Below are positions 1 to 64,000 of a stretch of 64,000 nucleotides of DNA, piece by piece; within the stretch, counting starts at the first letter, position 1, and each line of letters begins with the position of its first letter. The notes under the pieces are model-generated. The model had not been told where the DNA came from and ran no database searches. It saw only the letters and a program-made list of their open reading frames with translations. Source of the stretch: a virus. The DNA lies in UHGV virus genome UHGV-0112973; one strand, given 5' to 3'. A program made the translations under genes and the position numbers.

Positions 1-399
1 GACGTCATCGTCTGCGCGGAAATGGACGAACAGTGGGGCTATGTCGGGGCTAAATCGCGCCAGCGCTGGCTGTTTTACGCGTATGACAGGCTCCGGAAGA
101 CGGTTGTTGCGCACGTATTCGGTGAACGCACTATGGCGACGCTGGGGCGTCTTATGAGCCTGCTGTCACCCTTTGACGTGGTGATATGGATGACGGATGG
201 CTGGCCGCTGTATGAATCCCGCCTGAAGGGAAAGCTGCACGTAATCAGCAAGCGATATACGCAGCGAATTGAGCGGCATAACCTGAATCTGAGGCAGCAC
301 CTGGCACGGCTGGGACGGAAGTCGCTGTCGTTCTCAAAATCGGTGGAGCTGCATGACAAAGTCATCGGGCATTATCTGAACATAAAACACTATCAATAA
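1..399 (+). CDS. insB: IS1 transposase InsB, C-terminal part (5' end outside window)
   Basis: Translation ...[43 protein letters not shown]...HYLNIKHYQ matches remembered IS1 InsB. Confidence 0.85.
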
Positions 400-414
400 G
401 TTGGAGTCATTACC
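1..414 (+). mobile_element. IS1 insertion sequence, right-hand portion (window begins inside the element)
   Basis: InsB reading frame runs from base 1; element ends with the IS1 terminal repeat ...caataagttggagtcattacc at 414. Confidence 0.85.
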
Positions 415-417
415 GAC

Positions 418-771
418 GTGGCAATAAAGAATAAGAAGTCACAAGTTAAAAAAACAAAAAGATCAGTTTCCGGCGGAGCCGGAACGACCAGACTCAAAAA
501 ATTGACTTCATGGATCGCTGAGGCAAAAGCAAAGGCTGACAATCTGCGGTTATCCAAAAAACGCGCTCAAAAACATGAGTTCAAGCAGAAAGTAGAGGCG
601 GCAGCGCGGAAATATGCTTACCTGAAGAACAAGCGTTCTCCTGATATTGACGGGGTATCAAACTTCGATAATTTGCCGCATTGCATGACGGTAAACGAAG
701 CTCTTAATGCGGTTTTAGCCAAAAATAAAGATAACGAACAATGGGGTATACCGGCAGGATTCAGAGGGTAA
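418..771 (+). CDS. hypothetical basic protein abutting the IS1 end (GTG start; may be the 3' remnant of a gene interrupted by IS1)
   Basis: ORF track 117 aa; starts 4 nt after IS1 terminus; no recognisable domain. Confidence 0.3.
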   Translation: MAIKNKKSQVKKTKRSVSGGAGTTRLKKLTSWIAEAKAKADNLRLSKKRAQKHEFKQKVEAAARKYAYLKNKRSPDIDGVSNFDNLPHCMTVNEALNAVLAKNKDNEQWGIPAGFRG

Positions 772-939
772 TGAATTGTTCTAATTATAACCATGCATAC
801 TTTCAACGCCTCTAGTTTGCCATGAGGCAAACTCATAGGCGTCCTGGTAAGAGGGCACTGTTGCCAAAACTGGACGTCCCATTATTGCAATTAATAAACA
901 ACTAACGGACAATTCTACCTAACAATAAGTGGAGTTAAC

Positions 940-1644
940 ATGTTGAACCGAAGAACATTTAATGTATTCTGCGATGAATCCTGTCACCTACTAAATGATC
1001 ATAATAAAGTCATGGTATTGGGTGCGCTTTGGTGCCCTGGCACTATCACAAAAAAAATTGCTAGAGACATCAAGGAATTAAAATTAAAACACAATCTAAA
1101 ACCTGATTTCGAAATCAAGTGGACTAAAGTATCTGCGTCCAAGGTTGAATTTTACTTAGATGTCGTAGATTACTTCTTCAGCAACCCAGCATTGCGCTTT
1201 AGAGGTGTTGTTGTTCCTGATAAAGAGCAACTGGACCATGCTCGATTCCATCAAGATCATAATACTTTCTATTATAAGATGTTTTTTTATGTCTTAAAAA
1301 ACATAATAGAAAGTAACAACACATACAATATCTACCTAGATATAAAAGATACTTTAGGTATTGAAAAAATTGAGAAATTAAGAGGAGTTCTTCACAATGA
1401 TCGCTATGATTACAATCATGAGTCGATAAACAGAATTCAACATATACGATCTCATGAAGTGCAACAATTGCAGCTAACGGATCTTTTCATTGGTGCGTTA
1501 GGCTACGTTCATCGAGGAATGAATAGCAACGCGGGAAAAATCCAAGTCATAAACAGGATAAAATCACATACAAACAGGGATTTACTAAAAAGCACTCTTC
1601 CAACAGAAAGTAAATTTAATATTTTCGTGTGGGAGGCTCGCTGA
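940..1644 (+). CDS. DUF3800-like protein (N-terminal DES motif), AT-rich accessory gene
   Basis: 234 aa; FNVFCDESCHL near N-terminus and length fit the DUF3800 family as I remember it; about 33 percent GC. Confidence 0.55.
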   Translation: MLNRRTFNVFCDESCHLLNDHNKVMVLGALWCPGTITKKIARDIKELKLKHNLKPDFEIKWTKVSASKVEFYLDVVDYFFSNPALRFRGVVVPDKEQLDHARFHQDHNTFYYKMFFYVLKNIIESNNTYNIYLDIKDTLGIEKIEKLRGVLHNDRYDYNHESINRIQHIRSHEVQQLQLTDLFIGALGYVHRGMNSNAGKIQVINRIKSHTNRDLLKSTLPTESKFNIFVWEAR

Positions 1645-2108
1645 TGCTTCAAATGCCAGATTTATTGTACTTCAATGGAAGTTGGCAAGAGTATATAGAC
1701 GATGTATATTATGTTGTCAGAGAAGACATTTTAATCTCTAATATAACGTTTAAGGGTCTCCCTGTTCGGTTACGTTATTCACCGGAATATGATGGGAAAG
1801 AGTTCGGATTTTGGCATTTAGTATCAGAGGGAAAAATAGAAGAAGAACGAATACCTGATCTTGAACGGTGTAAGCGGATCCGCTGGATCGCGCATATGAT
1901 AAGGAATTATAACCATTCCGATATATCATGTTGGTCTGAAAGACGAGGACCAACTGAAGAATGGGTAATCTGGAACGAGTGTGAAAACTACGTTGTTGTG
2001 CTATCCGCACGTAGAGACTATTGGCTTCTTAAAACAGCCTATGTTGTAACCTATAACAGTAAAATCAGAACACTCAAACAAAGCAGAAAAAGAGCGCTTG
2101 GGACATAA
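1644..2108 (+). CDS. hypothetical protein translationally coupled to the upstream DUF3800-like gene
   Basis: ATG at 1644 overlaps upstream TGA by 1 nt, GGGAGG RBS at 1631-1636; contains RIRWIAH (weak R-x5-H, HEPN-like). Confidence 0.5.
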   Translation: MLQMPDLLYFNGSWQEYIDDVYYVVREDILISNITFKGLPVRLRYSPEYDGKEFGFWHLVSEGKIEEERIPDLERCKRIRWIAHMIRNYNHSDISCWSERRGPTEEWVIWNECENYVVVLSARRDYWLLKTAYVVTYNSKIRTLKQSRKRALGT

Positions 2109-2115
2109 AAAAGCT

Positions 2116-2147
2116 GAACCCGACACATATTGCTATGTATCGGGTTC
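2116..2147 (+). terminator. imperfect hairpin downstream of the two-gene module
   Basis: gaacccgacacat...atgtatcgggttc inverted repeat; no strong U-tract. Confidence 0.3.
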
Positions 2148-2274
2148 GATCGCTCTTTCTACACATGGTAGATGAGTAAGGCAAATCTAACCGATCTACT
2201 TTAGCTTTTCAATAGCTAGCTATAACTTTCCGCACATATTCTTCTGATAATTCCAGTATGGCTGTTGGGTTTTC

Positions 2275-2571
2275 TTATGCTTTTCTGCGCAGAGGTGCAC
2301 ATTTATTCAGCAACAATAAATGTAATTCTTTGTTATTCCTAAGTATTTCGACACACCAATATCGTAACGTGTTCACTTCAAGTGTAGCCAGCACCTTATG
2401 TCGAAGTCCTCCCTCCCCTGCACATAACGATGACCGACATTCTGCTAAGGCACATAACCATGTATTGGCATCATAGAGAATCCAATAATGCTCCTCTGAA
2501 ATAGTTTTGCATCCAATTATTTCGAATCTTCGTTCTATCGTTTCAGGAGAGTATGAAAAATCAATTTCCAT
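2275..2571 (-). CDS. hypothetical protein (98 aa), possibly a gene remnant
   Basis: ORF track only; lies beyond the late-operon terminator; no domain recognised. Confidence 0.25.
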   Translation of the reverse strand: MEIDFSYSPETIERRFEIIGCKTISEEHYWILYDANTWLCALAECRSSLCAGEGGLRHKVLATLEVNTLRYWCVEILRNNKELHLLLLNKCAPLRRKA

Positions 2572-2612
2572 AATATGCTCAAAATTTCGCTATACCAGCA
2601 TAATTTAAGCAC

Positions 2613-2634
2613 AAAAAAAGCTCCCGCAGGAGCT
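2613..2634 (-). terminator. rho-independent terminator at the end of the minus-strand late operon
   Basis: agctcc-cgca-ggagct hairpin; on the minus strand it is followed by a run of U. Confidence 0.55.
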
Positions 2635-2655
2635 TTAAAATACAAGGGATGACTC

Positions 2656-3165
2656 TTAATCCCACTCAATCCAGTTGTAAACGATACGAAGTGACGGGCG
2701 CACAGCGGCAGTCACATCTTCGGTACTAAAGTCGATTGCATCACTGTAGATTTTGCAGTCCAACATTTCAATTGTTGTAGCAGCTTTTGTCACAGCGTTA
2801 ACCCCGGAAGATTTGGATTCAGGGGTCGCAGCCATCGTGATATCAACATAGTCCTTCGCCGCAATGCGATCCTTGATGAACTGAAGAATATCGCCTTCGA
2901 TAGTCTCCACGCACTGGACCTGGATTTCCCCAGAGTTTCGAATTGGTCCGTGCTGGTTGAACTTCACACCATTCGGACCATAGTCCTCCACATCCTCGCG
3001 GGTCATTTCAGGAATTTGCGACGTGCGAACCAGTACGCTGATATCTTCATGGCCTGCAAAAGTGAGCTGGAATTCAGAAGATACCAGTCGTTCGCCTTTG
3101 GCCGCGTTGGCAGTATAGCGGCCCTTAATAAATTTACGGTTTCCCTTAGTGTTATTGTGCCCCAT
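2656..3165 (-). CDS. phage structural protein (tail-associated, last gene of the late operon containing sheath and head genes)
   Basis: 169 aa ORF co-oriented and contiguous with sheath gene; assignment by synteny only. Confidence 0.45.
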   Translation of the reverse strand: MGHNNTKGNRKFIKGRYTANAAKGERLVSSEFQLTFAGHEDISVLVRTSQIPEMTREDVEDYGPNGVKFNQHGPIRNSGEIQVQCVETIEGDILQFIKDRIAAKDYVDITMAATPESKSSGVNAVTKAATTIEMLDCKIYSDAIDFSTEDVTAAVRPSLRIVYNWIEWD

Positions 3166-3176
3166 ATAAAATCCTT

Positions 3177-3758
3177 TTACTGGAACGCCCGAACAATATC
3201 GGAGCTGTTATATATCGAAGAACCGGTCAACTGGAGGTTGACGGTGTTTTTCAGGAAATGCCCATTGCTGTCCCTGGGCGCATCGAGATCGAAACTTATG
3301 TCCTGGATAGCGACATCAATGATGTTGATCCGGCGACCAATGTTTAGCGTCACGCGCTCCGGGATTCGACCACCAATACTGGCATCTTTAAGTTCCGGGC
3401 TAATCATCGCTGACAATGCGGCGATAGCTCCTGAAACCTCCGTGAATGGGTCAAACAAAGCGATGAAAGTTACTGGCAGCGTGAAAGTCGGCGGTGTTCC
3501 CCCTTCCCAAACCATTAAGCTGTTCCAACGGGCAACCGACGTTGTTTCAGTACCAACCTGCGCAAAACCACTGAAGGCACCAGCAACAGATCCCATGGAC
3601 ATACCGGTAAACGGCGCTTCCCAATTCTGGGCCATGTTCATTGCCGCCCCCTGGCTGATATATCCGGTAACCTGGTACTGAGAGTTCGTTAAAGTAACTT
3701 TCAGAAATGGCGATACACCGTCAGCCTGGCTGTAAACCCCATAAGGAATAGGTGCCAT
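3177..3758 (-). CDS. phage structural or morphogenetic protein
   Basis: 193 aa ORF in the same operon; synteny only. Confidence 0.45.
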   Translation of the reverse strand: MAPIPYGVYSQADGVSPFLKVTLTNSQYQVTGYISQGAAMNMAQNWEAPFTGMSMGSVAGAFSGFAQVGTETTSVARWNSLMVWEGGTPPTFTLPVTFIALFDPFTEVSGAIAALSAMISPELKDASIGGRIPERVTLNIGRRINIIDVAIQDISFDLDAPRDSNGHFLKNTVNLQLTGSSIYNSSDIVRAFQ

Positions 3759-3793
3759 TCAAGTTAAAGGCCGGAGTTCTCCGGCCTCCTCCT

Positions 3794-4609
3794 TTAGCCA
3801 AGGCGCTTACGGCGCAGTTTCATTGACTTTTTGCGGGCAAGTTTTGCCGCGCCGGTCTGGGCTTTTCGACGCGCTTTTTTCAGCGCCGATTTTTGAGCCG
3901 CAGTCAGACGTTTTTTACGCAGGCGTTTACGGATGAGTTTGATCTCACCGTTACGAACAACCTTCTTAAATGCTTCAGTCAGCATTTCATCAGAAGTGCC
4001 AGCAACAACAAACGCCGCTTCTAGTTCGTCGCGGTCGTCGCTATCTAAACCAGCGATAGAGGCACCAACATCAGCAGCTGCGTCGTCGTCTTCATCGTCA
4101 GCCAGTGCTTCGATCAGGTCATCATCTACACCGCATGCTGCGAGGAAGTCAGCAACATTTGCCCATGCTTCGTTATAGGCATCGTCCTGTTCTTCTGTAA
4201 CTTCGGAGTCGTCGTCATCAGAGATACCAGCGATAGCCTGAACGAAACCATCAAGGGAGTCGAAAGTCAGATCACCGCTATCAGCCCAGGCGAAAACGGC
4301 GTCGGCCGCATCACTCAACGCATTTTGCATAGCACTTCGATTTGCAGCTTCCAGAATCATCTGGTGCGCCTGTTCGACGGTCCATTCTTTACCGTCTTTC
4401 CCTTCCAGGATTTGCTCAGGAGCCTGGGCAGATGGAACGTTATCGTTAGTCTGTGCCGCCGGTTCCGGATTATTATTAATAACCGGATCTGTTGGCGGTT
4501 CAGCGCTTGCTCGGGCAGACTCCATCAGCTGCACAGGATCAGAGTTCAAAGCGAAACGAGACAGTCCATTCCCCAAAAATGCCCCGGATTGAAAAAAGTT
4601 TTTGCTCAT
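3794..4609 (-). CDS. phage structural or scaffold-like protein with acidic core and strongly basic C-terminal tail
   Basis: 271 aa; D/E-rich centre and KR-rich C-terminus; immediately downstream of sheath gene. Confidence 0.45.
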   Translation of the reverse strand: MSKNFFQSGAFLGNGLSRFALNSDPVQLMESARASAEPPTDPVINNNPEPAAQTNDNVPSAQAPEQILEGKDGKEWTVEQAHQMILEAANRSAMQNALSDAADAVFAWADSGDLTFDSLDGFVQAIAGISDDDDSEVTEEQDDAYNEAWANVADFLAACGVDDDLIEALADDEDDDAAADVGASIAGLDSDDRDELEAAFVVAGTSDEMLTEAFKKVVRNGEIKLIRKRLRKKRLTAAQKSALKKARRKAQTGAAKLARKKSMKLRRKRLG

Positions 4610-4618
4610 TGTATTCCC

Positions 4619-6208
4619 TTACTTAATAAGCAGCGGTACGCCCTGGATACGACGGGCTACGCCAGTCGGGCAGCAGGCCCAGACTACTTCCCATTTATCG
4701 AATTCCGCCTGCGTAACTTTCAGCACATACGGTTCTGTACCGTCAGCATCAGGATCACGAGGAGCCACCAGAGCGCCGGAGGCGACAAAGCGATCTAAAA
4801 GTTTGGTCATCCCTTTAGTCAGGCCAGCCGCAGTAATACCGTCCGGGCTATGCTTCATCTGTCGGGCTAACTGGACAAAGAAACGGCTGATTGCATTCAT
4901 CAGGGATGGGACGTGCTGGAAGTGCAGATAGTTATCCTGCGTGCAGCAAGTTAAAGCATCGTCGATGATCATCTGGCCAGAGGTGCCAACAGATACTTTA
5001 TTGAGACGGCCCTTGACCATTGCTTCTTCGTCCGGGGTATCTTCCGGATACAGCGGTTGAATTGACGCACGAGCAATGACGGCACGTTCTTCACCAGCCG
5101 GTGAGTAATGCCAACCGCCGACATCAGAGTTTTTCTTGACGCCACGAGCTTTCGCCGCATACGCCACGCCAGACAGACCAAAGACCACACGGGATTGGGT
5201 CCATTTGTCTTTGCAGGAGAACGGGTAGTGATAGACAGAACAGCTTACATAATCGGTACCAAGTAAACCGGTATCCTCAACAGCTGGTAGTGCTTCTGCG
5301 TACGTTAATGTCGGTTTGACATCAAAGAAGCCATCAATCAGGCGATCTGCACAGATTTTACCTAATGCGGTGATAGCCGCATTGTCATAGCAGCCCAGGC
5401 CAAGAACAGCGGTGTACATGTACGGCGCATTGTTCAGAACTTTCACCGCACGCAGGTACGTAGCGGTTGAGATTTTCGACTGATCGCCGTTGGTACCGCC
5501 AGTGAACGCCAACGATTTTTTGTTTGTTACTTTCGCTGTCGAAATCAGCTCTTCATTAACAACCGCGCGCAGATATTTAGAACGGGCTTCCAGAGCCGTA
5601 GGCAGATAACACAAGCGGCCCATGTCATCTTTCGCTTCTTCCGCCAAAGACACAGTGTGTGTCTCCAGGGTCGTTACCACGCCGAGCGAAGTCGTCTGGG
5701 TCAGTTTTAAGAGGAAGCGTTCATTACCCGCGCTGTCCGCTGTTGCCGTTTCGATGGTTAACTCACGGGTAGGTGAAATACACGGATCACCATCATCAAC
5801 GTAGATAGCAAAGGCTTCGCCACTATCAAGTTCAATTTCAGAACCGTATGGCAACGCACTGTAAGCCGGTTCGCCTGATTCATCGAACATAATAATCGGG
5901 AACTTCGCATCATCCGGAACAGCGCGAACAACGTAACCAGACGTTTGCTGAATAGCTTCGTACACATGACGAATTGGTTCGAACTGTGAGCCGGAAGACG
6001 GCTTCAGCGGTTCGCCGAGAACATCTTCGTAATTGGACTCAGTAACCGCCAGAACAGTAAACGGCTTGCCACGCGCAAATACGCCAATACCAGCCCACAA
6101 GCTGCTATTTAATGCAACACCGGTAGATAACGTCGCATCGGCATTGATCGGGCTAACCGCGACGCCGGATGCATTACCTAATGACTGTTGAATTGAATAT
6201 TGAGACAT
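4619..6208 (-). CDS. contractile tail sheath protein (P1 gene 22-like)
   Basis: 529 aa; sheath-like sequence and size; position next to head gene and parS as in P1. Confidence 0.75.
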   Translation of the reverse strand: MSQYSIQQSLGNASGVAVSPINADATLSTGVALNSSLWAGIGVFARGKPFTVLAVTESNYEDVLGEPLKPSSGSQFEPIRHVYEAIQQTSGYVVRAVPDDAKFPIIMFDESGEPAYSALPYGSEIELDSGEAFAIYVDDGDPCISPTRELTIETATADSAGNERFLLKLTQTTSLGVVTTLETHTVSLAEEAKDDMGRLCYLPTALEARSKYLRAVVNEELISTAKVTNKKSLAFTGGTNGDQSKISTATYLRAVKVLNNAPYMYTAVLGLGCYDNAAITALGKICADRLIDGFFDVKPTLTYAEALPAVEDTGLLGTDYVSCSVYHYPFSCKDKWTQSRVVFGLSGVAYAAKARGVKKNSDVGGWHYSPAGEERAVIARASIQPLYPEDTPDEEAMVKGRLNKVSVGTSGQMIIDDALTCCTQDNYLHFQHVPSLMNAISRFFVQLARQMKHSPDGITAAGLTKGMTKLLDRFVASGALVAPRDPDADGTEPYVLKVTQAEFDKWEVVWACCPTGVARRIQGVPLLIK

Positions 6209-6228
6209 AACTTTCCCTGTTATGCGCC

Positions 6229-6247
6229 CCGCACGGGGGCGCTATGT
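6229..6247. other. GC-rich hairpin between head and sheath genes
   Basis: gcgccccg-cac-gggggcgc inverted repeat. Confidence 0.4.
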
Positions 6248-6268
6248 TAAACGGAGAACTTCCCCTGA

Positions 6269-7996
6269 TTACTCAGAGTCACCGGCATCAATCGTGTCGC
6301 CGCTTATGAAGTTAAGCCCGCCTTTTTTGGCCATTGTCAGCGTTACACGAGTGAAGTAATCAGCGCCGTTGCGTGGGTGCATATCGTTGATAGCCGAACC
6401 CCACAGTATGGTACGGTTGACCAGCGCCGGAGTGGTCGGATGCTGGAACGGGATAGCCGGGACAGCATCACCAGTCACGAAGCCTGCTTTACCCGGATTT
6501 TCATCACGGACGTAGCACAGCACATCCATCGAGCTGAACTGAATGTTCTCTGTCGTTAAGTTCTTACAAATACCAGCAGGTACTTCGTACACTTTCACGT
6601 TACCGAACAGGGTACCGATGTAGTGAACATACGGAGTCTGGATATAGTCTTCGGCTGGCTGGAAGAAATCCTTCGGCAACTGTTTGAAGAAAGATGCTGC
6701 ATCAGCACCAGCAAACATCCCCATCGCACCAGAAGATTTAACGCGCTCAATAATGTCGCGATATACAGTCTGGAATTTGCCACGAATGATGGTTGCCCAT
6801 ACATCAAAGGACTGGTTAACCGGCAGAGCGATGTCAAAGGTGTCGGTCGCAAGAGTACGCCAGATCATGATGCGAAGACGCAGCATATCCTGTTCATGAG
6901 ACAGGTATTCCTTCAGGGTGCGGAACTGTAGGGAACCCAGGTCCAGACCAAATTCACGCTGTGCTTCATACGCCGCCTGTACCGTGTGCTCAGCCGCGAT
7001 AACGAACTGGCTTGGGAACAGGGTGTATTTCTTCATTTCGTGGTTGATCAGCGGGATCAGCTCAGGAGCGGCTTCAATATTGATTTCCGTCTCAATTGCG
7101 ATCTCAGTGCCTTTATCCGGCGCTTTGGAGAACGACAGGGCAATCTGACCAATGTTGTAGTTCAGAGAGCAGGTAACAGTGATTTGCTCACCAGCAGCAT
7201 TAGTAAACGAGTGAAGTAGGCTGCCGGAACCGTTATCAACAACAGACTTAATACGGTTAACGTAGATGTTAGTGCGACCTTTTCGGATTGGTACATTCTG
7301 GCCTTCGAAGTCTTCCATCTTGAAGGTTGCGGTTTTGCTGGTGCCATCGGAGCTTGCCACCAGCACATAGCGGCGGCGTAACTGGCTGTACACACCGACG
7401 GATTGCATGTCCAGAACATCACCAGCAGCATAAGAACCAAAAGAGGAACCTGCCACGTTAAAGACTTCATAGATGTCGGACTGGTCACGCGTAACCGGAA
7501 TGAAGGTACACGCATCAGCGGTAGCTGCCCCCAACTGAACAGGCAGGATCATCGCGAGGAATAAAGGCAGACGCATAACACCGTCAGAAACGCTCATCAT
7601 CTCTGCTGCGACGGATTCCAGCATCGCTTTATTAGTGGCATCCATGCTATTGCGGGTGGACTCAATCAGGCAGTTTTCCAGCGTCTGGTGGCAGGAGGCC
7701 AGAATTTCCGGACGCGGCATAGATTTATGTGCTGCGGCGTAGTCAGCCAGTGCACTTGCCCACGCTGTAGCGATTTGAGCGGTGGCATTATCAGAGATAC
7801 CCGCAAAAACCGGGTCTTTACGTGCAGCTTCAAGGATAGATGCGGCACGCGCGGCATCATCTTTAATGAATTGGTTATCAGTACCGAACTGCGCAGTGCT
7901 TGCCCAGCCAAGCACAGCTTTAGAGCGTTTTGCGATATCTGCAATACGATTCTGGTATTCGCGTAAGTTACTCAATTTACTCTTCCTTAAACACAA
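6269..7996 (-). CDS. major head protein (P1 gene 23-like)
   Basis: 575 aa ORF directly adjacent to parS as in P1; assignment by size and synteny. Confidence 0.6.
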   Translation of the reverse strand: MCLRKSKLSNLREYQNRIADIAKRSKAVLGWASTAQFGTDNQFIKDDAARAASILEAARKDPVFAGISDNATAQIATAWASALADYAAAHKSMPRPEILASCHQTLENCLIESTRNSMDATNKAMLESVAAEMMSVSDGVMRLPLFLAMILPVQLGAATADACTFIPVTRDQSDIYEVFNVAGSSFGSYAAGDVLDMQSVGVYSQLRRRYVLVASSDGTSKTATFKMEDFEGQNVPIRKGRTNIYVNRIKSVVDNGSGSLLHSFTNAAGEQITVTCSLNYNIGQIALSFSKAPDKGTEIAIETEINIEAAPELIPLINHEMKKYTLFPSQFVIAAEHTVQAAYEAQREFGLDLGSLQFRTLKEYLSHEQDMLRLRIMIWRTLATDTFDIALPVNQSFDVWATIIRGKFQTVYRDIIERVKSSGAMGMFAGADAASFFKQLPKDFFQPAEDYIQTPYVHYIGTLFGNVKVYEVPAGICKNLTTENIQFSSMDVLCYVRDENPGKAGFVTGDAVPAIPFQHPTTPALVNRTILWGSAINDMHPRNGADYFTRVTLTMAKKGGLNFISGDTIDAGDSE

Positions 7997-8037
7997 GGCA
8001 CTTGTGTGAATCCCTTTTCGGAAGAGATTTTATTGAA

Positions 8038-8048
8038 AGTCACTTGTT
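8038..8048 (-). promoter_or_regulatory. putative late-promoter box upstream of head gene
   Basis: AACAAGTGACT on the gene strand; the same 11-mer occurs upstream of the portal gene. Confidence 0.35.
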
Positions 8049-8107
8049 GACTTTCTCGTGACAAGCAATTTTTTTATTTTTTTCGGGAGTAGGGGCGGAA
8101 GGTAAAA

Positions 8108-8200
8108 TCCAAGGTGAAATCGTGGCGATTTCACCTTGAAATTTTAGATGGATTTACTTTAAAAACAGTAGGTTAATAGTGAAATTTGAATGGCGAAAGT
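8108..8200 (-). promoter_or_regulatory. parS: parS centromere-like partition site
   Basis: Minus strand reads TCGCCATTCAAATTTCAC...ATTTCAAGGTGAAATCGCCACGATTTCAC with box A (ATTTCAC) and box B (TCGCCA) motifs right after parB. Confidence 0.85.
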
Positions 8201-9202
8201 TTAAGGCTTCGGCTTTTTATCGAGGCTCTTTCTAAGGATATGCCCAATCATCCTGTCGAGTTCTTCCTGTAGCTCTTTTGAAAGTCGATTAAACTCATAA
8301 GAAAATGCACGGCCTTTCACGCGCTTCCTTGCAAAGCGATCCTTGTCCTCAAATTTCCATAATTCAGTAACTACGGACTTATCTTTAGAACCTTTATCCG
8401 TGAGTAGTGAGGCTTCCTTTGTTATCAAGCGCAGGATTTTATTTTTAACTTCATCTTCGGCCATTTCTTCAATGGATAAGATGTCGTTTATTTCCGGGGA
8501 TATGTTTTGAATAAGCTGATCAAACTCTAAATTCTTGTTCCCCATTTCGTCGCCAACAGCACAAAGCGTTTTGTAGTCCGAAAAGGTTAATTCCGACTGC
8601 ACAGGGAAAAGGGCGACTAATTCTTCCGGAGCACTCGCTGCCTGGAGAGCACGCGTGACCTTCGCCTGAGACAGCCCTTCTTTGGCTGCAATATCCTTCT
8701 GACTCATCCCATCATTTTTCATTCGCATCAAACGCAGACCTATTTCTCGAATGCTGTGCTGCAATGCTGTCTGAACGTCTTTCGCTAAATTTTGCGCTTC
8801 CTGAACGCTGATCTCCTGGTCCGTGACTAAAACCCGCAACCCTACGTTCTCTAAGATGGCAGAAGCTCGACGCCGGGAACCATCCAAAATTTCAATTTTC
8901 CCTGTAGCCCGTCTAACACCTATTGCAGGGTAAAATTGCTGATGCTTAATAGTGCTTCGGATACTTTTTAATGATTTTGGCGTAAGAGATGCCTGGTCAC
9001 GCCCGTTGTTATGCTGATCAACAAAGGTATCGCTTTCTACCTGGTTCGGAGGTATTACCTCTTCAATAAATGTGGCCTGGCGACCAGTTGATAACTTGAA
9101 TACCTGCTCGACTCGATCGCCAGAGGCTGAAGAACTATCAAATCCGCTTAATATTGAAGGATTAAGGGTTCGCCCAATTGTTGGTCTGTTTTTCTTTGAC
9201 AT
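8201..9202 (-). CDS. parB: plasmid partition protein ParB
   Basis: 333 aa; sequence recognised as P1 ParB along its length. Confidence 0.96.
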   Translation of the reverse strand: MSKKNRPTIGRTLNPSILSGFDSSSASGDRVEQVFKLSTGRQATFIEEVIPPNQVESDTFVDQHNNGRDQASLTPKSLKSIRSTIKHQQFYPAIGVRRATGKIEILDGSRRRASAILENVGLRVLVTDQEISVQEAQNLAKDVQTALQHSIREIGLRLMRMKNDGMSQKDIAAKEGLSQAKVTRALQAASAPEELVALFPVQSELTFSDYKTLCAVGDEMGNKNLEFDQLIQNISPEINDILSIEEMAEDEVKNKILRLITKEASLLTDKGSKDKSVVTELWKFEDKDRFARKRVKGRAFSYEFNRLSKELQEELDRMIGHILRKSLDKKPKP

Positions 9203-9218
9203 GGGGGTTTCTTACTCC

Positions 9219-10415
9219 TCAGTTAGATCTGATAAATTCAATACGGTCAAAAACTGCTTTAGCAAAATCTTCCGCGGCAATTCGCGCGTTCTTCAATGCA
9301 TCAGCACTACCAACATACGTTGCCGGGTTAGCTGAAATAACAGTGTCAAAAGACTCGCCGCAGCGTTCAAAACCGTCAAGGCGAGGGAGGACGACATCAA
9401 GCATATCCCCACCGAACACTTCTTTAGCCAGGCTATGGCAATACTTATGGTCTGCCTTGTTACTCAACTTGGACATAAAACCAATGTTAGTCGCAAGCTG
9501 GCACTCGCAGCCTTCATCCGAAATGAGTTTCACCAACTCAGGAAGGCGGGCAACGTATTTAAGCGATGAGTGGAAATCAACCGTTGCAGGCGGCAGAGGT
9601 GTAAACAGTATATTGGCCGAGGCCAAAGCATTTTTCAGGAAGGCGTCAAGGTGAGGACCACTATCAACGAGGATAAAGTCATAATCGCTCTTCAGCTTAT
9701 CAATCACATTTTCTTTCAGGACAGCATGGATGTTCTGACCCGGTAGATGCTCATTGCACAGCTCTCTCCAATCGGATGCAATAAAGGCATCGTCAATCGA
9801 CGCAGGCATAACGTCAACCCCAGGTACAACAGAAGGAACAATAAACTCCTCTAACAGCTCTTCACGGCTTACATTCTGCAACATAGCCTGTGCAGATGTT
9901 GCGTTTACGATACCAATAGAGTGTTTATGGCTTAAAAACATCGTTGCTGAAGATTGCGGATCAAGGTCAATAACCAGAATCCTTAAATCTTCCATCAGAA
10001 GATGAGGATGAGCACGCATTGCATGCGCCAGAGAAACCGTCGATACAGTTTTTGACACACCGCCTTTAAGATTGGAGATGAAAATCACATACGCTTCGCT
10101 GTAGCGATCCCGGTATTTTGGCACTCCGCGATGTTCATATATGTCAATGATGTTCTGAATTGACATCGCATATTTCATTGAAGAGCCAGCAGGGCGTTTA
10201 TCGAAAACATAACCCTTTTCTTCCATTTCACTTACGGCATAGTCAACGTTCGCACGAGTCAGTAGAGGCAATTTTGCCAGTGCCGCTTTCGCATAGACCT
10301 GGTAAAACTCGTTCGCGTGTAGCTCATCCTTTTGCAACTGTACTTGTTCAGTCAGAACATTGAGCATTCTATTTGCTCTTTGAGCAACCTTGTGAAGCTG
10401 GCTGGAATCACTCAT
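9219..10415 (-). CDS. parA: plasmid partition ATPase ParA
   Basis: 398 aa; recognised as P1 ParA (KGGVSKT Walker A, N-terminal regulatory domain). Confidence 0.96.
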   Translation of the reverse strand: MSDSSQLHKVAQRANRMLNVLTEQVQLQKDELHANEFYQVYAKAALAKLPLLTRANVDYAVSEMEEKGYVFDKRPAGSSMKYAMSIQNIIDIYEHRGVPKYRDRYSEAYVIFISNLKGGVSKTVSTVSLAHAMRAHPHLLMEDLRILVIDLDPQSSATMFLSHKHSIGIVNATSAQAMLQNVSREELLEEFIVPSVVPGVDVMPASIDDAFIASDWRELCNEHLPGQNIHAVLKENVIDKLKSDYDFILVDSGPHLDAFLKNALASANILFTPLPPATVDFHSSLKYVARLPELVKLISDEGCECQLATNIGFMSKLSNKADHKYCHSLAKEVFGGDMLDVVLPRLDGFERCGESFDTVISANPATYVGSADALKNARIAAEDFAKAVFDRIEFIRSN

Positions 10416-10500
10416 CGAAAGTCATCCTTTATGCTGTATTTTTGAATTTAATTAAAAATGCTGCATAAAATAATAATGTATGCGTAGATGCTTGTACATA
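10416..10500 (-). promoter_or_regulatory. parA promoter/operator region
   Basis: AT-rich region immediately upstream of parA; position as in P1 par operon. Confidence 0.4.
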
Positions 10501-10554
10501 GCATTCTCTGCATGTTTGGTTCATTTTGCACGATTGAGAGTTACAAGGAGGGCA

Positions 10555-10576
10555 CAAAAAAGCCCCGTTCAGGGGC
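10555..10576 (-). terminator. rho-independent terminator downstream of the T5orf172-like gene
   Basis: gcccc-gttca-ggggc hairpin followed by U-run on the minus strand. Confidence 0.55.
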
Positions 10577-10583
10577 ATCAGTG

Positions 10584-11393
10584 TTATTTGCTAAGAGCAG
10601 CGAATAATCGTTCGAAATCGATAGTATCTATAGCACGCGTAAGCGCCGGAAGTTCAGCCTCAAAGTACCCGTGTCGATCGTAAAAGAAGGGACCGAAGAG
10701 CGAGGCATGTTGGATTCTACTTCGCCCCAGCCCGGACACACAGTTAAGCCCATTACCGGCTAAAAGGCTAAAAAACTTCTCTGGATTATCGTGGTAAAGC
10801 TGGGAATCAATGGTGGCGGTTAACTCTTCCATAGGGAAGCACACCCGCCTTGTCTCCCAGGGATATTTAGTCCGAAGCATAAACATTGCTTTCAGCAATT
10901 CACATTGAGCGCGGATCGCGTCCGGTTCATAGCCAGATATGGAGACATAAGCCACGTCCCTCATTCCTGCGTCATCTTTGAAAGTCACGATAGAAGTAAC
11001 ATCCAGCTCTTTTTCGAAAGAGCGAGCAGCATCTACTGGACGCTGAAGTAAATCATTCGACTTAATGCGCTCGAGAATCCCTCCCCACATATCATTTAGA
11101 TATTCGATATGAGCCAAAACCTTATCAAGACACTCTCGTGTAAACCATTCAGTATGCCCGCCACCGGCGCTTTTCTCCCACGGCGCATTCCAGGGGAAAA
11201 AGGTTGCGTGTAAAGCCCGCTCAAGATTAACTATTGCCAAACGCGTACCACGATAGACCCGTGAAAGCGCAAAATCGGGACTCACTTGTAGCCCTTTAAA
11301 CCGTGCCAATGGACCACATGAAATGCCGATTTTAAAAGTATCTCCATTCTCCGGCACCAGAACGTAGAGGTAGTGTTGTTTCTCTTCTTGCAT
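10584..11393 (-). CDS. T5orf172/GIY-YIG-like domain protein with uncharacterised C-terminal domain
   Basis: 269 aa; N-terminus YLYVLVPENGDTFKIGIS...ARFKGLQ...LERALHATF...GGHTEWF fits the T5orf172 pattern. Confidence 0.6.
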   Translation of the reverse strand: MQEEKQHYLYVLVPENGDTFKIGISCGPLARFKGLQVSPDFALSRVYRGTRLAIVNLERALHATFFPWNAPWEKSAGGGHTEWFTRECLDKVLAHIEYLNDMWGGILERIKSNDLLQRPVDAARSFEKELDVTSIVTFKDDAGMRDVAYVSISGYEPDAIRAQCELLKAMFMLRTKYPWETRRVCFPMEELTATIDSQLYHDNPEKFFSLLAGNGLNCVSGLGRSRIQHASLFGPFFYDRHGYFEAELPALTRAIDTIDFERLFAALSK

Positions 11394-11424
11394 ATCAATA
11401 CCACTGCTTGATGAGAACCGCGCA

Positions 11425-11690
11425 AATGTTGACTATGCGCGAAAGTTAATGTGAATAGTTGACTATGCGCGATGTGACTACAGTCAAAAGTTGACTGTAG
11501 TCGATTTAACTCCACCAAAGATCGACTATGTAAGATATTGTCGGGAGAAACGTTGACTATACGCGATGAAATGACCCTAAAAGCCATCTCAATAGCGACT
11601 TGCAGAATATTGACGCCAGCAAAAATCCACCAGCGTCAACGAATGTCGCCTATAGTCAACTTCTCGCTATCGCATATAGTCAATATTATG
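11425..11690. repeat. incA-like iteron array downstream of repA
   Basis: About 8 copies of GTTGACTATGCGCGA-like repeats in both orientations. Confidence 0.8.
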
Positions 11691-12570
11691 GATTGCGCTT
11701 ATGGATCTGGAAGCCGATTTTCCTGCCGTTTTTTATTTCTGAAAATTTAAGATATTCAATAGCTTCCAAATCTTTCATGGCTTTTCTGATAACGCTATTT
11801 TGCACGCTAACGGATGATTTGAGATTAAGCCTTGCTCTAAGGCGCTCAATGCTGACAGGTGCCGGGTTGGCGGGTAGAGCCTCAAAGAATGTATACAGTA
11901 CCTTGGCCGTCTCTTTGCGCCCGAGCTTATCCAGCATCTTCAGCTTCAGGATTCGCTTATAGTCAACATAGTAAAGTTCAGATAGCTGTTTCTGCGGCTG
12001 GATCTCGATAACATCAAGCTCGGTATTCAGGCTGCTATATGCCAACAAGTTGACGTTAATGTTATTGAGATGACCTTTTGCCGCCGGGAAGCGGAATTTG
12101 ACAACTGTCTGCTGAATGCGTGTCAGAGAGTCATCAATACTTTTACGGAACGCCTTTGAAAGGCGCTTACGTGGATAGCCGCATCGATCGGCAAACTCGG
12201 AGAATGGCAGGGTGATTATGCCGTCATCATCAGGTGCGTAGTCAAACAACGCGGAGGTTATGCCCACCCACACCTTAAAATCAGTATCCATATCCAGGCG
12301 TGGGCCATGAATTTCAATTCCCTCATAGCCTTCCTGCTCAACAATTTTAAGGCTTGATAGTTCTTCGGTTGCGTTCGTTGTGTTTGTAGTAACTGACGAT
12401 CCGCGACGTAGTGCCACATTGGTAGATTTTAAGGTTGGCACAAACACACCTAAGCGCAACAAAGCGATAGGTTGTATAGTGCTGTTGTTATTGGGCTTCA
12501 GGCTGTGGATTTCTCCTGTATTTCCTGCAACTTCTTCAACGCTAAGGAAGCCTTTACTTTCTTCCGGCAT
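11686..12570 (-). CDS. repA: plasmid replication initiator RepA (P1 RepA family, divergent sequence)
   Basis: 294 aa; conserved core ...GPRLDMDTDFK..., flanked by iteron arrays. Confidence 0.85.
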   Translation of the reverse strand: MPEESKGFLSVEEVAGNTGEIHSLKPNNNSTIQPIALLRLGVFVPTLKSTNVALRRGSSVTTNTTNATEELSSLKIVEQEGYEGIEIHGPRLDMDTDFKVWVGITSALFDYAPDDDGIITLPFSEFADRCGYPRKRLSKAFRKSIDDSLTRIQQTVVKFRFPAAKGHLNNINVNLLAYSSLNTELDVIEIQPQKQLSELYYVDYKRILKLKMLDKLGRKETAKVLYTFFEALPANPAPVSIERLRARLNLKSSVSVQNSVIRKAMKDLEAIEYLKFSEIKNGRKIGFQIHKRNP

Positions 12571-12651
12571 CGTGGTTTCTCCATGTGTGGCGCGGCCTGG
12601 CGTTAATTTAGATGACTGTTATCAACAGCTGTGAATATTCAGGCTCTAAAA

Positions 12652-12751
12652 TCGCGTACAGTCAACGTTTCTGTCGCGTATAGTCAACAATAAATCGCGT
12701 GCAGTCAACATAAAATCGCACACAGTCAACATAAAATCGCGTATAGTCAAT
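12652..12751. repeat. oriR/incC: five direct iterons at about 21-bp spacing upstream of repA
   Basis: TCGCGTACAGTCAAC, TCGCGTATAGTCAAC, TCGCGTGCAGTCAAC, TCGCACACAGTCAAC, TCGCGTATAGTCAAT. Confidence 0.85.
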
Positions 12752-12759
12752 GTTGATCC

Positions 12760-12865
12760 CGTTTCAGGCCATGAACGGCGCGGCTTACAGCGATCCGGGA
12801 TCTTCTTTGGATCTTCCTGGGTTCTCTTTGGGATCTGTTTATTGGATCTATGCTGTGGATAAGTT
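12760..12865. promoter_or_regulatory. origin-associated GATC cluster and DnaA box
   Basis: Six GATC sites within about 90 bp and TGTGGATAA DnaA box, as in P1 oriR. Confidence 0.7.
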
Positions 12866-12904
12866 GAATAAACCGGCCAACATAGCCGGTTGGAAGGAAG
12901 GGTA

Positions 12905-13297
12905 TTATTCTACGCTTTCGATAAGAAGACCATGTTCATAACATTTAAGCTCATCGCCTTCGTACAGGAATTGGTATCCAATACCACCATTTTCATGGAC
13001 ATTAGGGAATAACTCATAACTCACTGAAGAGCAAATCACACCTATGCAGCGATCAACGCCTTCTCGTTCTTCAGTGCTGAAAAAATCCTCTTCGGTAAGA
13101 ACATGAGTACATTGCTCATCAGCATAGGTCGGAAATACATGCTCAATGCAATCCGGGTGTTTTAAACCAAGCTGAGCGGCAAGCTCGAAAGCATGACGGT
13201 ATTGTTCAGATCCTGGCTTGCCAACAGTGATGTGCTCAATTTTGTAGATTGAAGTCGCTTTGTTGATAGTTTGCTTAACTGTTACTTTATCAGACAT
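12905..13297 (-). CDS. hypothetical protein (P1 upfA position)
   Basis: 130 aa ORF; synteny only. Confidence 0.45.
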   Translation of the reverse strand: MSDKVTVKQTINKATSIYKIEHITVGKPGSEQYRHAFELAAQLGLKHPDCIEHVFPTYADEQCTHVLTEEDFFSTEEREGVDRCIGVICSSVSYELFPNVHENGGIGYQFLYEGDELKCYEHGLLIESVE

Positions 13298-13308
13298 AAA
13301 AATCCCTT

Positions 13309-13635
13309 TTAGTTACCGCTGATAGCGCGGTTGTAATCATTAACGTTGCGATTCTTCCTGTTAATCCCCATCAGCATCGTTTCTGTATCGAGGATATACG
13401 CTGGCAGATCATCAAAATATTCACTGCTAAACTCCGGCATCCTGCACATAAATGCACTTTTGGGGGCAGGGTGGTTAACCTTTGTCGGCGTTAAATTCGC
13501 TGATCGACTCCCGGAGCAACCGCTGAGTGTCAGCAGGAATGCGCTGGCGAACATTACCCGCCGCAACCAGTTGTTTCTGAACTTCAGCTTTTCGTTCCAT
13601 TTGCCTGTCAGCATACTTGGCTTGCTCTGATTCAT
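13309..13635 (-). CDS. small lipoprotein (P1 mlp position); true start probably the internal Met at 13554
   Basis: Signal peptide plus lipobox LTLSGC; ORF overlaps next gene unless internal start is used. Confidence 0.55.
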   Translation of the reverse strand: MNQSKPSMLTGKWNEKLKFRNNWLRRVMFASAFLLTLSGCSGSRSANLTPTKVNHPAPKSAFMCRMPEFSSEYFDDLPAYILDTETMLMGINRKNRNVNDYNRAISGN

Positions 13636-13918
13636 TTTTCACTTCCTGGCTGTGAAAATGTTGCTCTGCTTTGTTCATCGTCTCAATGGTCTGGTTAAGA
13701 TCCATTATTGACTTATCACGTTCCTTAACAGCCTGATCAAGACTGCCAATTTTCTCTATGGCTTGCTTTAGCTGATGACGTTCCCATGCAAACCCAGCAC
13801 CAACAAGTGCGCAAATCAGAACAAGAACACCAGTAGCAGCAAGTTTCTCCTTCAAAGACAAAGCTGTTTTTAACGTAGAAAAGAATGACATGTCTTCCTC
13901 CTGAAGAAAAATTATCAA
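13475..13918 (-). CDS. membrane-anchored coiled-coil protein (P1 ppfA position)
   Basis: 147 aa; one N-terminal TM helix then charged helical region. Confidence 0.5.
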   Translation of the reverse strand: MIIFLQEEDMSFFSTLKTALSLKEKLAATGVLVLICALVGAGFAWERHQLKQAIEKIGSLDQAVKERDKSIMDLNQTIETMNKAEQHFHSQEVKNESEQAKYADRQMERKAEVQKQLVAAGNVRQRIPADTQRLLRESISEFNADKG

Positions 13919-13930
13919 TGAAGTCCTTTG

Positions 13931-14719
13931 TTACTGTGCCGCTTTGTTTAATTCATCAAGAACAGAATCAGGAACCAAAGCAGCAACTGCGCTGGCTGTG
14001 CTGGCCTTATTTGCTGATGCTTCCGCAAGCGCGGTACCGATAGCATGGCCATAAGCAGTTATGGCTACGTTGGCGCTTTCATTCGCTCGTTCATACTGCT
14101 GTTGTAACGCAGTTGTGGGCGCTGTTGTCTGGTTGAAAACAACCCCAAACTGTTCAGTTGCTACTTTCAGAGATTCAATTTGCTCTTCTGTTAGTGTTGG
14201 TGGGGGAGTGGCAGTGCCGCCGCCTGAACCAGAGCCTGACGAGCTTACTGAGCCAGTGTTAAGGGTCTGGTTAATCTCCCCCATAGCAGCGACTAAACTT
14301 GATGTATTAAGCGCGTTAACAGCGTCCTCAAGCGATTTAGTAATATTCACATCACCAATGGCAATAGAGATCGGCAGTTCTGAAACTTCTCGCTCATTAG
14401 CACGGCAGTAAACATCCCAACCAATATCGAGTTGAAGCAGCATTGACAGATCTGCATAACCAGCCAACAGGTCCGCGTGCTTAGTTGCCAGTTCTCCAAT
14501 GTTCGTTAAGCCGGTTGTGGTTGTTCTTATCGTTGAAACATAGCAGGTAATAGTGTCGGGATAGACAATTGTATCCAGAATTAATCCGGTCAATTCTTCT
14601 GCAAGCAGTTTTGCTGTGTTAGCACAGTTTCGTGCCGATGTTATGGCACCAGGTGTTTTCATCCCACCGGCGGCGGCCAATTTTTTATATGCGGATAACT
14701 GGTAGTCTTTTTCCAGCAT
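13931..14719 (-). CDS. hypothetical protein (P1 upfB position); start set at Met with AGGAG RBS
   Basis: Track ORF 13931..14776 trimmed to ATG at 14719 preceded by aggag. Confidence 0.5.
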   Translation of the reverse strand: MLEKDYQLSAYKKLAAAGGMKTPGAITSARNCANTAKLLAEELTGLILDTIVYPDTITCYVSTIRTTTTGLTNIGELATKHADLLAGYADLSMLLQLDIGWDVYCRANEREVSELPISIAIGDVNITKSLEDAVNALNTSSLVAAMGEINQTLNTGSVSSSGSGSGGGTATPPPTLTEEQIESLKVATEQFGVVFNQTTAPTTALQQQYERANESANVAITAYGHAIGTALAEASANKASTASAVAALVPDSVLDELNKAAQ

Positions 14720-14727
14720 GATATCTC

Positions 14728-15012
14728 CTAACTTACCTGAACCAGGCCGTCTCCGGACGCTACGGTAGATCCGCATGAAACAGGGTCACCAACGCATACG
14801 ATCCCTTTACTATTGACGGTAAACCATGCCCTGGTTGATATAGCTTGCCCACCGTGCGTACTGTTTCCATCGGTATGCTGTGCATATTGCTTACCATCAA
14901 CTAACACTTCGACTCCGTTGACTTTAAGTAGTGGTTCACTCTCTACAGGAGGCCTGGATGGGAATCCTCCGTGCCCCGAACAAATGCTGTCTTTTGTTGC
15001 AATACTTGCCAC
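14728..15012 (-). CDS. small Gly/Cys-rich protein, possibly PAAR-like (P1 upfC position)
   Basis: 94 aa; ...GIVCVGDPVSCGSTVASGDGLVQVS resembles PAAR repeats. Confidence 0.4.
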   Translation of the reverse strand: MASIATKDSICSGHGGFPSRPPVESEPLLKVNGVEVLVDGKQYAQHTDGNSTHGGQAISTRAWFTVNSKGIVCVGDPVSCGSTVASGDGLVQVS

Positions 15013-15092
15013 GGCATCACCAATAATTTGCTCTGGTTTTCTTTATTTTAACTTAGGTTACTTGTGGTCTACATGGCGTCAACTATTGCATA

Positions 15093-15109
15093 ATTGCCCT
15101 AATAAATAT
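15093..15109 (+). promoter_or_regulatory. C1-operator-like site in divergent promoter region
   Basis: ATTGCCCTAATAAATAT vs remembered consensus ATTGCTCTAATAAATTT. Confidence 0.4.
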
Positions 15110-15180
15110 TGTTTTTTATGTCTTGTTTTCGGTACCATTCAGCCATCGCCCTTCAATGGGTATTTGTTTGGAGTCGTCAG

Positions 15181-15465
15181 ATGCAGATGGAGCTAATAAG
15201 TCGCAAAGAGTTCGATAGCCGTGTAACCAGCGGTGAACTCGACAACTTGCAGGCTATCAAGGTGAAAGAAGGCTTTTGCCTCATTGGGAATCAGAGCGGA
15301 ACAAATCGCGTTTTTATGCTTCGCCGTACGGATTTGAAGCCATTTGTCTGGAAGAACGAAATTGGTCCCAGCTCATACGCTCAAACGAGGGGGTGCCACA
15401 ACCTGGCATTTTTCTACAAAGACGAGCTTTCTGTGGTTGATATTCAAGGGTTACAACATGTTTAA
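15181..15465 (+). CDS. hypothetical protein upstream of hrdC (uhr position)
   Basis: ORF ends with TAA overlapping hrdC start; start codon uncertain. Confidence 0.45.
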
Positions 15466-16363
15466 GCACTGGAAAAACATTACTATTTATAAACTTTCTC
15501 GTGAGGCGGATCTGACCGACTTAGAAGATAAAAAGAAAATGATCCTTTTCACGCCATGCGGTAGTCAGGATATGGCCAAGTTCGGTTTTGTATCTCCATT
15601 TGGTGATAATTCCGAAGTTATCGCTATGCATGGAAATGGTTTTATCCTTGTTGAAGCAAAGCGCGAAACAAAAATTCTTCCCCCGCCGGTTATCCAGCGA
15701 GCTATTCAAGAAAAAATTGAAAAACTTGAGCAAGAACAAGCGCGTAAACTGAAGAAAACAGAGAAGGACTCCCTGAAAGACGAAGTTCTGCATTCTCTTC
15801 TGCCACGGGCTTTTTCAAAGTTTTCTGTTATCCAGGCGATCTACGACGGTTCAACTAAACGTATCTATATCAATGCCAGCGCGCGGCAGGCAGAGGATAT
15901 GCTCGCGCTTATGCGTAAATCTCTGGGTTCTCTTCCTGTTGTGCCCCTAAGTGTTGAAAATCAAATTGAGTTAACGCTGACCGACTGGGTGCGTGATGGT
16001 AGTGCTCCGCAGGGATTTCAAATGGGGGATGCGGCAGAACTTAAGGCAGTGCTTGAGGATGGCGGTATTGCCCGAGTGAAAAAGCAGGACTTGGGAAGTG
16101 ATGAAATATCCACACACCTGGAAGCTGGCAAGCTCGTCACTAAGTTGGCACTCGACTGGCAGAACCGCATTAAATTTACACTGGACCATAACTTCAGCCT
16201 TACCAGCGTCAAATTTGCGGATGAATTGCTTGAGCAGAACGCTGATATTGATAGTGAAGATGTTGCGCAGCGACTGGACGCAGATTTCTTCCTGTTGACC
16301 AGTGAAATTTCGTGCCTGGTTGATGCTCTGGTAAATGCCCTTGGCGGAGAGGCTAAGCAGTGA
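15458..16363 (+). CDS. hrdC: RdgC-like recombination-associated protein
   Basis: 302 aa from [13 protein letters not shown]..., RdgC-like N-terminus and length; followed by dmt as in P1. Confidence 0.75.
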
Positions 16364-19300
16364 AAGAGCTGTGCTACGGATCTGTTTGCAGTGGAATTGA
16401 AGCCGCGAGTATTGCCTGGGAACCGTTGGGTATGCGTCCGGCGTGGTTTGCTGAAATCGAGCCTTTTCCATCTGCCGTTCTTGCGCTCCGCTGGCCCCAT
16501 GTCGCCAACCTTGGCGACATGACAAAACTTGCCAAAAAAGTCTTGGCTGGGGAAATCGAATCCCCTGACGTGCTCGTCGGGGGAACACCATGTTTTACCG
16601 CGGGGCATATGGTTCTTTGTAAAAATGGTTATAAACCAATAGAAGATGTTTGCCCTGGCGATTACGTAGTCAGTCATCTCGGGCGGTTACAACAAGTAAA
16701 AAGAGTTGGTTCAAAAATAGCTAATACGGGGTTACTTAATGCCGTTGGGCAGCCTTTAGGTATAAGAACAACCAATGACCATCCCTTCCTGGCTGTTCGG
16801 TGGAAAGCCCAAAACACCCGGAAAAATGGCACATATTTTAAGAGAGAGTTGTTGTCTGAACCGGAATGGCGAGCAGCATGTGATATGCCGGGATATCAAT
16901 GGTGCGCTCTAACTAATTTCAATATTGCATCTCCAGATATTTGTTCTCGGTTCTTGTCTGAAGAACAGGCTATGTATCTTGCGGGCGCTTATGTAGGCGA
17001 TGGATATATTAGGAGATGGAGAGGTAAATCTAAGAAGGCGGTTGTTTTTGGCATAAATTGCCAGAAATTGAGAAAGTTTCATTGCCACATACCAGAAAAC
17101 ATGTTTTCCGTGGCAAGCGAAATCCGAGGGAGCATCAAAGTAACCTTGAATGATACGTGTTATGCCAATTGGCTTAATGAACATTTTGGCGAGTTAAGCC
17201 ATGCTAAACGTATCCCTGCATGGGTGATGTCGCATCCATTGCGTCATGTGTTTTTACAAGGCTATCTTGATACTGATGGGACACCAAGTGGTAAAGCGGG
17301 ATTTAGAATTAATAGTGTTAGTCCTGCGCTTGCTTGGGGCGTTGCGGGGTTGTCACAGACTTGTGGTTATGTTTCTTCGGTCAGCTTTATTGAAGTTGAG
17401 CCCAAAAAAGTGATCGAGGATCGCGTGGTAAATCAACGGGATTATTATCAGGTAACAATCTGCCCGCAGAAATTGTCACGTAAATCAAGATTGGCTCATG
17501 GAATGCTTTTACGAACAGTCAAAGAGTTTAAATCGGTAGGCCTAGATACTGTATACAACATAGAAGTCGAAGGTGATCATTCCTATATCCTCAATGGTGC
17601 GGTGGTCCATAACTGTCAGGCATTCAGTATCGCGGGATTACGTGGTGGGCTTGATGATGAGCGTGGCGCGCTAACTTTAAAGTATGTGGAGCTTGCAAAT
17701 GCAATTGACGACAAACGGGCTGAGTCATTTCTCAAACCAGCCGTTATCGTCTGGGAAAATGTCCCAGGAGTCTTGTCATTGGCAGATAACGCCTTCGGAT
17801 GTTTCCTTGCCGGATTGGCTGGAGAAGATGTGCCATTTGAACCAGGTGATCGACCTGAATCAGGAAAAAGCAACGCGTTCTGGCGGTGGGATGGCAAAAC
17901 CGGTTGCCATGTTCCAAAGTGGCCGCAGTGTGGTTGTATTTATGGACCGCAGCGAAAGGTGGCCTGGAGAATCCTTGATGCCCAATACTTCGGAGTGGCA
18001 CAACGACGCCGACGCGTGTTTGTTGTCGCAAGTGCTCGAACAGACCTCGATCCCGCAACGGTACTTTTTGAGTTCGAAGGCGTGCGCCGGAATATTGCGC
18101 CGAGCCGAAAAAAGAAGGAAATCGCTTCCGCCATTATTGCAAATGGCGCTGCAATCAGTGGCGAAAGCCTAAATCCATGCCTACACGCTGGCATGTCTCC
18201 CGGTATGAAATCGACGAAAGCCGTAAACGGTTTCAGGATGGCGGCATTTGGGGAATATATTGACGATGAAACCGCATCGACAGTAAAGGCAAGAGATTTT
18301 AAAGATGCCACTGACCTTGCCGTTTTTAGCAGCACAGGAGCAGGTTTTTGGTCAGAAGGGCATGGTACATTGCGGGCACGTGAGCAAGAAAGCCATGAGC
18401 ATCTTGTTACATTGGCTTTTCCTGAGCGTATGAGCGGTACACAACATGCTGCAACTAAGAATACTTCACCATCTCTAATGGCTAAAAATCCAACAGCTGT
18501 TTGCTATGAAGTAAGAAACGCAGAAGTAGCTGTCCGCCGTCTTACCCCTGTCGAATGTGAAAGGCTGCAAGGTTTTCCTGATGGGCATACGTTGATCCCG
18601 ACGGAAAAGCGTAAAAAAGTTAATTCAGATGAACTGGCATATCTCCGCAATCACTATCCAGATTTAAGCGAAGAAGAGGCCGCGATGCTTGCAGCTGACG
18701 GACCGCGTTACAAAGCGATCGGCAATAGTATGGCAATACCAGTAATGCGCTGGATTGGCGATCGGATTACTAAGGCCGTATGTCGGCAGAAAGAAGGAAG
18801 TGAAACAAAAGAGCGAAAAGTTAAACCAGCGACAGAATTCGAACGGTCCATATTCAAATGGGCTGGTGGAAAATTTGGTGTTCTGGAACAAATCTTTCGC
18901 TATTTGCCAGAAGGGAAGCGCCTGATTGAACCTTTCGTCGGTGGTGGAGCTGTCTTCATGAATGCCGGATACCAGGAAAATCTGCTAAATGATGTGAATG
19001 CTGACCTGATTAACTTTTACAAGACTCTGCAACGCGAGGCGCATTCACTTATCACTCTGGCACATCGTTTCTTCCAGGACTACAACACACAGGAAGGATA
19101 CCTGGCAGTACGGAATGCGTTTAACAAACAAGTCTATGATGATTTACATCGCGCAGCGGCGTTTTTGTTCCTGAACCGACATTGTTTTAACGGATTGACG
19201 CGTTACAACCAGGCCGGTGAGTTCAATGTCGGTTATGGGAAGTATAAAACTCCGTATTTCCCATTACAGGAGATGGAAGCCTTCCTCGGTGCGGAAGGGC

Positions 19301-19647
19301 GGTCTGAGTTTGTATGCGGTGATTTTGCAGCGGTGATTGAAGCTGCCGGAGAAGGAGATGTCATCTTTTGCGATCCGCCGTATGAACCGCTTCCAAATAC
19401 AGAGGGATTCACGAACTATTCCGGTCATGACTTTAAGTTTGAAGAGCAAAAACGCCTGGTGTCTCTGTTGACGGATGCTCATCGTCGAGGTGCAAAGGTT
19501 CTCATTACTAACAGTGGCGCGCCAAACATCAGAGAGCTTTATCATGACAGTGGCTTCAGAGTGGAACCTCTTTTTGCCAGACGTTCTGTGTCTTGTAAGG
19601 GGGACACTCGAGGTGTAGCTCATGACGTTTTAGGTATATTGCTCTAA
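16360..19647 (+). CDS. dmt: bifunctional DNA methyltransferase Dmt (N-terminal C5-cytosine MTase, C-terminal Dam-like N6-adenine MTase), interrupted in frame by an intein
   Basis: GTG start overlapping hrdC stop; C5 motifs (GGTP/CQAFS, ENVPG, QRRRRVF) and Dam motifs (FKWAGGK, DPPY); 1095 aa = 754 + 341. Confidence 0.9.
16591..17613 (+). other. intein (341 aa) with LAGLIDADG homing-endonuclease domain, inserted at the catalytic Cys of the PCQ motif
   Basis: Starts Cys (CFTAGHMV...), block [18 protein letters not shown] and [10 protein letters not shown] motifs, ends ...NGAVVHN followed by Cys; removal restores GGTPCQAFS. Confidence 0.85.
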
Positions 19648-19654
19648 TAAATTT
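19638..19654 (+). promoter_or_regulatory. C1 operator overlapping the dmt stop codon
   Basis: ATTGCTCTAATAAATTT exact to remembered consensus; part of palindrome CTAATAAATTTATTAG. Confidence 0.55.
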
Positions 19655-19828
19655 ATTAGTGTAATATCGCCTCAATGAATCGTGATTTATAGAGCGATTT
19701 AGCTGTTAGCCGCGACAGGCGCGGCGGTAAGCATGGCTGGGCCTAGTCCTCCCAGACAAACCACCGAGTTGCCAGGTTGACCATGCGCCTAAGTGGCAAC
19801 GCCGAAGTGCGTTACGAGCTTCCAGTTT

Positions 19829-19855
19829 GCCCATCTTCGGGTGGGCGTTTTTTTC
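19829..19855 (+). terminator. rho-independent terminator downstream of dmt
   Basis: gcccatc-UUCG-ggtgggc hairpin followed by T7 run. Confidence 0.6.
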
Positions 19856-20035
19856 AGGGTTTTCGTCATGGTTAGCGACTTTGCGGCGGTTTAGAAACTG
19901 ACCATTAAAGTAAATGCAAACGATGATCTGATGATGGTAGCGGCCTAAGAAGCCAGATGCCACGGGGTATGAGTCGTCCCCCGTCAAAAAATCGACCGCA
20001 GAGTGTCCCCGTCTGTGTATTAGGGAACGGGGAGG

Positions 20036-20118
20036 CACAACAGGTAAGGGCGCTGGTGTGATTAACCAGATGAACGAGAAGGGGCCATCTGTTGGTCAGC
20101 GTCCTTTCCTGTTGCGTT
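20036..20118 (+). repeat. long-stem hairpin element (unit 0) upstream of tRNA-Asn
   Basis: 5' arm CACAACAGGTAAGGGCGCTGG pairs with 3' arm CAGCGTCCTTTCCTGTTGCG. Confidence 0.45.
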
Positions 20119-20319
20119 TTCTTTTCAGCGTAACAGCGGTGCTTAACAGCACTTTGGGTACAGTTCCACGAATTTACGGGTATATCCCGTCATGCTGAAG
20201 GCGCTAATCACGCTGGAAGCCAGGGTTGTGCATCCCCTGTTACCGAATTGCAGCCAGGGCGCGGTGCGCCGAAAAGCATACGGAGGTGGAAGCCCTCGCC
20301 GGAGACGTACCCGGCAAGT

Positions 20320-20394
20320 GATGGTGTAGCTCAGCGGTAGAGCAGTTGGCTGTTAACCAACTGGTCGGTGGTTCGAATCCATCCACCATCGCCA
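20320..20394 (+). tRNA. tRNA-Asn (anticodon GTT)
   Basis: Cloverleaf by hand: acceptor GATGGTG/CACCATC, D-arm GCTC..GAGC, anticodon loop CTGTTAA, T-arm GGTGG-TTCGAAT-CCATC, encoded GCCA end. Confidence 0.9.
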
Positions 20395-20396
20395 AT

Positions 20397-20472
20397 GCCG
20401 GTTTAGCTCAGTTGGTAGAGCGCCTGCCTTGTAAGCAGGATGTCAGCGGTTCGAGTCCGTTAACCGGCACCA
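20397..20472 (+). tRNA. tRNA-Thr (anticodon TGT)
   Basis: Acceptor GCCGGTT/AACCGGC, anticodon loop CTTGTAA, T-loop TTCGAGT, encoded CCA. Confidence 0.9.
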
Positions 20473-20473
20473 A

Positions 20474-21262
20474 CACAACAGGTAAGGGTATTTTGCGACG
20501 TCGGAGATCGCCGTGCTTGGCAGAGGGTTCGAATCCCTACGAAGTACCCTTACCGTTGTGATGAATGCGCAGGCTGATGCGCGAAAGACATTGCAGCTAT
20601 TGCGGAAAAGAGCTGTTCGGCGGGGCAATTAAACGCCCGTGAGAGTCTGAAATAACCGCAAGCCGGAGATCAGCACCGGTCATCACAACACAACAGGTAA
20701 GGGCATTCTCCCTTATGGGGCTTGGCTTAAATGCATCGAGTGCTCTTACCGTTGTGATGAAGTGCAGCTCTTTGAAGCAACCAGAAGATAAGCATCTGGC
20801 TTCACAACATAAACCGCAGGAACGACCAATAAACGGTAGTCCGTATGGAGAACACCCCGTTGAGGAAGAGGCCTGGCCGGAACCGTAACCGGCACTATAA
20901 CGTTGAGAACACTGGCGTAACGGGGTCATATCCCAATCTACGAATAAATGTTGCGTTGCAGCGTGACAACCAGTGTTCTCAACATTGTGGTGAATGCACA
21001 GGCTGATGTGCCGCAACTACAGTAGTGCGCGCTTTGCGGGGCTTGCTACAACCCTGTGTCGGAGTTCAGCACCGACCATCACAGTTTGATTCTCTGGCAT
21101 GAGCATAACGCTGAAATAAGTCCAGTCTGGTGCGGTCTGATCACCCGCCGTTAGCTCCACGAAACGGAGCACGTAACAGGTAAGAGCATTCTCCTGTAAC
21201 GGGTTCATATCCCAATCTACAGGTCCACCAAGAATGCTCTTTCCGTTGCGGTGAATGCGGCT
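20474..21262 (+). repeat. four related long-stem hairpin units (candidate structured RNAs or processing elements) between tRNA-Thr and upl
   Basis: Units at about 20474-20565, 20688-20775, 20901-20995, 21172-21262; shared arms ACAACAGGTAAG(G/A)G / CTTACCGTTGTG, 14-bp perfect stem GTTGAGAACACTGG/CCAGTGTTCTCAAC, T-loop-like GGGTTCGAATCCC. Confidence 0.5.
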
Positions 21263-21400
21263 AAGCGCACGCGGGGAAATGGTTATATCAGTCCATTCAT
21301 TTCTCCTTGTTTCCCCGTCCACGGTGGATAACCAGCCAAAGGACACCGGGAGGCACCCGGCACCGCAGCTTTTTTATTCGTTAAATAATGGAGTGAGAGG

Positions 21401-21637
21401 ATGCAGAACAATCCGAACAAATGTCGAACGCTATGGGTGCGGTTATATATTTATGCCGTCCTCTGTTTGATTGTGTCACTGGTTCTGTATGTTTGGCTTT
21501 TGCCAAATATGATCTCATCTAACAGCACAATACTTGTATTGTTGGGAGTCCTTCTCGCGCTCATTTACCCAGCTTTCGCAGTAGTCTTTTTTCGTGAAAA
21601 AACCAGGAAATTAATTAATGAAAAAAACGTTGATTAG
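21401..21637 (+). CDS. small membrane protein upstream of plp (upl position)
   Basis: 78 aa with two hydrophobic helices; GAGAGG RBS; overlaps plp start. Confidence 0.5.
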   Translation: MQNNPNKCRTLWVRLYIYAVLCLIVSLVLYVWLLPNMISSNSTILVLLGVLLALIYPAFAVVFFREKTRKLINEKNVD

Positions 21638-22445
21638 TGCAGCGATTATTTTGGGTTCTTTATGTCTGACCGGATGCGATCGGGTAGAGCCAGGTAACGT
21701 AGGGATCAAAGTAAATAAGCTGGGGGATGATAAAGGTATCGGTGAAGTAGTTGGCGTTGGTCGCTACTGGACAGGCTTGAATACTGAAGTTTACATCTTC
21801 CCGACCTTTAAGCAAATGAAGACATACGATGAGCCGTTCAGCTTCCAGATGAGCGACGGAACAACCATTGGTTACCACATCGGCGTAGCCTACAAGGTTG
21901 ATCCAGCAAAAGTCACAACGGTATTTCAGACCTATCGCAAAGGTGTAGATGATATTACTGATACCGATCTACGCCAGAAGGTTGCAGATGCTCTGAACCG
22001 GTTAGCCAGCAAAATGACAACCGACAAATTTATCGACGGTGGCAAATCCGAATTGCTTGATGCAGCCCTTAAAGACATTCAGGAAGAAATGACGCCAATC
22101 GGCATTCAGGTGATGAGCCTCTCTTATGTAGGTAAGCCAGAATACCCGCCAACAGTTATTGACAGTATTAACGCCAAAGTCACGGCAAACCAAAAAACCC
22201 TGCAACGCGAGCAAGAGGTCAAACAACGTGAAGCAGAGGCCAACATGCTGCGCGCGGAAGCTGCCGGACAGGCTGATGCTATTCGCACAAAAGCCCAGGC
22301 CGAAGCTGATGCCATTCGTTTACGTGGTGAAGCTCTGCGCCAGAACCCCGGTGTTATGGAGTTGGAAGCGATCAACAAATGGAACGGTACATTACCGCAG
22401 TATATGACCAGTAATACCGCTGTTCCGTTTGTTCCGGTGAAATAA
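21618..22445 (+). CDS. plp: SPFH/band-7 (prohibitin-like) lipoprotein
   Basis: 275 aa; lipobox LTGC after signal peptide; SPFH-like core and coiled-coil C-terminus; position as P1 plp. Confidence 0.7.
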   Translation: MKKTLISAAIILGSLCLTGCDRVEPGNVGIKVNKLGDDKGIGEVVGVGRYWTGLNTEVYIFPTFKQMKTYDEPFSFQMSDGTTIGYHIGVAYKVDPAKVTTVFQTYRKGVDDITDTDLRQKVADALNRLASKMTTDKFIDGGKSELLDAALKDIQEEMTPIGIQVMSLSYVGKPEYPPTVIDSINAKVTANQKTLQREQEVKQREAEANMLRAEAAGQADAIRTKAQAEADAIRLRGEALRQNPGVMELEAINKWNGTLPQYMTSNTAVPFVPVK

Positions 22446-22472
22446 AAGCGTAAGCAAAATTGGCAGTAATCC

Positions 22473-22548
22473 GGCCCTTTAGCTCAGTGGTTAGAGCTGG
22501 CGACTCATAATCGCACGGTCACCGGTTCAAGTCCGGTAGGGGCCACCA
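22473..22548 (+). tRNA. tRNA-Ile (anticodon CAT, lysidine-type; resembles E. coli ileX)
   Basis: GGCCCTTTAGCTCAGTGGTTAGAGC...CTCATAA...GGTTCAAGTCC...GGGGCCACCA. Confidence 0.85.
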
Positions 22549-22833
22549 TATTTGGTTGTAACACGGCGTCTGGCACATGCGTCGTTAGCGGTCTGGTGAC
22601 GTTAAAGGGGTTACCTTTTCCCCTAGCTCAGGCAACAAACCAGGTAGCCGAAATGTGCAAGTCACCGTTGGAGGGATAGCGGATACAGGGACTCACCATC
22701 CTGGCGATTCGGTGTGACAGCCGGGAAGAGTCCGGCGCATTAATCCTGATTTTCTGGTGATGACTCATATCGTTAGGAGTGATTTGAGTATGCCGATTAT
22801 ATCTGACATTCAGCACGCCTGGGTGGAGTGCTA

Positions 22834-24198
22834 ATGTCTGCATCCCCTCTTGAATCCATGCCAAATTCCCTTAGTGCAGAACAAGCTGTACTTGGTGGCT
22901 TAATGCTTGATAACTGCCGCTGGGATGAAGTTGCAGATCGTATAGTTGCTGATGATTTTTATACCAGTGCTCATCGTGAAATTTTCAGTGAGATGGAGAG
23001 GTTATTAAGTCATGGCAAACCGATTGATTTGATAACACTTGCTGAAGCACTTGAACAGAACGGTAAATTAGAACGCGCCGGTGGTTTTGCGTACCTTGCG
23101 GAGATGTCAAAGAACACGCCCAGCGCGGCAAATATTTGTGCTTATGCGGATATCGTTCGTGAACGCGCGGTTGTTCGTGAAATGATTTCCGTCGCAAATG
23201 AAATAGCTGAAGCTGGATATGCGCAGGATGGCAGGGGCAGCAATGAATTGCTGGATATGGCCGAGCGCCGCGTTTTTGAAATAGCTGAAAAACGACAAAA
23301 GAGCGGTAGTGGTCCAAAAGATATCGCCAGCATTCTCGATGCAACGGTATCTCGCATAGAAGAGTTGTTTCAGCGACCGCATGATGGTGTAACGGGGCTT
23401 GATACCGGATTTACCGATCTCAATAAGAAGACGGCAGGACTTCAGGCGTCCGATCTCATTATTGTCGCCGCCCGCCCATCGATGGGGAAGACTACGTTTG
23501 CGATGAATCTCGTCGAAAATGCCGCAGTCCGTAACGATAAGCCCGTATTGGTTTTTAGCCTTGAGATGCCGAGCCACCAGCTGATGATGCGCTCACTGGC
23601 TTCTCTTGCACGCGTTGATCAGACTCGTATTCGAACAGGGCAACTTAACGACGAGGATTGGGCGCGGGTTTCTGGCGCAATGGGGATTCTGTTGGACAAG
23701 CAGAATATTTTTATTGATGACTCAAGCGCCCTGACACCTACAGAGCTTCGTTCCCGCGCTCGTCGTGTTTATAAAGAAAATGGTGGTTTGAGCATGATTA
23801 TGATCGACTACCTGCAACTTATGCGCGTCCCCGAGCTGCAAGATAACCGAACGCTGGAAATTGCCGAGATTTCTCGCTCACTGAAGGCTTTGGCGAAGGA
23901 ATTACAAGTACCGGTGGTGGCATTGTCACAACTTAATCGATCGCTTGAACAGCGTGCGGACAAACGACCGGTAAATTCAGATTTACGTGAATCAGGAGCA
24001 ATTGAGCAGGACGCAGACCTGATCATGTTTCTGTATCGCGACGAAGTTTATCACCCGGATAGCGAAATGAAGGGCATTGCCGAGGTAATTATCGGAAAGC
24101 AACGAAATGGCCCAATTGGCACGGTGAGATTGGCTTTTAACGGCCAATACTCACGGTTTGATAACTATGCTGGTGCTGACTGGCAAGAGGATTATTAA
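22834..24198 (+). CDS. ban: DnaB-like replicative helicase Ban
   Basis: 454 aa from ATG with GGAG RBS; DnaB family motifs (AEQAVLGGLMLDN, GKTTFAMN Walker A). Confidence 0.93.
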   Translation: MSASPLESMPNSLSAEQAVLGGLMLDNCRWDEVADRIVADDFYTSAHREIFSEMERLLSHGKPIDLITLAEALEQNGKLERAGGFAYLAEMSKNTPSAANICAYADIVRERAVVREMISVANEIAEAGYAQDGRGSNELLDMAERRVFEIAEKRQKSGSGPKDIASILDATVSRIEELFQRPHDGVTGLDTGFTDLNKKTAGLQASDLIIVAARPSMGKTTFAMNLVENAAVRNDKPVLVFSLEMPSHQLMMRSLASLARVDQTRIRTGQLNDEDWARVSGAMGILLDKQNIFIDDSSALTPTELRSRARRVYKENGGLSMIMIDYLQLMRVPELQDNRTLEIAEISRSLKALAKELQVPVVALSQLNRSLEQRADKRPVNSDLRESGAIEQDADLIMFLYRDEVYHPDSEMKGIAEVIIGKQRNGPIGTVRLAFNGQYSRFDNYAGADWQEDY

Positions 24199-24221
24199 TG
24201 CAATGGAATGAGGAAAAGCCG

Positions 24222-25196
24222 ATGAACATCCTGATCATTGGGCGAAAATTTGAAGCTATCAGTGATGTGAAAACATATACGGAAATGTGGGCTTACAACC
24301 TGGCCTGCGCCTTTAGTGAGGCAGGGGTAACATTGCAATACCATCGTCCATATTCCCCCGGCGTCGAAAGCCCGGAGGATTATGTTGAAGCTGTGTTGAC
24401 CGCTGCGACCTCGTGTTCTGCGAAAGCCATTTTAGCGCCAGGATTGCGGTATTTTACTACGGTGCCCAGGGAAATAGGCGTGCAACTGCGTCGTCGATTC
24501 ACTGGATGGGTAGCCCAGGTATACGACGGTTCTATGCTGGATTCGGCACCAGTCGATATTACTTTTACTGTCCGCGATGATACCTGGCGGTACCTGGATA
24601 ATCCAGGCAGGTTAGAGCGTCATAATCGTTTTAACAAACATGTTGGATGGGCAGCGAATCAGGATCTGTTCCATCTGGAAACCAAAACAGACGATGTTCT
24701 GCGTATTTTTGTAGACCACGCTGCATTTGATGTTAGTGGTTTTGATCACTCCTTAAGTATCCTTATGAACCTTCAGCGTCTGACCGTTCCGTATGAGGCC
24801 AGAACGTTGACTGATGACGGATTGGTTACCATTGATCCGGGGAATATTTCGGTAACTCCATACAGACGGACGCCGGTGCCAGCAACCGAATTTGCAGCTG
24901 AATTGCGTAAGAGTGACGTGTTTATCGTTACGCATCCCGAAAGCCTTGGATTAACTGTACTTGAGGCGGCAATGTGCGGGGCGTTGGTATTAACGCCTCC
25001 CGATTGCCTTCCGCCAGATCGCCTGGCTTTGGTGAACCATATGGTTATCAAGTCGCGGATTGATTGGGATGAGGTTATTGCTCGCGTTGATCGCGTGAAA
25101 AATGCTGAAAAGGTCCAGTGTCACACCTGGTCGGCAATTGCGGAAAAGATGCTTGAGACGTTTGTCACGCAGAAACCGTCGCGCGGTAACGGATAA
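24222..25196 (+). CDS. glycosyltransferase-like protein (GT-B fold, family-1-like motif), P1 dbn position
   Basis: HPESLGLTVLEAAMCGALVLT resembles the E-x7-E motif of GT4-type enzymes; start set at Met with GAGGAAAAG RBS. Confidence 0.55.
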   Translation: MNILIIGRKFEAISDVKTYTEMWAYNLACAFSEAGVTLQYHRPYSPGVESPEDYVEAVLTAATSCSAKAILAPGLRYFTTVPREIGVQLRRRFTGWVAQVYDGSMLDSAPVDITFTVRDDTWRYLDNPGRLERHNRFNKHVGWAANQDLFHLETKTDDVLRIFVDHAAFDVSGFDHSLSILMNLQRLTVPYEARTLTDDGLVTIDPGNISVTPYRRTPVPATEFAAELRKSDVFIVTHPESLGLTVLEAAMCGALVLTPPDCLPPDRLALVNHMVIKSRIDWDEVIARVDRVKNAEKVQCHTWSAIAEKMLETFVTQKPSRGNG

Positions 25197-25220
25197 AAAA
25201 TTGAACCCGTCATAACAGAA

Positions 25221-25242
25221 AAGCCCGAACGCCGGGCTTTTC

Positions 25243-25244
<2 letters not shown>
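25221..25244. terminator. bidirectional hairpin terminator between convergent dbn-like gene and baseplate operon
   Basis: aagcccg-aacgc-cgggctt with flanking A/T runs. Confidence 0.5.
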
Positions 25245-28389
<3,145 letters not shown>

Positions 28390-29607
28390 TTATCCTTTCC
28401 GTTTACGGGCTTCGTTAATTTGTGTCTCAAGAATGCTTCGCGCCTGCGCGGTGGCAGCGGCCTTGTCCATTCCCTGACTCATGAAAAACTTTATGAGGTT
28501 GTTCGCCTGCGTTTGCAGGGCTTTTTTGAGAGCGTCGGCTTCAGCGCGAGCCTGGGCTTCCCTCACCCGCGAGGCTTTTAGTTCGGCATTCTTCCTGTTT
28601 GCCGTGGTGCGAGCTTTTTTTAATAACAGGCGAACGTTGTCCGTGGCGCTATCTTTTGCGCGTAGTTTTTTGCCTAATGCATCCTGAGATTTCAGATACA
28701 GCTCATACTCACGCGCAGCTTTAGCCTGATCCGTCGTTGTTGTCCGGTTGCGCGCGAGCGATTTAGCCAGTTCGCCTTTGAAATAGGTTGTTGTCTTCCG
28801 CTTGTCATCGCCGAAGGCTACCTGTTCAGCTGCTTTTTCCAGGGCAATAATGATGGCCTTGTGCCATGTGGGAGACTGAAAACGCGTCATAGCGTGCAAA
28901 ACATGTTTGCAAGCCACACCAGTCAGATCAGGGTTGCGGATTTTGGGGAATGCATACTCTTTTGGCGGCGCGACAGCATAGTTACCAGCCGTGGCCATAT
29001 AACGATACCAGTATTGATGGCGTCCACAATCACAGTCGAAAGATACCCGGCCCTTGCAGAGATCGGCAGCGATTCGGGCTTTTTTCGCACCGTCTTCAGC
29101 AATTTCCTCAACGGCTTTATCCCATTCCTCAAATCGAATTCTGACACGGTGATGCTGGTGGACCGACTCATCCGAGGCATTAACAGATATCAATGCAAGG
29201 TTGTGTTTTAGCCCGAGGAATGTCGCGGCTTTGATCCCTGTGCCATCAGAAACCTTGTTGTTAGCGCGTTTTATATCAATGCTGGTGGACTGCGCCACCA
29301 GCTGAGCATAGGTAATGCCGGGTACCGTGCTCTTGAATTTAGTTTTATGAGCCTGCCTTGAGGTGTTGAAACTGCGTATATCTTCGGGCGTAAAGTAGGT
29401 GCCATCTTTCTTTTTCCCAAGGCTGAGGAATGCCTCAAGTTCGCGGTTACGCATCCCCATAATCCTTGGGGTGAGTGTACGTCGCGCGTTTCGCCGATTC
29501 TGACGCTGCTGTTTACGGATAAGATCGAAGACCTTGTTAAAGTCTTTTGCACTTAATCCATCAGTCTGATAGCGACCAAGGTTGTCGCGAGCATATTCAG
29601 TTGGCAT
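28390..29607 (-). CDS. phage protein with SWIM-type zinc-finger-like Cys/His cluster and basic coiled-coil C-terminus
   Basis: 405 aa; ...FDCDCGRHQYWYRY...ACKHVLHA... Confidence 0.45.
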   Translation of the reverse strand: MPTEYARDNLGRYQTDGLSAKDFNKVFDLIRKQQRQNRRNARRTLTPRIMGMRNRELEAFLSLGKKKDGTYFTPEDIRSFNTSRQAHKTKFKSTVPGITYAQLVAQSTSIDIKRANNKVSDGTGIKAATFLGLKHNLALISVNASDESVHQHHRVRIRFEEWDKAVEEIAEDGAKKARIAADLCKGRVSFDCDCGRHQYWYRYMATAGNYAVAPPKEYAFPKIRNPDLTGVACKHVLHAMTRFQSPTWHKAIIIALEKAAEQVAFGDDKRKTTTYFKGELAKSLARNRTTTTDQAKAAREYELYLKSQDALGKKLRAKDSATDNVRLLLKKARTTANRKNAELKASRVREAQARAEADALKKALQTQANNLIKFFMSQGMDKAAATAQARSILETQINEARKRKG

Positions 29608-29616
29608 TCATTTCCC

Positions 29617-29994
29617 TTACGCAATGGATAATGTCCCTATCACCTGGCCGTCGTATTGGAAATGGCGAATCATTTCGCGGATCCAGGTGGCAGGTGGGAG
29701 TTTTAATTTTTTGCCAACAGTCATACCCTGAGACTCATCCTCAAGCCCGGCGGCGAGCGTCACAACCCAGCGTAGCTCTGCTATGCCCCACATACGGTAA
29801 GCCAGCAAATCCGGGCGATATTGCTCATCGGGAAGAACGTAATAAATCGTCAGATTCTTGTCGTTCGATTCACACATAAGCATCACCTCTTTGCGTAGCT
29901 CTGCCCTGAGTATTGGATCGGCTATGTTGCGGTCGTCATACCGCGACAGAGGATATTGCCGGGGGCTTTGGGTTGTAGTGATTGATGTAGCCAT
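29617..29994 (-). CDS. first gene of baseplate operon, hypothetical
   Basis: 125 aa ORF. Confidence 0.45.
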   Translation of the reverse strand: MATSITTTQSPRQYPLSRYDDRNIADPILRAELRKEVMLMCESNDKNLTIYYVLPDEQYRPDLLAYRMWGIAELRWVVTLAAGLEDESQGMTVGKKLKLPPATWIREMIRHFQYDGQVIGTLSIA

Positions 29995-30067
29995 AGTCAG
30001 CCTGCCAGAAATAGATGATGGTGATTCTACCGCTAGTCATTTGTTGATTATTTAACTCAATAAAAGA

Positions 30068-30083
30068 AAATTATTAGTGCAAT
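30068..30083 (-). promoter_or_regulatory. C1-operator-like site in divergent promoter region
   Basis: Reverse complement ATTGCACTAATAATT; nearby AACAAATGACT late-box variant on the minus strand. Confidence 0.35.
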
Positions 30084-30140
30084 TTTGATTGTGAAATGTA
30101 TCATTCTGCCCTTAAGTAGGTTCTTCACGAGGAAACAAAA

Positions 30141-30386
30141 TTGGCAGAACGTGTTGATGATGCAGAGCTGAGCATGAATCAGTTAGAAGCTCTCAAAGAC
30201 ATGGCCATCGATAACATCAGAAAGCAGGCACAGGTCGTGAGCCAGGTATTTACAGGGAAGTGTCGTTACTGCAATGAATCGATTGAATCAGGCATTTATT
30301 GTGACGCTGAATGTGCGCAATGGCACAGGGAAGAGCAGGCTGCAAAACAGCGTAAATATGGCATGCGACCGGCAGGATTTGACTGA
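30141..30386 (+). CDS. zinc-ribbon protein
   Basis: 81 aa with CRYC...CDAEC. Confidence 0.5.
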   Translation: MAERVDDAELSMNQLEALKDMAIDNIRKQAQVVSQVFTGKCRYCNESIESGIYCDAECAQWHREEQAAKQRKYGMRPAGFD

Positions 30387-30388
30387 TT

Positions 30389-30967
30389 ATGTTGCGCTTT
30401 ACTGAGGAAGAGTTTCAGGCTTTTAGTGAGCGTCGAAATAAGGGGCGGTCCAGGCCAAAAACCAAAAAGGATCCATTCTTATCGCTTGCGCCGGTAAAAG
30501 AAGTTTCTCCACATGCGAAGGCACTTGCAGCACTGGCAAAGAACCCCGACCTGCGCGACGGAAATTGCGAGCACTTCGAGCAGGTTTTCATTTTTGATTA
30601 CTTCGAACGCAAGCACCCTGACATCTATGAGCTGTTGCATGCAACGCCTAACGGAGGGAAACGTTCAAAAGCAACCGCCGGGAAAATGAAGGCTGAAGGG
30701 CAGAAAAAAGGTTATCCGGACATGAGTCTCGATAAAGCATGCGGTATTTATCACGGCATGCGAATTGAGCTTAAAGAACCAAATGGTAAAGCCCCGACGA
30801 AAGAGCAGATCGCCTGGATGCGCAGGCTTAGAGAGGAAGGTTACTACGTCGTTCTTGCGTATGGTGCAGAACAAGCGATAACCGCCATCCTGGAATACAT
30901 GAACCTTAAAAAGGGTGAGGCTATTGAGCATGTATTGAACGGTGATAAGTGGGTGTACGCTACGTGA
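30389..30967 (+). CDS. VRR-NUC domain nuclease-like protein
   Basis: 192 aa; ...GYPDMSLD...IELKEPNGKAP... PD-(D/E)xK-like core. Confidence 0.55.
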   Translation: MLRFTEEEFQAFSERRNKGRSRPKTKKDPFLSLAPVKEVSPHAKALAALAKNPDLRDGNCEHFEQVFIFDYFERKHPDIYELLHATPNGGKRSKATAGKMKAEGQKKGYPDMSLDKACGIYHGMRIELKEPNGKAPTKEQIAWMRRLREEGYYVVLAYGAEQAITAILEYMNLKKGEAIEHVLNGDKWVYAT

Positions 30968-31033
30968 AATAATAAATTAATTAGTGCATGTGTGCTCTTT
31001 GATATAGCGCACATTAACATCGGGAGAATAATC

Positions 31034-31189
31034 GTGTCATCCAAGGCTAATTATGAATCGCTGGCATCGATCATGCCGCGTAATGAACAGGAAACAGATG
31101 CTGTAGTGGACCCTGTAATCGCTGAAATGAATGCTCGCCTGGAGGCTGAATTTGCAGCTGAGAATGAACATACCACGCAGGGCGACTAG
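31034..31189 (+). CDS. small hypothetical protein
   Basis: GTG start after GGGAGA RBS, in frame with track ORF 30992..31189. Confidence 0.3.
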   Translation: MSSKANYESLASIMPRNEQETDAVVDPVIAEMNARLEAEFAAENEHTTQGD

Positions 31190-31793
31190 GACTGTTTTTT
31201 GTGTCGGTAGCGGTCCGTCACTCACTCGTGAGGACTGTGCTGCTATAGAAAAAACTGGCTGTTCAATCATCGCGGTTAACAATTCCTGGCAGATGTTCGA
31301 TGACATTTATGCCTTATACGCCGGTGATTTGTCATGGTGGAAGCAATACGGATCCACCATACCGGGAGGGAGATTCCGCAAAGTGACAGCCAACCTGGCG
31401 GCGGCGAAATCATTTTCGTTGGAGTACAGGCGATATTGTGGACCGGCGGAAGGGGTAAATAGCGGCGCGCAGGCTATCAGTCTGGCTGCTGAATCAGGGG
31501 CTGAAGTAGTGGTATTAGTCGGCTATGACTGTTCTCTGCAAAACGGCCTTCATTGGCATGGCGCGCACCCTCAAGCCCTACGGAATCCAACGCAGGTTTC
31601 TATTTCAAAATGGCAACAGCAGTTCCTGGATACCCGCAAAAAACACGCAGATTTACATATTTTGAATGCAAGTAGGAGCAGTGCAATTCAATGTTTCCCA
31701 AGAATAAATTTAGAGGCAGTGATCGCGTTATTATCGTCGGCAGTGGCCCAAGCGCCGCAAACTTTGTTGCGCCGCGCGGAGTGCCGATTATAG
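31164..31793 (+). CDS. MptE/DUF115-like Rossmann protein, paralog A (start uncertain)
   Basis: VFCVGSGPSL...IIAVN...GYDCS; paralogous to next gene. Confidence 0.5.
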   Translation: MNIPRRATRTVFCVGSGPSLTREDCAAIEKTGCSIIAVNNSWQMFDDIYALYAGDLSWWKQYGSTIPGGRFRKVTANLAAAKSFSLEYRRYCGPAEGVNSGAQAISLAAESGAEVVVLVGYDCSLQNGLHWHGAHPQALRNPTQVSISKWQQQFLDTRKKHADLHILNASRSSAIQCFPRINLEAVIALLSSAVAQAPQTLLRRAECRL

Positions 31794-32317
31794 CGGTCAA
31801 TGGGGCCATCGACTGGCTGAACCGCGCTTCTTATTTTTTCACACTTGATCCATCGCCAGACAATATGCGGCGCGTTGGTCGTGGCCGCCGTCGCCGTGGT
31901 GTTTGTTATTGCATGGCACTACCCGATGTTAAAGAACGTGAAGTCAGAGACGGCGTTCTGTGCTTCCGTCGTGTGGCTGAACGTGGCATGGAGCCAAAAA
32001 ATACGAATTCTCCCGAGTGGTGGGCGTGGCGCTGGTCCGCACATTTCGGACTTTGCGAAGATGAGAATGAAATTGCCAGCGGCAATAGTGCATATGGCGC
32101 TCTGAACCTGGCTTTCCATATCGGATTCAAACATGTCGCCCTGGTGGGCGTTGACGCTACACAAGAACCACGCGTTCACTCCGGCGGCACGCCAAAAAAT
32201 CTAAGTCACCTGCCTTTGTTATTCCAGTCTGCGCGTGAACGGATTGACGTTGTTTCATGCGGGAAAATGGGAGGTATTCCGCAGATGACTCTTAAAGAAT
32301 GGCTGAAGAATACATGA
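31691..32317 (+). CDS. MptE/DUF115-like Rossmann protein, paralog B
   Basis: [10 protein letters not shown]...IIAVNG...LVGVD; AGGAG RBS; overlaps paralog A by about 100 nt. Confidence 0.55.
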
Positions 32318-32991
32318 TGGCACCCACAATTTATCACCGTATCGACGGTACCAAATACAGGAATGTCTGGGTTGTTGGTGATCTGCATGGTTGCTACACC
32401 AGACTGATGTCCGAACTCCATCGTGTGGATTTTGACCCGGCGCAGGATTTACTGATATCGGTCGGCGACCTTATCGATCGCGGTACTGAAAATGTCGAAT
32501 GTCTGGAACTATTGCAGATGCCCTGGTTCAGGGCAGTGATGGGGAACCATGAGCGGCTGATGATTGATGCGTTAAGTCCAGATGGCAACGTGAATAACTG
32601 GCTAATGAATGGCGGACAATGGTTCTTCATGCTGGACACTGATCAGGAAATATTAGCCTGGGCGCTGGTGGAGCTGGTAAAGCGTCTGCCCTATATCATT
32701 GAGTTGAACACGGGGCAAGAAACTATCGTTATAGCCCATGCCGACTATCCGGATAATGAATACCAATTCGGTAAGGAGGTGCCGCTTTTCAACGTTGTCT
32801 GGGCGCGCGAGCGTATCAGTGATTCGATGGATGATATTGGTGGCGAAATTTTGGGCGCAGATCGTTTTATCTTTGGTCACACTCCGGTGAAAAGCCCGAA
32901 GACATTCTGGAATCAGCAGTATATCGACACTGGTGCCGTATTTTGCGGAAACCTGACATTGATGAAAGTGAAAGGTGATGGTGCAGCATGA
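32314..32991 (+). CDS. ppp: Ser/Thr protein phosphatase (lambda PPase-like metallophosphatase)
   Basis: GDLHG, GDLIDRG, GNHE motifs; strong resemblance to lambda phosphatase. Confidence 0.85.
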
Positions 32992-33689
32992 AGATTGCTT
33001 TAGTTTTTCGCTCTGGTGGTGACTATAACGCTTCCGATGTGCAGTGGCTGGTTAATCAACTGCCAAAAGGCTATGAAATTATTTGCCTGACAGACCTGAA
33101 GCGTTTACATGTACCTGGCGTCAAAGTTGTCCCATTGATCAACCAGTGGCAAAAGTGCCGTGGCTGGTGGGCGAAAATCGAGTTGTTCCGACCGGATATA
33201 ACCGATGATCTGTTCTATCTGGATTTGGACACGGTTATTGCCGGTGATATACGCCCAATCCTAGAGCATCCACCAACCAGCTTCACCATGCTTAGGGATT
33301 TTTACCATCCACAATATCGTGGCAGCGGTGCCCTGTGGATACCAAATAGTGTTAAAGCGCATATCTGGAGTTCATTCTGGCAAGATCCGGAAGGTTGGAT
33401 TTCTCGTTGTGTCACTACTGAGTGCTGGGGTGACCAGGGGTTCTTACGAAAGGTTATGGGCGATGATACACCAGCATTTCAGGATCTGTATCCAGGATGG
33501 TTTGTAAGTTACAAGGCCGATGTTGTGGAACCTGGTTCAAAATATGCGAGCGCGCGTTACTCCAGGGGGAATGGGGCATTACCAAAAGACTGCCGAATAA
33601 TCTTTTTCCACGGCAAACCGCGACCTCGCGAAGTGTCAGAGGATTGGCTTCCCCTTATCAGCTCATTTTTTGAGCGAGAATCAGAATAA
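32988..33689 (+). CDS. GT-A-like glycosyltransferase candidate (DxD motif)
   Basis: 233 aa; [12 protein letters not shown]. Confidence 0.45.
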
Positions 33690-33690
33690 T

Positions 33691-33756
33691 ATTGCTCTAA
33701 TAATTCCATATTTTTAAAGCGTGATGTACACTCATCGCGTTTTTTATTAGAGCAAT
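33691..33756. promoter_or_regulatory. pair of inverted C1-operator-like sites
   Basis: ATTGCTCTAATAATTCC at 33691 and the reverse complement of ATTGCTCTAATAAAA at about 33743. Confidence 0.5.
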
Positions 33757-33770
33757 CTACAAGGTGCACT

Positions 33771-33989
33771 ATGTGGCCATTCCGACGGAAATATCACTAC
33801 TGGCTGATCGCCTTTGTTACGCCGACCGGCGGTATCAGGCATGTCATCACCAGGTATCGCAACAAGAGACTCACCTTAGCCAGAATTTTACAGGCTGCCA
33901 TAGGTGAGGGACTGGATACAAATTGCGTAGTCCTTCCTCCTTCATACTTAGGAAAAATGACCGAAGCACAAGCTAATACGGAACTTTGA
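33771..33989 (+). CDS. small hypothetical protein
   Basis: 72 aa ORF. Confidence 0.4.
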   Translation: MWPFRRKYHYWLIAFVTPTGGIRHVITRYRNKRLTLARILQAAIGEGLDTNCVVLPPSYLGKMTEAQANTEL

Positions 33990-33990
33990 A

Positions 33991-35253
33991 ATGAGCACTT
34001 CAGCACAAAACCAATCAATCGAAAATGTATGTATCCCTGATGTCCTGAATGCCGGTATCCCGGCCATTATCCAGAACATCCGGGCCGCGCAACGCCGCGT
34101 TAGTTGTGATGACCTCACAGCACGTTTTTTTGATAATGCGGTTCAGTCAGCGGAGATGCTTCACGCACAGCTTATTGATGTTTATAACGCAGAAGCTGAT
34201 AGCCATAACTCCCTGGTAGATGCAGCTGAAAATATGCAGTTGGATCTCGGTCTGAAGGGTAAAGAAATTGAAGAGCTTCAGCTGGAAATTGAACATTTGA
34301 AACGCCAGCAACAGGACGCGATCGACGATGCGACGCATGACGCCAACCAGCGTGCTGATAATGCCGAACGTATAAGCATTGAGCTGGAAACAAAACTCAA
34401 TGAAATGACCGCGATGGTTGAACTGCGGAACTCACAGATTTCAACGCTAAAATCTCAATATAAAGAGATCATGAAACTTGATCCTTTTAACCTTGAGAAA
34501 CGCTATAACAAAGCTAAAAGCGAGCGACAGGAACTGCGTAAGCAAGTCGCCGACCTTAACCAACAGCTCAAAAAAACTATTAAAGATGCAAGCGAGGCGC
34601 GCGTGGCATTTGCTAATAAAAAAGCAGAGGTTACCGCGCTGGTTAATGAGAATGCCAAATTTGCGACGCTCAAGAAGGAAATGTATGGCATTACTGAGCG
34701 CCGTTTCCCTGCAAGCAAACTTCATCCGACGTTAGGGCAAATCTCCTTCTTCCCGCGCCTCCTGGCTTATGGGATCTCATCGCCTAAAGAGTTCAATAAC
34801 GAGCGTCCTTATATCGTTTCTAAGCTGGACTTTGCTTATCAGTTCTGCTGCGACATGGGCTATGCCATTGATATCCGGATCAACGAATGGTTGATGCCAA
34901 ACTTCCAGCCGTTGGCCATTTTCCGCGAGTTCCAGCCGGAAGGTTGGGTAGAGTTCTTCCATGAATTGATCTGTAAAGAGATGGAAAGCCGCCGCCCGGA
35001 ACTGGTCCGTCGTGTCGAGTGGGCGCAAGAGGTTATGTTGGCAGATGCAGAGCTACCGTTCGAACCGGAATTTATTGATGAACTGGCAACTAAAGGGTTG
35101 CATACCCTGTTTGATGTGGTTACCCGCCGTCATGAGCAGTTGGTTGTCGAATTGGGTTTAGAGGAAACAGCGGCAAGAAGACTTCTCGATGTTTGCTATG
35201 CACGTAGCGATGCATGGGAAAAAGAGAACGGCGGCACTATTTACGTCCGCTGA
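33991..35253 (+). CDS. coiled-coil protein
   Basis: 420 aa; long heptad-like central region. Confidence 0.5.
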   Translation: MSTSAQNQSIENVCIPDVLNAGIPAIIQNIRAAQRRVSCDDLTARFFDNAVQSAEMLHAQLIDVYNAEADSHNSLVDAAENMQLDLGLKGKEIEELQLEIEHLKRQQQDAIDDATHDANQRADNAERISIELETKLNEMTAMVELRNSQISTLKSQYKEIMKLDPFNLEKRYNKAKSERQELRKQVADLNQQLKKTIKDASEARVAFANKKAEVTALVNENAKFATLKKEMYGITERRFPASKLHPTLGQISFFPRLLAYGISSPKEFNNERPYIVSKLDFAYQFCCDMGYAIDIRINEWLMPNFQPLAIFREFQPEGWVEFFHELICKEMESRRPELVRRVEWAQEVMLADAELPFEPEFIDELATKGLHTLFDVVTRRHEQLVVELGLEETAARRLLDVCYARSDAWEKENGGTIYVR

Positions 35254-35326
35254 TAGTTACAGTGTCACTTTTAATGCTGGTGGAGTGCGCCTACCAGCAT
35301 TTTTTTTCGTCCAATGAGGAGGGCAT

Positions 35327-35833
35327 TTGAGTATTTTCAATAAACACGCACACCAGGAACGTCCGTATATCGTCATAGTCGATATTGATGGAACAATATC
35401 AGAGGCAACTGAAGACAGACTGCATTTGCTTCCGCCACTAGGTAAAGGTGCATTAACAAAGGACTGGAACGAGTTTAATCTCGCCTGTGACACCGATACT
35501 CCCATCACTCCAGTTATTGATATGGTGCGCCAGTTATTTAACGTTTACACGGTCTGGTTTGTAACCGGGCGCTGTGAGATCGCAAGGGATAAAACACGAG
35601 TCTGGCTGCGGAAGTACGTAACAAACGGGGCTGAGCCTTTGCTATCTATGCGTCCTGCCACCGATGACAGAAATGACGGCCCAGCAAAGATTGATCTCCT
35701 TAAGAAAATTGGTCTAAGTAAAATCGCGTTCGCGCTGGAAGATAAGATTGAAGTGGCGCGTGTTTTCAGGAGGCACGGCGTGCTTACGTTAATGGTCAGG
35801 GAGTATGAAAATGCGCTTCTTCATCAACAATAA
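35327..35833 (+). CDS. HAD-superfamily phosphatase-like protein (P1 pap position)
   Basis: VIVDIDGT motif I. Confidence 0.6.
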   Translation: MSIFNKHAHQERPYIVIVDIDGTISEATEDRLHLLPPLGKGALTKDWNEFNLACDTDTPITPVIDMVRQLFNVYTVWFVTGRCEIARDKTRVWLRKYVTNGAEPLLSMRPATDDRNDGPAKIDLLKKIGLSKIAFALEDKIEVARVFRRHGVLTLMVREYENALLHQQ

Positions 35834-35849
35834 TTGCTCTAATAAATCT
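35833..35849 (+). promoter_or_regulatory. C1-operator-like site
   Basis: ATTGCTCTAATAAATCT. Confidence 0.45.
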
Positions 35850-35931
35850 TGATTTTTAAAACAGGGAAAGTGAAAATAAAAACATGCCGCAAGGCGCGGC
35901 ATGTATCCAATCAATCACAGGAGCTGAAAAT

Positions 35932-36018
35932 ATGAACACGGCATTCAAAATCATTATGGCCGCGATCTATTTCTGGCTGTTCTCTATCACTTTTGGCGGC
36001 ATCGTCGCGCATGGGTAA
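35932..36018 (+). CDS. candidate 28-aa hydrophobic peptide (absent from ORF track)
   Basis: AGGAG RBS then MNTAFKIIMAAIYFWLFSITFGGIVAHG. Confidence 0.3.
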   Translation: MNTAFKIIMAAIYFWLFSITFGGIVAHG

Positions 36019-36027
36019 GGGGGATGC

Positions 36028-36606
36028 ATGAAAGGCGAAGTGAAAGAGCGCGGCATGATTTTCAACGATGAGATGGTCCGGGCAATTCTTGGCGGGAATA
36101 AAACACAGACTCGCAGGATTGTTGAAGAAAAATTCTATGGACGGGCAGTGGCCGCAGAGTTGCTTGCTAAGCATTGTCCATATGGTCAACCGGGCGATCG
36201 TATTTGGGTTCGCGAAACCTACCGGGTACATGGCAAAGCGACGGACGTCGCAACGCTGGTTTATCGCGCAAGCGTGCGTAACTCCTGGACAGAACAAACG
36301 CACCGGGTTCCGGTCGAGGTTTGTAATAAACCAGTATCAGAAAAGTGGACGCCATCAATTCACATGCCGCGCTGGGCATCGCGCATTCTTCTGGAAATTA
36401 CCGACGTGCGTGTGGAACGGCTGCGTGATATGAGCGAGGCAGATGCTAAAGCAGAAGGCGCATCTCCGGCGATGTACAAAATTACGCCGCCGGAAGCTGT
36501 TTATCGCGTTGGTTTTGGTGATATCTGGCGCAGTATTTACGGGCAGGATAACTGGCTATCTAACCCGTGGGTATGGGTAATCGAGTTTAAGCGCATTCAG
36601 GAATAA
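36028..36606 (+). CDS. hypothetical protein
   Basis: 192 aa ORF with GGGGGATG upstream. Confidence 0.5.
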   Translation: MKGEVKERGMIFNDEMVRAILGGNKTQTRRIVEEKFYGRAVAAELLAKHCPYGQPGDRIWVRETYRVHGKATDVATLVYRASVRNSWTEQTHRVPVEVCNKPVSEKWTPSIHMPRWASRILLEITDVRVERLRDMSEADAKAEGASPAMYKITPPEAVYRVGFGDIWRSIYGQDNWLSNPWVWVIEFKRIQE

Positions 36607-36689
36607 ACCGTGAGTATGCATCAAATCGTCAGTTTTTCAGGTGGACGAGCATCGGCCTGTCTCGTTCATCTGTTCGAAGAGGTAGTGGC

Positions 36690-36893
36690 ATGACAATCGT
36701 AAAAACCCATACCGGCACCGTGATCACCAAAGACGGTCCGCAGGTAAAAAAACTGCACCAAACAGAGCGGATGTGGGTCGTCGGCAAAAATGAGTTTTAC
36801 CACAAAGATACCGGACGCCGCCATTTTGCAGAAAATACGCGCCGCCGACTGCTGTTAGACACCATCAAGCCTATCGAGGTGAAGCATGTTTAA
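36690..36893 (+). CDS. small hypothetical protein
   Basis: 67 aa ORF. Confidence 0.4.
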   Translation: MTIVKTHTGTVITKDGPQVKKLHQTERMWVVGKNEFYHKDTGRRHFAENTRRRLLLDTIKPIEVKHV

Positions 36894-37125
36894 ACAGAAC
36901 GAAAAAGCTATCGCTCAAATTGCTGATTATATCCCGCGTGCGTGCCGGGGTATGCAGTTGCAGGAAGCCAAAGCGCGCCTGGAGAAAAAAATTGCGCTCT
37001 ATATTGATGACGGCTGTGATGCCGCCGTTCTTAACGCGGCGTTCGCACCAGCTCTTAACTGTCACACTCGGGAGTCTTTTTTTTCATGCATCGAAGCGCA
37101 ACTCCGCAAAGGAGGCAACCAGTGA
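36886..37125 (+). CDS. small hypothetical protein
   Basis: 79 aa ORF. Confidence 0.4.
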   Translation: MFKQNEKAIAQIADYIPRACRGMQLQEAKARLEKKIALYIDDGCDAAVLNAAFAPALNCHTRESFFSCIEAQLRKGGNQ

Positions 37126-37847
37126 GCCAGATTGATTATCAAAAGCTTCGTGAAATCGCTGAAAAAACAAAAATTGCCGGTGAAGCACCTGTAATGCCTT
37201 TCGATCAGCGAATTAATGCGCTTAACGATTTTATGAAGCACTTTTCGCCAGATATCGCGCTGGCATTGTTGGATGAACGGGAAAGAAACCAGCAATACAT
37301 CAAACGCCGCGACCAGGAGAACGAGGATATTGCGCTTACGGTTGGGAGGCTGCGCGTTGAGCTGGAAGGCAAAGACAGCAAAATAGCCAATCTTACCGCC
37401 GAACGCGATGCTCTTCGCGAAGGTGAGATAGGCGACGCCAGGCATAGCAACACACGGGCCGCAGCTGATATCTACTTCCAACTGGTCGAGGAGTGCGAAA
37501 TTCCTGCTGGCGGATCTCTGGTCGAGTACGTTGACGATATGCGCGAGAAGCTGGAAGCCGCAGAGAAGCGCATTGCAGAACTGGAAGCACGGGAAATAAA
37601 ACCAGCCAAAGGCGAAGTTCTTGTCGTTGTCTCTGGTTTTACTGGTTGCGGGAAAAGCGCCATTGCCGGGGAAATAGAAATTGCGATGAAAGCTATTGGT
37701 GTGCCGGTTCAATGGACTAATGGCGATGCAGAAAAGCATATGACCGGCGCTGACTGGCTGACAGCGATTGAGATGTACAAACCAACTGTGCGCATCGTGG
37801 AAGTTAATGTGCCACGCGCCGCTGGCATTCGCATCAAAGGAGAGTGA
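37122..37847 (+). CDS. hypothetical protein with coiled-coil N-terminus and Walker-A-like motif
   Basis: GTG start after AAAGGAGG; GFTGCGKS. Confidence 0.5.
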   Translation: MSQIDYQKLREIAEKTKIAGEAPVMPFDQRINALNDFMKHFSPDIALALLDERERNQQYIKRRDQENEDIALTVGRLRVELEGKDSKIANLTAERDALREGEIGDARHSNTRAAADIYFQLVEECEIPAGGSLVEYVDDMREKLEAAEKRIAELEAREIKPAKGEVLVVVSGFTGCGKSAIAGEIEIAMKAIGVPVQWTNGDAEKHMTGADWLTAIEMYKPTVRIVEVNVPRAAGIRIKGE

Positions 37848-37848
37848 T

Positions 37849-38058
37849 ATGGCTATTGCCGCAAGTTACACCATGCATCTCTATTGTGACTGCCGCCAGT
37901 GTACGGAAGGTGTATATCCAGTGCCAGACTTCGGTGAGTATATCGGTACGTCATGGTCTGGTTGTGCAAAAGAGGCGCGCAAGGATGGCTGGCGAATAAG
38001 CAAAGACAAAACGCGTGCTTTTGCGCCCGGGCATAAAGTTTTGAGGATTAACAAATGA
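37849..38058 (+). CDS. small Cys-rich protein
   Basis: 69 aa from ATG with AAAGGAGAG RBS. Confidence 0.45.
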   Translation: MAIAASYTMHLYCDCRQCTEGVYPVPDFGEYIGTSWSGCAKEARKDGWRISKDKTRAFAPGHKVLRINK

Positions 38059-38897
38059 CCACTATTACCAAAGAGCGACTGCTGACAATCAAGCAGTGGC
38101 GCGAAACATACGGACCTGGTAGCAACGTTGTACTGCCAGCAGAAGAAGCGGAAGAACTGGCACGGATTGCTCTGGCAGCGCTGGAAGCTGAACCTGTTCT
38201 GTATCAGTCCTGCACTCGCCCCACTTGGAATAGCGGTGTTCCGTGGACGGAATGGAAAGAACGTAGTCGTGAGGGCTACGAAAACGATTTGCGCTTTACA
38301 GACACGCCTGACCATGCCGGTTGGATAAACAAATGCCGAAAACTATATACCACTCCGCCAGTTCCTGTAATACAGGCTGATGTCGCGCAGGCAATTGAAA
38401 AACTCAAACGGAAATTAGTGGAATGCAATCGCTATAACTACTGCGCAGATGCAGTTAAGGGCGTTGAGTATGCCTGCCACGCTGCCATGCTTCAGGGTAG
38501 CCAACCTGTAAGCCAAACTTACAAGTTTCCAGTTAATACACCTTGCCAGGATGCGCCAGCCCATATCTGGCTGCAAACAGCTGGAGTATGGCCAGAAGAT
38601 GGCGAGTTAAGCGAATTAACGTGGTGCAGCCACAATCAGCACCATGATGACACGCTATATGTTCGAGCTGACCTTGTGAATGGCAACTATCCGGTAACTC
38701 CGGATGGTTGGATAAGCTGTAGTGAGCGAATGCCCGCTCAAGATGATTGGATTTTAATTTATTCAAAGCACGGTGAGTATATGGCAGGACAGGTGCAAGG
38801 GGAATACGTGGAGTTGAGCGACGGCACTTTATCGTGGTTAGGGAACGCCTTGTTCTGGATGCTGCTACCAGAACCTCCCCAGGAGGCAGGTCAATGA
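38055..38897 (+). CDS. hypothetical protein with DUF551-like C-terminal region
   Basis: 280 aa; ...WISCSERMPAQDDWILIYSKHGEYMAG... Confidence 0.5.
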   Translation: MTTITKERLLTIKQWRETYGPGSNVVLPAEEAEELARIALAALEAEPVLYQSCTRPTWNSGVPWTEWKERSREGYENDLRFTDTPDHAGWINKCRKLYTTPPVPVIQADVAQAIEKLKRKLVECNRYNYCADAVKGVEYACHAAMLQGSQPVSQTYKFPVNTPCQDAPAHIWLQTAGVWPEDGELSELTWCSHNQHHDDTLYVRADLVNGNYPVTPDGWISCSERMPAQDDWILIYSKHGEYMAGQVQGEYVELSDGTLSWLGNALFWMLLPEPPQEAGQ

Positions 38898-38961
38898 GCT
38901 GGCCTGAAGCATTCGCAACGGTAGGAATTGTGATGGCGGCAGCACTGGGTTTGTATTCAAT

Positions 38962-39213
38962 TTGTCGCTGGTGGTAACGATGGGGAAATTAACTTTTGTA
39001 GTCGAATTTGAGGATGGTAAAGAGCCACCTGTTAGCGCCAATCTTGATGTTGCTGGTGGCAGGCTTGTTTCGGTTCTATTTGGTGACTACCGAGATGACT
39101 TCTTCCAACCAGAAGAAGTTGATGTAGTGCGAGAGGCATTAAACGAGTTAAGTGTTGACAACGATGATGCTCATGCGGAAATCATCGAAAAAATGGAACT
39201 GCTAACTCACTAA
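38962..39213 (+). CDS. small acidic protein
   Basis: 83 aa ORF. Confidence 0.45.
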   Translation: MSLVVTMGKLTFVVEFEDGKEPPVSANLDVAGGRLVSVLFGDYRDDFFQPEEVDVVREALNELSVDNDDAHAEIIEKMELLTH

Positions 39214-39261
39214 ATTAGAAATTATGGTGCTATCACCTACGGCAACGAGAGAAATTTTATA

Positions 39262-39384
39262 ATGTCAAAAGTAAATGTTTTGATTTTTTCAGTAATTGTA
39301 GGTTTTGGTTTTTCTGCTGGAGTGCATATTTATATTACGTGGGGAAAAATCATCAACTACGTATGGAGTTGTTTTATTAAGTGA
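39262..39384 (+). CDS. candidate 40-aa hydrophobic peptide (absent from ORF track)
   Basis: GAGAG RBS then MSKVNVLIFSVIVGFGFSAGVHIYITWGKIINYVWSCFIK. Confidence 0.3.
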   Translation: MSKVNVLIFSVIVGFGFSAGVHIYITWGKIINYVWSCFIK

Positions 39385-39391
39385 GGTAAGT

Positions 39392-39685
39392 ATGTGGAGA
39401 GGTAATAGTCATGGCAAAAGCCAGATGATACTTACCGAATATCAGTTTGACCATAAAACCAATAAATCACGTTCAGTATATTTGCTTCGGCACAATAGCC
39501 GCGTAAGGAATACCGTGCTGGAGCAAAATCTGACTGTTGAAATGGATAATTACGGGGGCTTCAAGCCAACAATTTCGCTTGATGATTTTCCTCGTGGTTT
39601 AAGCGAAAGAGAAGCAATGCTGAAATTAGCAGAATGGCTACAAAGATTAAGCATTGCTATTGAAGATAACTGGTCTGAACCTTAA
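39392..39685 (+). CDS. hypothetical protein (97 aa)
   Basis: ATG with GAGGTAAG RBS; in frame with track ORF 39305..39685. Confidence 0.45.
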   Translation: MWRGNSHGKSQMILTEYQFDHKTNKSRSVYLLRHNSRVRNTVLEQNLTVEMDNYGGFKPTISLDDFPRGLSEREAMLKLAEWLQRLSIAIEDNWSEP

Positions 39686-39691
39686 ATTTAT

Positions 39692-40066
39692 ATGATGACA
39701 CTAAAACATTTTCTTGACCGCCCATTATGGGCGGCAGCCGCAGGCTATGACTTTAATTATATGGATTGCATGTCTTATACCGCCAATGCATACGACCATT
39801 CCTTCAGTCTGCTGTTTAATTCTTTAAGAATATTGCCGCAAACAGAAGTTGGAGAGCTTCATTTATGGCTATTGGGCTTTATCGCGGCTGGAGTTGGTAT
39901 TGCTGTATGGCCTTTTATTTTCTGGCTGGTGGCTGTTGTAGTGTGGTTTAAGTGCAAGACGTACCGGAAAAAGTATTTCTTAGGTGATGGAATGACTGAT
40001 ATTGCCAAAATGAACATTGAAAAATGGACTAAGGAATGTGAAAAGAAATGGCGCAAAAAGAAATGA
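39692..40066 (+). CDS. small inner-membrane protein
   Basis: 124 aa; two TM helices, basic C-terminal tail. Confidence 0.5.
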   Translation: MMTLKHFLDRPLWAAAAGYDFNYMDCMSYTANAYDHSFSLLFNSLRILPQTEVGELHLWLLGFIAAGVGIAVWPFIFWLVAVVVWFKCKTYRKKYFLGDGMTDIAKMNIEKWTKECEKKWRKKK

Positions 40067-40707
40067 CTACTCTAACGACAGCATACTTACAGCAATTGGT
40101 ATTTTTTGCAGGCGAGGCTACTTGTCATCCTGACGCAAACTATTTATTGGAATTTGAGAGGTTAGCGTCACCCGGTATCGTTCTGGAACTGGCCCAACAG
40201 GTGCTGGCCTTAAGACAAAAAGAGCAACATGAAAGTAATACGTGTAGATTGAACTTTGAGCAGTGGCTGGAACAGCAACGCGGAAAAATCGATGTGGACT
40301 GTGGTTGTGTGTCTACTGAAACATTCATGCACTGGCTGCGGGTAGCTTACGAGGCTGGCAACTATCCGGATATTCCGGATAGTTCGGTGCCAGGGCCAGG
40401 AAAGGGCGTCACCGGTGAACGTATCCGCATTAAGCCGCATGTTTATCGCGAACTGGTTAACCGTCTCCACGATACAGCGATCAAGTGTGCTGGCACCCAG
40501 CAATTACGAGAAAGAATTAGCCGTGTTTTGGGCGACGTTATTAAGCCAGACCATCATAAACAAGCCGAGAAAAGTGGCCTGGAAAGGTGTCACCTTGAGG
40601 CGGCATTAAACATTAACCCGGGGCATACGCTTGGCATTATTGATGCACTATTGGTTCATAAGATGGCCAGGGCTTTATTGCCGCTGGTAGGGGGCAATGA
40701 CAACTAG
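40048..40707 (+). CDS. hypothetical protein
   Basis: 219 aa ORF. Confidence 0.45.
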   Translation: MAQKEMTTLTTAYLQQLVFFAGEATCHPDANYLLEFERLASPGIVLELAQQVLALRQKEQHESNTCRLNFEQWLEQQRGKIDVDCGCVSTETFMHWLRVAYEAGNYPDIPDSSVPGPGKGVTGERIRIKPHVYRELVNRLHDTAIKCAGTQQLRERISRVLGDVIKPDHHKQAEKSGLERCHLEAALNINPGHTLGIIDALLVHKMARALLPLVGGNDN

Positions 40708-40791
40708 GAAAAAATCGCATTACTGGTGGCAAAGCCATAACTACTGATACAATATTTCTAGGTTAAAGATCTGGCATTAGGTAGAGATAGC

Positions 40792-41256
40792 ATGTTTCTT
40801 CATATCAATCCCGATTGGGCATCAGCTATTGCGGCATTTGGGTCAGCAATAGCTGCTTTTATTAGTTTGCGCACAAGTAAAAATCTTGGATTATTCGATA
40901 AGGAAAAATTTTATAGTGAAGCATTGATAAACTTTGCTGATAGGGCAAATAAAATAGCAACAGGAAAAGCTGGATCAGACTGGGATGTTAATGACGCAAG
41001 TAATATAATTCTTTCACTAAATGCCGCAAAAGAAACTATTGAAAGTGCGCCAAAACCTATTCGAGAGAAACTAAAACAATATTACAAACATAATCTTTGC
41101 CATGAGATCATAACTGAATTAGAGGCTCACTCTCCCCCAGATTCAGTAATTGTAAGAGAACCATCAGAGTATGAAGGCAAGATCATGGGATTGTGGGATG
41201 AGATTAAAATATTTCTGGGTTATACAGTGGTATCAGAAGCAGACCTTGAAGATTAA
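40792..41256 (+). CDS. AT-rich membrane-anchored protein immediately upstream of phd-doc
   Basis: 154 aa; N-terminal TM helix; about 37 percent GC. Confidence 0.5.
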   Translation: MFLHINPDWASAIAAFGSAIAAFISLRTSKNLGLFDKEKFYSEALINFADRANKIATGKAGSDWDVNDASNIILSLNAAKETIESAPKPIREKLKQYYKHNLCHEIITELEAHSPPDSVIVREPSEYEGKIMGLWDEIKIFLGYTVVSEADLED

Positions 41257-41339
41257 AGTTTGGTGTGACCACATCATTTCATCAATGATGCCCGAAGTGG
41301 GGAGTTTGACGATTGTCCGGTGATTTAAGCTGCAAAGTG

Positions 41340-41398
41340 CTGGTGCTTTATGCTTGTGAAGTTTATAATTGTGTACACATAACGAGTACACGAGGTGT
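41340..41398 (+). promoter_or_regulatory. phd-doc promoter/operator
   Basis: TATAAT at about 41365 followed by GTGTACAC / GAGTACAC palindromic half-sites. Confidence 0.55.
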
Positions 41399-41400
41399 TT

Positions 41401-41622
41401 ATGCAATCCATTAACTTCCGTACCGCGCGCGGCAACCTTAGCGAAGTGCTCAATAATGTTGAAGCAGGGGAAGAGGTTGAAATCACCCGCAGAGGCCGTG
41501 AGCCAGCAGTAATTGTCAGCAAGGCTACTTTTGAAACCTACAAAAAAGCGGCGCTGGATGCTGAATTTGCATCCCTGTTTGACACCCTGGACTCCACCAA
41601 CAAGGAACTGGTTAACCGATAA
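41401..41622 (+). CDS. phd: antitoxin Phd
   Basis: [41 protein letters not shown]... recognised as P1 Phd. Confidence 0.95.
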
Positions 41623-42002
41623 TGAGGCATATATCACCGGAAGAACTTATTGCGCTTCATGATGCGAATATAAACCGCTACGGCGGCCTGCCGGGAATGT
41701 CAGATCCGGGTAGGGCTGAGGCCATTATCGGGAGAGTTCAGGCCAGAGTTGCCTACGAAGAGATCACCGACCTTTTCGAAGTCTCCGCCACCTACCTGGT
41801 GGCTACAGCGAGAGGGCATATATTCAATGATGCCAATAAGCGTACCGCGCTAAACAGTGCGCTGCTATTTCTACGCCGTAACGGGGTGCAGGTATTTGAT
41901 TCACCAGAACTGGCAGACCTTACCGTAGGGGCTGCGACCGGAGAGATATCTGTATCTACTGTCGCCGCCACGTTACGTAGATTGTATGGTTCTGCGGAGT
42001 AG
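41622..42002 (+). CDS. doc: toxin Doc (Fic-fold kinase)
   Basis: 126 aa recognised as P1 Doc; start overlaps phd stop. Confidence 0.95.
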
Positions 42003-42006
42003 ATTA

Positions 42007-42186
42007 ATGGCACGTAAATACAACAAATTGTCCCGTAGAGCGTTAAAGATGCTTCTTGATGGCGTGAGTCGCCGCGAGGTAAAGCAATACCTGGTTGGTA
42101 AGCAAATTGGTGCCAGGACCGCTATTGCTGTGTTATGCCGTCAGGAAATGGTTGTGCTTAAACAGAAAATGCCGGGCAGCAGATAA
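42007..42186 (+). CDS. small basic protein after doc
   Basis: 59 aa from MARKYNKL... Confidence 0.4.
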   Translation: MARKYNKLSRRALKMLLDGVSRREVKQYLVGKQIGARTAIAVLCRQEMVVLKQKMPGSR

Positions 42187-42213
42187 AGCCAAATCAGTGA
42201 TGAAAGGTGTGAT

Positions 42214-43257
42214 GTGAAAGCCGTAATTACTCCCTTTGTACAAAAAGAGCTTGGCGTCGCCACATTCAAAGTGGATCAGGAAGTCAGAAAGCTGGTGGAG
42301 GCTGGCCGTAAATTTATTATGGAGCCGGTGCCGCGTGAGTTAATCGAGCACATGGACGACGGCCTCGTTGTTTCCGAGCAAACTATGGCAACAAATGAGG
42401 CGTTGCAGCCGTTTTTTAACAGCGATGAACTGTTTCGCCGTATTGGTGGAATTGACGCGCTGGTGGCGTGGTTGCGCAGGAAAGAGGGGCAATGCCAGGC
42501 CGCAGATCGTAGCTGGTGTGACAACCATATTGTCCACGCTGAACGAGACAACAGCGCGGTGTTGTTGTGCTGGCATCACGATAATCATTACCGGATGCGT
42601 GGTTTTAATGAGCTGAAAGAAACGCTGCATAATAATCGCGTTAACTGGATACTGGATGTCGCTCGTCAGGAAATGGGCCTTTCTGATGGTCATGATTTAA
42701 GTATTCAGGAGCTGTGCTGGTGGGCTTTCATGCGCAACATGATCCACCTCATGCCGGAAGAAGTCTGCCGTATATCAATAAATAAGGTGAGGGCTGCAAC
42801 GCAGGATAGCGGACCCCTGAAAGAGGCGGATATTCGCCCGTATGACGATCGCGCTACAGCATATGTTCAGATGATGGAAGAACGCGCCGCGCCGATGCGT
42901 GCAAAAGTATGCCCTGTGGATGTTGACTCCGACCCTGGCATGGCGCATTTCAAAATACCAAAACTGCAATCGCTAAAATTACCTGAGTACATGGACTTTG
43001 TTGCTTCCCGTCCATGCTGTGGGTGTGGAGCTGCGGGAGCTGGCGCTCACATTACGCCTTATATCGTTCGTCATAGTCGATTATGCGCGCATGACATTTA
43101 CGCAATTCCTCTGTGCCAGTCATGCCAGCGTGATATTGAGCGTGACCGCGATAATTGGGAGAAGACGCACGGCAGGCTGGCGATGCATCAACGATTGTTC
43201 TTTGATTACGCGCTTGGAGTCGGCGTTATCACAAGTCACTCGTCGAGCGTTAGATAA
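42214..43257 (+). CDS. Cys-rich hypothetical protein (post-doc position)
   Basis: 347 aa, GTG start with AAAGGTG RBS; C-terminal Cys/His cluster. Confidence 0.5.
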
Positions 43258-43258
43258 A

Positions 43259-43275
43259 ATTGCTCTAATGTATTG
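43259..43275 (+). promoter_or_regulatory. C1-operator-like site upstream of late-activator gene
   Basis: ATTGCTCTAATGTATTG. Confidence 0.45.
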
Positions 43276-43345
43276 CTATTTCTTTAATCGAGGGTATTAT
43301 ATTCGTCGTTGATTAGTTGACATGGGCTAATCAGTAGGTGACAGG

Positions 43346-43798
43346 ATGTTACTTAACTGGCAGGGACGCCACTTCATGGAAATAAATCACTCACGAATTA
43401 CATCGTATGAGATTGCGGATTACATGATCCGCACTAAATCTCTTCTATCAGCGAAAGAACTCGCAGCAATCCTTGAAAAGGAATACCCGCATCTGGATGT
43501 CGATAAGCGCGATGTTTATCTGCGCTTAAAGGCTATCGCTGTGTCTAAGTATTCGTCTGTTTTGATTGATGACAGTACACGCCCACGTAGATTTCAGATC
43601 CACTCTCTGAATCCTGAATTCTTTCGCCGCAGCCGCGCTCCGCGCCGGTTTGATGAAAAACTCCAGAACGAACTCTATATGACGCAGGACGAAAAGGAAC
43701 GCCGGGAGCACCAGCCTTGGGTAATGGCGCGTCAACTTTTCAATAAGGTGGCCCGTCAGCACCGTCATTACGGTAATGCCACATCCGCACGTATCTGA
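43346..43798 (+). CDS. lpa: late promoter activator Lpa-like protein (start may be the internal Met at 43376)
   Basis: 150 aa ORF just upstream of pacA and preceded by a C1 operator. Confidence 0.55.
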   Translation: MLLNWQGRHFMEINHSRITSYEIADYMIRTKSLLSAKELAAILEKEYPHLDVDKRDVYLRLKAIAVSKYSSVLIDDSTRPRRFQIHSLNPEFFRRSRAPRRFDEKLQNELYMTQDEKERREHQPWVMARQLFNKVARQHRHYGNATSARI

Positions 43799-43883
43799 TT
43801 GATTGCTTGCCCGTTCCGGGCCTTTTGACATGTGACTTTCGTTACCCTCGCGTCAAAAAGAGTTTTTACGAAAGGAAGCATAA

Positions 43884-45077
43884 GTGACCTGGGACGATCA
43901 CAAGAAGAATTTTGCTCGCCTGGCGCGAGATGGTGGTTACACCATCGCACAGTATGCCGCCGAGTTTAATCTTAACCCTAATACCGCACGTCGTTATCTC
44001 CGTGCCTTCAAAGAAGACACCAGGACAGCGGACAGCCGCAAGCCAAATAAGCCAGTCAGGAAGCCACTAAAAAGCATGATCATTGATCACTCTAATGATC
44101 AACATTCCGGTGATCACATTGCGGCTGAAATAGCAGAAAAACAAAGGGTTAATGCCATTGTCAGTGTCGCAGTCGAGAATGCGAAGCGCCAAAATAAGCG
44201 CATAAATGATCGTTCTGATGATCATGACGTGATCACCCGTGCCCACCGGACCTTGCGTGATCGCCTGGAACGCGACACCCTGGATGATGATGGTGAACGC
44301 TTTGAATTCGAAGCTGGCGATTACCTGATAGATAACGTTGAAGCGCGGAAGGCCGCGCGCGCTATGTTGCGTCGGTCCGGGGCCGATGTTCTGGAAACCA
44401 CTCTTCTGGAAAAGTCTCTTTCTCATCTCCTTATGCTGGAGAACGCCAGGGATACGTGTATTCGCCTGGTGCAGGAAATGCGCGATCAGCAAAAAGCCGA
44501 TGATGAAGGTACTCCGCCTGAATACCGTATCGCGAGCATGCTAAACAGCTGTTCCGCGCAGATAAGCAGTCTGATCAACACCATTTACAGCATCCGGAAT
44601 AACTATCGAAAAGAAAGCCGGGAGGCGGAAAAGCACGCTTTGTCTATGGGGCAAGCTGGCATTGTTAAGCTGGCATACGAACGAAAGCGTGAAAATAACT
44701 GGTCAGTGCTGGAAGCAGCTGAATTTATCGAGGCGCATGGCGGGAAAGTGCCGCCCCTGATGCTGGAGCAAATCAAAGCCGATCTGCGTGCTCCTAAGAC
44801 CAATACCGATGATGAGGAAAGGCAAACTGCCGTCGGTGGTCCTTCTCTTGAAGATCTGGACAAAGTTGCGCGAGAACGGGCCGCCAACCGCCGCGCCGAT
44901 GCCGCATTGTGGATTGAGCAGCGTAGGGAAGAAATCGCCGATATCGTTGATACAGGCGGTTATGGAGATGTTGATACTGAAGGTGTATCAAACGACCCAT
45001 GGCTGGAACAAGACCTGGACGAAGACGAGGAGGAAGACGAAGAAGTTACCCGCAAGCTATACGGGGATGATGATTAA
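43884..45077 (+). CDS. pacA: terminase small subunit PacA
   Basis: 397 aa, GTG start; recognised as P1 PacA; contains the pac site. Confidence 0.93.
44077..44272 (+). promoter_or_regulatory. pac: pac packaging site (clusters of TGATCA/G hexamers with Dam sites)
   Basis: Four TGATCA elements at 44077-44115 and TGATCG/TGATCA elements at 44205-44272. Confidence 0.8.
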
Positions 45078-46561
45078 TGGCCAGAAGTTGCGTAACGGAT
45101 CCACGTTGGCGCGAGCTGGTGGCGCTATATCGTTATGACTGGATTGCTGCCGCTGATGTTTTGTTCGGCAAAACACCTACCTGGCAGCAGGATCTGATTA
45201 TTGAGTCTGTGCAGGAACAGGGTAGCAAGACATCTGTTTCGTCTGGTCACGGTACCGGGAAATCAGACATGACTTCTATCATGATCATGTTGTTCATAAT
45301 CATGTATCCAGGTGCCCGTGCCATTATCGTTGCGAACAAAATTCAGCAGGTAATGACCGGTATATTCAAGTACATCAAGATAAACTGGGCTACTGCCACC
45401 AGCCGTTTCCCATGGCTTGCTGATTATTTTGTTCTGACAGAAACCGCTTTCTATGAGATTACTGGTAAAGGTGTATGGACTGTAGTACCGAAGGGCTTTC
45501 GTCTGGGAAGTGAAGAAGCTCTCGCCGGTGAACACGCAGATCATCTTCTGTATATTATCGATGAAGCCTCCGGTGTCAGTGATAGAGCTTTCGGTATCAT
45601 CACCGGTGCTCTTACCGGACAGGATAACCGCATCTTATTGCTGTCACAGCCTACACGCCCAAGCGGCTATTTCTACGATACACACCATAAACTGGCCAAG
45701 CGTCCTGGTAACCCTGATGGCGTTTATACGGCGATCACGCTTAACAGTGAGGAATCACCGTTGGTAACGCCAGCATTTATCAAAATGAAGCTGGCGGAGT
45801 ACGGCGGGCGTGATAACCCTATGTACATGATTAAGGTACGCGGCCTATTCCCTAAATCACAGGATGGCTTCCTTCTTGGACGTGATGAGGTTGAACGTGC
45901 AACGCGGCGGAAAGTCAAGATTGCCAAAGGATGGGGCTGGCTTGCATGTGTGGACGTTGCTGGTGGTACGGGACGGGATAAGTCCGTTATCAATATCATG
46001 ATGGTGTCCGGCCAGCGAAATAAACGCCGTGTAATCAACTATCGAATGCTGGAATACACAGACGTTACAGAAACGCAGCTTGCCGCCAAAATTTTCGCAG
46101 AATGTAATCCTGAGCGATTCCCCAATATCACCATAGCGATAGACGGCGATGGCCTGGGTAAAGCAACGGCGGATCTGATGTACGAGTATTATGGTATTAC
46201 CGTACAGCGTATACGCTGGGGTAAAAAGATGCATAGCCGTGAAGATAAGAGCCTGTACTTTGATAAACGTGCTTATGCCAATGTTCAAGCCGCAGAGGCC
46301 GTAAAATCTGGTCGTATGAGACTGGATAAGGGTAATGAAACTATTGAGGAAGCGTCGAAAATCCCTGTAGGGATTAACTCCGCAGGTCAATGGAAGGTGA
46401 TGAGTAAGGAGGATATGAAGAAAAAACTCAACCTGCACTCACCAGACCATTGGGATACATATTGTTTCGCTATGCTGGCGGATTATGTTCCCCAGGATGA
46501 AGTGCTTAGCGTCGAAGACGAAGCGCAGGTTGATGAAGCTCTGGCATGGCTTAATGAATGA
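45077..46561 (+). CDS. pacB: terminase large subunit PacB
   Basis: 494 aa; recognised as P1 PacB. Confidence 0.93.
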
Positions 46562-46563
46562 AT

Positions 46564-46580
46564 ATTTGCTCTAATAAATT
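46564..46580 (+). promoter_or_regulatory. C1-operator-like site after pacB
   Basis: TTTGCTCTAATAAATTG. Confidence 0.45.
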
Positions 46581-46899
46581 GTGTTTTTTAGCTACCGATG
46601 TTACATTGAACCTGACCTCTTGCGCCTTGTGGCATTTTCGGTTTATGCTTATCAGGCACCTCATTAAAACGGGTGCCGGGATTGGCCTCCCGCTTAAGTC
46701 TAAGGCGATACAGACGCCGCTCGCGTCTTTTTTTGTATCGGCGTACACGCACACCTCTACAATGGTGGGCTGTATGGGGCTACCTTCGGGTAGGCTGGTT
46801 ACCTTGGACGCCAGTAAGGCCAACTCCGTACAGTCCACCGCCAGCAAGATTGGTCTCTTCTGCGGTGGTTACATACCAACGTCTAAGGAGGCTGCCAAT

Positions 46900-47121
46900 A
46901 TGGCTACTATCCCTACCCCAACTCATCCTGAATTTATCTGGCGCTTTTACTCCTGCCAAAAACGTCACTATCACTTCGTTATTGCACCGACAGAAGATGA
47001 GGCACGTTCTCAGCTTCCTGACGCCCCATGTATTTTCTCTGCCCGTTTTTCCACTGATTCACGCAATTCTCTCAGTTACTGGTGCCTCCCTGTTAACGCT
47101 TCTGCTCAGGAGGGACTATGA
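46900..47121 (+). CDS. small protein translationally coupled to the antirepressor-like gene (icd-like position)
   Basis: 73 aa; AAGGAGG RBS; stop overlaps next start (ATGA). Confidence 0.5.
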   Translation: MATIPTPTHPEFIWRFYSCQKRHYHFVIAPTEDEARSQLPDAPCIFSARFSTDSRNSLSYWCLPVNASAQEGL

Positions 47122-48230
47122 GAACATCGTTAGTTACCCGTGAAGAGATGATCGAGGCAATTGAACAGCACACTGCCTGTATCAGTACCAGGGATATACC
47201 TGGCGTTATTGCCAACTACTTCATGATCACCAAACAACTTTACCGGAGAAAGGACAAACACGCGGTTCACCGCATTCTGCTAACCGATATCCGTGAATAC
47301 CTGCTCGAACAGGGTCATCTAAATTACGCAACCGTCGCAGCCGAAGCACGCAAGGAGGCACACAGAATGAAAGCAACTAACGTTAAATCAGAAAAAATTT
47401 ATGCACCTTCAGTTCAGGAATCGGAACTGGTGGTTGTTCAGAATCAGCCGGATGAAATTCCCGTTCTGGAATGGCAGGGAGTACGTGTCGTGACAACCGA
47501 AACTCTTGCTAGAGGGTATGGGGTCGATGAAGCCAATATTCGCAACAATTTGTCTCGCAACCTTGACCGCTTTGAAGAAGGTAAGCATTACTTTCTTCTA
47601 ACTGGTTTAAAATTAAGAGAATTTAAGAACAGAGTAACCGGAAGTTACTCTGTTGGTAAGAACGCCAGAAGCCTTACACTCTGGACAGAGCGCGGCGCTG
47701 CACGCATGTCTAAGATCGTGGACACAAATGAAGCATGGGCATTCTTTGAAAAACTGGAAGACAGCTACTTCCGGCAAAAAGAACAGCAACCGGTTGCAAT
47801 CCCCCAAACATTACCAGAAGCCCTACGCCTGGCTGCCGAACTGGCTGAACAAAAGCAGCTTCTGGAACAGAAAGCCCACCAGCTAAATCAGCAGCTGGTG
47901 GCCGCCGCTCCTAAAGTCGATTTTGCCGACCGGGTATCAGTAGCTAAAGGGATCCTGATTGGGAATTTTGCAAAGGTTGTTGGACTTAAGCAAAACGCGC
48001 TGTTTGCCTGGTTACGGGAGAACGGCATCCTGATAGCGTCCGGTGGACGTAAAAATGTGCCGTTCCAGCAGTACATCAATGCGGGGTATTTCACGGTGAA
48101 AGAAGTGGTGCTGGATGATGAAGATGGCTACCAGATACGGTTGACGCCTCAATTAACGGGTAAAGGCCAGCAGTGGTTGACGCGTAAACTGCTCGATGCT
48201 GGCTTGTTAAAACCGGTGGCGGCTGAATAA
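47118..48230 (+). CDS. antirepressor-like protein (ORF6N-like N-terminal and KilAC/Ant-like C-terminal domains)
   Basis: 370 aa; ...VVTTETLARGYGVDEANIRNNLSRNLDRFEEGKHYFLL... and ...FAWLRENGIL...YINAGYFTVKEV. Confidence 0.6.
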   Translation: MRTSLVTREEMIEAIEQHTACISTRDIPGVIANYFMITKQLYRRKDKHAVHRILLTDIREYLLEQGHLNYATVAAEARKEAHRMKATNVKSEKIYAPSVQESELVVVQNQPDEIPVLEWQGVRVVTTETLARGYGVDEANIRNNLSRNLDRFEEGKHYFLLTGLKLREFKNRVTGSYSVGKNARSLTLWTERGAARMSKIVDTNEAWAFFEKLEDSYFRQKEQQPVAIPQTLPEALRLAAELAEQKQLLEQKAHQLNQQLVAAAPKVDFADRVSVAKGILIGNFAKVVGLKQNALFAWLRENGILIASGGRKNVPFQQYINAGYFTVKEVVLDDEDGYQIRLTPQLTGKGQQWLTRKLLDAGLLKPVAAE

Positions 48231-48262
48231 TGGAAGAATGCCCGGTTGATGCCGGGCATAAT

Positions 48263-49114
48263 TTATTGCGCGCTTTCGGGGTTGTCGTTTACTGGCTGCC
48301 CCTTCTTGGTTTTACGGCTGCGCGTAACTGATGCGGCTGATTTGACCTTTTTCTCTTCGCGAGTGATGGCAATTTGTTTTTTTACATTTTCAATATCTGC
48401 CAGGCGATATATTTTTGCCTGCGGCCAGCGGTCGCAGATGATCGGTTCTATAGAGTCATAAAGGCTAAATTTTGCTTTTTCGAATTCACCGTTGATGATG
48501 ATTCCATCACGGAGAGTTTCATCGCAGATAAACACGCCACACAGCGGTACATGGTAACTAACTGATTTACCATCATTGTAGTTAGGGCTACTGGAGATGT
48601 AGTGGACGCGCAGCATTGTTTCGCTAAAGCCGTGTACACGCATACGGAATTTTTCATCCTCCGGGTACTGCCTCATTAGCTCTTTTGTTGCTTCCAGGTT
48701 CTCTATGTATTTCGCACTGTGCTCATTGATCCCCGCGCTTTTTTGGATGCGAATGTCCTTATCAATCAGATGAATAATGCGGCCAGCGGTCATGTTGACG
48801 CTGTTCACAGCTTCTGTCTGATAAGTTGTAACCTTGCGCACACCGCGAAGGATGTTAGGCACTGGATATAAAATAGTCTTTGGGATATTGAGGTCTGGGT
48901 ACTGTTCCAGTTCCCGCGCCATTAAAGTCCATTTATCAATTTCAGCCTGAATGCTGTCAGTTTCTTTGAACGGTAGAACGACAACCGGGCGTACAGGACG
49001 ACCGTCGCTGGCTGTATCAACGTGTTGGGCGCGTGCAACAGCTTTTTTTAGAAAGAGATCCCTGAAGCTGACGAACTCCTGGTACAGTTGTTCGCCGTAG
49101 ACATAATTTATCAT
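48263..49114 (-). CDS. c1: C1 repressor of lysogeny
   Basis: 283 aa; recognised as P1 C1. Confidence 0.93.
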   Translation of the reverse strand: MINYVYGEQLYQEFVSFRDLFLKKAVARAQHVDTASDGRPVRPVVVLPFKETDSIQAEIDKWTLMARELEQYPDLNIPKTILYPVPNILRGVRKVTTYQTEAVNSVNMTAGRIIHLIDKDIRIQKSAGINEHSAKYIENLEATKELMRQYPEDEKFRMRVHGFSETMLRVHYISSSPNYNDGKSVSYHVPLCGVFICDETLRDGIIINGEFEKAKFSLYDSIEPIICDRWPQAKIYRLADIENVKKQIAITREEKKVKSAASVTRSRKTKKGQPVNDNPESAQ

Positions 49115-49224
49115 TGATCCTCCTCCAGAATTGACATGGTCAATAACGCCCGGCTGAGAAAACCGGTCATTACTGACCTATATTATAGAGGGATCAAACA
49201 AAAATAATAGATTTATTAGTGCAT

Positions 49225-49434
49225 TTATTGTGAGTCCAACTGGTTAGTTGCCATGAGATATTCGATTGTGTCAGTGAGGTCATCCAGGTCGTCTTGGGTG
49301 ATGCGGTACTCCTGATTGGATATCTTTGAGTAGTGTTCAGCAATGGCGCGGGCAGCGTCGGTTTCGGCAGGGTCTACAGATAAAGCGTTAGAGCAATGTC
49401 TAACGTCGTCGATGGTTGGTTGAATGAAAGCCAT
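49225..49434 (-). CDS. coi: C1 inactivator Coi
   Basis: 69 aa immediately upstream of c1, same strand, as in P1. Confidence 0.7.
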   Translation of the reverse strand: MAFIQPTIDDVRHCSNALSVDPAETDAARAIAEHYSKISNQEYRITQDDLDDLTDTIEYLMATNQLDSQ

Positions 49435-49674
49435 AATTATGCCTCACTGTATTGACAACACAGAGCCTGAAGCTCTGACCTACTGTTTCACCCATGATCC
49501 ATGCTGGGGTAATCTAACAACATTGCGCTGTGTGTAAGATGAGCAATGCATAGCTGTAATGCCGTTGTATAAGGTTTCCCTGTTTGCTCATTTCCTTCTG
49601 AGCCGCTCTACAACGCTGAAGACACATTAAATAGTGAATCCAAAGTCGTATTACGTAACGTCGGCAAAACTATA

Positions 49675-49772
49675 ATTTATTAGAGCAATTGTCAAACAAC
49701 TATGAAAAACAATCCAGTTTTTAGCTGGTGGAGTGGGATTTTTCTCTCAAAATTTATTGCTCTAATAATTCT
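49675..49772. promoter_or_regulatory. immC control region with C1 operators
   Basis: AATTTATTAGAGCAAT at about 49675 with TATAAT, and ATTGCTCTAATAATTCT at about 49756. Confidence 0.55.
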
Positions 49773-49814
49773 TGATTTTTATGCGCAGCTGGACGTAAAC
49801 TCCTCTTCAGACCT

Positions 49815-49848
49815 AATAACTTCGTATAGCATACATTATACGAAGTTA
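49815..49848 (+). other. loxP: loxP site-specific recombination site
   Basis: ATAACTTCGTATA-GCATACAT-TATACGAAGTTAC; 33/34 to canonical loxP, outermost base of right arm is C. Confidence 0.93.
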
Positions 49849-50038
49849 CCTTAAGGGTTATTGAACATGATCAATTTACCTGTAAATCCATACAGTTCAA
49901 TACCTTATCAGGTCAAATAGTGATCACTTGATCATTTGATCAAGGTTGCGCTACGTAAAATCTGCGAAATGTTGGCAGTGTTAGTGCTCCAGATTTCGCG
50001 TAGCGCACTTAGCACCACCAATCAATCAGAGGTGAAAA

Positions 50039-50260
50039 ATGGGATATTCAGCTGCTAAAGTGTCCACTCATATTGAGCTTGAGAAAAACCGTGGTTACTG
50101 GCGGGCAAAAGGGTTTGATCGTGATAGTTGTCAACTGTCATTATCGCGCGGTGAAGAGAAAATAGAACGCACGCGCGGTCGCTGGCGTTTCTATGACGAG
50201 AACCATAAACAGGTAAAGGCAGAGCCGATCCTGTACACTTTACTTAAAACCATTATCTGA
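50039..50260 (+). CDS. small ORF upstream of cre
   Basis: 73 aa; RBS AGAGGTG; Dam-site-rich leader. Confidence 0.45.
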   Translation: MGYSAAKVSTHIELEKNRGYWRAKGFDRDSCQLSLSRGEEKIERTRGRWRFYDENHKQVKAEPILYTLLKTII

Positions 50261-50267
50261 GTGTTAA

Positions 50268-51299
50268 ATGTCCAATTTACTGACCGTACACCAAAATTTG
50301 CCTGCATTACCGGTCGATGCAACGAGTGATGAGGTTCGCAAGAACCTGATGGACATGTTCAGGGATCGCCAGGCGTTTTCTGAGCATACCTGGAAAATGC
50401 TTCTGTCCGTTTGCCGGTCGTGGGCGGCATGGTGCAAGTTGAATAACCGGAAATGGTTTCCCGCAGAACCTGAAGATGTTCGCGATTATCTTCTATATCT
50501 TCAGGCGCGCGGTCTGGCAGTAAAAACTATCCAGCAACATTTGGGCCAGCTAAACATGCTTCATCGTCGGTCCGGGCTGCCACGACCAAGTGACAGCAAT
50601 GCTGTTTCACTGGTTATGCGGCGGATCCGAAAAGAAAACGTTGATGCCGGTGAACGTGCAAAACAGGCTCTAGCGTTCGAACGCACTGATTTCGACCAGG
50701 TTCGTTCACTCATGGGAAATAGCGATCGCTGCCAGGATATACGTAATCTGGCATTTCTGGGGATTGCTTATAACACCCTGTTACGTATAGCCGAAATTGC
50801 CAGGATCAGGGTTAAAGATATCTCACGTACTGACGGTGGGAGAATGTTAATCCATATTGGCAGAACGAAAACGCTGGTTAGCACCGCAGGTGTAGAGAAG
50901 GCACTTAGCCTGGGGGTAACTAAACTGGTCGAGCGATGGATTTCCGTCTCTGGTGTAGCTGATGATCCGAATAACTACCTGTTTTGCCGGGTCAGAAAAA
51001 ATGGTGTTGCCGCGCCATCTGCCACCAGCCAGCTATCAACTCGCGCCCTGGAAGGGATTTTTGAAGCAACTCATCGATTGATTTACGGCGCTAAGGATGA
51101 CTCTGGTCAGAGATACCTGGCCTGGTCTGGACACAGTGCCCGTGTCGGAGCCGCGCGAGATATGGCTCGTGCCGGAGTTTCAATACCGGAGATCATGCAA
51201 GCTGGTGGCTGGACCAACGTAAATATTGTCATGAACTATATCCGTAACCTGGATAGTGAAACAGGGGCAATGGTGCGCCTGCTGGAAGATGGCGATTAG
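50268..51299 (+). CDS. cre: Cre tyrosine recombinase
   Basis: 343 aa; matches remembered P1 Cre essentially throughout. Confidence 0.98.
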   Translation: MSNLLTVHQNLPALPVDATSDEVRKNLMDMFRDRQAFSEHTWKMLLSVCRSWAAWCKLNNRKWFPAEPEDVRDYLLYLQARGLAVKTIQQHLGQLNMLHRRSGLPRPSDSNAVSLVMRRIRKENVDAGERAKQALAFERTDFDQVRSLMGNSDRCQDIRNLAFLGIAYNTLLRIAEIARIRVKDISRTDGGRMLIHIGRTKTLVSTAGVEKALSLGVTKLVERWISVSGVADDPNNYLFCRVRKNGVAAPSATSQLSTRALEGIFEATHRLIYGAKDDSGQRYLAWSGHSARVGAARDMARAGVSIPEIMQAGGWTNVNIVMNYIRNLDSETGAMVRLLEDGD

Positions 51300-51316
51300 C
51301 CATTAACGCGTAAATG

Positions 51317-51333
51317 ATTGCTCTAATTCTTTG
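51317..51333 (+). promoter_or_regulatory. C1-operator-like site upstream of cra
   Basis: ATTGCTCTAATTCTTTG. Confidence 0.4.
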
Positions 51334-51349
51334 ATATTTATGGTGACAT

Positions 51350-51661
51350 ATGAGAAAGGATTTCAACATCGACGGAAAATATGTAGTGCTGTCTGTAAGC
51401 ACTAATATTCAGTCGCCAGCCGTCATTGTCACTGTAAAGCTGAGCGATAGAATGCCTGATATTGATTCAATATCCGTTGCGTTCCCTGTCAAAAGTATGC
51501 GTGGTGCTGAACATTTCGTGATGAATGCCACCGAGGGAGAAGCACGGCGCGGTTTTGCTAAAGTGATGTCTGAGTTTGGCGAATTTTTGGGGCACGTTGA
51601 CAAAGCCCTCTCAATCAGTTCAGCAAGGTCCAAAGCGTTAACAGCTTCCATGATGAAATAA
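51350..51661 (+). CDS. cra: cre-associated protein Cra (by position)
   Basis: 103 aa ORF between cre and ref. Confidence 0.55.
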   Translation: MRKDFNIDGKYVVLSVSTNIQSPAVIVTVKLSDRMPDIDSISVAFPVKSMRGAEHFVMNATEGEARRGFAKVMSEFGEFLGHVDKALSISSARSKALTASMMK

Positions 51662-51686
51662 AAAAAAGCCTGGCAAGGAGCCAGGC
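51658..51686 (-). terminator. minus-strand-oriented intrinsic terminator between cra and ref
   Basis: A-run then gcctgg-caaggag-ccaggc; U-tract only on the minus strand. Confidence 0.4.
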
Positions 51687-51792
51687 TGCACAAAAGAGCG
51701 GGTTTGTATTCCGCATCCAATCAATCAAGAAGGAGTATAGCACACAGGTACTGAAGTGAAAAAATGTGATTCGCGATAAATAAACAACTTTA

Positions 51793-51816
51793 ATTGCTCT
51801 AATTTGTTGCTATAAT
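51793..51816 (+). promoter_or_regulatory. C1 operator plus -10 element of ref promoter
   Basis: ATTGCTCTAATTTGTTG followed by TATAAT (51811-51816). Confidence 0.5.
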
Positions 51817-51875
51817 TGAGTCGCAGTTTTTGTCAACTACGAAGACGTTGCCATTACTTCACTCCTTGACATCAT

Positions 51876-51902
51876 AGGCGGCCATTAGGCCGCCTTTTTT
51901 TT
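51876..51902 (+). terminator. strong intrinsic terminator/attenuator in the ref leader
   Basis: aggcggcc-atta-ggccgcct plus T8, ending 6 nt before the ref ATG. Confidence 0.55.
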
Positions 51903-51908
51903 GACCAT

Positions 51909-52469
51909 ATGAAAACAATCGAACAAAAAATTGAACAGTGCCGCAAGTGGCAGAAGGCAGCCAGAGAACGAGCGATCGCTCGGCAACGGGAGAAGTTGGC
52001 TGATCCGGTCTGGCGAGAATCTCAATATCAGAAAATGCGGGATACTATCGACCGCCGTATCGCTAAACAGAAAGAGCGCCCACCAGCCAGCAAAACGCGG
52101 AAAAGCGCGGTAAAAATAAAATCTCGTGGCTTGAAGGGGAGAACACCAACGGCGGAGGAACGGCGCATCGCCAATGCTCTTGGCACTCTCCCCTGCATTG
52201 CCTGCTATATGCATGGAGTAATATCTAATGAGGTGTCTCTGCACCATATCGCCGGTCGTACCGCGCCGGGTTGTCATAAAAAGCAATTGCCACTTTGTAG
52301 ATGGCACCACCAGCATGCAGCACCGGCTGAAGTAAGAGCAAAATACCCCTGGCTGGTCCCTGTTCATGCCGATGGTGTGGTTGGAGGCAAGAAAGAATTC
52401 ACCCTGCTGAACAAGTCAGAGATGGAGTTACTGGCTGACGCCTATGAGATGGCAAACATCATGCACTAA
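51909..52469 (+). CDS. ref: Ref, HNH-type recombination enhancement nuclease
   Basis: 186 aa; recognised as P1 Ref. Confidence 0.93.
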   Translation: MKTIEQKIEQCRKWQKAARERAIARQREKLADPVWRESQYQKMRDTIDRRIAKQKERPPASKTRKSAVKIKSRGLKGRTPTAEERRIANALGTLPCIACYMHGVISNEVSLHHIAGRTAPGCHKKQLPLCRWHHQHAAPAEVRAKYPWLVPVHADGVVGGKKEFTLLNKSEMELLADAYEMANIMH

Positions 52470-52658
52470 TAAATATATTATTTTTAATGATAAATGATTG
52501 ACAACTGACAAGTGACTTCAGTCAGAATCATCACATGCCCGGTACGGATGGATCCCTTTTCAAATATTCCATGGACGGCACAGTCTGAGTACCGGGCGCT
52601 ACCTTCAGTTGTATTGCTAAGCCGCCGCTGGTGGCTTTTCTTTTTTGTAGGGGGCGCT

Positions 52659-53300
52659 ATGGATAAGAAAATATGCGTTGTTTCGATGAGCGTCGGCAAA
52701 CCGGCGTCAATGACTGCTGCATGGATCAATAACGAGCTGATAATGGCTGAGCGGACCAGCTACCCTGAACGCCGCCGCGATATGGAACTCCAGCTGCTGC
52801 GCGAATTGCGAGAAAAAGAGGAAAAGGGTTTTATCGTGCTGGTGGAAGAGGAAAACAGCTTTATTACTGGTCGAGTTGGCCAGCGTGTAAGGTTGCGCGA
52901 TCCCTTCATGAACGGCAGGCCGGTACTGATTGAAGCAATGCAGATTTACAAGGAGCTGGAACGCCAGAAAGCGATCAAGTTACCGCGCAAGGAATCCGGC
53001 AAATACATCCTCCACCAAAGCATCTTCGATTCCGAACACGATAAAAAAGGCGATGAATTTTTCAACATCAACTGGAGCGAAATAACGACAGAGCATGTTC
53101 TGACGTTACTATGTTGCTTTGCGACGGAATACAACAACGTTGCCAGCGCCGACTACATCAGGGCAATGGCTGGAGAAGTTGAAGCCCGCCAGGAACCATC
53201 GTTACTAAGTCCACTTATTAACATAATTCTGGGTACCCAGACACTGGAACAAAAAAAAGTGCCGAAAGGGGTATTAACAGGCAAGCATAATTATTTCTAA
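52659..53300 (+). CDS. hypothetical protein at P1 mat position (start set at MDKKICVV)
   Basis: 213 aa; synteny between ref and the res-mod slot. Confidence 0.45.
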   Translation: MDKKICVVSMSVGKPASMTAAWINNELIMAERTSYPERRRDMELQLLRELREKEEKGFIVLVEEENSFITGRVGQRVRLRDPFMNGRPVLIEAMQIYKELERQKAIKLPRKESGKYILHQSIFDSEHDKKGDEFFNINWSEITTEHVLTLLCCFATEYNNVASADYIRAMAGEVEARQEPSLLSPLINIILGTQTLEQKKVPKGVLTGKHNYF

Positions 53301-53498
53301 TAATTTATAGTGGGGACTTTTGATGGTGTAAAACCCCATGAATTATTATTTTTTAGTTTTTTGATTCTATTTTTTTTGCATTACCCGTCATAAAAATGAG
53401 CTTGCTTACATAATAGAAAATTATTTTATCAACACTATTACAACAAACGATTATCACTGATAACATGAGTCCTTTGAAAACAAAGGACTCACCATACT

Positions 53499-54107
53499 AT
53501 GTCTAATACCTCGGCAAATGAAATTGTACCGCACTTACCGCTAATTTTCGAAAATGAAGCTAATGGGATTCTTCAGGATCTGGCCTATACTCCATCGCTT
53601 ATGGGGTTGATGATGTTCCCGACAGAAGAGGAGCTGAAAGCAGCGAGAAGCTACATAATTAACGTTTTTGAAGAGTGTTACCGAGCCGGTCATTTGCGCA
53701 TTATGGGCTTTACTAATGAAGAAAACTTGTTCGGATACGCCTTAATCTTCGGACATCCATCGGGAAATTTTCCGTTGTACTGTCATAAAATATATGTATA
53801 TGAGCAATATCGTGGTAATGGACTTGGAAGTAATATACTGGCAGAAATACTTGCATTTCCAAATGAGGTCGCTTTGATTTGCCAGTCTGATTTGGTTCCT
53901 TTTTATGAATCAGCCGGAATGCACTTTAAAGGAAATTACACCACTCCATCAGTCGCCAATTTCAAAAAAACTCGCGGCATGTATGAGGGGCTTTGTTTGA
54001 TGAGCACTGAAAAAAATGCAAACTCTAATGGTGTACCTATATTCATGCTGAACGATAACGATATTGATAACATCATACAGGCTATCGCATCATCGGCACC
54101 ACGATAA
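53499..54107 (+). CDS. GNAT-family N-acetyltransferase (lone, AT-rich) at the position of P1 res-mod
   Basis: 202 aa; acetyl-CoA motif A EQYRGNGLGSNIL; AT-rich upstream region. Confidence 0.65.
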   Translation: MSNTSANEIVPHLPLIFENEANGILQDLAYTPSLMGLMMFPTEEELKAARSYIINVFEECYRAGHLRIMGFTNEENLFGYALIFGHPSGNFPLYCHKIYVYEQYRGNGLGSNILAEILAFPNEVALICQSDLVPFYESAGMHFKGNYTTPSVANFKKTRGMYEGLCLMSTEKNANSNGVPIFMLNDNDIDNIIQAIASSAPR

Positions 54108-54162
54108 TATTAATAATTCATCTCGCCGCAGGAACTACAAACCAGTTGATTGTTTGTGAAAC

Positions 54163-54180
54163 GCCCGGTGCAAACCGGGC
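54163..54180 (-). terminator. hairpin between convergent GNAT and lxc genes
   Basis: gcccggt-gcaa-accgggc. Confidence 0.4.
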
Positions 54181-54189
54181 CAACAAAAC

Positions 54190-54438
54190 TCAATCAGCAT
54201 TGAGAAGCAATGCATTATCTATGATGATCTGCTCCCATTCTTCGAATGCCCGGTCGCGGACGCCCTGGGGAACACTGTTAGTTTTGAAATCGACGACCGT
54301 ACGCCATTTCCCGTCCGGACGGTACATGCGCAGAGCTTTACTTCCCCCTTCCCTGCGCACCTCAACGTTATGCTTATCAGCAAACTCTTGTAATGCTCGT
54401 AGCGTCCCATGCTTTACTGTGTAGTATCGCTTTTTCAA
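54190..54438 (-). CDS. lxc: Lxc (by position and size)
   Basis: 82 aa ORF downstream of ulx/darB. Confidence 0.55.
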   Translation of the reverse strand: MKKRYYTVKHGTLRALQEFADKHNVEVRREGGSKALRMYRPDGKWRTVVDFKTNSVPQGVRDRAFEEWEQIIIDNALLLNAD

Positions 54439-54875
54439 GTTTTCTCTCCAGCCTGTGCCAAGGCTTCAACTTCCAAATCGTAAGACTCAAACTCATAGTC
54501 CTGGTCGTCAACTTCTTCAGGCACTGGCAGTAAATGCCAGGCTGAGTATATCTGACCATTATCAAAACGCTCCTGGCTGTAGAGCGTCGCGGCTATGAGT
54601 GTTAGCGCCGGGCGGTCATAACGGTAAATTTTGCGAACGTCACGGTCAACGAGACGACCGAAATTACCATAACCGCGCTCCAGTAATAATTTTTTAATTT
54701 CCGGCCAGTATGGACCATAGCTGCGGTACAGGCGGGGATTTTTCAGTAATCGCCCGCGTAGCCCTGACAGGAAGAAATCAACGTATTCGTCTTCTGTCTT
54801 TCCTAACAACGCTGTACGGAGTACCGCCTCAAGATATGTTTTATTCGGTTTTATTGTATCAGATAGTGTGGCCAT
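54435..54875 (-). CDS. ulx: Ulx (by position)
   Basis: 146 aa ORF between darB and lxc. Confidence 0.55.
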   Translation of the reverse strand: MATLSDTIKPNKTYLEAVLRTALLGKTEDEYVDFFLSGLRGRLLKNPRLYRSYGPYWPEIKKLLLERGYGNFGRLVDRDVRKIYRYDRPALTLIAATLYSQERFDNGQIYSAWHLLPVPEEVDDQDYEFESYDLEVEALAQAGEKT

Positions 54876-54908
54876 ATTATGCGACGCCCGGCGAACCGGG
54901 CGCTCCTG

Positions 54909-57900
54909 TTATGCGTATTGTTGGATGACGGCCAGAACGTCCGCCACGTTGTGTTTTGTCTCGATAATCCACCAGTTACCCGGGAAATCGCTGTTCTTCG
55001 CCTTCGCTGGCAGCCAGCGAGCGCCGAATTTCGCCTTGATTGCGTCTTTCGCACGGAAAAGAACGCCTTTCATGCCTGAGGCTTCCTGAAGCCCAAATAC
55101 CTCGCCAGCGGCGAATTTTGGTGCGTACATCATCTTCAGGTCGGCGGTGGATACGCGATAATTCAGACCAAGAGACTGAGCTATGCTGGTGGCATCACCC
55201 TGTATTGATGATAACTCTTCTTGTTTCTCGTTTCTGGCGGCAATCTCTTCCTCCGTGATGTTGCCAAGGGCCAGGTTTATCCGATCAGCGTCGGCCTGTT
55301 TCTCTTCATCGGTGCGCCCGGCAAGAACCGTGTTAATTCTCTGCAATATCTCCACATGATTCTTGCGCATGCTGAGCAATTCCGGCGTAACCTCGTTAAG
55401 ATCCACCAGCCCAAGGATGGCAAGGTCGGAAAACATTGATACCAGGTTGTAGGTCATGCGATAGCTGAGTTGACCATAGGCTGATGGCAACTTCACCGCA
55501 TCCATTTGATAGGCATCCATAAATTTAGAGCCGTCGTTTACGACATCCGCTATTGCAGGTGTGATTTTCCCTGTGGTGGCGGCCTCCCTGATTGCTGTTA
55601 CCCACGATTGAGTCAGCGCGGCGACTGCATGATTCAGATTGGCTTCCCGTTCTGCTGCGATGCGCGCGCTTGCTGCGTCCATTGCCTGCTTGATCTCGGC
55701 TTTATTGCTGTAAATGCCAATGGTGCCAAACTGTGCTGTGGTGATCTCATAATCTGACGCCCGGAACTCATTGGTACCGAAAATGGCATTGGTGACTTCA
55801 AGTTCAGAATCCCCGTTACGAGTAGCCCCCTGGCTTGTTTTCTCCGGCATTCTGGCGATCGCATCCGCTATTTTCTCCTGAATTGCTTCAGGGGATAGCG
55901 TATCTCCGTATGACGCGATTACATCGCCATAATTGGAGCCAAACAGTTCAACCAGGAATGCTTCTGCCGAACGGATCTGGCGGTTATTCCCTTCCGACAT
56001 CATACCAAGCACCCATTTTGCAATTGACGACTTCAGCGCGCCGTCACGGCGATCCGGGTAAACCGCATGCTTCAGTGGGTCCGTATAGGTACCAACAAAA
56101 TCAATGCTATAGCCTGACTCTGTAGTCTGAACGCCGTATGAGTCAGTGATTTTGATCATGCCGCGCTGCTGGAAACGGTAGAAATCGTCACAGGAAACGA
56201 TGTCGTTAATCCCGGCGATGGAGACGCCACCACTGATTTTCTGCATAACAGCATCTTCATCGGGAGTTACATCAACCTGTTTATCCAGCGTCTTCACATC
56301 CCAGTTACCAGATTTGGTGCCTTTGAAGGTGAAGATGATCTCCACGTCTGCGCGCTGGCTGTCGAAGTCCAGCGACTTAATGCGAACGATATCACCGGCA
56401 CAATCGTAGTATTGGCCTACACGCCATGAGCGATCGCCGATAACAAGGAACTCACTCGCATGGTTAACCAGGTCAGGATCAACATCCAGAATGCCTTTAT
56501 TTAATGCATCCTCCACCAGCGGGCGCAGGCGTTTGATATCCGTCGCGGCCTTCTGAGTACGGTTCAATAATTTCTCATAGCGGGAGATGGCCTGAGAGAT
56601 ATTAGCCTTGCGCTGAATGGCGCTTTTCAACGACGCGCGATACTGTGCTAACAACATACGGTCTGTGTGATGGACGCTACCCCAGCGGGCTTTCCAGTCT
56701 GCGTTATCAGCTGCTTTGGCCATTACCGCCTGTTTGAATTTAGCTACCTCGGCGGTGGTCTTTTCAAGTTCCGCTTTGCTTCGCTCCAATTCAGCGGTAA
56801 GTACCTCCACATCCTCACCAGCTGCGTGCTGCGCCTTGATGTAGTTCTGAAGGTCGATAGTAGCCTGTTCTTTCTGGCGAGCGCGTTTCGCAGCTTTCGC
56901 CTTATCCATTTGAACCTGCATCATTGCCAGACGTTCGCCGTCATCCTTCGCGGTATACATCTGCATTTCGATCATATCGTTGGCGTCGGCGTTCTCCATT
57001 TCTGACTTATCTGAACGGAGGATATCGGAGATCCAGCCTGCTTTACGCTTCAGCGTCTTCAGTCGGTATTCATCGAAAGACCCCTTGCCGCAGTAGTAGT
57101 GAACGCGAACGCTTGCACGGTTGGAGCCAACTCGGGCACCGCGACCGTTTCGTTGCGCAATACTGGCTGGAGTCCATGGCAACGTCAGATGATGGATGTC
57201 AGTCGTTCCTCGATGCAGGTTGATACCCACCTCTGCCTTTTTGTTGCAGATGATGATCGGAGTCCGGCCCTCCTGGAAGTCGGCTGCAATCTTTTCCAGA
57301 CCGCCCAACGACATTTCATTTTGCTGCGCGATATAGGCGTCATACAGAGCCATTTGCTCGTTGTATTTCGCTATCTGTGCATCTGTTGGTTCATCCGGTA
57401 ACTCTTTCGGCGGTTTAACCGCTTTCAGTTTCTTACCGGTTTTACCTGCCTCGGCAACCGTCTGAGCATTCAGTATCCCCACCTTTGAAGGTTCAAGGTT
57501 AAGAGCATTGCAGATAATGCGTTTGAGCTTCTGGTGCTGCGTTTTTTCATCGGTGAAGATGATTTGCTTACCTTCCGGGAAAAACTCCTTCAGCGTGGCA
57601 ATCAGCTTCGCGTATTTGGGCGTAACGGGGTGAGTTACGGTCTGTTCGTCAATGCCAAACCTGGCCAGGCGCTTATTCACTTCCTGCTCGAACGCTTCCG
57701 GAACCTGCAACTGAATAAACTCGCCCTTATCTATCAGGGAGTATTGCGATTGCTGCGTGATTGAATCATCACTGTCGTCGTCTTCACTGGTGGCTTGTTT
57801 AGGCAAACTGTCCGCCAGCTGCTGCACCGCATCGGCGTACTCCGGCAGGAAACGATAGGTGATCCGGCGATAGTACAGGTCCATGTCAGTACATACGCGG

Positions 57901-60900
57901 TCCATATCCCTGATTATTGAGAAGATCGGACGGGCTTTCTCGTGCTCAATCACGCCGTCTTCATTGACCGAGGTCGTTACGCCATTGTTGGCTTTGGCCG
58001 CCGCTTCCGCCTGCTGACGCAATTCTTCATACGCCGCCAGTTGTTCTTCAGTAAGTGGTGCATCCTGCTGGTGTTCGTCCAGCTCCGGGATCTCCACGGT
58101 ATCCTTAACGTCTTCCGCCGTTTTAAGCGTTACCCAGCGATGGAATATACCGCGCAGCGCATCAAGGTTTTCAAAGCCCACCAGCGCCATTTTTTCTTCA
58201 ACTTCACCGCTAATTTTCTGTACCGTTTCCAGCCTGGTCTTGCCGAAGAATTTAACGAAGTCATCAGGACCGTAGATCCCCATGTTCTGCCAGTATTCCT
58301 TCGGCAGAACATGAGAAAGCATGTTGTATGCATCGATCGGGGTGTTAACGACTGGCGTTGCAGTCAGGAGAACCGGGCCGCGCCCACCATTCTTTTTAAT
58401 CAGGTACGCGTTTTTAATTGCCATATCTCGCGCCGATTGCGCCACCGCGCTGGTGGGCAGATAGGCCAGTTGTGACGCTTCGCGACCATTTTTATAGCTA
58501 TTGCGGTAGTTGTGACCTTCGTCAGCGATCACACTATCGAAGCCCATATCCTCAAAGTACGGATACTTCTCTGCTTTTTCGGTGCCGGTATCTGAATACT
58601 CCGACAATACCCGGCGACGCGCGGCCTCTTTGCGGTGGGAGTCGGAGTCCATTGCGCTGGCTACGCGTCCGGCGGCAACGAAGTCATAAAGCATATCCTG
58701 TGCATGCTCATCTACGGTGTCATCACGTAGCGGAATGCGGGCGTATTGTTCTTTGGTAAACACGACTGCACGGTAATTTGAGTGCGGGATCGCGTTCATC
58801 CGCGCCGTGATAGTGGCTTCATCTGCCAGCTTAAGAGCATCGCGCATAACTGGAGTGCCATCAGTACCAAGAACAGGTTTACCGTTCTCATCGAGCACCT
58901 GCACCTGGCGAATCTGATCGCCATCCATCAGCACATCAAGACCGACGAACAGGTAGTTACTGAATGCCTCTTCACTCAGGAATTCTTTTGCTTCGTAATA
59001 CCAGTTTTCCAGCACTGATTTAGGCACTACATACGCAGTACGGGTGGAGCGACCGTTCTCATAGTTGAACGCCTCAAGCGCCAGCGCGGTCGTGGTTTTA
59101 CCCAGCCCGGTGCCGAAGCCCAGGATGCCGCGCCCATCTTCGGACAGTCGGCGCACCTCGCTATTCTGGTAATCAAATGGCTGGCGCTTACCGCTTAATC
59201 CCTTCAACCCAAGCGGATCGCCAGAGTGTTCATACGGGATATTGCTATTGAACACATCGTTGTATTTGGCAACCAGCTCATCGTAGCGATCGTGCGTCTT
59301 GATCCACTTATTGAACTGGTCCTCAAGCAGTGCCATCTGCTCGCGGTAGCCGTTCGCCGTCGCGCTATCTTTGCCACCGATACGCGCACCATTGAGATAC
59401 TTTTCCAGCTGTGCCGGGAACCCGGTCGCGTTTTCACCTGATTTACGGTCCCACTCGTAGCGAATCTCACCTGTTTCTTTATCCTTGCGCTGGACGACAC
59501 CGTATCGGTGCCCGACGAACAGACCATCACCACCGTGATAGGTGTCAGAAACCATTTCGTCGCCTTCCAGCTGCACTGACTGCACATAGCGCAGATCCGG
59601 ATAACCGTTTTCCTGCAAAAATTCCAGAATGACGGAACGGTCGAACCAACGGCTATTGAGCTTAAACCGGATATTCTCTGCTGGCGTCTTGATGCGCTTC
59701 TCTTCGATAGCTGCCAGCTGATTAAGGACGTTGTTCTTTACTGGACCGTCGGGGAGTGTGGCGAGGAATTCCTGTTTTGGAGCCACTATCTCGTTAATGT
59801 CGCCGCTGGTGGCGCGGGCGAACGGAACAATCCCGCCATACGGTGAAACCGCAATACCAGGGGTGCTGGCCAATAAATTAAGCAACTCTTCATCACTGGC
59901 TGGCAGTTCGCCGGTAAACGCAAGGCGGAAATCATCGAGCTGGATTGGATCGCGGGTGAGATCGCTATAGAGATAACGCAGGGTGTCCTGATAGCTGGTG
60001 GAGTCATAACTTGCGCTGGAATCATGCGTAACCAGCTTCCCTGTCAGCTCGTCAGAAATAGTGCCATCCAGCTTAATTGCACCACGGAAAGCAAACCAGG
60101 CGCGCGCACCGCTCCCCGACAATTTCGCTATCGGACCGCGACCGGGGTTACCAAAACGGTCAATCTCTGCCTGCAAACGGGATACCAGAGAAAGGCGCTG
60201 CTGTTCGATTTGTTCAGCACTATGCCCGGCGGCCTTCATGTCCTGATATTCAATTAACATCCGGCCAATCATCGCCCCGCGATACAAGCGTTCACGGTAT
60301 TTTTCAGGCTGGCTGTTAATCCAGTCCACCAGTTGCACCATATCGTCGCTGATTGATGTGGTGTACTTATCGCGGACATTTGCCATCTGGGTAAATGTCA
60401 TGCCGAGACGGCCTTCTGTTGTAGTCAGGTTACGCTGAAGAGCCTCCCAGCTATCCGCGCCATAACTGGCAGCATCGATCTTAAGTTCCTTCCCGGCATC
60501 AGCTTCAATCCAGCGACCACCAGCATATTTTTGCCATACGCCATTAATCAGGCGCATTTCCCCTTCACCAACAACGTCTGCGGTCGGTGACGGTTCAGCC
60601 ATATCGAGCAAAGACCAGTCGATACGGCTTTCGAAACGATGAATCAGCTTCGCTTTAAGAGCCTGGTTATCAATCTGACCGTCGGCACGAACCTCAATAC
60701 GCCCCTGGAAGCCCTTTTCCTGGGTGCCATGAACAAACCGGCGGCCGTCCTTTTCAAACCACTTGCCAGAAATAAACGTTGGCCAAAGCACATTTGCCGA
60801 TTCGAGAGTGCTTTCATCCACCAGGGGGATTTTCTCAGCCATCTCTGCCGGATGTTTGCGCATCAGCACCACATCAACAACTGTACTGGTCCCGTTTGCG

Positions 60901-61676
60901 TCAAAAGTACCGGTAGGCAAGCGGTGGGCACCAAGAAATTCAGCTTTCCGTGATAGGCGCAGGCGTAACCGCTTCATGTTTGAACCTGAAACAATGGACG
61001 GCGGCACAATCACGCACATGAATCCGCCTGGCTTTATCTTGTCCAGCATGCGGAGCATGAAGTAAGAACCCATGTCCGTTTCTTCTGCGTAAGGCTTATC
61101 GATGTTGCGTGTGTTATCACGACCACCGAACGGAACGTTACCCACAACATGGTCGAATGAATCGTTAGGCGTGCTTACAGCCAGTTGTTCGAACGGAGAA
61201 ATCTGTACGCTGTCTTCCGGGTGCAACAGCTGGTTTATACGACCGGAAACACTGCTGATCTCAGTCGCGGTCATCACCGTACCAACCGGTTTTGTCTCAT
61301 TAAAAACGCCGGTTCCCGCCGATGGTTCCAGAGTGTTACCTACGTCCGCGCCGTAGAGCTTCATGATCTCCCAGACACCTTCAGCGATCGGCTTTGGTGT
61401 GTAATATTCGGAGACGGACCCGCCAATGCCGCCTTCACCGGTGTACCCAGCCAGGATCTGGCGCTGTTCATCTGTCAGTGTCGCGCCGTCCACCAGCGAA
61501 TTAAGCAAATCTATCGCCTTCTGATTCGCCTCACGGCGCAGTCGGTCATAGCTTTTGCCTTCCACCTTTTCCACGCCGTATTTAATCGGCGCTCGGTGAG
61601 ATGTTATTGCCCTAATGTATTTCAATATTTCGCTGACACTTGAACAGCGAAACACCCCCATAGATAGCTTGTTCAT
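54909..61676 (-). CDS. darB: DarB antirestriction protein (methyltransferase-like N-terminus, DExH helicase C-terminal half)
   Basis: 2255 aa, the size I recall for P1 DarB; helicase motifs GTGLGKTTTA, DEGHNYRN; divergent from portal gene. Confidence 0.85.
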   Translation of the reverse strand: MNKLSMGVFRCSSVSEILKYIRAITSHRAPIKYGVEKVEGKSYDRLRREANQKAIDLLNSLVDGATLTDEQRQILAGYTGEGGIGGSVSEYYTPKPIAEGVWEIMKLYGADVGNTLEPSAGTGVFNETKPVGTVMTATEISSVSGRINQLLHPEDSVQISPFEQLAVSTPNDSFDHVVGNVPFGGRDNTRNIDKPYAEETDMGSYFMLRMLDKIKPGGFMCVIVPPSIVSGSNMKRLRLRLSRKAEFLGAHRLPTGTFDANGTSTVVDVVLMRKHPAEMAEKIPLVDESTLESANVLWPTFISGKWFEKDGRRFVHGTQEKGFQGRIEVRADGQIDNQALKAKLIHRFESRIDWSLLDMAEPSPTADVVGEGEMRLINGVWQKYAGGRWIEADAGKELKIDAASYGADSWEALQRNLTTTEGRLGMTFTQMANVRDKYTTSISDDMVQLVDWINSQPEKYRERLYRGAMIGRMLIEYQDMKAAGHSAEQIEQQRLSLVSRLQAEIDRFGNPGRGPIAKLSGSGARAWFAFRGAIKLDGTISDELTGKLVTHDSSASYDSTSYQDTLRYLYSDLTRDPIQLDDFRLAFTGELPASDEELLNLLASTPGIAVSPYGGIVPFARATSGDINEIVAPKQEFLATLPDGPVKNNVLNQLAAIEEKRIKTPAENIRFKLNSRWFDRSVILEFLQENGYPDLRYVQSVQLEGDEMVSDTYHGGDGLFVGHRYGVVQRKDKETGEIRYEWDRKSGENATGFPAQLEKYLNGARIGGKDSATANGYREQMALLEDQFNKWIKTHDRYDELVAKYNDVFNSNIPYEHSGDPLGLKGLSGKRQPFDYQNSEVRRLSEDGRGILGFGTGLGKTTTALALEAFNYENGRSTRTAYVVPKSVLENWYYEAKEFLSEEAFSNYLFVGLDVLMDGDQIRQVQVLDENGKPVLGTDGTPVMRDALKLADEATITARMNAIPHSNYRAVVFTKEQYARIPLRDDTVDEHAQDMLYDFVAAGRVASAMDSDSHRKEAARRRVLSEYSDTGTEKAEKYPYFEDMGFDSVIADEGHNYRNSYKNGREASQLAYLPTSAVAQSARDMAIKNAYLIKKNGGRGPVLLTATPVVNTPIDAYNMLSHVLPKEYWQNMGIYGPDDFVKFFGKTRLETVQKISGEVEEKMALVGFENLDALRGIFHRWVTLKTAEDVKDTVEIPELDEHQQDAPLTEEQLAAYEELRQQAEAAAKANNGVTTSVNEDGVIEHEKARPIFSIIRDMDRVCTDMDLYYRRITYRFLPEYADAVQQLADSLPKQATSEDDDSDDSITQQSQYSLIDKGEFIQLQVPEAFEQEVNKRLARFGIDEQTVTHPVTPKYAKLIATLKEFFPEGKQIIFTDEKTQHQKLKRIICNALNLEPSKVGILNAQTVAEAGKTGKKLKAVKPPKELPDEPTDAQIAKYNEQMALYDAYIAQQNEMSLGGLEKIAADFQEGRTPIIICNKKAEVGINLHRGTTDIHHLTLPWTPASIAQRNGRGARVGSNRASVRVHYYCGKGSFDEYRLKTLKRKAGWISDILRSDKSEMENADANDMIEMQMYTAKDDGERLAMMQVQMDKAKAAKRARQKEQATIDLQNYIKAQHAAGEDVEVLTAELERSKAELEKTTAEVAKFKQAVMAKAADNADWKARWGSVHHTDRMLLAQYRASLKSAIQRKANISQAISRYEKLLNRTQKAATDIKRLRPLVEDALNKGILDVDPDLVNHASEFLVIGDRSWRVGQYYDCAGDIVRIKSLDFDSQRADVEIIFTFKGTKSGNWDVKTLDKQVDVTPDEDAVMQKISGGVSIAGINDIVSCDDFYRFQQRGMIKITDSYGVQTTESGYSIDFVGTYTDPLKHAVYPDRRDGALKSSIAKWVLGMMSEGNNRQIRSAEAFLVELFGSNYGDVIASYGDTLSPEAIQEKIADAIARMPEKTSQGATRNGDSELEVTNAIFGTNEFRASDYEITTAQFGTIGIYSNKAEIKQAMDAASARIAAEREANLNHAVAALTQSWVTAIREAATTGKITPAIADVVNDGSKFMDAYQMDAVKLPSAYGQLSYRMTYNLVSMFSDLAILGLVDLNEVTPELLSMRKNHVEILQRINTVLAGRTDEEKQADADRINLALGNITEEEIAARNEKQEELSSIQGDATSIAQSLGLNYRVSTADLKMMYAPKFAAGEVFGLQEASGMKGVLFRAKDAIKAKFGARWLPAKAKNSDFPGNWWIIETKHNVADVLAVIQQYA

Positions 61677-61687
61677 TGGTAATCCTT

Positions 61688-61698
61688 AACAAGTGACT
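61688..61698 (+). promoter_or_regulatory. putative late-promoter box in darB/portal divergent region
   Basis: AACAAGTGACT, same 11-mer as upstream of the head gene. Confidence 0.35.
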
Positions 61699-61743
61699 AG
61701 TGTTAAATTTCCGTTCAAACACGATGCGAATTATTCTAATTAA

Positions 61744-64000
<2,257 letters not shown>

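Follow-up and report, generated by a model that had tools for sequence, protein, structure and literature searches.

A probable two-piece accessory segment upstream of phd-doc in a P1-like phage-plasmid

Which genes fill the 2 kb directly upstream of the phd-doc addiction module in a P1-like phage-plasmid, and is their position next to this module functionally meaningful? The window considered here (the whole stretch of DNA analysed, 64,000 nt in length) is, judging from its sequence, a P1-like phage-plasmid; its interval 39000-41400 is 100% identical to the E. coli plasmid pS51_2 and to other non-mobilizable E. coli plasmids of 93-99 kb. The original prediction described this place as an AT-rich cluster of five open reading frames for small membrane proteins, differing from the gene set of the reference P1, and proposed that such proteins may act as exclusion or abortive-infection factors. 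All five reading frames were indeed found on the + strand immediately upstream of phd, and the comparison with P1 genes confirmed that the block is not the gene set of the reference phage. The features relevant to the discussion below are as follows.

35833..35849, + strand: C1 repressor operator, ATTGCTCTAATAAATCT, identical to P1 OpmgT (Op88), at the start of a predicted C1-controlled operon running into the block
36028..36606, + strand: 192-aa PmgT homologue, first gene of this operon (44% identity, tblastn with residues 1-232 of P1 PmgT)
38980..39213, + strand: 77-aa acidic soluble protein (phrog_3876), encoded directly upstream of the block
39262..39384, + strand: 40-aa peptide (phrog_5525) with one hydrophobic helix, GC 0.30
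39392..39685, + strand: 97-aa soluble protein (phrog_1258), starting 7 nt past the stop codon of the 40-aa frame
39692..40066, + strand: 124-aa membrane protein (phrog_2638), according to hydropathy and family comparison
40048..40707, + strand: 219-aa soluble protein, its gene overlapping the 124-aa gene by 19 nt, GC 0.483
40689..41257, + strand: AT-rich cassette of 569 bp, GC ~0.37, delimited by junction alignments and the annotation of a typical plasmid
40726..40753, + strand: sigma-70 promoter-like site (GTGGCA, 16-nt spacer, TG-TACAAT), a 9-of-12 consensus match in the 84-nt gap before the 154-aa gene
40792..41256, + strand: 154-aa protein (phrog_1779) with a predicted Ala-rich N-terminal membrane anchor, a domain predicted to be cytoplasmic and composed of helices only, and a D-L-x-D motif in its acidic C-terminus
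41258..41328, + strand: 3' stub of humD, its last ~70 nt (71 nt) with a 1-nt indel, encoding ...INDARSGEFDDCPVI and the stop codon
41341..41369, + strand: intact Pphd promoter, one substitution in comparison with the Pphd sequence of P1
41401..42002, + strand: phd (41401-41622) and doc (41622-42002), the conserved right flank, 98.6% and 97.6% identical to P1 Phd and Doc

The gene order of P1 is kept on both flanks of the block, which lies between pap/OpmgT and the conserved phd-doc-pdcA-pdcB-lpa genes; pap and pmgS are located upstream, and phd, doc, and pdcA downstream, the latter three with 95-99% identity. In P1-like elements, the stretch pmgT-pmgU-pmgV-upfM/N/O-hot-lxr-humD constitutes one of eight highly variable regions, and low G+C is associated with such regions (PMC9603915); all P1 genes tested from pmgT to doc are non-essential (PMC10695390). 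The block is the right-hand part of this already described hypervariable, non-essential accessory segment, termed “variable region 8” (pmgT...humD; PMC9603915), which it resembles in position, low G+C, dispensability of the genes, and a content differing among collinear plasmids. In contrast to the described region, the variant in the window lacks pmgV, upfM/N/O, hot, and lxr, and humD is represented by the stub only. Gene content of the region varies across annotated, otherwise collinear P1-like plasmids; depending on the phage or plasmid compared, the megablast alignment is interrupted at 39386, 40347, 40688, or 41259, and the mosaic breakpoints coincide with gene boundaries. The segment would consist of two unrelated pieces, one comprising the genes for the 40-, 97-, 124-, and 219-aa proteins and the other being the 569-bp cassette with the 154-aa gene. 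We consider this structural and evolutionary account, with the cassette replacing hot and humD, highly probable. Such an arrangement is ordinary phage mosaicism, routine for phage-plasmids.

The composition of the block fits the association with low G+C, the 219-aa gene being an exception. GC of the interval 39240-41256 is 0.411 vs. 0.480 for the entire window, which is within the lowest 2.3% of 2-kb windows, and the compositionally foreign character of the block was borne out by the GC profile. The proposed AT-richness holds for the block as a whole; it does not hold uniformly, since low GC is concentrated in two patches: the genes for the 40-, 97-, 124-, and 154-aa proteins have GC of 0.30, 0.40, 0.405, and 0.363, respectively, whereas the 219-aa gene is normal (0.483). 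At the same time, three other patches of the window are equally low in GC or lower.

The four genes of the left piece are closely packed, with gaps of 7 and 6 nt followed by a 19-nt overlap, and no promoter or terminator was predicted among them. Because of this spacing and the lack of consensus signals between the genes, they probably share a transcript with the Ea22-like and DUF551 genes that precede them, starting at PpmgT, a promoter repressed by C1. Being located 3' of an operator identical to OpmgT, the four genes are therefore expected to be off in the lysogen, whereas a lysogen-protecting factor would have to be expressed there. They may represent early-lytic accessory genes similar to those of the ea and nin regions of lambdoid phages and of N15. 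Neither a LexA box nor a P1 late-promoter -22 box was found within the block; no Rfam family was detected at E <= 1 on either strand of 38500-42200, and no tRNA gene was found. This set of genes is the common natural version of the region: the left block, at least in part, is present in 333 of 5,426 complete E. coli genomes, where 339 of the 344 places are on plasmids.

The smallest of these reading frames, encoding the 40-aa peptide, is missing from the RefSeq annotation of pS51_2, which includes the other four. Still, it looks like a real gene by sequence conservation: the peptide matches phrog_5525 end to end (E 8e-21), the frame is intact in five diverged plasmids, and homologues with 44-47% identity reside beside ea22/eaa genes in lambdoid phages. 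Over its full length, the 97-aa protein shares 55% identity with gp44 of phage N15, and it has further homologues in phiKO2, P22-like phages, mEp235, and HK225. Like the 97-aa gene, the gene for gp44 is part of an accessory operon of a phage-plasmid that belongs to the early genes; the neighbour genes are different. N15 gp45, considered as a partner of the 124-aa protein, shows no similarity to it. In the latter protein, the N-terminal 26 residues are highly conserved, and the basic C-terminal tail bears a conserved W..ECEKKW motif. The 124-aa protein is hydrophobic as proposed, but the two transmembrane segments ascribed to it are not clear: its hydrophobicity is confined to one stretch of 31 residues (aa 57-87), either a long membrane-spanning helix or a tightly folded hairpin. 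In Proteus phages, ~6 kb separate the homologues of the 97- and 124-aa genes, and these lie on opposite strands; the two genes therefore do not constitute a fixed two-gene module. More generally, the designation “small membrane proteins” is appropriate for the 40-, 124-, and 154-aa proteins, in which hydropathy analysis reveals hydrophobic segments, and not for the 97- and 219-aa proteins, in which there are none.

The right piece, the AT-rich cassette, takes the slot which in typical P1-like plasmids harbors a 94-aa gene, a reverse-strand 116-aa gene, hot, and most of humD. Homology to humD-type plasmids ends at ~40688 and restarts at 41258, inside humD. The predicted absence of humD next to phd was thereby confirmed: only its last 17 codons (HumD residues 113-129, 94% identical) remain at 41275-41325, and the reading frame of the S24 domain is not intact. 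Likewise, tblastn yielded no match to hot, lxr, pmgV, or upfM/N/O in the whole window (at E <= 1e-3 for Hot). Presumably, the cassette replaced hot, humD, and the two small genes preceding hot by illegitimate recombination, leaving the 3' stub of humD. No flanking repeats of note were found around the cassette, hence nothing points to an IS element or to site-specific insertion. The repair proteins Hot (a homologue of the Pol III theta subunit) and HumD (a UmuD' homologue) occupy the same slot just upstream of Pphd in P1 and most P1-like plasmids, and both are unrelated to the 154-aa replacement protein. The cassette itself is rare, being found in 9 of 72,556 plasmids and 10 of 5,426 E. coli genomes and never in a chromosome; rare, too, is the arrangement of the 154-aa gene followed by phd (10 genomes vs. 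486 with an intact humD-phd junction). It is a clean natural case of cargo replacement beside a conserved addiction module.

The cassette has a single-gene, moron-like layout, displaying two features of morons, namely presence or absence between collinear genomes and a deviant composition (GC ~0.37). The full definition of a moron would include a promoter and a terminator of its own; in the window, no terminator was found 3' of the 154-aa gene. The promoter-like site in front of the gene, with an extended -10 element, is a consensus match only, and such sites are no more numerous in the region than in shuffled sequence. Similar to lambda SieB and RexB and to morons in general, the 154-aa gene is short, AT-rich, and stand-alone, encodes a predicted membrane protein, lies between conserved genes, and is present in some close relatives and absent from others. 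The likeness ends at this level, however: the SieB and RexB profiles align to the 154-aa family with hhalign probabilities of 0.3% and 0.1%, respectively, i.e., without sequence or profile similarity.

Homologues of the 154-aa protein form a small family: 1.84 billion proteins contain only 21 clusters of them at 50% identity. Their genes always stand alone in accessory slots of lambdoid prophages, namely in the nin region or distally in the pL operon. The homologue of a Cronobacter prophage has a locally AT-rich composition, and an intrinsic terminator comes after it. The hydrophobic N-terminal helix is conserved in the family, with K/R on its C-terminal side only; it is weakly hydrophobic in the window, with a Kyte-Doolittle score over 19 residues of 1.49, vs. 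1.6-2.5 in most homologues. The single-sequence AlphaFold model of the protein was useless (pLDDT 43), while the model built on the family alignment was all-helical with a pLDDT of 86.7. By prediction, a short N-out/C-in helix holds the protein in the inner membrane, with a helical bundle on the cytoplasmic side. No relatives by sequence or fold were detected outside the family; all 21 members produced scattered single weak matches to Pfam only. A sequence search of PDB with the 97-, 124-, and 219-aa proteins and the profile of the 154-aa family returned no match. No description of the cassette was found in the literature searched, and nothing relevant was found in the literature on phages carrying the closest homologue.

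Do these genes protect the lysogen? Comparison of the five block proteins and their neighbours with Pfam and NCBIfam gave nothing at or near the threshold. In PHROGs, each protein falls in a family, and every family is annotated as “unknown function”. With the HMMs of PADLOC-DB 2.0, none of the seven proteins tested matched any family at E <= 1. At the same time, PADLOC did find PDC-M04 A and B at 940-2108 of the same window; detection of this candidate system shows that the search works on this DNA. As far as these profiles reach, the block proteins match no known defence, exclusion, or other named family. The original suggestion of exclusion or abortive-infection factors tied to phd-doc thus found no support, given the absence of matches and the location of four of the genes behind the C1 operator. 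Proximity to phd-doc is incidental, since the same slot is filled by hot and humD in 486 genomes and by the cassette in 10.

In its broadest form, the exclusion reading would turn the whole block into an island of small membrane proteins functionally linked to phd-doc. It draws on the hydrophobic segments in three of the five products, on the AT-richness of the block and its variability between elements, and on the location of a 154-aa homologue near the PD-lambda-1 defence gene of phage PhiR26_1. We regard it as unlikely: the negative profile searches were accompanied by a working PDC-M04 control, the 97- and 219-aa proteins are soluble, the four genes lacking a predicted internal promoter are expected to be off in the lysogen, the neighbour of phd-doc varies (many other plasmids carry phd-doc without humD), and the dispersed, oppositely oriented 97- and 124-aa homologues of Proteus phages do not suggest a fixed module. 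An exclusion role is conceivable for the 154-aa protein only. The best guess, a tentative one, is that this protein acts at the membrane against incoming competing phages. It is somewhat doubtful that, together with its ~20 relatives, it represents a new kind of inner-membrane factor that brings about exclusion or abortive infection as a single gene, a moron in the accessory hot spots of lambdoid prophages and, rarely, of P1-like plasmids, where it would have displaced the SOS-repair genes hot and humD. To a comparable degree it is possible, though not probable, that the 154-aa protein serves the lytic cycle of the phage (in host take-over, anti-defence, or the timing of membrane events or lysis) and is expressed by read-through of the early operon. 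The lambdoid homologues lie on the same strand inside the early operons of pL (N-cIII-kil-recT...) or pR-nin, and in the window the gene points in the same direction as the C1-controlled operon preceding it, with no terminator in between. However, the upstream gaps of 84-235 nt and the downstream terminator in relatives suggest an independent transcription unit, the rare and patchy occurrence of the gene is that of dispensable cargo, and the protein lacks similarity to known anti-defence or lysis proteins.

Two further explanations seem very improbable. The 40-aa peptide could be a type I toxin-like, membrane-depolarising toxin of the Hok, TisB, or Ibs kind controlled by an antisense RNA, with which its size, single hydrophobic helix, GC of 0.30, and missing annotation are compatible. 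Yet the lack of Rfam hits in 38500-42200 means that no known antisense or toxin RNA is encoded there on either strand, although an antisense RNA of an undescribed type is conceivable, and the two nearby antisense consensus promoters are 9-of-12 matches that lie downstream of the frame and are not enriched. In addition, a stop codon 7 nt before the next start in an operon is typical of an ordinary co-translated small protein, and the homologues of the peptide belong to ea gene arrays of lambdoid phages. Similarly hard to credit is the view of the five reading frames as decaying remnants or chance frames without function, despite the dispensability of the region in P1 (PMC10695390), the several truncated or frameshifted genes of the region in RefSeq annotations of neighbouring plasmids, and the presence of the humD stub. 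Every frame has a full-length PHROG match (for the 219-aa protein, over the PmgU half), the 97-aa protein retains its 55% identity to N15 gp44, the 124- and 154-aa families keep their motifs across members only 30-60% identical, and 333 E. coli genomes have kept the left block. The preferred account remains that of a two-piece accessory segment, and nothing in the current evidence lifts the block above routine phage-plasmid mosaicism. It supplies a short list of small genes as candidates for phage-phage competition phenotypes.

The 219-aa gene links the left piece with the reference P1. Orthology to P1 genes of the same position with P1-like composition, which had been named as evidence against a foreign block, was found only for the C-terminal half of this protein: its residues 114-219 correspond to P1 PmgU (YP_006562, “putative morphogenetic function”) with 88.7% identity over 106 of 111 residues, at a normal GC. 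In P1, PmgU is annotated from an internal GTG and overlaps the out-of-frame tail of pmgT, whereas in the window it is a part of the longer frame; residues 232-308 of P1 PmgT match 40346-40576 of the window, out of frame with the 219-aa gene. The reference P1 looks like a shortened derivative in which the 219-aa gene has been reduced to its 3' half, known there as pmgU. By parsimony, this looks like a deletion in P1 rather than an insertion in the window, and the overlapping pmgT/pmgU pair of P1 is suggested to be a recombination scar. The genes of laboratory P1 are not typical of the region, the block with the 40-, 97-, 124-, and 219-aa genes being present in ~6% of complete E. coli genomes. 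The N-terminal domain of PmgT, common to P1 and the window, is only 44% identical between them, so more than one event separates the two.

The interval 39240-41256 belongs to a region of known kind, namely variable region 8 of P1-like phage-plasmids. Over 39000-41400, the sequence shows 100% identity with E. coli plasmid pS51_2 (NZ_CP015997) and with four further non-mobilizable plasmids (93-99 kb); P1, P7, D6, RCS47, SJ46 and over 1,200 plasmid records match it in part. The flanks follow the P1 order, with pmgS and pap upstream and phd, doc, pdcA, pdcB and lpa downstream (the latter at 95-99% protein identity). Judged by these matches and by the gene order of the flanks, the window is a P1-like phage-plasmid. 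Inside the region, the synteny with P1 holds only in part: PmgU corresponds to residues 114-219 of the 219-aa protein (88.7% identity, tblastn), whereas hot, lxr, pmgV and upfM/N/O have no tblastn match in the whole window, and only residues 113-129 of HumD are encoded. The lack of humD, noted in the original prediction, was therefore borne out. The genes pmgT-pmgU-pmgV-upfM/N/O-hot-lxr-humD form one of eight highly variable regions in PMC9603915, where low G+C is also associated with variable regions of P1-like plasmids; the same point has been made for low-G+C hot spots (PMC6906374). In P1-like phage-plasmids, ~30% of genes have recently recombined (PMC10879196); in a CRISPRi survey of P1, all tested genes from pmgT to doc were non-essential (PMC10695390). 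The cargo variant found here is rare and was not found described in the literature searched.

The five ORFs proposed for the interval were all found at their predicted positions, listed here with neighboring features:

35833-35849: C1 operator, same sequence as P1 OpmgT
36028-36606 (+): 192-aa gene, PmgT-N homologue
39262-39384 (+): 40-aa ORF, GC 0.30
39392-39685 (+): 97-aa ORF, GC 0.40
39692-40066 (+): 124-aa ORF, GC 0.405
40048-40707 (+): 219-aa ORF, GC 0.483
40689-41257: 569-bp cassette, GC ~0.37
40792-41256 (+): 154-aa ORF, GC 0.363
41275-41325: remnant encoding HumD residues 113-129

The RefSeq annotation of the identical plasmid includes four of the five, leaving out the 40-aa ORF. The latter was accepted as a gene, since it aligns with phrog_5525 over the full length, has stayed intact in five diverged plasmids and has homologues (44-47% identity) adjoining ea22/eaa genes in lambdoid phages. 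Overall, the observation of an AT-rich cluster of small membrane proteins is real but overstated. The interval is indeed AT-rich (GC 0.411 vs 0.480 for the window, among the lowest 2.3% of 2-kb windows), but not uniformly: there are two low-GC patches, at 39.0-40.0 and 40.7-41.3 kb, separated by the 219-aa gene of normal composition. Likewise, the hydropathy profiles indicate a single transmembrane helix for the 40-aa peptide, one hydrophobic stretch of 31 residues for the 124-aa protein and an Ala-rich N-terminal helix for the 154-aa protein, but no hydrophobic segment for the 97- and 219-aa proteins.

All genes from the C1 operator to 40707 lie on the plus strand, in the order PmgT-N homologue, two small ORFs, an Ead/Ea22-like gene (Pfam match 1e-18), DUF551, a 77-aa ORF and then the 40-, 97-, 124- and 219-aa genes (the left piece), the last four being spaced by gaps of 7 and 6 nt and a 19-nt overlap. 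From 35850 up to where the 124-aa gene begins, a consensus scan detected no plus-strand promoter; in the rest of the left piece there is a single 9-of-12 match, inside the 219-aa ORF, and the only terminator-like element is a weak 5-bp stem near the 3' end of that ORF. This layout is consistent with transcription of the left genes from the C1-repressed PpmgT promoter, so they would be early-lytic and silent in the lysogen. In the whole window, thirteen matches to the C1 operator consensus with at most three mismatches were recorded (15093, 19638/19649, 30067, 33691/33740, 35833, 43259, 46565, 49209, 49673/49756 and 61606) vs 0.3 expected by chance, including a bivalent overlapping pair at 19638-19665. 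The DUF551 ORF (38055-38897, +) is 280 aa long, only a 136-aa protein being annotated in RefSeq pS51_2; since it and the 219-aa protein both match phrog_60 and phrog_924, the two share mosaic modules.

At least a part of the left piece is present in 333 of 5,426 complete E. coli genomes (covered by at least 80% in 217 of these), with 339 of its 344 places on plasmids. It is the form in which the region commonly occurs in nature, not a peculiarity of this plasmid. In comparisons with other elements, its mosaic breakpoints (39386, 40347 and 40688) coincide with gene boundaries. N15 gp44 shares 55% identity with the 97-aa protein, which has further relatives in phiKO2, P22-like phages, mEp235 and HK225. 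Members of the small 124-aa family share a strongly conserved N-terminus (MLTLKHFLDRPLWAAAAGYDFNYMDC) and a conserved basic tail (W..ECEKKW); their hydrophobic core varies. No relative of the left-piece proteins was found in Pfam, NCBIfam, PADLOC or PDB.

Comparison of window 36028-36606 and 40346-40707 with the P1 locus (1989-3058 of the extracted sequence) bears on the overlapping pmgT/pmgU of reference P1. PmgT residues 1-232 match the separate 192-aa gene (44% identity), while residues 232-308 match 40346-40576 (89.6% identity) in another frame than the 219-aa ORF; PmgU corresponds to the C-terminal half of the 219-aa gene. Because the two parts of PmgT match two separate genes, the second out of frame, the overlap looks like a deletion/fusion scar: the upstream gene would have been joined to the middle of a 219-aa-like gene, with the loss of ~3.7 kb still present in the window.

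In typical plasmids (pMB5646_3), the 219-aa-type gene is followed by a 94-aa gene, a reverse-strand 116-aa gene, hot and humD. In alignments, homology to such plasmids stops at ~40688 and resumes at 41258 with a 1-nt indel, ~70 nt upstream of the end of humD, and Pphd is intact; the cassette between these breakpoints is therefore a replacement rather than a simple insertion. Searches of 72,556 plasmids and 5,426 E. coli genomes recovered it from only 9 and 10, respectively, always on P1-like plasmids (identity at least 98.9%) and never on chromosomes; the intact humD-phd junction is found in 486 genomes. No repeats flank the cassette. An extended -10 promoter-like site (40726-40753) lies in its 84-nt leader, although the region shows no excess of such matches; downstream of the 154-aa gene, no terminator was found in the window. 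The gene may be transcribed autonomously. A humD-phd probe matches many E. coli plasmids of 88-141 kb only from about the humD end onward; these carry phd-doc without humD, so this boundary (about 41258-41340) is a recurrent recombination junction.

The 154-aa family comprises only 21 clusters in 1.84 billion representative proteins (exhaustive HMMER scan); a profile search adds a few relatives, all "hypothetical" and, where named, all from Enterobacterales. Its members keep the N-terminal hydrophobic helix, with 0-1 basic residues before and 2-5 after it, a pattern that fits a predicted N-out/C-in anchor, along with the motifs RAN, DW, ANI, PD and an acidic C-terminal D-L-x-D. The AlphaFold model from the family alignment is all-helical and confident (pLDDT 86.7). 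Lambda SieB and RexB were considered as relatives, but hhalign shows no relationship. The homologues always occupy accessory slots of lambdoid prophages as lone genes: in PhiR26_1 within the nin region, flanked by ren/PD-lambda-1/Rha and ybcN; between replication or methylase genes and RusA/Q; in the distal pL operon of Cronobacter between recT/DUF1382 and xis/int; or, in a Serratia prophage, beside a theta (Hot-like) fragment. With no neighbour gene conserved across these loci, the 154-aa gene is a one-gene module. In Cronobacter, the homologue has a locally AT-rich composition and an intrinsic terminator behind it, the classic moron layout. In the Serratia prophage locus (5765-6501), the 38-aa DNA polymerase III theta fragment lies directly upstream of the homologue, so theta genes and the 154-aa family share accessory neighborhoods outside P1 as well.

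Beyond the established region identity, replacement event, distribution of both pieces and family-level membrane-anchor signature, there is no current evidence for the locus as a defense or exclusion site. The original prediction of exclusion or abortive-infection factors is disfavored for the four left genes, since they are expected to be off in the lysogen, two of their products are soluble and their relatives reside in early operons of other temperate phages. For the 154-aa protein, a membrane-level block or an abortive response to other phages is a tentative guess of fairly low probability. That it serves the phage's own lytic programme is slightly less likely; the rest of the expectation goes to something else or to nothing measurable.

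Other low-GC patches were observed in the window. At 53499-54107 (+; GC ~0.36-0.37), a 202-aa GNAT-family acetyltransferase is encoded, preceded by an ORF (52512-53300) with no family match. The lowest-GC patch (940-2108, +; ~0.34) adjoins an IS1 InsB fragment (22-399) and contains a 234-aa ORF (DUF3800) that overlaps one of 159 aa, the two matching components A (1.2e-95) and B (9e-52) of the PADLOC candidate defense system PDC-M04.

Follow-up and report, generated by a model that had tools for sequence, protein, structure and literature searches.

A probable second immI-type operon with a predicted C4 antisense RNA between pacB and c1 of a P1-like phage-plasmid

Introduction

The immunity of phage P1 is a textbook tripartite system, and its immI region is usually described as one locus with two specificities, those of P1 and P7. 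On the P1 genome, immI is found at 48.1–49.7 kb and the repressor gene c1 at 93.2–94.1 kb. The c4 RNA of P1 is cut out of its transcript (NC_005856 annotation; PMC8546580). In the Gifsy-1 locus of Salmonella, the short RNA IsrK acts in trans to switch on translation of the coupled ORFs that follow it, the read-through transcript is processed to give an RNA of ~80 nt, and IsrK has been described as a homologue of seqA of P4 (PMC4825925).

Here we analyse the DNA between pacB and c1 of a P1-like phage-plasmid, contained in a window of 64 kb (the whole stretch of DNA that was examined). An initial annotation of this window placed immI of P1 far from c1, and in P1 it does indeed lie ~45 kb from the pacB–c1 site. 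The insert at this site is likely to represent a complete second operon of the immI type, one that is probably functional.

Results

The insert and its boundaries

The gap between pacB and c1 measures 24 bp in P1 and P7, both of which are without the module at this site, as the gene-order comparison called for by the initial annotation revealed. In the window the gap is filled by an insert of 1.7 kb, and homology to P1 breaks off at the pacB stop codon and picks up again at the c1 stop codon. The flanking features are as follows.

45077–46561, + strand: pacB (terminase B), ORF, left edge of the insert
48238–48259, no strand assigned: 9-bp GC-rich hairpin found by a terminator scan where ant and c1 converge, between their stop codons; may terminate transcription in both directions
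48263–49114, − strand: c1 repressor gene, right edge of the insert, convergent with ant, its product the presumed target of Ant

PacB is 98.5% identical to the C-terminal 68 residues of P1 PacB (the part of the P1 protein present in locus L004), and the entire protein of 494 residues shows 99.6–99.8% identity to PacB of RCS47 and JL22. The c1 product matches the NCBIfam equivalog phage_rep_C1 with 612 bits and is 98.9% identical to P1 C1. The 9-bp hairpin was not found in the P1 pacB–c1 spacer.

The module was detected in 264 of 5426 complete E. coli genomes, 541 of which carry pacB; by genome count, its carriers in this set are thus about half as numerous as pacB carriers. A further survey of PLSDB returned 267 plasmids containing the module, and the closest match to the window module anywhere is 97.8% identical. 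A 2019 publication had already noted an insertion between pacB and c1 in pTZ20_1P and RCS47 (PMC6906374). The pacB–c1 module is a common variant, known from hundreds of sequenced plasmids, and is neither rare nor new.

A C1 operator and two putative promoters

The upstream end of the insert contains three elements.

46565–46581, + strand: C1 operator (Op51/Oc4 equivalent), TTTGCTCTAATAAATTG, differing from the P1 consensus ATTGCTCTAATAAATTT at two positions, both of them outermost
46579–46607, + strand: P51a (P2c4)-like promoter, read from the sequence; −35 TTGTGT, 17-nt spacer, extended −10 TGT-TACATT
46620–46649, + strand: P51b (P1c4)/PisrK-like promoter; −35 TTGCGC, 18-nt spacer, −10 TATGCT, predicted start near 46656

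The C1-operator-like site that had been noticed just after pacB, which ends at 46561, lines up with the annotated Oc4 of P1, and an operator was found at the same place in all extractable upstream regions of related loci except L058. At a threshold of three or fewer mismatches the window holds 13 C1 operator sites, as compared to 0.30 expected by chance. The operator overlaps the −35 element of the P51a-like promoter (46579–46584), as Oc4 does with P2c4 in P1, and this promoter aligns position for position with the annotated P2c4. The P51b-like promoter, presumed to be constitutive, aligns with P1c4 of P1 as well as with TTGACT-17-TATATT of Stx phage P13374, and the Rfam isrK model starts at 46656, the region of the predicted transcript start. 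Its match to consensus is weak (3/6 and 4/6, with the 18-nt spacer). A generic sigma-70 promoter scan upstream of c4 called neither the P51a-like nor the P51b-like promoter, and both are consequently assigned solely from their alignment with the promoters annotated in P1 and with the Stx phage.

An IsrK-type leader and a C4 RNA precede icd

The initial annotation placed about 300 bp of non-coding DNA before a small ORF and proposed it as a candidate c4-like antisense RNA. The operator and icd are separated by 318 bp (46582–46899), and covariance models place two RNA families in this stretch.

46656–46733, + strand: IsrK-type leader RNA (Rfam RF01394, 60.8 bits against a gathering score of 50, match 1–77 of 77)
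46682–46688, + strand: a1, UUGGCCU, in the leader RNA, co-varies with c4
46698–46705, + strand: b1, GUCUAAGG, in the leader RNA, co-varies with c4
46712–46728, followed by a U tract, + strand: intrinsic terminator hairpin of the leader, found by the terminator scan
46758–46845, + strand: c4 antisense RNA (Rfam RF01695, 75.9 bits against a gathering score of 45, E 4.7e-13, match 1–87 of 87)
46802–46810, + strand: b', CCUUGGACG, loop of c4 hairpin 2
46817–46823, + strand: a', AGGCCAA, single-stranded junction of c4
46850–46856, + strand: a2, UUGGUCU, downstream c4 target, assigned by complementarity and co-variation
46880–46888, + strand: b2, CGUCUAAGG, downstream c4 target, overlaps the icd Shine–Dalgarno sequence AAGGAGG (46885–46891)

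The predicted c4 structure consists of a long closing stem and two hairpins, comprising 27 pairs with 93.3% of cells paired. Compensatory (double) changes are seen in 12 of the 27 pairs, and the 17-bp closing stem is 100% paired. None of 500 shuffles does as well, and slid controls drop to 30–55%. Both the closing stem and the ends line up with mature P1 c4; the mature RNA is predicted at approximately 46764–46842, ~79 nt, with ends set by alignment to the 77-nt P1 c4 only. The order and spacing of a2 and b2 equal those of the annotated P1 sites. In combination, the family match and the target sites over the icd ribosome-binding site identify the non-coding stretch, as predicted from sequence and covariation, as a bona fide C4 antisense RNA.

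PGAP annotates a pseudogene ("ash family protein") across the leader, which amounts to calling a protein where the DNA encodes RNA. Three ORFs that run over the leader (46558–47121 and 46673–47143 on the + strand, 46551–46847 on the − strand) were rejected as genes, all of them overlying conserved RNA structure. The ORF at 46673–46900, the sole leader-overlapping ORF scanned, gave zero family matches.

The c4 pairing elements define a separate specificity class

Twelve allele classes, drawn from more than 80 loci, were compared, and a1/a'/a2 as well as b1/b'/b2 co-vary across all 12. Specificity was measured as the longest contiguous helix that the a'/b' segments form with the target regions, with G-U pairs allowed; RNAduplex energies for c4 segments were dropped as too noisy, because stem sequences pair spuriously. 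With its own sites the window c4 forms helices of 7, 7, 8 and 9 nt, and the cognate helices b'–b1, b'–b2 and a'–a2 each contain one G-U pair. On its own targets the window class reaches 7+9 nt; on those of all other classes, P1 and P7 among them, it does not exceed 4+5 nt, and foreign c4 RNAs reach at most 6+6 nt on the window targets. For 11 of the 12 classes the own helices are the longest relative to any class differing in both elements, the exception being the RCS47 class with an 8+8 tie with the L033 class. The window c4 class, as judged from these pairings, is distinct from P1, P7 and the other classes at the pacB–c1 site. The module would thus be regulated independently of a canonical immI and define a separate immunity specificity.

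The same elements could also be read as chiefly a control of the IsrK type known from Gifsy-1, with the long transcript silenced by its own fold (the c4 segment acting in cis), the short leader activating in trans, and a trans-acting c4 being of minor importance. The leader belongs to the isrK family with a conserved terminator, and it is 84% identical to lambdoid leaders, including that of Stx phage, as opposed to just 61% to the P1 leader. Moreover, the minimum free energy fold of the precursor pairs a' and b' in cis with a1 and b1, and experimental data on IsrK are available (PMC4825925). Still, such control is compatible with the c4 model, the two not being exclusive, and an ~80 nt RNA from the c4-like part (STnc1160) is also seen in Salmonella (PMC4825925). 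The alignment of closing stem and ends with mature P1 c4 likewise speaks for c4 itself, and if c4 is an immunity factor acting in trans, its a/b classes should diversify among relatives that co-infect, as they do. We regard predominantly IsrK-type control as unlikely and favour a trans-acting c4.

The icd and ant genes

46900–47121, + strand: icd, 73 aa, ATG at 46900, preceded by the Shine–Dalgarno sequence at 46885–46891
47118–48230, + strand: ant, Ant1-like, 370 aa, start overlapping the icd stop as ATGA

Both the 73-aa ORF with a strong ribosome-binding site and the translationally coupled 370-aa Ant-like protein were recognized in the initial annotation and are retained here, the icd start being corrected by one base (46900, not 46901). 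The alignments to P1 proteins that had been suggested there gave 80% identity to P1 Icd over residues 8–73 (66 aa) and 57% identity to P1 Ant1. Icd, known in P1 as a cell-division inhibitor, matches NCBIfam NF033153 (Icd-like) with 49.8 bits at a cutoff of 25, and its first five codons (MATIP) are those of the ORF following the Stx phage leader. In Ant, the N-terminus is conserved, and Pfam places an ANT/KilAC domain (PF03374) at residues 258–359 (1.5e-31) and ORF6N at 116–200. An Ant2-like in-frame start is present at 47367 (codon 84, Met84), preceded by the Shine–Dalgarno sequence AAGGAGG at 47352–47358; ant2 of P1 likewise starts at codon 84. With these genes in place, the P1 immI layout that the module had been said to mirror is evident: operator, both promoters, a1/b1, c4, a2/b2, icd and ant follow in the order of the annotated P1 immI, at nearly equal spacing.

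The homology to P1 Ant1 is not collinear along the whole protein. At the DNA level the N-terminal 95 codons of ant are 69% and the C-terminal 146 codons 82% identical to P1 ant, and residues ~95–225 align poorly; ORF6N occupies the central third, and P1 Ant1 is without this domain. With the central third replaced by ORF6N, binding to C1 is not assured. Ant could conceivably act on repressors of co-resident prophages instead of P1 C1, or have another role, the module then being a lambdoid-derived cassette for prophage conflict. The ORF6N domain would fit such a role, as would the lambdoid-like leader, c4 and first codons, which in Stx phages precede Rha or antirepressor genes. However, the identity of both ends of ant to P1, the conserved Ant2 start, the C1 operator on the operon and the P1 backbone with its nearly identical C1 all point to C1 as the target, and we consider a different target quite improbable.

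Likewise, it is very hard to see the module as an old insertion that is decaying and no longer functional, an explanation to which we assign only a slight probability. One promoter is weak and the PGAP pseudogene call covers the leader, but both ORFs are intact as well as translationally coupled, the RNA structure and the six pairing elements have been kept by compensatory changes across classes, and the "ash" pseudogene is a protein call over RNA.

A probable additional copy rather than a relocated immI

An antirepressor gene beside its repressor gene had been interpreted in the initial annotation as a rearranged immunity circuit. The position beside c1 stands; relocation finds no support in pE2865-1 and JL22, which retain canonical immI (the canonical site of the window itself lies past its left end). 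In pE2865-1, the window class at pacB–c1 is accompanied by the P7 class at the canonical site, and JL22 combines a third class at pacB–c1 with a recombinant P1a/P7b class at the canonical site. In these two relatives that were checked, the pacB–c1 module is an additional paralogue and not a relocation, since the canonical immI is kept.

For the element in the window it is possible, if unlikely, that the module is the sole immI and the circuit truly relocated, the canonical copy beside kilA–repL having been lost, e.g. in the IS1 event that truncated repL. The left end of the window falls inside IS1, which interrupts repL and abuts its codon 164, and the canonical site lies further to the left; this IS1–repL junction was not found in PLSDB, and neither kilA, sim nor a second icd, ant or c4 was found within the 64 kb. 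Precedents exist, as Venturini et al. reported that the P1-like plasmid pJIE250-3 lost immI along with repL and that immI of pSvP1 was replaced by another icd–ant copy (PMC6906374). Conversely, the canonical copy was kept in both relatives checked, and nearly all plasmids matching the module in PLSDB have 2–6 matching places each. Furthermore, the absence of a canonical immI from the window is uninformative because its site would be just 1–3 kb past the window edge. We retain the reading of the module as a probable second operon. With repL cut by IS1, the whole element may no longer be a functional phage.

Discussion

Proposed regulation

In the second immI-type operon proposed here, transcription would start from two promoters. 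By alignment with P1, the upstream one, which overlaps the C1 operator, should be off in the lysogen, and the downstream, weaker one should stay active. The leader, located by its covariance model, would with its a1, b1 and terminator yield a short IsrK-like RNA, and read-through would give a c4 RNA of ~79 nt, its processing being modelled on P1. As the co-variation shows, c4 pairs through its b' loop and its a' junction with a2 and b2 just upstream of icd, and repression would follow as in P1: since b2 covers the icd Shine–Dalgarno sequence, icd would remain untranslated, and ant, whose start codon overlaps the icd stop and whose expression would require translation of icd, would also be off. 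If c4 were outrun or titrated, Icd and Ant1/Ant2 would be produced and Ant would inactivate C1. Infection of a cell without this c4 class is a possible trigger; alternatively, the short leader RNA might serve as a decoy, like IsrK in Gifsy-1.

Implications

The window and its relatives suggest a much wider range of c4 specificities than the two of P1 and P7, and in the relatives checked a second, independently regulated module directly adjoins c1. More broadly, and with slightly less than even confidence, we propose that natural P1-like phage-plasmids carry one to several c4–icd–ant modules (at canonical, pacB–c1 and res–mod sites) in a combinatorial set of mutually orthogonal a/b classes, of which at least 13 were observed here, and that this would amount to an RNA-barcoded repertoire of immunity and anti-immunity. 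The pacB–c1 module would be its commonest add-on, built by recombination with lambdoid isrK cassettes. If so, every added module would broaden the range of relatives that a resident can silence, and would offer an incoming phage one more opportunity to make an antirepressor that escapes silencing by the resident. P1-like phage-plasmids are important carriers of resistance genes, and these considerations bear on the coexistence of P1-like elements, on their mutual induction and on the evolution of immunity by swapping of short RNA pairing elements. For the present locus the value lies mainly in annotation, with an operator, a leader RNA, a c4 RNA, icd and ant taking the place of "hypothetical", "ash family" and "roi" calls.

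Comparison with known systems

The pacB–c1 module shares with immI of P1 and P7 the C1 operator over the upstream promoter, a c4 fold whose hairpin-2 loop bears b' and whose junction bears a', a b2 site that covers the ribosome-binding site of icd, the ATGA overlap of icd and ant, and the Ant2 start at codon 84. It differs in its location, immI of P1 and P7 being situated between sim and kilA–repL and the window module between pacB and c1, convergent with c1. The a/b specificity deviates from both phages, the leader and c4 are just 61–70% identical to P1, Ant has an ORF6N middle domain in contrast to P1 Ant1, and pacB–c1 modules coexist with the canonical operon in pE2865-1 and JL22.

The closest counterparts are found in RCS47, pTZ20_1P, JL22 and vB_EcoM-673R5, which are alike in site and gene content at 92–98% nucleotide identity. 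Their records annotate only ant, "hypothetical" or "roi" genes, c4 and the operator being unannotated. The c4 class of the window differs from that of RCS47, with a GAGAC and b GUCAAAGG, and from that of JL22, with a GAGAC and b GCAAAAGG.

Likeness to the isrK-orf45-anrP locus of Gifsy-1 (Salmonella) and to the leader of Stx lambdoid phages extends from an isrK leader with terminator through a c4-like RNA to a translationally coupled gene of antirepressor type, and identity to Stx phage P13374 is 76–84% from the leader to the first five codons. However, the Gifsy-1 and Stx loci are without a C1 operator or the icd body, and their downstream gene is of the Rha/AnrP type, acting on lambdoid regulators. 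The immunity system of P4 (CI RNA, seqA/seqC) is similar in that a leader-derived regulatory RNA pairs with repeated sites upstream and downstream, but there the RNA terminates transcription of replication genes, and icd–ant plays no part. The module is a mosaic in which P1-type parts are joined to lambdoid ones, as known from Stx phage and Gifsy-1 isrK: the operator and the icd body are of P1 type, the leader, c4, ribosome-binding site and first five codons are lambdoid (isrK-type), and ant combines P1-like ends with an ORF6N middle.

Module at the pacB-c1 junction

The window belongs to a P1-like phage-plasmid, with the genes pacA, pacB, c1, coi and cre in P1 order. The pacB and c1 stop codons lie 24 bp apart in P1 and P7 and 1.7 kb apart here, with P1 homology stopping exactly at the former codon and restarting at the latter. 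The operator-small ORF-antirepressor module that the initial annotation described at 46564-48230 is thus missing from this site in both P1 and P7.

Features of the pacB-c1 region
43884-45077, pacA
45077-46561, pacB
46565-46581, C1-operator-like site TTTGCTCTAATAAATTG, two mismatches to the 17-mer consensus
46656-46733, isrK family leader (Rfam 60.8 bits, gathering score 50)
46758-46845, full-length C4 antisense RNA (Rfam 75.9 bits, gathering score 45)
48263-49114, minus strand, c1
50268-51299, cre

The operator-like site reported after pacB is present and departs from the consensus at its two outermost positions only. In the window, 13 such 17-mers with ≤3 mismatches were found (0.30 expected); the 12 further sites, within 15093-61622 (15093, the overlapping pair 19638/19649, 30067, 33691, 33740, 35833, 43259, 49209, 49673, 49756 and 61606), fit the scattered arrangement of operators in P1. 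Alignment with the annotated P1 immI locus places a P51a-like promoter (TTGTGT-17-TGTTACATT) so that it overlaps the operator, and a P51b-like promoter (TTGCGC-18-TATGCT) whose start falls close to where the isrK model begins.

The roughly 300 bp of non-coding DNA noted downstream amount to 318 bp with no credible gene, and their suggested role as a c4-like antisense RNA agrees with the C4 match. The isrK match, directly upstream of it, ends in an intrinsic terminator hairpin. Eleven aligned sequences, covering three sequence backbones plus a Stx phage, support the c4 fold: 93% of their cells pair in it, compensatory changes occur in 12 of 27 pairs and the 17-bp closing stem is paired in every sequence; no shuffled alignment attains these pairing and compensation values, and pairing collapses in slid controls. 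RCS47- and JL22-type modules (L001/L002) have ~21 more bases than the window type between leader terminator and c4 (alignment A1, columns 227-247).

Database records label the region 'hypothetical', 'roi' or 'ash family' pseudogene. The isrK/C4 leader (window 46645-46875, L005 2584-2814, L089 212-442, L002 3159-3765) is annotated by PGAP as a pseudogene for an 'ash family protein' and in the JL22 record as hypothetical proteins gp120 and gp121. Here RNA seems to have been called as protein, much like 'orf45' of Gifsy-1. Other Rfam matches in the window are three tRNA genes, at 20320-20469 and 22473-22545.

The 73-codon ORF does follow a strong RBS (AAGGAGG), with its start at 46900 rather than 46901. 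Its 80% identity to P1 Icd over residues 8-73, together with an NCBIfam Icd-like match, identifies it by homology as Icd; icd of the JL22-type module has a GTG start. The icd stop overlaps the ant start (ATGA), in line with the proposed translational coupling, and the 370-codon product is 57% identical to P1 Ant1, with a conserved N-terminus and a C-terminal KilAC domain. Met84, in frame and preceded by AAGGAGG, is the same codon as the P1 ant2 start. The middle third is divergent and carries an ORF6N domain, which P1 Ant1 lacks. A 9-bp GC-rich hairpin (48238-48259), not found in the P1 pacB-c1 spacer, separates the stop codons of ant and c1, which converge on it; poor termination there would let transcription from derepressed ant enter c1 antisense.

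Judged by similarity, the insert is of mosaic origin. Its operator-promoter segment shares 68% identity with P1. The leader, c4, RBS region and first five codons (MATIP) share 76-84% identity with Stx-converting lambdoid phages, in which a Rha or antirepressor gene follows this cassette, versus only 54-70% with P1. The body of icd and the two ends of ant resemble P1. Phage P13374 (L087 1950-2260) and ~160 other lambdoid records carry an isrK + C4 leader before a Rha/antirepressor gene, ~79% identical to window 46657-46900. The P13374-type leader has its own class (a UUGCUAC, b CAAUC(G/A)AGG), and its annotated CDS start falls within the C4 RNA.

c4 specificity classes

An Icd scan of IMG/VR gave 79 loci, and the c4 pairing elements (a', b'), the leader targets (a1, b1) and the targets upstream of icd (a2, b2) were taken from their upstream regions and from P1, P7, RCS47, JL22 and two E. 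coli plasmids. They form 12 classes, in every one of which the three a elements change together, as do the three b elements. This co-change is more telling evidence for an RNA switch than the c4 fold. The window class, the commonest of its leader type (29/66 sequences), comprises a' AGGCCAA, a1 UUGGCCU and a2 UUGGUCU, and b' CCUUGGAC(G), b1 GUCUAAGG and b2 CGUCUAAGG. The window c4 pairs with its own downstream targets in helices of 7+9 nt, and in helices of no more than 4+5 nt with the targets of any other class; the limit for foreign c4s on the window targets is 6+6 nt. Complementarity to the RBS region, for which the initial annotation suggested looking, is found in b', whose target b2 overlaps the icd Shine-Dalgarno sequence. 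In the predicted precursor fold, a1/b1 are paired with a'/b'.

RCS47 and JL22 carry the insert at the same site in classes other than that of the window. The canonical JL22 c4 (L090, JL22 42800-43900) joins a P1 a-type (UUGACAG) to a P7 b-type (GAUUGUG), a recombinant class outside the 12 of the IMG/VR sample.

Additional or relocated copy

The window begins with the 3' part of an IS1 (InsB ORF 22-399), which adjoins the lytic replication gene repL at codon 164, leaving 119 C-terminal codons (415-771). As repL is disrupted, the element may be a defective phage. The canonical immI site would lie just past this end, with kilA and immI beyond IS1. No second icd, ant, kilA or c4 occurs elsewhere in the 64 kb window, and the IS1-repL junction has no match in PLSDB. 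That the module is the sole, relocated copy in this genome seems unlikely given the relatives: the pacB-c1 module of pE2865-1 is of the window class and coexists with a canonical c4-icd-ant1-kilA-repL of the P7 class, JL22 likewise keeps its recombinant-class canonical copy, some contigs hold three modules each, and pSvP1 has one in its res-mod region (PMC6906374). Thus the module is, clearly in these relatives and by sequence comparison, an additional paralogue, orthogonal at the RNA level. Several single viral contigs have icd-ant modules at two or three separate places (L014, L080 and L085 on IMGVR_UViG_2698536372_000019; L019 and L076; L056 and L081; L065 and L082), and in E. coli plasmids there are as many as 6 matching places.

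Among 5426 complete E. coli genomes, 541 have full pacB and 264 the full module, which also occurs in 267 plasmids of PLSDB and in four phage records. Venturini et al. pointed out the pacB-c1 insertion in pTZ20_1P and RCS47 (PMC6906374); in the literature searched we found no account of the module's c4 RNA, operator or specificity class, nor any of modules that share a host element and differ in c4 class. The initial observation and its core interpretation are correct. Rather than a rare rearrangement, the arrangement represents a second immI-type module that is widespread and of a well-known kind. What may be new, and deserves a census, is how broad and combinatorial c4 specificities are and how routinely orthogonal modules coexist.

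Proposed mechanism

The best-supported model is the P1 immI mechanism (annotated in NC_005856, summarised in PMC8546580), whose layout the window mirrors: operator, both promoters, a1/b1, c4, a2/b2, icd and ant occur in the same order at near-identical spacing. In this scheme, for which the pairing is demonstrated here and c4 processing, polarity and C1 binding are inferred, C1 would close the promoter overlapped by the operator, and the weaker promoter would continue leader-c4 transcription. Processed c4 would cover the icd RBS, and with icd untranslated the coupled ant would stay unexpressed; were c4 missing or titrated, Icd and Ant1/Ant2 would be made, and Ant would inactivate C1. A second layer may be added by the short leader, which would bear a1 and b1 as c4 decoys. 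In Gifsy-1, a short terminated IsrK RNA opens, in trans, the RBS of downstream coupled ORFs, and an ~80-nt RNA is processed out of the read-through transcript (PMC4825925).
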